Shown: positions 1 to 35,059 of the stretch, in pieces | How the letters are laid out: every line of letters starts with the position of its first letter | Numbering within the stretch: position 1 is the stretch's first letter | DNA from: Terriglobales bacterium | Lineage (GTDB): Bacteria; Acidobacteriota; Terriglobia; Terriglobales; Acidobacteriaceae | DNA length: 35,059 nucleotides | Direction of reading: 5' to 3' | NCBI GenBank assembly: GCA_046714215.1 | Contig: JBKKBM010000276.1 | Location: forward strand, 1 to 35,059 | The notes under the pieces: model-generated | The model's database searches: none | What the model saw: the letters and a program-made list of their open reading frames with translations, nothing else | What the model was told of the DNA's origin: nothing | Program-made: the position numbers and the translations under genes

Positions 1-176
1 TCTCGCATGGGCAACGCGTGACTCGTGGCGATATCATTGGATACGTCGGGCAGAGCGGACGCAGCACCGGGCCGCACGTCCACTACGAAGTCCACATCCA
101 CAACACCCCGGTGAATCCTTATAAGTATCTGCGCACCACGCTGGCGCAGGTTGAATTCGCCGCAAAAGCGGACTAA
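1..176 (+). CDS. M23 (LytM-type) metallopeptidase, C-terminal fragment; 5' end lies outside the window
   Basis: Frame 3 reads ...RVTRGDIIGYVGQSGRSTGPHVHYEVHIHNTPVNPYKYLRTTLAQVEFAAKAD*, stop TAA at 174-176. The G-x-S-G-x-STGPHVHYEV block is the characteristic HxH zinc-ligand region of M23 peptidases. Confidence 0.8.
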   Translation, partial: SHGQRVTRGDIIGYVGQSGRSTGPHVHYEVHIHNTPVNPYKYLRTTLAQVEFAAKAD

Positions 177-189
177 CGCTCTCAATCAC

Positions 190-1251
190 TTATTTCTTGC
201 GGTTAGTCTTCTGCGGTGGCGCGGGCTGCGCCGTCTGCGGCTTTGCTTCCGTCGCCGCCGGCGTATCCGTCATCGCTTTCCGGATGAATCCTGCGGGCAG
301 CTCCGCGGTCAGCACCGCGCGCGTATCTTGCTGCTGCACTTTGACGCTGTCGAAGAACGCCTTCACATCCGCATCGGGCCCGCCCGCCTGCACGCTGCTC
401 TCAACCGCGCGGAAGAGTTGAAAGAAATTCGTGAGCGACTCAGTGAGCTGCTTCGCGTCGGCTTCATTGGCGGTGAAGGATTCCGCCTTGAACTGGATCG
501 CGCCCAAATAACGCAGCGAGGCCACCGTCACTGTCTCGGCGGGTAACTTGAACTCGATGCCGGTGGGCAAGGGTAGCGTCATCGCGCGTCCCTCGGGCGA
601 AGGCAGCGAAACGATGGCCCACGCGCTGCTGCCGAGCGGCACTTTTCGGTAGTAATCGCTGAGTAGCTTCGGGCCGCCAAAGGGCAAAGCGATCTTCTGA
701 TGACGATCGATCATTCCGCGGATGACGGCCGGGTCGCTGATGTTCGAGACGGCGACCAGGTTGACGCTCAGGATGGAGATGCGCACGGTGCGGCCTTCAT
801 GCGGAATGGTGAAGACGTCGAAGTTCCGATACTTCTCCACGCCGCTGGCCAGCTTGTGCAGGTAGTGGTTCATCCGCGAAGCATCGAAGCGCGCCTTGAA
901 TATCTCGGAGAAGCGTCGCTGCATCTCCGGACCCAGCGGGCGCGGTGTCATCTCCGCCGGATGAATGGCGATGGCTACTTCGTCCAGATCGCGCTCGAAT
1001 TGAAAGCCGGTCTGGCGGACGAATTCTTCATACTCGGGCTCGCGGGCGATAGCGATGGGGGACGAGCCGGGGGATGCGACAAACGCCGAGGCCAGCCGGA
1101 AGCCCGAGAGGTTTACGTAAACCACTCCTTCCGATTCAGGCAGCAGTCGCGCGACCTCCGGAGCTGCCAGTTTGCGCAGGTAGACGGCGCCGGCAATCAG
1201 CAGGATGACGACTACCACCCCGATAGCCAGCCAGATTCGGCGTTTTCTCAT
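190..1251 (-). CDS. Hypothetical membrane-anchored protein (one N-terminal TM helix, large non-cytoplasmic domain, Pro/Ala/Thr/Lys-rich C-tail)
   Basis: 353-aa ORF. The N-terminus MRKRRIWLAIGVVVVILLIAGAVYL is a signal-anchor. The frame is long and coding-like with no family motif I recognise. The overlapping + strand ORFs 151-546 and 700-1374 are Arg-rich artefacts. Confidence 0.7.
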   Translation of the reverse strand: MRKRRIWLAIGVVVVILLIAGAVYLRKLAAPEVARLLPESEGVVYVNLSGFRLASAFVASPGSSPIAIAREPEYEEFVRQTGFQFERDLDEVAIAIHPAEMTPRPLGPEMQRRFSEIFKARFDASRMNHYLHKLASGVEKYRNFDVFTIPHEGRTVRISILSVNLVAVSNISDPAVIRGMIDRHQKIALPFGGPKLLSDYYRKVPLGSSAWAIVSLPSPEGRAMTLPLPTGIEFKLPAETVTVASLRYLGAIQFKAESFTANEADAKQLTESLTNFFQLFRAVESSVQAGGPDADVKAFFDSVKVQQQDTRAVLTAELPAGFIRKAMTDTPAATEAKPQTAQPAPPQKTNRKK

Positions 1252-1515
1252 AAGTTAAGGAGGGTCGGGAGGAGGGTCAGGCAGGTTGGTTTTGAGCCGG
1301 TAATCGGCTCCCGCCACCGTCCGGAATCATACCACCCAAGGGCCGGCCAGACGCGAGGGGCTTGCAGAGGATAGAGGCGGGGAATGTCGGTGGGCGGCCC
1401 CAGCAAAACGAGGCCTGCGGGGAGGGCGCGCCGGCGCCCTGGGGTATAATCAGGAGTGTATTAATAAAAGAGTTACCTTAGCGACCGGAAGGCAGCCGGA
1501 TAGGCGGGCGATTGG

Positions 1516-1544
1516 TTGCACGTCAAGTGCCGTTATGTTAATCT
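1516..1544 (+). promoter_or_regulatory. Candidate sigma70-type promoter for the tRNA-tuf transcription unit
   Basis: TTGCAC (1516-1521), a 17-nt spacer, then TAATCT (1539-1544), about 85 nt upstream of the first tRNA. Motif match only. Confidence 0.3.
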
Positions 1545-1628
1545 TTCATTCTTGTCCTGTGCCTCCGATTCGATCCTGCCAAGCCGTACTTTAGAGTCAA
1601 GATCATGGGTGTCACGGGTGAGGAGTTC

Positions 1629-1704
1629 GCTGGCGTAGCTCAGGTGGTAGAGCATCTGATTTGTAATCAGAGGGTCGGGGGTTCAAATCCCTTCGCCAGC
1701 TCCA
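1629..1704 (+). tRNA. tRNA-Thr (anticodon TGT), CCA encoded
   Basis: Manual cloverleaf: acceptor GCTGGCG/CGCCAGC, D arm GCTC-AGGTGGTA-GAGC, anticodon arm TCTGA-TTTGTAA-TCAGA, T arm GGGGG-TTCAAAT-CCCTT, discriminator T plus CCA. Confidence 0.9.
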
Positions 1705-1913
1705 GGCAACAAAAGAGCAAAGATCAGGCAGATCAGCGCGTGCAGAGCGCGTTGTTGGGAAAGAGAACGCGCAGAGCACGGTCCTTCCGAGAATGCCCTC
1801 CACGAGGTATGAGGAACTTTCCGTACGGGTTACACGCTTGCGCGGGAGTTTGCTTGCCCGAAATCTTGCCCTTTTGATTGCCGGCTGACGCGTTCAGCGA
1901 TTGATTAGGATTG

Positions 1914-1989
<76 letters not shown>

Positions 1990-2035
1990 GGATTAAAGGC
2001 TGTGTCGATGGCTGAGTGGCGCTCGGCTAGCGGAC

Positions 2036-2123
2036 GCACAGGTGGCCGAGTGGTTAATGGCAGCAGACTGTAAATCTGCCGCTCTTTGGAGCTACGGAGG
2101 TTCGAATCCTCCCCTGTGCACCA
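2036..2123 (+). tRNA. tRNA-Tyr (anticodon GTA), long variable arm, CCA encoded
   Basis: Acceptor GCACAGG/CCTGTGC, D arm GCCG-AGTGGTTAA-TGGC, anticodon arm GCAGA-CTGTAAA-TCTGC, long variable arm CGCTCTTTGGAGCTAC, T arm GGAGG-TTCGAAT-CCTCC, then ACCA. Confidence 0.9.
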
Positions 2124-2171
2124 GATTTGAAGTTTGTCGTAGAAGTAGCAAATGAAGCGCAGACGCGGATT

Positions 2172-2363
2172 ATGAAACTGGGAGCGGCGCTAGTTCTACT
2201 GGCGGTCTTGGCCGTCGCAAGCTGGATGACGTTGAGCGATCCCAGATTTCGCGCGGTCACGTTGTTGGTTTTAGGCGGGTGCGCGGTGAAGATCTGGATC
2301 GAGCACAAGCGCCGAGTTTTGGAAGAGCAGGACGGCAGCAGCGGCAGGTTAGGGCGGGAGTAA
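2172..2363 (+). CDS. Possible small two-TM membrane protein (63 aa) between tRNA-Tyr and tRNA-Gly; doubtful
   Basis: ATG at 2172 gives MKLGAALVLLAVLAVASWMTLSDPRFRAVTLLVLGGCAVKIWIEHKRRVLEEQDG..., with two hydrophobic helices. The RBS is weak and several codons are rare-looking (cta, tta, gtt). The 3' end runs into a tRNA-Gly-derived fragment. Confidence 0.25.
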   Translation: MKLGAALVLLAVLAVASWMTLSDPRFRAVTLLVLGGCAVKIWIEHKRRVLEEQDGSSGRLGRE

Positions 2364-2401
2364 CCGGTAGGTCAGGGCTTAGCCCTGACTAGAGTCACAG
2401 C
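2352..2401 (+). pseudogene. Truncated 5'-half copy of tRNA-Gly interrupted by a palindrome
   Basis: GGGCGGGAGTAAC (2352-2364) is identical to 2426-2438, the acceptor/D-stem 5' side of the real tRNA-Gly. TAGAGTCACAGC (2390-2401) is identical to 2446-2457. The D-loop is replaced by 25 nt containing the perfect hairpin GTCAGGGC-TTA-GCCCTGAC (2371-2389). There is no anticodon or T arm. Confidence 0.5.
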
Positions 2402-2427
2402 AGGACAGTGTAGGGCGGCGGTGTTGG

Positions 2428-2502
2428 GCGGGAGTAACTCAGTGGTAGAGTCACAGCCTTCCAAGCTGTTGGTCGCGGGTTCGATTCCCGTCTCCCGCTC
2501 CA
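2428..2502 (+). tRNA. tRNA-Gly (anticodon TCC), CCA encoded
   Basis: Acceptor GCGGGAG/CTCCCGC, D arm ACTC-AGTGGTA-GAGT, anticodon arm ACAGC-CTTCCAA-GCTGT, T arm GCGGG-TTCGATT-CCCGT, then TCCA. Confidence 0.92.
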
Positions 2503-2670
2503 TTTATAGGAGGGCTCCGCAGCAAGCTGCTTCGCCCTCGCAATGTGGTTCGCGCAATACGGCGCTCACCGTTGCTCACCCGGTTTAGTTTTAAGGGGCT
2601 CCGCAGCAAGCTGCTTCGCCCTCGCAACGTGGTTCGCGCAATACGGCGCTCACCATTCGCTTACCCGGTC
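2503..2670 (+). repeat. Tandem direct repeat, two units with an 84-nt period (conserved core about 73 nt)
   Basis: Cores at 2512-2584 and 2596-2669 read GGGCTCCGCAGCAAGCTGCTTCGCCCTCGCAA[T/C]GTGGTTCGCGCAATACGGCGCTCACC[G/A]TT(G)C[TC/TT]ACCCGGT and are nearly identical. The same element occurs reverse-complemented at 8149-8220. Confidence 0.9.
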
Positions 2671-2691
2671 ACCGGGGAGAGAGTTTAGAGA

Positions 2692-3021
2692 ATGGCATTT
2701 ACGCAGGCACAGATACCGGTCGCGAATGCGGAAACGTTCGCCAAGCTGAAGGACGCCATCGCCCAGGCATTGAGCGCAGCTCATGTGGAAAAGTTTTTGC
2801 GGGTGGCTCAGGACACGGGACTGCGTATTCGTGATTTCGAGGAGCTGACGAAAAAGTCAGTGTTCGACAAAGTGGTTCCGCCGCAAGGTGGCGCGCAGAA
2901 TCTTTATCAGCAGTTGCCGGCATCCGATCAGGGTCAGATCCGCGAGTTCTATCTCTCGCAGGTCGAAGAAGTGGATCCGGCGCTACGCGGCAAGTATCGC
3001 AAGCTTTATCAGTACGCATAA
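2692..3021 (+). CDS. Hypothetical soluble protein (109 aa) immediately upstream of tuf
   Basis: ATG at 2692 is preceded by GGGGAGAGAG. Codon usage is coding-like (G/C-rich third positions). The stop lies 20 nt before the tuf start with no intervening terminator. I recognise no family motif. Confidence 0.6.
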   Translation: MAFTQAQIPVANAETFAKLKDAIAQALSAAHVEKFLRVAQDTGLRIRDFEELTKKSVFDKVVPPQGGAQNLYQQLPASDQGQIREFYLSQVEEVDPALRGKYRKLYQYA

Positions 3022-3041
3022 CTTTTTCGTAGAGGACCACC

Positions 3042-4229
3042 ATGGCAAAAGAAAAATTTGATCGCAGCAAGCCGCACGTGAACGTGGGAACGATCGGACA
3101 CATCGATCACGGCAAGACGACGCTGACGGCGGCCATCACGAAGGTGTTGGGGAAGCACAACCCGAACATCAAGTTCCGTTCGTTCGATTCGATCGACAAC
3201 GCGCCGGAAGAGCGGGAGCGCGGCATCACCATCGCGACCGCGCACGTCGAGTATGAGACGGCCAACCGGCACTACGCGCACGTCGATTGCCCGGGCCATG
3301 CCGATTACATCAAGAACATGATCACCGGCGCCGCGCAGATGGACGGCGGCATCCTGGTGGTGGCTGCGACCGACGGTCCCATGCCGCAGACGAAAGAGCA
3401 TGTGTTGCTCGCCCGTCAGGTAGGCGTGCCGTACATCGTCGTGTTTCTGAACAAGTGCGATGCGGTGGAAGATCCCGAACTGATCGACCTGGTCGAGATG
3501 GAAGTCCGCGAGCTGTTGAACAAGTATCAATTCCCGGGCGACACGCTGCCCGTCGTCCGCGGTTCGGCTTTGGGCGGACTCAACGGCGACGCGAAGTGGG
3601 AAAAATCCATTGACGAGCTCATGGACGCCGTCGACAAGCACGTGCCGCTGCCGGCGCGCGACATCGATAAGCCGTTCCTGATGCCGATCGAAGACATCTT
3701 CTCCATCTCCGGACGCGGCACGGTGGTGACCGGACGTATCGAGCGGGGCAAGGTGAAGGTCGGCGAGGAAGTTGAGATCGTAGGCTTCCGCGAGACGCGC
3801 AAGACGGTCGTCACCGGCGTGGAGATGTTCAAGAAGCAGCTCGACGAGGGTCTGGCGGGCGATAACGCCGGCTTGCTGCTGCGCGGTATCGCGAAAGAAG
3901 ACGTGGAGCGCGGCATGGTGCTGGCGAAGTCCGGCTCGATGACGCCGCACACCAAGTTCAAGGCGGAGGTGTACGTCCTGAGCAAAGAAGAAGGCGGACG
4001 TCACACTCCGTTCTTCAAGGGCTATCGTCCGCAGTTCTACTTCCGCACCACCGACGTGACCGGTGTGGCGGAGTTGCCGGCGGGCGCCGAGATGGTGATG
4101 CCGGGCGACAACGTCGCGCTGGTCGTGGAACTGATCACGCCGGTGGCCATGGAAAAAGGTCTGCGCTTCGCCATCCGCGAAGGCGGACGCACCGTGGGCG
4201 CAGGCACCATCAGCGAGATCTTGGCGTAG
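3042..4229 (+). CDS. tuf: Elongation factor Tu
   Basis: 395 aa with the GTPase motifs [18 protein letters not shown] and NKCD. Collinear end to end with bacterial EF-Tu. AGAGGA RBS at 3031-3036. Confidence 0.99.
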
Positions 4230-4243
4230 GGGAACTCAACGTG

Positions 4244-4263
4244 GCGGCTCCGGAAGGAGCCGC
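4244..4263 (+). other. Intercistronic GC hairpin after tuf (no U-tract)
   Basis: GCGGCTCC-GGAA-GGAGCCGC, an 8-bp stem with a GNRA-like loop, 15 nt after the tuf stop. The absence of a T-run argues for a stabiliser, processing or partial-pause element rather than a strong terminator. Confidence 0.4.
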
Positions 4264-4324
4264 GACCCAACATGTCGGCGGCACAGTTTGTCTGTGTCCC
4301 CATAAAACAGATTAGGAAACGACA

Positions 4325-4474
4325 ATGCGGGAAATCATCACGTTACAGTGCGCGGATTGCAAAGAGCGTAATTACTCGACGACTAAGAACAAGAAGACGA
4401 CTACCGGCCGCTTGGAGTTCAGCAAGTTCTGCCGGCGTTGCCGCAAGCATACTTCGCATAAAGAGACGAAGTAG
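4325..4474 (+). CDS. rpmG: 50S ribosomal protein L33 (49 aa; below the ORF-track length cut-off)
   Basis: Hand translation gives [49 protein letters not shown]. It has the typical L33 CxxC...CxxC zinc-ribbon form. AGGAA RBS at 4314-4318. It sits in the canonical position between tuf and tRNA-Trp/secE. Confidence 0.93.
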
Positions 4475-4576
4475 GGTCATTGGTAATGTGGAATTTGTAA
4501 TTTGTGATTGAAAAACAGGCTGACGGTTCTGCTTTTCAAATTACCCGATTACAATCACAAAATTACCAATTTACAT

Positions 4577-4652
4577 AGGGGCGTAAGCTCAATGGCTAAA
4601 CTGTCGGTCTCCAAAACCGAACTTGGGGGTTCGAGTCCCTCCGCCCCTGCCA
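4577..4652 (+). tRNA. tRNA-Trp (anticodon CCA), CCA end encoded
   Basis: AGGGGCG...TCGGT-CTCCAAA-ACCGA...GGGGT? T arm GGGGTTCGAGTCCCTCC, 3' acceptor CGCCCCT, then GCCA. Close to the E. coli tRNA-Trp sequence as I remember it. The rpmG-trpT-secE context is canonical. Confidence 0.9.
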
Positions 4653-4683
4653 AAGTTTAGATGGACTAACGGGTTTGTACCAC

Positions 4684-4944
4684 ATGGGAGTTTCGAAAGT
4701 GGCGACTGCAAGCGTGGAAAGCGGAGCGGGCAAGGCATTAGGCTTTCTCGACCGGACAAAAAGGTTTTTAGGGGACGTGCGCACCGAGATGCGCAAGGTC
4801 ACTACTCCCTCGGCCAAGGAAGTGCGGGCGACGACTACGGTGGTCATCATCACTGTGTTCATCTTTGCGCTGTACTTCTTTGTAGTCGACCGGGTGATGG
4901 GGTATGGCATCGATCGGTTGCTGCATTGGGCGAAGTCACTGTAA
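4684..4944 (+). CDS. secE: Preprotein translocase subunit SecE (single-TM form)
   Basis: MGVSKVATASVESGAGKALGFLDRTKRFLGDVRTEMRKVTTPSAKEVRATTTVVIITVFIFALYFFVVD... shows the conserved SecE amphipathic region followed by a TM helix. ATG at 4684 is chosen; an in-frame TTG at 4675 is an alternative start. Confidence 0.9.
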   Translation: MGVSKVATASVESGAGKALGFLDRTKRFLGDVRTEMRKVTTPSAKEVRATTTVVIITVFIFALYFFVVDRVMGYGIDRLLHWAKSL

Positions 4945-4958
4945 AGGATCAGCGCCGG

Positions 4959-5678
4959 ATGAGTCCGGACACGAAAATGACGGAAGAGATTAAAAACGAA
5001 CAGGTCGCTGACGCGGAGAACGCGACCACGCAGACTGCGGAATTGACCGCTGAACAGGCGGAGCAGACGCCGCCGCCGCCCGAACAGCCGGCGGTGGCAG
5101 CGGAGTCAGCTCCTGAGCAGGCGCCTGAGCATCCGGTGAACCCCAACATGAAGTGGTACATCATCCACTCGTATTCGGGTTTTGAGCGCAAGGTGAAGGA
5201 ATCGCTGGAATCGCGGGTGCAGGCCTTTGGCCTGGAAAACAAGATCGGACGCGTGGTCATTCCCACCGAGCCCGTCACCGAGATCCGCAACGGCAAGAAG
5301 TACACCATGGAGCGCGCCTTCCTGCCCGGCTACGTGCTGGTGGAGATGGACCTCAATGACGATGTGTGGCACGTGGTGAAAGCCACGCCGCGCGTCACCG
5401 GCTTCTTGGGTACGGGACAGAATCCCTCGCCGCTTTCGGAAGAAGAAGTCAATCAGATCGTGTACCGCGTCAACGTCGGCAAAGATAAGCCGAAGCTGCG
5501 GGTCAAGTTCGAGAAGAATGAGACGGTGCGCATCACGGAAGGACCGTTCCAGACGTTCACCGGCCTCATCGACGAGGTGAACGACGACAAGGAAGAGGTC
5601 ACCGTGATGGTCACCATCTTCGGACGTTCCACTCCGGTGAAGCTCGAGTTCGGGCAGGTAGAAAAAGTCGTCGCGTAG
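4959..5678 (+). CDS. nusG: Transcription termination/antitermination factor NusG with an N-terminal extension of about 60 aa (acidic, Pro/Ala-rich)
   Basis: NGN domain KWYIIHSYSGFERKV... and KOW domain VRITEGPFQTFTGLIDEV. ATG at 4959 has an AAGGA RBS at 4944-4948. The track ORF 4623-5678 runs over tRNA-Trp and secE and is over-extended. An alternative start at 5148 (MKWYII) has no RBS. Confidence 0.93.
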   Translation: MSPDTKMTEEIKNEQVADAENATTQTAELTAEQAEQTPPPPEQPAVAAESAPEQAPEHPVNPNMKWYIIHSYSGFERKVKESLESRVQAFGLENKIGRVVIPTEPVTEIRNGKKYTMERAFLPGYVLVEMDLNDDVWHVVKATPRVTGFLGTGQNPSPLSEEEVNQIVYRVNVGKDKPKLRVKFEKNETVRITEGPFQTFTGLIDEVNDDKEEVTVMVTIFGRSTPVKLEFGQVEKVVA

Positions 5679-5735
5679 AGCGACACAGAAATCTGAAGCG
5701 TGGATGGTCGCGCGAGTGGAAGGAACAACGTATTT

Positions 5736-6170
5736 ATGGCACCGAAAAAGGTCACAGGTTATGTGAAGTTGCAGATTGCGGCGGGTAAAGCCACGCCGGC
5801 ACCGCCGGTGGGTCCCGCCCTCGGGCAGGCGCAGATCAACATCATGGAGTTCTGCAAGCAGTTCAACGCTCGCACCAGCGCCAAAGAGATGGATGGCCTC
5901 ATCATCCCGGTGGTGATCTCGGTCTATAACGACCGCAGCTTCACCTTCATCACCAAGACACCTCCGGCGTCCATTCTGTTGAAGCGCGCGGCGGCGGTGG
6001 CCAAAGGTTCGGGCACGCCCAATAAGGAAAAGGTGGGCAAGGTCACCGAGAAGCAGGTGGCGGAGATCGCAAAACAGAAGATGCCGGATTTGAATGCCGC
6101 CACGCTGGAGACAGCGATCAAGAGCATCAAGGGCACGGCCCGCTCGATGGGCATCGACGTCGTCGCCTAA
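5736..6170 (+). CDS. rplK: 50S ribosomal protein L11
   Basis: [44 protein letters not shown]... is the canonical L11 N-terminus. GGAAGGA RBS at 5718-5724. Confidence 0.97.
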
Positions 6171-6264
6171 GTATCGGCGCATAGAGTTTTAGTTCTTTTA
6201 TTCAAGGACCACGGCCTGCCGGAACAGGGGCAGCGCGGTGGAAGACAAAAAGGAAGAAGTCGAA

Positions 6265-6972
6265 ATGAAGAAGTCAGGAAAAAATATCACGAAAGCGCGC
6301 GCGGGGGTGGAGAAGCGCCCTTACACGCTGGCCGATGCGGTGCCCCTGCTGCAGAAGGTCAAGTTCGCCAAGTTCGATGAGACCGTAGAGGTCACGTTGC
6401 GCCTGGGCGTGGATCCGAAACATGCCGACCAGATGGTCCGCGGCACCGTAGTCCTGCCGCACGGTCTGGGCAAGTCGAAAAAGGTGCTGGTCATCGCCAC
6501 CGGAGAAAAACAGCGCGAAGCCGAAGCGGCGGGCGCGGACTTCGTCGGTGGAGAAGAGATGGTGGAGAAGATCCAGAAAGAGAACTGGACGGACTTTGAC
6601 GCCCTCATCGCCACGCCGGACGTGATGAAGTCAGTCGGCAAACTAGGTAAGGTGCTCGGCCCCAAAGGCTTGATGCCCAATCCTAAGACGGGCACGGTGA
6701 CCTTCGATGTGGCCACGGCGATAAAAGAGATCAAGGCCGGCAAGGTGGAGTTCCGCACGGACAAGACCGCGCTGGTGCACGTGCCGGTGGGCAAGATCTC
6801 GTTCTCGGTCGACAAGTTGGTAGAGAACGCCACCACCATCATCACCAGCGTGGTGAAAGCGAAACCGGCGGCCGCCAAGGGTAAGTACATCAAGGCTGCG
6901 TATATCTCTTCGAGCATGGGGCCGGGCGTCGCGCTCGACACCAGCGCGGTGGAATTGGCCGCGAAGGCGTAA
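6265..6972 (+). CDS. rplA: 50S ribosomal protein L1
   Basis: [25 protein letters not shown]...[22 protein letters not shown] is typical L1. AGGAAG RBS at 6251-6256. The GTG at 6238 is rejected as an upstream extension. Confidence 0.96.
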
Positions 6973-7023
6973 CGAATCTGGCCGCGGGTCAGGTTCCCGC
7001 GCCGTACGAAAAGGAATGGTCAT

Positions 7024-7557
7024 ATGGCGGTAACAAAGGCGAAGAAGGCGCAGCAGATCGAGAAGCTCAGCACCGATCTGAAGGGCGTGAACAACATGGT
7101 GGTGGCGACGTTTGAGAAACTCACCGTCAACCAGGACTTCGAACTGCGCAAAGCAGTCCGCTCCGCGGGCGGCAAATACAGCGTGGTCAAGAACAAGCTG
7201 GCCGGGCGCGCCGCGCAGGGAACCGCGCTCGAAGAAGCGCTCAAAGGCTTGAAGGGCGTGACCTCCATCGCCTACACCACCGGCGATCCGGTGGCGTTGG
7301 CGAAAGCCGTCGCTAAGTATTTGTCTGACAACAAGGAACAGTTCAGCGTCAAGGGCGGCGTGGTCGAGGGCAAGATGGTCTCGCCCAAGGAACTAGCGGC
7401 GCTGGCCACGATGCCGAGCAAAGAAGAGCTGTATTCGAAGTTGCTCTTCTTGATCAATGCTCCGGCGCAGCGTCTGGTCACGGTGATGAATGCCGTAGGC
7501 CGCGACGTCGCCGTGGTCATCAACCAGGCGGTCGAGCAAAAAAAGTTTGCCGAGTAG
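7024..7557 (+). CDS. rplJ: 50S ribosomal protein L10
   Basis: 177 aa with L10-like sequence (VVATFEKLTVNQDFELRKAVRSAGGKYSVVKNKLA). AAGGA RBS at 7011-7015. Position between rplA and rplL. Confidence 0.96.
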   Translation: MAVTKAKKAQQIEKLSTDLKGVNNMVVATFEKLTVNQDFELRKAVRSAGGKYSVVKNKLAGRAAQGTALEEALKGLKGVTSIAYTTGDPVALAKAVAKYLSDNKEQFSVKGGVVEGKMVSPKELAALATMPSKEELYSKLLFLINAPAQRLVTVMNAVGRDVAVVINQAVEQKKFAE

Positions 7558-7718
7558 CGGTACCACTCGGTGGGGTCGTAAAAAGTTTGGTCGCTTACGT
7601 CGTGGCGTTGGGCAGCACCTCTCACGCAGCTTGGTCTGGGGCGAGTGAGACCGGGTGTAGCCCACTGGAAGCATGACGGCGGCGGTGCAGGAACGAAGTT
7701 CAAATTAGGAGAACAGTA

Positions 7719-8102
7719 ATGGCCGATCTACAACAGTTGGAAGAATCAATCGTGAGCTTGTCGCTGCTCGATGCGGCGCAGCTCGTTAAGAAGCTTGAGG
7801 AGCGCCTCGGCGTCTCCGCAGCGGCAGCGGCACCGGTGATGATGGCTGGTGGCGGCGCGGCGGCGGGTGCGGCCCCGGCAGCGGAAGCCCAGACCGAGTT
7901 CAGCGTGATCCTGAAGGACGTGGGAGCCAAGAAGATCGAGGTCATCAAGGCCGTCCGCGAAGTCACCAGCCTGGGCTTGAAAGAAGCCAAGGACTTGGTC
8001 GACGGCGCGCCCAAGCCGATCAAAGAAGGCGTAAGCAAGGAAGACGCCGAGAATATCAAGAAGAAGTTCGCCGATGCCGGCGCGACCGTCGAAATCAAGT
8101 AA
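7719..8102 (+). CDS. rplL: 50S ribosomal protein L7/L12
   Basis: 127 aa with an Ala/Gly-rich hinge followed by [52 protein letters not shown], the canonical L12 C-terminal domain. AGGAG RBS at 7707-7711. Confidence 0.98.
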
Positions 8103-8148
8103 ACGGCCGTACTTCGCTTGATCCGTTTTGAGGGGACTCGGGCGGCAG

Positions 8149-8220
8149 CGGGTGAGCGCGGAGCGAGCGCCGTATAGCGCGAGCAAAGTGCGAGGGCAAA
8201 GCGGCGAAGCCGCGGAGCCC
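8149..8220 (-). repeat. Inverted-orientation copy of the 2512-2584 repeat element
   Basis: CGGGTGAGCGCGGAGCGAGCGCCGTATAGCGCGAGCAAAGTGCGAGGGCAAAGCGGCGAAGCCGCGGAGCCC aligns along its whole length with the reverse complement of the 2512-2584 core. The inner hairpin is GCGGC-GAA-GCCGC here versus GCAGC-TT-GCTGC there, a compensated pair change. Confidence 0.8.
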
Positions 8221-8338
8221 TGGATTTGACGACCCATGCCGCTCGGAGCTCCGGTGCTGAACTCGGTTTCAGTGCTAAACGCTTTTTTCGGACTTCGTAA
8301 ATGAGGTTGGCATGGAGTTCGCGGTTTCGATAAGGAAC

Positions 8339-8396
8339 TGCGAACAAAGTGCGAGGACGATGCAGCCAAGCGTAATCGCTGGGTTTGCGGAGTCCT
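8339..8396 (-). repeat. Degenerate second copy of the same element
   Basis: TGCGAACAAAGTGCGAGGACGATGCAGCCAAGC...TTTGCGGAGTCC shares the GCGA[A/G]CAAAGTGCGAGG and GCGGAG[T/C]CC blocks with 8149-8220, but carries an internal insertion of about 15 nt. Confidence 0.5.
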
Positions 8397-8670
8397 TGGA
8401 TAAAAAAGACTGGCGCAGAAAAAGACAATTTCAGCATTCCTGAGCGCGGCACAACGCGCCGGCGGAGACACTCGTCTCTGCGGGCGCATGCGCGTCTTTA
8501 CTGGAATATTGCGCAGTGTAGCAAAGTAAATCGCGAAAGCAAGAAGGCAATTTCAGTTCCTTTGCTTGTAGACGCGAGAGCAGGATGCACCACCGCAGTA
8601 GCGCTCCGGCCGCCCATGGTCGGATGCGTAAGGCCTGCAACACGTGGGTAGAAAACTAGGAGTTTCTCTA

Positions 8671-13152
<4,482 letters not shown>

Positions 13153-13161
13153 CAACTTGTA

Positions 13162-13188
13162 GGGACGCAGCCCTGGGGGCTGCGTCCC
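13162..13188 (+). other. Perfect 12-bp hairpin in the rpoB-rpoC spacer
   Basis: GGGACGCAGCCC-TGG-GGGCTGCGTCCC begins 10 nt after the rpoB stop and is followed by GTTGGATTGTTTGCAGTTT, a T-rich but interrupted stretch. Candidate attenuator or processing/stability element inside the rpoBC operon. Confidence 0.5.
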
Positions 13189-13323
13189 GTTGGATTGTTT
13201 GCAGTTTAAAGAATGGAAACATCGCACTCCTCGTCACATTGCTCTCGAGTGGCGGGTCGAGTTGGAAGCTTAGCCGCATTCGAGAGCCGGCAGCCGGGAT
13301 CGTGATTCCGGCAGGAGGAAACC

Positions 13324-17514
<4,191 letters not shown>

Positions 17515-17534
17515 CGCATTGCATGCAGCAGGCA

Positions 17535-17564
17535 AGCGGGACCCGAAAGGGTCCCGCTTTTTTC
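17535..17564 (+). terminator. Rho-independent terminator ending the rpoBC operon
   Basis: AGCGGGACCC-GAAA-GGGTCCCGCT followed directly by TTTTTT, 20 nt after the rpoC stop. Confidence 0.92.
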
Positions 17565-17622
17565 TGAGGTATCCAAATCGTCTCTAGCTACAAGGGATTG
17601 CCACTGCTACCCTTGACCTGGC

Positions 17623-18510
17623 ATGCTCCGCAATCTCAACCTGCTACGCCGGGCGTTTTGGCACGCCTTCCGGCATGGCGCCTTCATGAATTCCAAGGGC
17701 GCGGCCTATTCGTCTATTCTTACGGTTTTCCCCTTCCTGATCGTGGTTTCCTGGATATTGTCTGAGACCAACACCACGGACCGGTTCTTCCGCGAGATCT
17801 CCTACGCCTTAGGATTGGTACTGCCCCCGGGGACCCGCACCACCGCGCTGGGAGTTTTTCAAGGGGCGCAGCGTCCCATGAAAGAGATTGTTACCGCCTC
17901 CATCATCATGATCTTTGCCGCTTCCGGCATCATGATTTCCTGGATGGAGGGCTTCCGCCGCGCCCACGGCATCTCCGTCAATCCCTGGGGATTCTGGCGG
18001 GAGCGCGCGGTCGCGCTCCTCCTCGTCTTCCTCGGATTTGCCCCCATGGTCTTTGCCATGTTGCTGGTCGCCTTTGGCAATGTGATCGAGACGTGGGTGC
18101 TATTGCACACCCAATTCGTCCCCAAGCTCTGGGTACTCTTTGTATGGAGCTTGAGCCGCTGGCTGATATCGGGCATCGCCAGCGTCACTGCCATCATGCT
18201 CATCTACCATTGGGGATTGCCCCGGGTACAGCCCTGGCACCGGGTCCTGCCGGGGGCGGTCGTCGCCACGTTTCTGTGGTTCCCCGCTAGCATCGTTTTC
18301 GGCTGGTATGTCACCCGCTATGCCTCTTACAACATCATTTATGGGCCGCTGGGGGCCGGCATTGCGCTGCTGGTACTGCTCTACCTCGTTTCCATCACCA
18401 TCCTGGTCGGTGCGGAGTTCAACGCCGTGGCCTGCCCCCGCACTGCGACTACTGACGACGACGAGCGGCGCGATTCAGATCGGCGCCGGAGACCGCGCCG
18501 TCGCGCCTGA
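17623..18510 (+). CDS. YihY/BrkB family inner-membrane protein
   Basis: 295 aa and polytopic. It has the N-terminal SKGAAYSSILTVFPFLIVV block and the C-terminal ILVGAEFNAV block typical of the YihY family, plus an Arg-rich tail (DERRDSDRRRRPRRRA). Confidence 0.8.
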   Translation: MLRNLNLLRRAFWHAFRHGAFMNSKGAAYSSILTVFPFLIVVSWILSETNTTDRFFREISYALGLVLPPGTRTTALGVFQGAQRPMKEIVTASIIMIFAASGIMISWMEGFRRAHGISVNPWGFWRERAVALLLVFLGFAPMVFAMLLVAFGNVIETWVLLHTQFVPKLWVLFVWSLSRWLISGIASVTAIMLIYHWGLPRVQPWHRVLPGAVVATFLWFPASIVFGWYVTRYASYNIIYGPLGAGIALLVLLYLVSITILVGAEFNAVACPRTATTDDDERRDSDRRRRPRRRA

Positions 18511-18571
18511 AAAGCGGTACACTAACTGCTTCCACCCTATCCTCTGGCTTGCGTAAGGCTTACTCGTAACT

Positions 18572-20158
18572 ATGGACATGGACTTGGACCTGCTCACCCA
18601 CCCCCTGGAATTCAAGACTGGCCGCCGCAAGGCGAAGATCGTCTGCACTATCGGCCCGGCCAGTAATTCTGAAGTCGCCTTGCGCGACCTCATGCGCTTT
18701 GGTATGGACGTGGCCCGCCTGAACTTCTCCCACAGTACCCACGAGGACCACGCCCGGCTTATCGAACGGCTGCGCCGCATCGCCAACAAAGAAGGCCGAA
18801 CCATCTGCATCCTGCAGGACTTGCAGGGGCCGAAGATCCGCACGGGGCGCCTCAAGAACCGTATCCCCATCGCGCTAAAGGCCGGGTCAAAGATCGTGAT
18901 CACTCCGCAGGACGTCCTTGGCACCGGGCAGATCATCTCCACCACATTTCAGACGCTGGCGCGCGAGGTCGAGCCCGGTTCGCGCATCCTGCTCTCAGAC
19001 GGATTGATCGAGCTCCGCGTCAAGGCCATCAAGGGCTCAGAGGTCGAGTGTGAGGTCGTTAATGGCGGCATGCTGGGCGAGCACAAGGGCATCAACCTCC
19101 CGGGCGCTGTATTCACTGTCCCTTCGCTCACCGAAAAAGACGAGGCTGACCTCGAGTTCGGACTGCGCCACAACGTGGACATGATCGCCGTCTCATTCAT
19201 TCGCAGCGCGGACGACGTGCGCTACGTCAAGCGGAGAGTCAAGGACCACCACAGCGACGCCTGGGTCATCGCTAAGCTGGAAAAACCGCAGGCCATCGAG
19301 CACCTGGAAGCCATCCTGGAATCGGCGGACGGCGTGATGGTCGCCCGTGGCGATCTGGGCGTGGAGATGCCGCCGGAAAAAGTTCCCGTCATCCAGAAGC
19401 ACATCATCCGGCGTGCGGCGGAGTGGCGCAAGCCCGTCATCACCGCCACCCAGATGCTGGAGTCCATGATCGAGAACCCGCGGCCTACCCGCGCGGAGGC
19501 CAGTGACGTAGCCAACGCCGTCTTCGACGGTACCGACGCGCTCATGCTCTCCGGCGAGACGGCCAGCGGTAAATATCCCCGCGAGGCCGTCGCCATGATG
19601 GCCAAGATCATTACTGAGACGGAAGGCCAGATGTTCGCCTCCGGACCCGCTATGCGCCGGCGCAGTGAAAAGAAACTCTCCATCTCCGAGACCATCTGCG
19701 AGTCCATCGCCCATGCCGCCCTCGAACTCGACATGCGCGCCATCACTGTCTATACCGAGACCGGCACCACCGCCCGGCTGATCTCCAAGTATCGCCCCAC
19801 CACGGATATATATTCGCTGACCTACGTGCCCGCGGTCTGTAATCGGGCGAACCTGCTGTGGGGCGTCTCTCCCATCCTCTGCAAGCACACTCCGTCGGTG
19901 GAGGAGATGGTCTCCGGCGCGGAGACAGAACTGGTCAGCCGGGGTCTCGCGCAGAAGGACGACGTCATTGGCATTGTCGCCGGCACCCGTACCACCTCCG
20001 GCTCCACCAATTTCATGCGCTTGCATGTGATCGGCACCGCCACGGAAGAGGAAGCCCGCCTCATCCACCGCAAGGTTTTGGCGAAAAAAGGTGTGGCCAC
20101 GCGGAAGAAAAACCTGCGCGCGAAAAAGATGACGCAAGGAAAGACAAAGGCGAAATAG
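18572..20158 (+). CDS. pyk: Pyruvate kinase with a C-terminal tail of about 40 aa (Lys/Arg-rich)
   Basis: KIVCTIGPAS, MDVARLNFSHS, IAKLEKPQA, MVARGDLGVEMP, ATQMLESM and SGETASGKYP are all canonical pyruvate kinase motifs. The start could be ATG 18572 or ATG 18578. Confidence 0.96.
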   Translation: MDMDLDLLTHPLEFKTGRRKAKIVCTIGPASNSEVALRDLMRFGMDVARLNFSHSTHEDHARLIERLRRIANKEGRTICILQDLQGPKIRTGRLKNRIPIALKAGSKIVITPQDVLGTGQIISTTFQTLAREVEPGSRILLSDGLIELRVKAIKGSEVECEVVNGGMLGEHKGINLPGAVFTVPSLTEKDEADLEFGLRHNVDMIAVSFIRSADDVRYVKRRVKDHHSDAWVIAKLEKPQAIEHLEAILESADGVMVARGDLGVEMPPEKVPVIQKHIIRRAAEWRKPVITATQMLESMIENPRPTRAEASDVANAVFDGTDALMLSGETASGKYPREAVAMMAKIITETEGQMFASGPAMRRRSEKKLSISETICESIAHAALELDMRAITVYTETGTTARLISKYRPTTDIYSLTYVPAVCNRANLLWGVSPILCKHTPSVEEMVSGAETELVSRGLAQKDDVIGIVAGTRTTSGSTNFMRLHVIGTATEEEARLIHRKVLAKKGVATRKKNLRAKKMTQGKTKAK

Positions 20159-20210
20159 CCGCAATAACGGCTTCGTGCAGGGAGCTAAGAGCTAAAAGCC
20201 AAAAGCTGCA

Positions 20211-21074
20211 CTAATTCACCCACGGCCCCTTGCCCGCGTCGCCATTATCTTTCTTCGGTTCCGCTTCCGGGCCGCGGTAGTTGCCGTGCTCGTCAAAATA
20301 ATCGTTGCGGTCGTGTTTCCGCATATACACTTCGAACTTCTTGGCCGCTTGTCGCCGCTTCCACTTGTGATAGCGATTGCGCAGTCCATAGGCCGACTCG
20401 CTGAAGCCCAGGCCATGGCGCGGCAGGAATTTCAAATAGAGGAATCCGAAGAGTGCTCCGCCCAGATGCGCGATGGCCGAACCCGGGTCTTCATTGCGCA
20501 GCATGAGCAGGACGTCGATGCCGATCCATATCCCCACCAGATACTTTGCCTTGATGGCGATGGGGAAAGGGAAGAGGTAGACCTCAGACTCGCGAAAAAT
20601 GAGGCCGAAGGCGATGAGGAGTCCGAAGATCCCGCCGGACGCTCCCACCAGATGAACAAGAGGAGAGAGACCGAATACTCCCGCGTAGGAGACGGCGGAG
20701 AAGACCAGCGCGGAACCGATGACGCACCAGTAGTAATACTCAAAGAACTGCCGCCGGCCAAAGTGCTGCTCCATCTGGGCGCCGAACATCCAGAGGACGA
20801 GCATGTTGAACAGCAGGTGCATCACCCCACCGTGGAGAAATGAGTAGGTAATGAGCTGCCACAGGAATCCCTGGCCAATGAGAAGTCCCGGCGTCAGGCC
20901 TAAGTACTCAAAGGACGCCCCGTATAGGCCGGGCGCGAAGCCTTTCAAAAGGGACTGCAGGACAAAAATCGCCACATTGGCGATGATCAGCCAGCGTACT
21001 GCTCCGGAGAACGTGGGCATGTTGAACCCACCCATGCCCCGACCGCCCCCGCCACCTGACATTGTTCGTCGCAT
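20211..21074 (-). CDS. Rhomboid family intramembrane serine protease with a charged C-terminal cytoplasmic tail
   Basis: FLHGGVMHLLFNMLVLW (the H-x4-N block), GASGGIFGL (GxSG catalytic Ser) and AHLGGALFG (catalytic His). The start is taken at the internal ATG 21074 (MRRTMSGGGGG...), 8 nt downstream of the preceding gene's stop. The ORF-track start at 21221 would overlap that gene by about 140 nt. Confidence 0.88.
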   Translation of the reverse strand: MRRTMSGGGGGRGMGGFNMPTFSGAVRWLIIANVAIFVLQSLLKGFAPGLYGASFEYLGLTPGLLIGQGFLWQLITYSFLHGGVMHLLFNMLVLWMFGAQMEQHFGRRQFFEYYYWCVIGSALVFSAVSYAGVFGLSPLVHLVGASGGIFGLLIAFGLIFRESEVYLFPFPIAIKAKYLVGIWIGIDVLLMLRNEDPGSAIAHLGGALFGFLYLKFLPRHGLGFSESAYGLRNRYHKWKRRQAAKKFEVYMRKHDRNDYFDEHGNYRGPEAEPKKDNGDAGKGPWVN

Positions 21075-21082
21075 GCTTTTCC

Positions 21083-22516
21083 CTATCTCTCCGGTGTTGG
21101 TATCACGGCTAGGCTGCGGTTGCCTTTTTTGTCCACCGACCGCACGGCGAAGATCACGTTGTCCTTGGAGCGCTTGAGGGTCGCGGTGGTCACGTTGCCC
21201 ACGGTCTCCACATTCTCCCACTCAGCCGCCGTCGTCGGACGCCACAGTACTTCGTATTTCACCGCGCGGCCGTCGGCCGGGGCCGACCAGGTAAGTTCTG
21301 AATCGTTGTCCAGTTTTCGCGTCAGCAGCTTCACATCCACCGGCGGCCCGGGCGCCGACGCCAAAGATGCTAGCGAAGCCGCATTCACTCGCGCCACGTT
21401 GGCTACGTACTCGAAGTCCACGAACTTCGCCAAATCTCCATATTCGATGCCGTTCTCCGTCCGCGGGTTCTGGTGCTGCCGGTTGAAATCTTCGCGATAC
21501 TCAGTGAACCGCACCGCGGCGAATCCGCTCTCGTTGAAGGCAGTATGGTCGCCCCCGCGCAGAAAACGGTCGCGCCGGAAGATCAGCTTCGCCTGTAACG
21601 GCGCCGCCACATACTTTGCCCCGGTCTCGCGTACATAACGCGCCAACTGCCGTGACGCAGAGTCATTCTCCAGCGCCAGGTTGCGGATGGTGCGCAGCTC
21701 CGCTTCGGTTGCCGCCTGCGGGATTCCCTCGGAAAAGACGCGCACAATCGCCGTATCCTGATCTTTGGCTTTGTTGCCCCCCACGATGTCGTTATTCAGC
21801 ACTCCCGCGATGCTCCAGCCCTCCGCCTTCGCCATCTTGGCGAAGTGTCGGGCCCCGTTCAGCCCCTGTTCCTCGCCCGCCACGGTTAGAAAGATGATGG
21901 TAGAAGGGAAGCGGCGCTGGCTCAACACGCGCGCGCACTCCAGGCTCACCGCCGTGCCGCTGGCATCGTCATTAGCGCCCGGCGCCGGGTCGGTGATGTT
22001 CAACGTATCGCTGTTGCGCGAATCATAATGGCCGGTGACCACAAAGATCGGCTGCGGGCTCTGCTCTGAGGTTCCCCGCAGGACGGCATACACATTGCTG
22101 ATCTCGGTCGCCCTGGGAATACGGTTCGCCGGCTGCTCGGTAAACGTATCCAGCTTCACTTCCAGGCAGCCGCCGCACGCCTGCGAATATTTTTCAAATT
22201 CGGATTTGATCCAGTCCCGCGCCGCCACGATGCCTCGCCCTTTGGCCGCCAACTCCGGATCGTTCGCCGACAGCGTGTTGCGGTTGTGGAAGCTGACCAG
22301 CTTCTCGATGGTGGCCTTGATGCGTGCCGCGGAGACATTTTTTACCGCCGCAGCAATGGCCGGATCCAAATCTTTGCGCGGCAGCCGGGCAGTACGGGTC
22401 GTCTTTGGTGTGCTCGGCGCCACCGGGGGCGTCTGGGAGAAGGCGGTGCAACTCAAGGCCACGCATCCGCATACAAGCAGGGTGGCCATCATTCGCCACG
22501 GCGATTTGCCTATCAT
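21083..22516 (-). CDS. Secreted (possibly lipoprotein) M28 family aminopeptidase with a C-terminal fibronectin-III-like domain
   Basis: Signal peptide MIGKSPWRMMATLLVCGCVALSCTAFSQ. M28 motifs are VVTGHYDS, PGANDDASGTAV and FLTVAGEEQGLNGARHFA. The C-terminal ~90 aa (PPVDVKLL...ELTWSAPADGRAVKYEVLWRPT...) looks FN3-like. GAGGAA RBS. Confidence 0.88.
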   Translation of the reverse strand: MIGKSPWRMMATLLVCGCVALSCTAFSQTPPVAPSTPKTTRTARLPRKDLDPAIAAAVKNVSAARIKATIEKLVSFHNRNTLSANDPELAAKGRGIVAARDWIKSEFEKYSQACGGCLEVKLDTFTEQPANRIPRATEISNVYAVLRGTSEQSPQPIFVVTGHYDSRNSDTLNITDPAPGANDDASGTAVSLECARVLSQRRFPSTIIFLTVAGEEQGLNGARHFAKMAKAEGWSIAGVLNNDIVGGNKAKDQDTAIVRVFSEGIPQAATEAELRTIRNLALENDSASRQLARYVRETGAKYVAAPLQAKLIFRRDRFLRGGDHTAFNESGFAAVRFTEYREDFNRQHQNPRTENGIEYGDLAKFVDFEYVANVARVNAASLASLASAPGPPVDVKLLTRKLDNDSELTWSAPADGRAVKYEVLWRPTTAAEWENVETVGNVTTATLKRSKDNVIFAVRSVDKKGNRSLAVIPTPER

Positions 22517-22574
22517 AGGTTCCTCTTCGGGTCCTCTTCAGGAAATTAGATTTTATGCAGGACGCCAGTTGCAC

Positions 22575-22603
22575 TTGACGCGGGCGCGGAAGCAACTTAA
22601 ATA
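22575..22603 (+). promoter_or_regulatory. Candidate sigma70-type promoter for the lysW-like operon
   Basis: TTGACG (22575-22580), a 17-nt spacer, then TAAATA (22598-22603), in the divergent spacer about 70 nt upstream of ATG 22675. Confidence 0.4.
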
Positions 22604-22674
22604 TAAGACAAGGGTATCATTCTCCAGGGGAGCCTTGGGGCGCCCCTGCATTGTAGCGAAAGCGAGGCAGCACG

Positions 22675-22869
22675 ATGGTTTTGTGTCCGGAATGTGACAA
22701 CGATCTTGATCTCGATGTGGAAGAAGTCGAGGAGGGCGACGTGGTCTCCTGCGTCGAGTGCGGCACGGATTTTGAAGTAGTCGCCGCTGACCCCCTGGAA
22801 CTCGCTCCCGTCGCTGATGACGATGATGACGAGGAAGACGAGGATGAGGATGAGGACGAGGATGAATAA
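22675..22869 (+). CDS. LysW-like zinc-ribbon amino-group-carrier-type mini-protein with a poly-Asp/Glu C-terminus (64 aa)
   Basis: MVLCPECDNDLDLDVEEVEEGDVVSCVECGTDFEVVAADPLELAPV... parallels Thermus LysW as I remember it (CPECGAEL...GELVVCEDCGAELEVVGLDPLRLEP). The canonical C-terminal EDWGE is replaced by DDDDDEEDEDEDEDEDE. Confidence 0.75.
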   Translation: MVLCPECDNDLDLDVEEVEEGDVVSCVECGTDFEVVAADPLELAPVADDDDDEEDEDEDEDEDE

Positions 22870-23275
22870 GCTGCGCCGGGTCTGGCTGCATGGAGCCCTG
22901 GCGGGACTCCTATTCGCGCTTTGCCTCGCCCTGATTCCCGCCACAGGGGTCGCGCAGAACAACGTGGATCCCACCAAGCCCTACGCCCTCATCTTCGGCA
23001 CGGTCTTTGGTCCCGATGACCGGCCGGCTGCCAACGTCAAGATCAAGATCCGCCGGGGCGATCACAAACGGGCCAAGTGGGAATTGGTCTCCGACCGCCG
23101 CGGAGAGTTCGCGCAACGCTTTCCCGCCGGCGCCGCCGACTACTACATCCGCACCGAGATTCCTAAAAAGTATGCTATTGAAAACAAAGAAGTTAAGGTC
23201 AGAATTGCCAATGACGAGCGTCAGGACATCGCGCTGCATCTAACTACGGTAGCTGCCAAAGAAAAGAAGAAGTGA
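22862..23275 (+). CDS. Small secreted CarboxypepD_reg-like (carboxypeptidase regulatory-like) domain protein
   Basis: ATG at 22862 overlaps the lysW-like stop (ATGAATAA, 8-nt overlap). Signal peptide MNKLRRVWLHGALAGLLFALCLALIPATGVAQ. It contains a single Ig-like module (IFGTVFGPDDRPAANVKIKIRR...SDRRGEFAQRFPAGAADYYIR). Confidence 0.8.
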   Translation: MNKLRRVWLHGALAGLLFALCLALIPATGVAQNNVDPTKPYALIFGTVFGPDDRPAANVKIKIRRGDHKRAKWELVSDRRGEFAQRFPAGAADYYIRTEIPKKYAIENKEVKVRIANDERQDIALHLTTVAAKEKKK

Positions 23276-23344
23276 ACCATCAGCCGTCGTGCTGATCGCT
23301 ATTTTGCTTGACTGATCTGATGGTGTTCGACAAAGGAGCATACA

Positions 23345-23743
23345 TTGAAACGTCTTACCAAGATCGTGTTAGGCGGGACCATCCTGGGGGCGGCCGCTTT
23401 TGCGTTCATGCCGCGCAGCGTGGCTGCAACCACAGAACCTGAACCGATCATGCAAAAGGATAAGGACAAGAACCAGCTCAAGAGCCTCACCGGCACCGTC
23501 GTCGGTGAGGGCGAGGCCCCACTGCCGCAGGCCGTGGTCTACCTCAAGAACATGAAGACGCTGGCGGTGAAAAGCTTTATTGCCGATGACACCGGGACAT
23601 TCCGGTTCTTCGCGCTTTCACCCAACACCGATTACCAGGTCTATGCCGAGTACAACGGCCAGCGCAGCGGCACCAAGACGGTGAGCGCCTTTGACAGCAA
23701 GACCAAGGTGGAGATGACGCTGAAGATCGACGTCAAAAAGTAG
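23345..23743 (+). CDS. Small secreted CarboxypepD_reg-like domain protein (paralogue-like neighbour)
   Basis: TTG start with an AGGAG RBS. Signal peptide MKRLTKIVLGGTILGAAAFAFMPRSVAA. Domain signature LTGTVVGEGEAPLPQAVVYLKN...ADDTGTFRFFALSPNTDYQVYAE. Confidence 0.8.
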   Translation: MKRLTKIVLGGTILGAAAFAFMPRSVAATTEPEPIMQKDKDKNQLKSLTGTVVGEGEAPLPQAVVYLKNMKTLAVKSFIADDTGTFRFFALSPNTDYQVYAEYNGQRSGTKTVSAFDSKTKVEMTLKIDVKK

Positions 23744-23760
23744 TCTTCCGTTTTTCACAA

Positions 23761-23789
23761 AAACAGGCCGCCATGCTGGCGGCCTGTTT
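23761..23789. terminator. Bidirectional intrinsic terminator between convergent genes
   Basis: AAACAGGCCGCC-ATGCT-GGCGGCCTGTTT is a 12-bp stem flanked by A-run and T-run sequence. It lies between the stop of 23345-23743 (+) and the stop of rpsA (-). Confidence 0.85.
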
Positions 23790-23803
23790 CATTTGTTTGA
23801 GGT

Positions 23804-25681
23804 CTACTGTTTTTCGCGCTTCCAGTTGATGATATCGCCCAGCGTGGTGGTGGCTCCGCTGCTGGAACTCGAACTTGAGCTCGCCACTGGCTGCTTGTAG
23901 GCTTCCACGTCGGCGCGGCTGGCTTCTTCGCCGATGGCGCGCAGGCTCAGGCCCACTTTCTTCTCTTCCGGGTTCATCTTCACGATCTTAAACTCGCGCT
24001 CTTCACCCGCTTCGAGCTTCAACGGCGCGCCGTGCTCATCCACCGCTTCGGAGTTGTGGCAGAGGCCTTCCACGCCCTCCGCGATCTCGACGAACGACCC
24101 AAAGGCCGCACTGCGGAGCACCTTGCCCTTTAGCAGGTCGCCCACGCGATGGGTGTTGAAGAACGTCTCCCAGACATCCGGCTCCAGTTGCTTCATGCCC
24201 AGCGACAGGCGCCGGTTCTCCGGCTCAATCGCCAGGATCACCGCTTTCACCTTATCACCTTTTTTCAGCACTTCAGAAGGATGCTTCACCCGCTTGGTCC
24301 AGCTCATGTTGCTCACGTGGATCAAGCCGTCGATGCCGTCTTCTACTTCGACGAACGCGCCAAAGTCGGTCAGGTTGCGTACCCGGCCTTCCACCTGTGC
24401 GCCCACCGGATACTTGGTGTGCAGCGTCTCCCAGGGGTTCGTTTCCAATTGCTTCATGCCCAGCGAGATGCGGCGTTCCGTGGCGTTCACGTTCAACACC
24501 ACCGCTTCTACTTCGGTGCCACTCTGCAGGATCTTCGAGGGATGCTTTGTCCGCTTGGACCAGCTCATCTCGCTGACGTGCACCAGACCTTCGATGCCTT
24601 GCTCTAATTCGACGAACGCGCCGTAATCGGTGAGGCTCAGGACTTTGCCCTTCACGTGCGCGCCCACCGGATACCGGTCAGAAGCGTCGAGCCACGGATC
24701 GGGCGTCAACTGCTTGAAGCCCAGCGAAACGCGCTGCTTTTCTTTGTCAAACTTGAGTACCTTCACGTGGATCTCATCGCCCACATGCACTAGGTCGCGC
24801 GGATGCGTCAGCCGTCCCCAGGACATGTCCGTGATGTGCAGTAGGCCGTCCAGCCCACCCAAGTCCACAAAAGCGCCGTACTCCGTGAGGTTCTTCACCG
24901 TGCCGGTCAATACCGCGCCTTCTTCCAAGTGCTTCATGGTCTCGTCGCGCTTGACCGCGTTATCTTCATCGAGGATCTGCTTGCGGCTCACCACGATGTT
25001 TCCGCGCTTCTTGTTCAGCTTGACGATGCGGACTTCGATCTCCTGGTCCTTATATCCATCCAGATTGCGGACCGGCTTGGAATCCACCTGGGAGCCGGGC
25101 AGGAACGCCTTGATCCCGCCGATCTCCACATTCAGTCCGCCCTTCACCCGCTCCGCCACGATGCCCTTGATGTTGGTCTTCTCGTTGAAGGCCTTCTCGA
25201 TGTCATCCCAGACTTTGACCCGCGCCGCTTTTTCGTGCGAGAGCAGTACATAACCCTCTTCGCGCTCGCCCCGGTCCATCACCACATCAATGGAGTCGCC
25301 GGGCTGGAACTTGATCTTGCCTTCGCGGTCGGTCACTTGCGCGATCGGCACTAGGCCGTCGGCTTTGTTGCCGATGTCCACGGAAAGGTGGGTAGGGGTG
25401 ATGCTGATCACGGTGCCCTTGATGATCTTATGATCGTCGGTCTGGGGCGCTTCAGCGGCGGCGGATTGTTCGGCTCCGAATGTTTCCAGGACGGAGGCGA
25501 AATCTTCTGACATGTTAGGTTCGTTTTCTCTGCGAGTAGGACCCTCGGCGGGCCGCTCGTTTTCCTTTGGATTTGAATGCATAGTGGGTGGGGCTGAGGG
25601 CGACGGATGTTCTACCTGACCCGGGCCTGCTTCATTAGAGGCGGCTTCCTGGGTGCGGGCTGTGTTGTCATCGAACATCAT
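23804..25681 (-). CDS. rpsA: 30S ribosomal protein S1 (six S1 domains) with a possible N-terminal extension
   Basis: Repeated S1/OB modules (e.g. GTVISITPTHLSVDIG, GIVAERVKGGLNVEIGG, GTVKNLTEYGAFVDLGG, GKVLSLTDYGAFVELEQG, GRVRNLTDFGAFVEVEDG, GKVLRSAAFGSFVEIAEG). The longest ORF starts at 25681. The canonical-looking N-terminus MSEDFASVLETFG begins at 25513, so the start is uncertain. Confidence 0.95.
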   Translation of the reverse strand: MMFDDNTARTQEAASNEAGPGQVEHPSPSAPPTMHSNPKENERPAEGPTRRENEPNMSEDFASVLETFGAEQSAAAEAPQTDDHKIIKGTVISITPTHLSVDIGNKADGLVPIAQVTDREGKIKFQPGDSIDVVMDRGEREEGYVLLSHEKAARVKVWDDIEKAFNEKTNIKGIVAERVKGGLNVEIGGIKAFLPGSQVDSKPVRNLDGYKDQEIEVRIVKLNKKRGNIVVSRKQILDEDNAVKRDETMKHLEEGAVLTGTVKNLTEYGAFVDLGGLDGLLHITDMSWGRLTHPRDLVHVGDEIHVKVLKFDKEKQRVSLGFKQLTPDPWLDASDRYPVGAHVKGKVLSLTDYGAFVELEQGIEGLVHVSEMSWSKRTKHPSKILQSGTEVEAVVLNVNATERRISLGMKQLETNPWETLHTKYPVGAQVEGRVRNLTDFGAFVEVEDGIDGLIHVSNMSWTKRVKHPSEVLKKGDKVKAVILAIEPENRRLSLGMKQLEPDVWETFFNTHRVGDLLKGKVLRSAAFGSFVEIAEGVEGLCHNSEAVDEHGAPLKLEAGEEREFKIVKMNPEEKKVGLSLRAIGEEASRADVEAYKQPVASSSSSSSSGATTTLGDIINWKREKQ

Positions 25682-25884
25682 TTTCCGTCGTTGTCGTTTC
25701 CCATGGACCTTCAGGAGGGAGACCCTGTGCGCATCTGGAGGCGCTTAGCGCCTGCGGATACGACCCTGAGGGACTACGGAGTGGTGGCGGCGAGTCTTCC
25801 TGGGTGATTGCCTGGTAGGAGGCGAGATACCAAAAACTCAGCGGCCGGATCCAGTGCGCGCGTGCGCGTTCACCGGACTCTTTG

Positions 25885-25914
25885 ACTATAACAACCTCAT
25901 CGGAAGAGTGTCAA
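25885..25914 (-). promoter_or_regulatory. Strong sigma70-type promoter candidate for rpsA
   Basis: On the minus strand: TTGACA (25914-25909), an 18-nt spacer, then TATAGT (25890-25885). This implies an rpsA leader of about 200 nt (start 25681) or about 365 nt (start 25513). Confidence 0.5.
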
Positions 25915-25940
25915 ACCATCCCGCCGCCGCCCCGCTCGCC

Positions 25941-25968
25941 TTGTTACCATCCCCGCCCTTGCTACAAT
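25941..25968 (+). promoter_or_regulatory. Sigma70-type promoter candidate placing the HIT gene start codon at or near the transcription start (leaderless)
   Basis: TTGTTA (25941-25946), a 16-nt spacer, then TACAAT (25963-25968). ATG 25977 lies 8 nt after the -10 element and has no Shine-Dalgarno sequence. Confidence 0.45.
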
Positions 25969-25976
25969 CCCCAGCT

Positions 25977-26459
25977 ATGGATTACCTCTGGAGCCCCTGG
26001 CGCTACGCCTATATCACCGGCGCGGAGCCTGAGCCCGGCGCCTGCATCTTCTGCGACAAGCCCCGGGAGGCCGACGACGTTCGCAACCTCATCGTCCACC
26101 GCGGCCAGCATTGCTATGTGATCCTCAATGCCTTCCCCTACACCTCCGGCCACGTGATGGTGGTGCCCTTCCAGCACGTGGACGAGCTGCAGAAACTCGA
26201 CGCCCCCGCCGCCACGGAAATGATGGCCCTGTCGCAGCGGCTGGAGGGCATCCTGCGCCGCCTTTACCGCCCGGAGGGGATCAATCTGGGTATGAATATC
26301 GGCAAGGCCGCCGGGGCGGGTATCGCGGGACATCTGCACATGCATATCCTGCCGCGCTGGACCGCCGACGCCAACTTCATCTCCGTCATTGGCGAAACCC
26401 GCGTCCTGCCTGAAGCTCTCGACGTCACTTACAGGCGGATCAAGGAAGCGCTGGGGTAG
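25977..26459 (+). CDS. HIT family hydrolase (Ap4A phosphorylase/GalT-like branch)
   Basis: MDYLWSPWRYAYI...CIFC...VILNAFPYTSGHVMVVP...GAGIAGHLHMHILPRW, including the histidine triad HLHMH. The upstream part of track ORF 25854-26459 is Pro/Ala-rich and covers the promoter, so it is rejected. Confidence 0.88.
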   Translation: MDYLWSPWRYAYITGAEPEPGACIFCDKPREADDVRNLIVHRGQHCYVILNAFPYTSGHVMVVPFQHVDELQKLDAPAATEMMALSQRLEGILRRLYRPEGINLGMNIGKAAGAGIAGHLHMHILPRWTADANFISVIGETRVLPEALDVTYRRIKEALG

Positions 26460-26505
26460 ATTTCGCTGTCCTCCGGGCCGGATTCCGCGCTATCCTTCCC
26501 GCAGA

Positions 26506-28104
26506 TTGAGCCACAACCCCATATTTACCCAGTCTGCGGAGCTCACCGCCGAGCGCGAACTATTCCGCGCCGACCTTCCGCCGGATTCTGCCCGGCTTTG
26601 GGCCGAACATTCCGGACGCACCGGCGTGGTTCTCTCCGGCGGCGGCGCCCGCGGCGCCTATGAAGCCGGCGTGCTGCTCGCCTTCCAGGACGCGGCCATG
26701 CCTACCCATATCCTCGCCGCCACCTCCGTCGGCAGCATCAATGCCGCCTCCTACGCCGCTCATTCCAAGACCACTGTGGGCAATGCGGAATCGCTCGTCG
26801 CTTCCTGGTCACATATCAATCCGCCCGCCGTCGGCATCGATTGGTTTCGTTACATCCTGGTGCTGGCGGGCTTGGTCGCCGCCTCCGCCGGCTTCGGTAA
26901 CCTCATCCGCGAGTGGCTCCGAACGGAGGGAATCTTCTTCCACCTGAGCAGCCCCAAGTGGACCTGGTTCGCGCTCGGTATGACCGGCGCGGCCATCCTG
27001 TTTCTTTATGATCACCTCCCGTATCTCGGCCATGTGATCAAGCACGCTGTCTTTCGTCGGCACTGGCGGCCCGACACGAAGAAGACCTGGCTCTCCGTTG
27101 CCGCTAATCTCGTGGTCTGGGGCTGCGGCGTCTTCTTCCTCAGCGTCAGCCATCTCCACCTTACCGCCCAGGAGATCCTTGAAGGTGACGACCCGGACCT
27201 CACGTTGCTCATCTCCGCCGGATTTGTGCTCGCGCTGGTGCTCGCCTTCTTCTTTCGCAAGAAGATCAATTTCTTCAGCCATAAGTTTTTGCGGCTGCCG
27301 TTACGTTCCGGTCTTTTTCCTAATTTCGAGCGCACTCGCTTTCTGCGCGACCACATTCCCGCAGACGGCCTCCGCGCATCACCCATCCGCGTGGTGATGA
27401 CGGCCGCCGACGTGTACACCGGCTCGGACCGCTGCTTCACCAACGCCACGCAAGGGCAATTGCTCCAGGACCCCGGCGTGGAACCGAACTTTGTGCGCGA
27501 CGAGATGGTGCTGGCGGAGGATCTGCTGCTCGCCGTGATCGCCTCCTCGGCTTTTCCCATCGTCTATGAAGCGGTGCCCATGCAGGGCGGTACCTGGACG
27601 GACGGCGGTATCGTCAGCAATCAGCCCATCCGTCCGGCCATTCGTTTGGGCGCGGATGTCCTCTTCCTCGTCATGGTGGAGCCCCGCAGCCAACGCCGCG
27701 GTGAGATCAAGACCTTCCTCGACCTCGGCGTGCGCGCTATCGACATCCTCATGGCGCAGAACCTGAAGACCGATCTCAAGATCCTGAGCAATGTGAATTC
27801 GTGGTGTGAGCACTACGCCGAAGGCCTCCGCCTTCGTCCCGAGCAGATCACTTTGCACGTTGGCCAACGCCGCTACCGCTACCTGAAAGCCATCACGGTA
27901 GAGCCGGCCGAGGCGCTCTCCGCCTCCGTCCTCGATTTTGACGGCGACATCACCGCCCCGGCTATTGTGCAGGGCTATCGCGACGGTACCCGCGCTGTGC
28001 GCGAGTTCGCAGGATACCTCCGCGGTCTGCCGGCGGATATGCCCCGCCGCGATGTTCGCTTGGTCGCCGAAGAGTTCAGCTTGAGCCGCAGCGTCGGCCG
28101 CTGA
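26506..28104 (+). CDS. Patatin-like phospholipase with a four-TM insertion inside the catalytic domain
   Basis: Oxyanion motif VVLSGGGARGAYEAGV, nucleophile elbow AATSVGSINA (A-x-S-x-G) and Asp motif WTDGGIVSNQP. Four hydrophobic helices occupy aa 152-290 of the track ORF. The start is uncertain: TTG 26389 overlaps HIT by 71 nt, and the alternatives are TTG 26506 and GTG 26626. Confidence 0.85.
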   Translation: MSHNPIFTQSAELTAERELFRADLPPDSARLWAEHSGRTGVVLSGGGARGAYEAGVLLAFQDAAMPTHILAATSVGSINAASYAAHSKTTVGNAESLVASWSHINPPAVGIDWFRYILVLAGLVAASAGFGNLIREWLRTEGIFFHLSSPKWTWFALGMTGAAILFLYDHLPYLGHVIKHAVFRRHWRPDTKKTWLSVAANLVVWGCGVFFLSVSHLHLTAQEILEGDDPDLTLLISAGFVLALVLAFFFRKKINFFSHKFLRLPLRSGLFPNFERTRFLRDHIPADGLRASPIRVVMTAADVYTGSDRCFTNATQGQLLQDPGVEPNFVRDEMVLAEDLLLAVIASSAFPIVYEAVPMQGGTWTDGGIVSNQPIRPAIRLGADVLFLVMVEPRSQRRGEIKTFLDLGVRAIDILMAQNLKTDLKILSNVNSWCEHYAEGLRLRPEQITLHVGQRRYRYLKAITVEPAEALSASVLDFDGDITAPAIVQGYRDGTRAVREFAGYLRGLPADMPRRDVRLVAEEFSLSRSVGR

Positions 28105-28140
28105 GCTCATGCGAGATCCTGCGCCGTCGCGCAGCCTGAT

Positions 28141-30189
<2,049 letters not shown>

Positions 30190-30213
30190 TTAAATTTGCG
30201 GGTTGGAGGTGCT

Positions 30214-30900
30214 ATGAAAGTCCTCATCCGATCCCTTACCCCCGCCTTCCTTGCGCTATTACTGGCCCTGTCATTGGCCGCTCAGGCACCGCATAATCAG
30301 CCGGACGTCAAAGCCAAGCCTGCGGAGAAGCCGCCCGTCGGGACCAAGACTGCCGAGCCCACGAAGCCGAGTTCCACCAAACCGGATTCCGGCATGCCGA
30401 AGCCCGCACCCGAGATCGAACGCGTACTCCAGCAGTTCCAGGGGAGATGGACCACGGAAGAAAAGCACGAACCCTCGGAGATGCTGCCCCAGGGCGGTAC
30501 CGGCAAAGGTCAGGAAGCGATCCGACCCGGTCCGGGCAAAATGTCGCTGATCGGTGAATACGTCTCGCAGGGACCGATGGGCGAATTTGCCGGCATCGGC
30601 CTCATGACGTGGGACCCCACCGCGCGTGTCTACCACCTCCATTGGACGGACAACACCAACCCTGTCGTCAGCGTTTCCACCGGCAAATGGGAAGGGAAAG
30701 ACCTGGTCTTCACCGGCACGGACACGATGATGGGCAAGAAGGTTTACGCCCGTCATGCTTTCACTGAACTCACGCCCACCGCCTTCACGTATACCCTCGA
30801 CATGGGCCCCACTGCCACTCAATTCGAGCGCGCCGTCACCATCAAGTACACCAAGGCGAATCCGAGTGAGCTGCCCTTCCGCCGTATGCGACCGCAGTGA
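30214..30900 (+). CDS. Secreted protein, DUF1579-like (tentative family call)
   Basis: ATG at 30214 with a GGAGG RBS at 30205-30209. Signal peptide MKVLIRSLTPAFLALLLALSLAAQA and a Pro/Lys/Thr-rich linker, then a beta-rich domain (FQGRWTTEEK...MSLIGEYVSQGPMGEFAGIGLMTWDP...YHLHWTDN) that resembles DUF1579 proteins from memory. The upstream part of track ORF 30010-30900 is antisense to ligA. Confidence 0.75.
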   Translation: MKVLIRSLTPAFLALLLALSLAAQAPHNQPDVKAKPAEKPPVGTKTAEPTKPSSTKPDSGMPKPAPEIERVLQQFQGRWTTEEKHEPSEMLPQGGTGKGQEAIRPGPGKMSLIGEYVSQGPMGEFAGIGLMTWDPTARVYHLHWTDNTNPVVSVSTGKWEGKDLVFTGTDTMMGKKVYARHAFTELTPTAFTYTLDMGPTATQFERAVTIKYTKANPSELPFRRMRPQ

Positions 30901-30918
30901 TCCTCACCGCGTAAGATC

Positions 30919-30948
30919 AAGCCCGGGGCCCTGGCTCCGGGCTTTTTG
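30919..30948 (+). terminator. Rho-independent terminator
   Basis: AAGCCCGG-GGCCCTGGCT-CCGGGCTT followed by TTTTG, 19 nt after the stop at 30900. Confidence 0.7.
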
Positions 30949-30966
30949 TTTAGAATCCTCTCCTCT

Positions 30967-31917
30967 ATGCAGCGCGCGGCGCTCCTCTACAATCCGGCCT
31001 CGGGACAACGTCGCCACCTCCGTCTCGCCCAGGTAGAAGCGGCGGCGCGCGCGCTCCACGTCGGCGGCGTCACCACCACCCTTGTTCCCACCGAGGAAGC
31101 GGGCTCGGCCGGCAAGCAGGCCGCGGCTGCGGTCGCTCAGGGACACGACGCCATCTTCGCCTGCGGAGGGGATGGCACCATCCATGACGTATTGCAGGGC
31201 ATGGTGGCCCACGCTCCTGAGATCCCGCTCGGCATCATTCCTCTGGGCACCGGCAATTTGCTCGCCTTCGATCTGCGTATTCCTCGCGATGCCGCCCGTG
31301 CCGCCCGCGCGCAGTTGGAATATCTACCGCGCCGCATCGCCGCCGGCCACATCGAATTCCAGACGCGCGAGGGCACCAGGGATTCCCGTTATTTCACCCT
31401 CATGGCCGGAGTTGGGCCAGACGCGCTCATGCTCTATCGCGTGCACGCCGAAATGAAACGGCATATGGGCATGTTGGAGTATCTGCGCCAGGCGCTACGC
31501 GTCGGACTCGCGCATCCCTATGAGGAGTTTCTTTTGCAGTGCAATGCCGGCGGGGAAAACCGCACCGTCGCCATTTCGCAACTTTCAGCCGTCCGCGTAA
31601 CCGCCGTCGGCAACTGGTTTTGCTACTTCACCATGGACTCCGCGCTCGAACGCGATGATTTTCATGCGGTCCTGGTCTCAACCTCTAGTCGTCTGATGAC
31701 CATGGCCTATTTTGCCCGGCGCTGGGGACTCCAGCGCTGGAAGGTCCGCGGCATCCAGGGCGTGATGTGCTCGGAGCTCAACTGCGAACCTAAGCCGGGA
31801 CAGACGTACGCGCACGGCATCTACGCCCAGGCCGACGGCGAATTCCTGGGCACGTTGCCCGTCACCATCCGCATCGTGCCCCAGGCTTTCACGTTGCTGA
31901 TGCCGCCTCCGCGCTGA
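30967..31917 (+). CDS. Diacylglycerol/lipid kinase family protein (YegS/BmrU-like)
   Basis: MQRAALLYNPASGQRR..., the GGDGT motif (ACGGDGTIHDVLQG) and PLGIIPLGTGNLLA. ATG at 30967 is preferred over the TTG at 30946, which sits inside the terminator. Confidence 0.88.
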   Translation: MQRAALLYNPASGQRRHLRLAQVEAAARALHVGGVTTTLVPTEEAGSAGKQAAAAVAQGHDAIFACGGDGTIHDVLQGMVAHAPEIPLGIIPLGTGNLLAFDLRIPRDAARAARAQLEYLPRRIAAGHIEFQTREGTRDSRYFTLMAGVGPDALMLYRVHAEMKRHMGMLEYLRQALRVGLAHPYEEFLLQCNAGGENRTVAISQLSAVRVTAVGNWFCYFTMDSALERDDFHAVLVSTSSRLMTMAYFARRWGLQRWKVRGIQGVMCSELNCEPKPGQTYAHGIYAQADGEFLGTLPVTIRIVPQAFTLLMPPPR

Positions 31918-31953
31918 GCTTCGCAGAAGTATTTTGTTGTATCCTCGAAATGC

Positions 31954-33015
31954 TTGGATCCTCTCACTCACATCCTGGCCGGTTCGGTACTGAGCCGCGC
32001 TGGCCTCAACCGCAAGACCGGACTCGCCACCGCCGTACTGGCCATCTCCGCTGAATTCCCTGACATTGACGTCGTGACTTCCTTCGCTGGCCCGGTCACC
32101 GGTTTTGCCACTCATCGCGGCATCACGCATACCTTCATCGGCGCGCCCTTCATGGCGGCGGCGTCGGTGGCCATCGTCTATGGTTTTTATCGCTGGATGC
32201 GCTACCGCGGCCGTGAGCCTAAGCTCCCGCCCAACTGGAAGCTGCTTTACGCCTACGCTTTGCTGGGCGCGCTCAGCCACATCCTCCTCGACTTCACCAA
32301 TAATTATGGTGTGCGCCCGCTCTCGCCCTTCCTGCACCGCTGGTACGCGTGGGACATCGTCTACATCATCGAGCCCGTGCTCACGGGCGCGCTGCTGCTG
32401 GCGCTGATCATGCCCTGGTTCTTCGGACTCATCGGCGGCGAGGTCGGCGCGCGTAAAGCGCACATGCCCGGGCGCGGCAGCGCCATCGCCGCCCTCATCC
32501 TGGTAGCGCTGCTATGGTGGGGACGCGATTACCACCACCGTCGCGCCATCGCGCTGCTGGAATCGCAGCTCTATGAAGACCAGGAGCCCATCCGCATCTC
32601 CGCCAGCCCGTATATGGGCAATCCCTTCCGCTGGCTCGGCGTGGTTGAGACCCAGACCGCATTCTTCACCCAGCCCGTGGATACCTGGGCGGGAGAAGTC
32701 GACCCGCAGCGCATCGTCGTTGTTCGCTACAAGCCGGAGGAGACGCCCGTTACTTTAGCCGCGAAGGGGTCACCCCTGGGCCGCGTCTATCTCGACTGGG
32801 CGCGCTATCCCTACGCTGAAGTCATCATTCCGGACAAGCCCGGCGGAGATATCGGAGTGCGCATCCGTGACCTTCGCTATGACTATCCTGAACTGCGCGA
32901 GCGCCTCGCCGGTGACACGCCGGAGACCGACCGCACCCCCCTCTCCATGAACGTGACGCTGGATCCAACCCTGCGCGTGGTCGAGCAGCGCATGGGCCGG
33001 CACATCGAGGATTAG
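31954..33015 (+). CDS. YdjM/DUF457-like membrane-bound metal-dependent hydrolase with a C-terminal extra domain
   Basis: TTG start. MDPLTHILAGSVLSRAGL...FPDIDV...HRGITHTFIG...HILLDFTNNYG are typical His/Asp-rich DUF457 motifs. There are several TM helices followed by a soluble domain of about 150 aa. Confidence 0.8.
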   Translation: MDPLTHILAGSVLSRAGLNRKTGLATAVLAISAEFPDIDVVTSFAGPVTGFATHRGITHTFIGAPFMAAASVAIVYGFYRWMRYRGREPKLPPNWKLLYAYALLGALSHILLDFTNNYGVRPLSPFLHRWYAWDIVYIIEPVLTGALLLALIMPWFFGLIGGEVGARKAHMPGRGSAIAALILVALLWWGRDYHHRRAIALLESQLYEDQEPIRISASPYMGNPFRWLGVVETQTAFFTQPVDTWAGEVDPQRIVVVRYKPEETPVTLAAKGSPLGRVYLDWARYPYAEVIIPDKPGGDIGVRIRDLRYDYPELRERLAGDTPETDRTPLSMNVTLDPTLRVVEQRMGRHIED

Positions 33016-33049
33016 TCGTTCCTTCTGCCCAGCAAATGCCGGTAGTGGG

Positions 33050-33259
33050 TCAGTTTGAACGATGACCGCGAAAGAACATGATCAGGGCAACGAGAGCCGC
33101 ACCGAAGCACATTCCGACGGCGATCAACAGGACAACGTCAACCGCGCGAAAAGTCTCGAAGCTGGGCCTGGTGGCGGCGTAGGAAAAGTTGATGATTCCC
33201 ATGAAGACCAAGAACACGGGAACGAAAATGCCTGAAGCAACCTTACGCGGATTGGTCAT
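33050..33259 (-). CDS. Possible small two-TM membrane protein (69 aa)
   Basis: MTNPRKVASGIFVPVFLVFMGIINF...VDVVLLIAVGMCFGAALVALIMFF. GAGGGG lies about 8 nt upstream of the ATG. It sits in a locally lower-GC stretch next to a transposase remnant. No family recognised. Confidence 0.4.
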   Translation of the reverse strand: MTNPRKVASGIFVPVFLVFMGIINFSYAATRPSFETFRAVDVVLLIAVGMCFGAALVALIMFFRGHRSN

Positions 33260-33344
33260 GGCCTTGGCCCCTCGATAAGCTGCACGATGTCCATATTCTT
33301 CTCCTATGCCAGCCGCCAGTGTACTCTGCTCTAAAGAGAAACCA

Positions 33345-33437
33345 ACTCTCTAGTGTCCAAACGTGATCCGCAAGCCCCGCTTCCATTGCGGGGGTAACCC
33401 GCAGGGTCTGATGCACTCGGCAAAAATTGTAGTACAT
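33345..33437 (-). pseudogene. Remnant of the 3' end of a DDE transposase gene
   Basis: (M)YYNFCRVHQTLRVTPAMEAGLADHVWTLE matches the conserved C-terminal YNF-x-R-x-H-x-x-L...TPAM-x-AG...DHVW block found at the end of many IS transposases. There is an in-frame stop 4 codons upstream and no catalytic domain. No terminal inverted repeats were identified. Confidence 0.55.
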
Positions 33438-33535
33438 GAAACTGACCCACTACCCAAATGCCCCTCGGCTTGACTACAACCGCCTCCGGGCGCAACAATG
33501 GACTTCCGTCTATTCGGCAGGGAAGAGGTCTATAC

Positions 33536-34063
33536 ATGTTGGCTGTTCTATTCGTTGTGCTTGCCGTTGTCATCCGCTTTCTGCCCCACGCTTGGCATTT
33601 CACGCCGGTGGGCGCCGCGCTGCTCTACTTTGGCTATAAGCACCCGCGCAAGCATATGTGGTTTCCTCTGGTGCTGCTGGCGGCCTCTGACGTCGTGCTG
33701 AACCGCTTCGTTTACAACTTTCCCATCACCTGGGAGACCTTTATCAGCACCGGATGGTACGCCATCGCCATCCTCATCGGCTCGCTCTTGAAGGAGAAGG
33801 TCAGCCCCTTACGCGTGGTCGGCGCTTCGCTGGCCGGCTCCGTCTCGTTCTTCATCATCAGCAACTTTGCCGTGTGGGCTGCCTACAACATGTATCCGCA
33901 CACTCTGGCCGGACTGGGTGCCTGCTATGTGGCCGCCATCCCGTTCTTCCGTGGGACCGTCGCCGCTGACATGATCTACGCCGTGGCCATCTTTGGCGCT
34001 CCGGTAGTGTTCGAAGCGATGCAAAAGTATTTTACTTCCTCCCGCAACCAAGCCGCCGCGTAA
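33536..34063 (+). CDS. DUF6580-like polytopic membrane (putative transport) protein
   Basis: ATG at 33536 gives MLAVLFVVLAVVIRFLPHAWHFTPVGAALLYFG...MYPHTLAGLGACYVAAIPFFRGTV. The LPH-x-x-NFTP-like and YPHT...GL..CY.AAIPFF blocks match my recollection of this family. The upstream 26 codons of the track ORF are rejected. Confidence 0.75.
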   Translation: MLAVLFVVLAVVIRFLPHAWHFTPVGAALLYFGYKHPRKHMWFPLVLLAASDVVLNRFVYNFPITWETFISTGWYAIAILIGSLLKEKVSPLRVVGASLAGSVSFFIISNFAVWAAYNMYPHTLAGLGACYVAAIPFFRGTVAADMIYAVAIFGAPVVFEAMQKYFTSSRNQAAA

Positions 34064-34078
34064 GAACGTCTTGACAGT

Positions 34079-34110
34079 AAAGAGGCGCGACCATTTGGTC
34101 GCGCCTCTTA
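34079..34110. terminator. Bidirectional intrinsic terminator between convergent genes
   Basis: AAGAGGCGCGACC-ATTT-GGTCGCGCCTCTT is a 13-bp perfect stem, A-rich 5' and T-containing 3'. It lies between the stop at 34063 (+) and the stop at 34125 (-). Confidence 0.8.
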
Positions 34111-34124
34111 ACTTCTAATCACAC

Positions 34125-34760
34125 CTAGTCCGGTGACGAGGGCTCAACCACGGCCTTCTTCTTCCGCCACCGCCACCACCCAAACCCCGCCGCCGCGGCC
34201 ACGCCCAGCGTGATCAATAATGCCGGCGTATGTTCCTTCACCAGGTTCCCGAACATGTGCACGATGTCCGGCCCAAAGCGCACCACGAAGAAAGACAGGA
34301 TAAGGAAGCGCAGCATCCTGCCCACGAACATTGCAGCCAAAAACAACGGCACCCGCATCTCAAACACGCCCGCGGCCAGGATGATCAGCTTCATCGGCGT
34401 TCCCGGCGGCAGCATGCACGGGATCATGATGAAGAAGAACTCGCCCCGCTCATGCCGATCGCGCATCTCCTCCAACCGTTTACGATCGATGCGCTTGAGC
34501 AGAAACAACTCACCGCCCGCGCGTCCGATCCAATAGGGCACTAGGCTTCCCACCGCCGACCCCACCGAGCCCATCAGGCAATAGAGCCAGAAGCGTCCTG
34601 GATCTTTGTAGACGTAGGTAGCGATCACCGGGTCCAGAGGTATCACGGGGATCACCGCGTCCACTGTGGCGATCACCAGCACACCCCAGATGCCGAAATA
34701 CGCCAACACACCGGCAAAGAACGCCGTGTACTGGCCAAAAATATGTTTCAGGGAATCCAA
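34125..34760 (-). CDS. DedA/VTT-domain (YqaA-like) membrane protein
   Basis: 211 aa and polytopic. ...DPVIATYV...GSAVGSLVPYWIGRAGGELFLLKRI...PPGTPMKLIILAAGVFEM is typical of SNARE-associated/DedA family proteins. Confidence 0.8.
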   Translation of the reverse strand: MDSLKHIFGQYTAFFAGVLAYFGIWGVLVIATVDAVIPVIPLDPVIATYVYKDPGRFWLYCLMGSVGSAVGSLVPYWIGRAGGELFLLKRIDRKRLEEMRDRHERGEFFFIMIPCMLPPGTPMKLIILAAGVFEMRVPLFLAAMFVGRMLRFLILSFFVVRFGPDIVHMFGNLVKEHTPALLITLGVAAAAGFGWWRWRKKKAVVEPSSPD

Positions 34761-34811
34761 AGGTGGAGGCTCGATCTCGTCCGTTCTTTTAAAAGTGTAT
34801 CAGCCTGAAAC

Positions 34812-35059
34812 CTACGCCGGTGACGCGTCGCGGTGTTCGGTCTTGCCCCGCAGCAGATCCAGGGCGTGCGGAATGAGATGCACGATGGCGGTGAGCGAGT
34901 CGGCTGCGCCGGTTGGATTTCCCGGCACATTTACGATGAGAGCCTGCCCCCGGCTGCCGCAGATGCCCCGACTCAAGGCAGCGAACGGCGTTTGCTTCAT
35001 GCCTTCCGCCCGCATCCATTCGCTCATGCCCGGCACTTCGCGGTCGCACACCGCGCGCG
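34812..35059 (-). CDS. MoaB/Mog family molybdenum cofactor biosynthesis protein, C-terminal part (5' end outside the window)
   Basis: ...[64 protein letters not shown] matches the conserved C-terminal half of MogA/MoaB-type proteins (PG-x-x-E-x-MR...LSR...G...LI-x-N-x-PG). The frame is open to the window edge. Confidence 0.75.

Follow-up and report, generated by a model that had tools for sequence, protein, structure and literature searches.

A LysW-fold mini-protein with an acidic tail is encoded beside exported CarboxypepD_reg proteins and a rhomboid with a conserved basic tail in Terriglobia

A mini-gene and its putative operon

The window, by which we mean the whole 35,059-nucleotide stretch of Terriglobales DNA analysed here, carries tuf, nusG, rpl genes, rpoB, rpoC, BrkB, pyk, a rhomboid gene, an M28 peptidase gene, a mini-gene, two CarboxypepD_reg genes, rpsA, HIT, patatin, ligA, DUF1579, DAGK, YdjM, DUF6580 and VTT. 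The mini-gene (22675-22869, plus strand) encodes a 64-aa protein, MVLCPECDNDLDLDVEEVEEGDVVSCVECGTDFEVVAADPLELAPVADDDDDEEDEDEDEDEDE, in which the cysteine pairs CPEC...CVEC are followed by an EVV..DPLEL segment and an acidic run at the C-terminus. An earlier note on this DNA had singled out this ORF. A protein search returned 461 homologues at E <= 1e-3, and 581 mini-gene stretches were confirmed in species-representative reference genomes, so the ORF is genuine and not a product of chance. A Shine-Dalgarno sequence, GAGG (22664-22667, plus strand), can be read 7 nt 5' of the ATG, and a G-rich block near this position is also present in relatives.

A promoter-like element, TTGACG-N17-TAAATATA (22575..22605, plus strand), heads the operon and probably acts as its promoter. 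The pattern ACTTGAC...TAAATATA was at least 80% conserved in 16 relatives with leaders that could not otherwise be aligned, and the element was not picked up by a simple consensus scan. Rfam matches in the window were limited to tRNAs, with no riboswitch in the 158-nt leader; a lysine riboswitch upstream of the mini-gene was dropped as a candidate on this basis.

Two genes for exported CarboxypepD_reg-like (CPD) proteins follow on the plus strand. CPD1 (22862..23275, 137 aa) is small and overlaps the end of the mini-gene by 8 nt, from its own ATG to the mini-gene stop; in L009 and L012, the mini-gene and CPD gene are instead separated by gaps of 0-4 nt. CPD1 scored 25.1 bits against PF13620, below the cutoff of 32.3, and its N-terminus, MNKLRRVWLHGALAGLLFALCLALIPATGVA, is signal-peptide-like as judged by eye and hydropathy. 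CPD2 (23345..23743, 132 aa) has a signal peptide by the same criteria and belongs to PF13620, with 47.0 bits against the same cutoff of 32.3. It is the conserved partner, 36-45% identical to the single CPD protein encoded after the mini-gene in clades b, c and d, whereas CPD1 is a lineage-specific paralogue found in most clade-a loci and only 22% identical to CPD2. A terminator-like hairpin (23761..23789, plus strand; 13-bp stem with eight GC pairs and a T-rich tail), identified by consensus match only, would close the three-gene operon.

The product is a LysW zinc ribbon with a disordered acidic tail

Residues 1-47 of the mini-protein (22675..22815, plus strand) form a globular C4 zinc-ribbon domain of LysW fold. 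The protein belongs to the Pfam family PF21344, Zn_ribbon_LysW (39.9 bits, cutoff 27, E = 3.3e-10), and matched the LysW chains 3wwl (E = 6.8e-8) and 5k2m (E = 2.3e-5) in the PDB. In an AF2 model, the globular blocks had pLDDT values of 86-90, and a Foldseek search of the PDB with this model matched LysW chains only, the top five all being LysW at rmsd 1.2-2.0 Å and probability 1.00. C4, C7, C26, C29, G21, E28, G30, E34 and P40 were invariant in 70 family sequences. The globular part is thus a genuine LysW zinc ribbon, and the LysW architecture that the earlier note had recognised was borne out by profile, structure and model. Its suggestion of a search with LysW-family HMMs gave a divided result, with PF21344 above its cutoff but the equivalog model TIGR01206 below (30.4 vs 53.2).

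The remaining residues, 48-64, form a D/E tail that is encoded, together with the TAA stop (22867-22869), at 22816..22869 (plus strand). In the window this tail reads DDDDDEEDEDEDEDEDE, with 17 consecutive D/E residues and a net charge of -17; a run of 19 had been reported earlier, but the string quoted for it is itself 17 long. AF2 gave the tail a pLDDT of 57-58 without secondary structure, and it is predicted to be disordered. The window protein has no signal peptide and a net charge of -32, within the range of about -26 to -32 for the family. These results show that the mini-protein is cytoplasmic and combines a LysW-fold zinc ribbon with a disordered acidic tail.

The tail extends 19-24 aa beyond PLEL in 119 of 120 relatives, and the whole protein measures 62-67 aa in 119/120, 118/119 and 117/117 proteins from three clades, in which net charge ranges from -26 to -31. 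Aromatic motifs mark the tails by lineage. Granulicella tails carry GYDDE, a motif that proved invariant (108-109 of 109); those of clade b have (L/S)(Y/F)EE, and most clade-a tails finish in GDY(S/A). From these sequences, we propose that the all-D/E tail of the window may be a degenerate variant of the aromatic-motif tails. The earlier note had reasoned that a tail that was variable or absent in close relatives would point to a non-functional expansion; the exact sequence does vary, even where globular domains are identical (P0001-P0004), but length, charge and clade-specific motifs are kept. Many representatives of 50% clusters were frameshifted reads of the GA-rich tail, with RRRR-type endings or CPD1 fusions, and were treated as artefacts.

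Family members lack the hallmarks of amino-group carriers

LysX and ArgX recognise the EDWGE end of their carriers through a GSWGR motif, and the terminal Glu is essential (PMC10433800). The tails contained neither Trp nor EDWGE, whether in about 350 distinct sequences of the family or in 73 genome orthologues, and the closest analogue was an internal GY(D/E)(D/E)E in some clades. The window protein ends in Glu, as do 16 of 73 species-level clade-a orthologues; the other 57 end in Y, S, A, L, F or D, with D-[Y/F/L]-(S/A) in 41 of the 73 and ...GDY(S/A) as the prevailing form. Glu is terminal in 110 of 117 clade b proteins, while the 119 clade c proteins end in E (101), D (17) or G (1). The mini-protein also fell below the cutoffs of both LysW/ArgW equivalog models, scoring 29.3 against a cutoff of 75 for NF041070 in addition to the TIGR01206 result above.

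No LysX/ArgX/RimK, LysZ, LysY, LysJ or LysK gene was found within the window, as the earlier note had stated, and a jackhmmer search with a RimK seed, validated at 670 bits, returned nothing. The ORFs within 5-10 kb of the mini-gene at about 175 loci, some 1.4 Mb in total, likewise held no RimK/LysX ATP-grasp gene. The data show that the features by which amino-group carrier proteins are defined have been lost from this family. The same data weigh against the alternative, raised previously, of a carrier used by distal enzymes, given the failed models, the missing Trp, the poorly conserved Glu and the lack of a nearby ATP-grasp gene.

The neighbourhood is conserved and includes a rhomboid with a basic tail

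On the opposite side of the mini-gene, and divergent from it, lie two minus-strand genes separated by an 8-nt gap. The nearer encodes an exported M28 peptidase (21083..22516; PF04389, 96.2 bits) with a signal-peptide-like N-terminus and a fibronectin-III-like C-terminal region, which recurs at this position in clade a, in the clade c locus L011 and in Granulicella sp. WH15 (53% identity). The farther encodes a 287-aa rhomboid-family membrane protein (20211..21074; PF01694, 102.4 bits) with six hydrophobic/TM segments and, from hydropathy and the positive-inside rule, a predicted N-in/C-in topology. GASGG and AHLGG are intact in the window copy, which has the GxSG serine and TM6 histidine of rhomboid serine proteases. 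Both motifs are kept in 72 of about 77 clade-a loci and are absent from L009, L094 and L177, which encode pseudoproteases; the catalytic Ser/His have been lost from the rhomboids of L009, L094 and Granulicella sp. WH15.

The most conserved feature of the rhomboid is its basic C-terminal tail (20214..20402, minus strand), which is predicted to be cytoplasmic and has a core, RNRYHKWKRRQAAKKFEVYMRKHDR, of net charge +9. This tail is near-invariant across clades, including in catalytically degenerate rhomboids, while overall identity is 38-44%.

Among homologues of the mini-gene, the earlier note had called for an examination of conserved neighbourhoods. The mini-gene lies directly 5' of an exported CPD gene in clades a, b, c and d, and this examination also turned up an unexpected second partner, the rhomboid gene, which points away from the mini-gene in clades a, b and c. 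Both arrangements have outlasted several genome rearrangements, and the outer flanks differ among clades and loci (rpsA/pyk; GatB; AspRS/cupin; AspRS/Crp; OYE/HPPK). On the short clade d contigs, the CPD gene lies beside the mini-gene with no adjoining rhomboid. In a reverse scan from the rhomboid tail, the mini-gene was present in 27 of 29 loci with enough flank, and L130 and L143 carried tail-bearing rhomboids without a mini-gene nearby. The label of an orphan gene given to it previously is therefore misleading. The idea that the LysW fold has taken on a different role, perhaps one connected with the secreted protein encoded downstream, gains support from the CPD link in four clades.

The family is Terriglobia-wide and includes cultured Granulicella and MAGs named Terracidiphilus. 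The genome scan used a narrow clade-a alignment and all its matches were Terriglobia, so the synteny evidence is of limited independence; a metagenome scan with the rhomboid tail did not extend this range, its best 80 loci again being of Terriglobia type. Because all clades fall within one class, the linkage could partly reflect inherited synteny rather than selection. A literature search on LysW and LysW-like proteins, rhomboids with zinc ribbons, and aminoadipate or diaminopimelate in Acidobacteria found nothing on the mini-gene family. The 'lysW' of PMC5584792 was considered as a relative and rejected, as it is an unrelated transporter.

A possible docking partner of the rhomboid

With no carrier attachment site on the mini-protein, and with conserved CPD and rhomboid neighbours, the latter bearing a basic tail, the mini-protein probably docks on a partner and does not act as a carrier. 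Our best reading, which we hold tentatively and with less than even confidence, is of an acidic adaptor that works in the cytoplasm by docking onto the tail of the rhomboid. The two share a predicted compartment and are of opposite charge (+9 for the core of the rhomboid tail, -32 for the mini-protein), and both are too conserved to co-vary. The acidic surface of the mini-protein would bind the rhomboid tail at YYRWKRRRAAKKFEVYMRK, as LysW-type proteins dock on basic patches, and the acidic tail would add multivalent negative charge and, in most lineages, embedded aromatic contact motifs. The mini-protein would then be a soluble adaptor or regulatory subunit of a rhomboid membrane module, carrying no amino acids on its C-terminus, with the co-expressed exported CPD protein as a client or co-factor. 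Amino-group carrier proteins (AmCPs) bind the positively charged patches of their partners electrostatically (PMC11726168), which is a precedent for such docking, and the rhomboid YqgP, which relies on a regulatory domain in the cytosol, also acts as an adaptor without proteolysis (PMC7231995). Other possible ligands of the basic tail are lipids, ribosomes or a different protein. A more far-reaching version, which we regard as somewhat doubtful, is that the mini-protein is the soluble subunit of an unrecognised rhomboid or pseudo-rhomboid complex that controls CPD fate (release, quality control or export) together with the M28 peptidase, as a prokaryotic counterpart of the iRhom/Derlin type.

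Several other explanations address the same features. A dedicated cytoplasmic chaperone or targeting factor for the CPD pre-protein, whose polyanionic tail holds the basic n-region or mildly basic mature domain export-competent, perhaps with the rhomboid tail as membrane receptor, would account for the invariant pairing of the mini-gene with a following CPD gene that adjoins or overlaps it. It would also fit the CPD proteins themselves, all of which begin with a signal-peptide-like stretch and whose mature forms have a median pI of about 9, and the K/R/T/M-rich putative extensions of the CPD1 n-region that are encoded in the +1 frame of the tail codons. We nevertheless consider this unlikely: mature CPD proteins have a net charge of only about +2 to +3 and some are acidic (pI 5.7-6.3), so electrostatic pairing with them is not favoured as the main interaction, small Sec substrates seldom need private chaperones, and the conservation of the rhomboid tail would go unexplained. 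The 17-20 carboxylates on a disordered tail, the zinc site and the neighbouring M28 metallopeptidase could alternatively suggest a binder or sensor of cations (Zn, Mn, Ca, Fe, Al or polyamines) that signals to the rhomboid module. Terriglobia inhabit acidic, metal-rich soils, which would suit such a role. The mini-protein would then be a trans analogue of the N-terminal domain of YqgP, a cytosolic domain that binds Mn2+/Zn2+ and controls rhomboid function (PMC7231995). This we judge quite unlikely, since the mini-protein is probably not a homologue of that domain, no conserved metal transporter or metalloregulator lies nearby (a cation-efflux gene occurs in one lineage only, L004 and L005), and the GYDDE and GDY tail motifs resemble protein contacts rather than chelating sites.

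A true LysW/ArgW carrier, loaded on its C-terminal Glu by a distal ATP-grasp ligase with altered tail recognition, is improbable. The homology of the globular domain to LysW and the terminal Glu of the window protein and of most clade b and c members would agree with it, but it has to contend with the failed equivalog models, the absence from all members of the EDWGE/Trp end that the ligase GSWGR motif recognises, syntenic orthologues without a terminal Glu (57 of 73 in clade a) or with Asp in its place (17 of 119 in clade c), about 175 loci free of an ATP-grasp gene within 5-10 kb, and conserved neighbours that are envelope proteins, not amino-acid enzymes. The position of the mini-gene between rpoBC/pyk and rpsA in the window, together with a polyanionic tail that could imitate nucleic acid, might point to a mimic that targets RNA polymerase or ribosomes, comparable to the acidic tail on the delta subunit of Firmicutes. 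We think this very improbable and reject the rpoBC/rpsA adjacency as functional, since clades b and c, and L004 and L007 within clade a, have lost it but still carry the CPD and rhomboid genes. Finally, the DNA of the tail forms an imperfect tandem repeat with 6/9-nt units (TRF), and slippage of GAT/GAG repeats could in principle have produced a neutral low-complexity expansion with no function of its own, as the tails that vary between identical globular domains might suggest. We give this almost no credence, because length within about five residues, reading frame and D/E content have been kept across hundreds of species in three clades, along with the invariant clade-specific motifs such as GYDDE.

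Implications and comparison with known systems

JGI and UniRef carry the name 'alpha-aminoadipate/glutamate carrier protein LysW' onto the mini-gene family. The name would suggest, wrongly, an aminoadipate-type route to lysine or arginine in a group that ranks among the most abundant soil bacteria. Our data show that the LysW fold has found a use beyond amino-acid metabolism, and link it to bacterial rhomboids, proteins with functions that remain little understood (PMC7231995). The rhomboid of this module looks like an active protease in some lineages and is a pseudoprotease in cultured Granulicella, with the same basic tail in both. The three- or four-gene system therefore offers a way into the role of bacterial rhomboid pseudoproteases and into the reading of acidic disordered tails. 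If the reading as a rhomboid complex were true, it would give the LysW fold its first non-metabolic function and, in culturable genera such as Granulicella, provide the first rhomboid pseudoprotease of bacteria whose set of partners is defined.

The mini-protein shares its fold with LysW/ArgW of Thermus thermophilus (LysW, 3WWL/3WWN/5EIO) and Thermococcus kodakarensis (LysW, 5K2M), with 40-48% identity over 43-47 columns. Like them, it has a very acidic surface and a flexible acidic C-terminal extension past the PLxL motif; unlike them, it lacks EDWGE, its terminal Glu is not conserved, and its tail is about 11 residues longer. It is also not encoded with LysX/Z/Y/J/K, its neighbours being a rhomboid, an exported beta-sandwich protein and an M28 peptidase. 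The AmCPs of secondary-metabolite clusters (Streptomyces DADH and Serratia ser2; PMC11726168) are likewise small, acidic (pI about 4) and LysW-like, and they attach to positive patches on their partners, but they sit with genes for an ATP-grasp ligase, kinase, reductase and aminotransferase and keep the carrier C-terminus. An acidic C-terminal run on a small protein is also seen in the poly-glutamate tail of ribosomal protein S6, added by RimK, which belongs to the same ATP-grasp family as LysX. Unlike that tail, the run of the mini-protein is genetically encoded, with no RimK gene nearby, and the protein is unrelated to S6.

For the rhomboid side, we propose a functional analogy with the N-terminal domain of Bacillus subtilis YqgP, a cytoplasmic module that controls a rhomboid and is needed for its protease-independent adaptor function (PMC7231995). 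That domain differs in being a cis fusion, in not being a zinc ribbon of LysW type, and in working with the client MgtE and the partner FtsH; the likeness is drawn without a claim of homology. Compared with eukaryotic iRhoms and Derlins, the module rhomboid differs in being bacterial, with a 6-TM core only, a short basic C-terminal tail, a window copy that looks catalytically competent and a partner that is so far a proposed one. Like them, the Granulicella- and Terracidiphilus-type rhomboids have lost Ser/His and kept a conserved cytoplasmic extension, which is the hallmark of pseudoproteases that work through partners.

A LysW-fold mini-protein without carrier features

The mini-gene, a 64-aa ORF at 22675-22869 (+), is present with the sequence described in an earlier note, except that its acidic run, counted there as 19 residues, comprises 17 consecutive Asp/Glu (48-64), a two-residue miscount. 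The ORF is preceded at 7 nt by a GAGG ribosome-binding site on the + strand. The product has a net charge of -32, with -15 in the globular part and -17 in the tail. The LysW architecture proposed from the sequence was confirmed by Pfam, by LysW entries in the PDB, and by an AlphaFold2 model. In a profile search, which the note had called for, the mini-protein scored 39.9 bits against PF21344 (gathering cutoff 27), while phmmer against PDB sequences matched Thermus LysW 3wwl (E = 6.8e-8) and Thermococcus LysW 5k2m (E = 2.3e-5). The AlphaFold2 model, built from 70 family sequences, had globular blocks at pLDDT 86-90 and a tail at 57-58 without secondary structure, and its five best PDB matches were all LysW chains (rmsd 1.2-2.0 Å, probability 1.00), with no other structure near. 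The globular part is a genuine LysW fold.

LysW and ArgW are defined by zinc-binding cysteines, a C-terminal EDWGE motif that is read by the GSWGR motif of the ligase, and a substrate-bearing terminal Glu, mutation of which (E54A) leads to arginine auxotrophy (PMC10433800). Of these features, the mini-protein has the zinc-binding cysteines only. As previously stated, the window holds no LysX, ArgX or RimK ATP-grasp ligase gene and no LysZ, LysY, LysJ or LysK gene. A search with a RimK seed, confirmed by 670 bits to the RimK equivalog and 137 bits to LysX, returned no homologue among the window's ORFs, and no RimK/LysX-type gene was found within 5-10 kb in approximately 175 loci, approximately 1.4 Mb in all. 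The mini-protein fell below the curated cutoffs of TIGR01206 (30.4 vs 53.2) and NF041070 (29.3 vs 75), it lacks EDWGE, and syntenic orthologues differ in their terminal residue, which makes a carrier for distal enzymes, the first alternative considered in the note, unlikely. We regard a true amino-group carrier protein (AmCP) loaded by a distal ligase as improbable.

Another LysW-like clade (L010:1019-1809; L095:1991-3228; L096:518-1755) has a long acidic linker and ends in DWDE or DWDT. The gene on its 3' side, with a 4-nt overlap, encodes a LarE sulfur transferase (TIGR00268, 313.8 bits vs cutoff 150), and a Response_reg+PilZ gene lies divergently on its 5' side. Whereas LysW systems use an ATP-grasp ligase, this clade is partnered with a PP-loop enzyme, LarE, and its protein might be a carrier with an adenylated or thiolated C-terminus. 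Multi-ribbon and giant forms were also listed (P0181, P0204, P0206, P0236, P0243, P0257, P0263; P0121, P0252); multi-ribbon proteins have two or three tandem LysW-like zinc ribbons with acidic or basic linkers between them, and the giant LysW-ribbon proteins, of 1052 and 1552 aa, have up to 10 matched stretches.

The family is large and its acidic tail is constrained

The mini-protein is no one-off. The first homology search returned 461 homologous proteins at E <= 1e-3, and a scan of species-representative genomes yielded at least 581 confirmed mini-gene stretches, with record titles of the listed stretches nearly all Terriglobales, Terriglobia, Acidobacteriaceae, Ca. Angelobacter, Korobacteraceae or Sulfotelmatobacter. 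Further clades with cultured Granulicella (G. arctica, G. sp. WH15) and with MAG names of Terracidiphilus gave 1,350 and 798 matches, respectively. We found no literature on the family in the searched collection, which is incomplete, and public annotation mis-names it 'LysW'.

The zinc-ribbon core is 43 aa without exception in the window's clade (clade a). Total length is 62-67 aa in 119/120 proteins of that clade, 118/119 of the Granulicella clade and 117/117 of clade b, with median net charges of -31, -26 and -28, respectively. The tail is encoded by an imperfect 6/9-nt repeat, and proteins with identical cores can carry different tails. Because length, reading frame and acidity are kept despite this repeat DNA, neutral low-complexity expansion is disfavored, and we give next to no credence to the tail being neutral sequence.

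Granulicella-clade tails read PLEL-APV-D-E-A-G-Y-D-D-E followed by a variable 5-6-aa spacer and (D/E)5, with GYDDE invariant in 108-109 of 109 proteins, and clade b tails read ...D(L/Y)DE..(L/S/P)(Y/F)EE(D/E)EEE. In the window's clade, 41 of 73 distinct species-level orthologues have the ending D-[Y/F/L]-(S/A), usually as ...EDGDY(S), and only 16 have a terminal Glu. Trp was absent from every family tail examined. In sequence alignment, the spacing from PLxL to the GYDDE aromatic approximates that from PLxL to the EDWGE Trp in Thermus LysW, so the family tail looks like a remodeled, extended LysW tail. Pure D/E replaces these motifs in the window's subclade, and the window's tail reads as a degenerate version of a lineage-specific tail grammar.

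The mini-gene belongs to a conserved module

The label 'orphan' given to the mini-gene does not hold, as it belongs to a conserved CPD/rhomboid module. Its TAA stop (22867-22869, +) overlaps CPD1, which starts at an ATG at 22862 (+) and encodes a product of 137 aa whose N-terminus resembles a signal peptide and which matches CarboxypepD_reg weakly. CPD2 follows at 23345-23743 (+; PF13620, 47 bits), with a strong hairpin on its 3' side (23761-23789). On the 5' side, oriented divergently from the mini-gene, an exported M28 peptidase gene (21083-22516) is followed at 8 nt by a rhomboid gene (20211-21074). Assignments of signal peptides and topology relied on inspection by eye and on hydropathy, not on dedicated predictors. 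At the head of the mini-gene operon is a conserved ACTTGAC-N17-TAAATATA element (22574-22605). This element is common to relatives with otherwise unalignable leaders, is better conserved than any other non-coding feature of the locus, and was not detected in a sigma-70 consensus scan; it may be a type of strong promoter in Terriglobia whose -10 region is unusual.

Across approximately 80 genome loci, one or two CPD genes lie 3' of the mini-gene in nearly every locus with downstream sequence. CPD2, 36-45% identical to the single CPD of other clades, is the conserved orthologue, and CPD1, at 22% identity, a divergent paralogue. The core genes persist while the outer flanks differ among lineages. 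In clade a, the window and many relatives have rhomboid, M28, mini-gene, CPD1 and CPD2 flanked by pyk and rpsA; L004 has the same genes with BON and cation-efflux genes downstream, and L007 has M28, mini-gene, CPD1 and CPD2 with other genes downstream. Rhomboid, mini-gene and CPD occur in L009 (clade b; flanks acyltransferase and GatB) and L094 (clade c; AspRS and cupin). Also in clade c, L177 from Granulicella sp. WH15 has rhomboid, M28, mini-gene and CPD between AspRS and Crp, and L011, a short contig, has M28, mini-gene and CPD. L012 and L013 (clade d) have mini-gene and CPD flanked by OYE reductase and HPPK. Survival of the core through several flank rearrangements argues for selection on the module; the synteny owes something to shared ancestry, since every clade belongs to the same class, and clade d is known from short contigs only. 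In a metagenome scan using the rhomboid tail alone as query, the mini-gene was present in 27 of 29 loci with at least 2.3 kb of upstream flank. The conserved CPD linkage supports, in more specific form, the note's other alternative, that the LysW fold was recruited for another role tied to the downstream secreted protein.

In two metagenomic loci, L130 and L143, the 2.4-4.3 kb upstream of a tail-bearing rhomboid contain neither the mini-gene nor CPD or M28, so that the module has been either split or stripped of these genes. A Ca. Angelobacter MAG has a tandem mini-gene pair 5' of its CPD genes (L022:6001-6201 and 6314-6517), the copies differing in tail ending (…EEEGE vs …ESDY). A contig titled 'Candidatus Saccharimonadales bacterium' (L016) has the usual Terriglobales gene arrangement (pyk, rhomboid, M28, mini-gene, CPD1, CPD2, rpsA) and is probably mis-binned.

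Read in the +1 frame, the (GAN)n codons of the tail (window 22817-22869) become (ANG)n; these specify M, T, K or R and never a stop, so the CPD1 ORF is open back to an ATG at 22817. Read from there, CPD1 would carry a predicted MTMMTRKTRMRMRTRM before the signal peptide. The overlapping CPD1 ORFs of clade a are nearly all in the +1 frame relative to the mini-gene, and the DNA for the acidic tail could at the same time encode a basic extension at the N-terminus of CPD1.

Elsewhere in the window, a four-tRNA cluster 5' of tuf and a weaker tRNA match just before secE/nusG (1629-2499 and 4578-4647) represent an ordinary str/rif-region layout. Long ORFs at 190-1251 (-) and 7746-8489 (-) had no Pfam match; the latter, antisense between rplJ/rplL and rpoB, may be no real gene.

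The rhomboid tail outlasts its catalytic residues

Within the C-terminal 60-70 residues of the rhomboid is a near-invariant, strongly basic segment (...RNxYY(R/K)WKRR(R/Q)AA(K/R)KFEVYM(R/H)K...FD..G......W(V/M)N), while the remainder of the protein is only 38-44% identical between clades. Hydropathy showed a six-segment rhomboid core; the N-terminus is positive and the C-tail has 16 K/R, and by the positive-inside rule this tail is predicted to be cytoplasmic. The window's rhomboid and those of 72 of approximately 77 clade a loci have the GxSG serine and TM6 histidine of the active site. Both are gone from L009 (GCFGG/AQLGG), L094 (GAWAG/LQLSG) and Granulicella sp. WH15 (GAWPP/TELCC), which retain the basic tail despite this loss, so selection across the module preserves the tail, not proteolysis. 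The same three rhomboids (L177:7169-7996 in Granulicella sp. WH15, CP042596.1; L094:8932-9759; L009:8943-9758), which have lost the TM2 Asn along with Ser and His, are candidates for rhomboid pseudoproteases of cultured bacteria, and the module offers a tractable entry to the biology of bacterial rhomboid pseudoproteases.

A proposed role for the module

Proteins of the LysW type act as acidic modules, docking on patches of positive charge on partner proteins (PMC11726168). Here, the -32 mini-protein and the basic rhomboid segment (core +9) are encoded back to back, and the two are predicted to share one compartment. We propose that the mini-protein, if cytoplasmic, would bind the rhomboid tail directly and serve the rhomboid or pseudo-rhomboid as its soluble adaptor or regulator. 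The co-expressed exported CPD and, in many lineages, likewise the M28 peptidase would be clients or co-factors of the rhomboid/mini-protein module. That a non-carrier LysW-fold protein is functionally tied to the CPD/rhomboid module is highly probable; the whole model is tentative, a possibility we take seriously short of calling it probable.

The invariant adjacency or overlap of mini-gene and CPD would also suit a private export chaperone for pre-CPD, although the CPD proteins are of modest charge and the rhomboid tail would be left unexplained, and we consider this role unlikely. A role in cation sensing, by analogy with the YqgP NTD, would be compatible with the adaptor model, and we view it as distinctly doubtful. 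Because adjacency to rpoBC/rpsA is not conserved, a nucleic-acid mimic tied to those genes is very improbable.

The fold is known, the variant and its genomic setting are new, and the functional setting is probably new as well. B. subtilis YqgP has a cytosolic domain that controls not only cleavage but also an adaptor role independent of protease activity (PMC7231995), and eukaryotic rhomboid pseudoproteases act through partners (PMC12615303). The YqgP cytosolic domain and these pseudoproteases are the nearest functional precedents for the proposed module.
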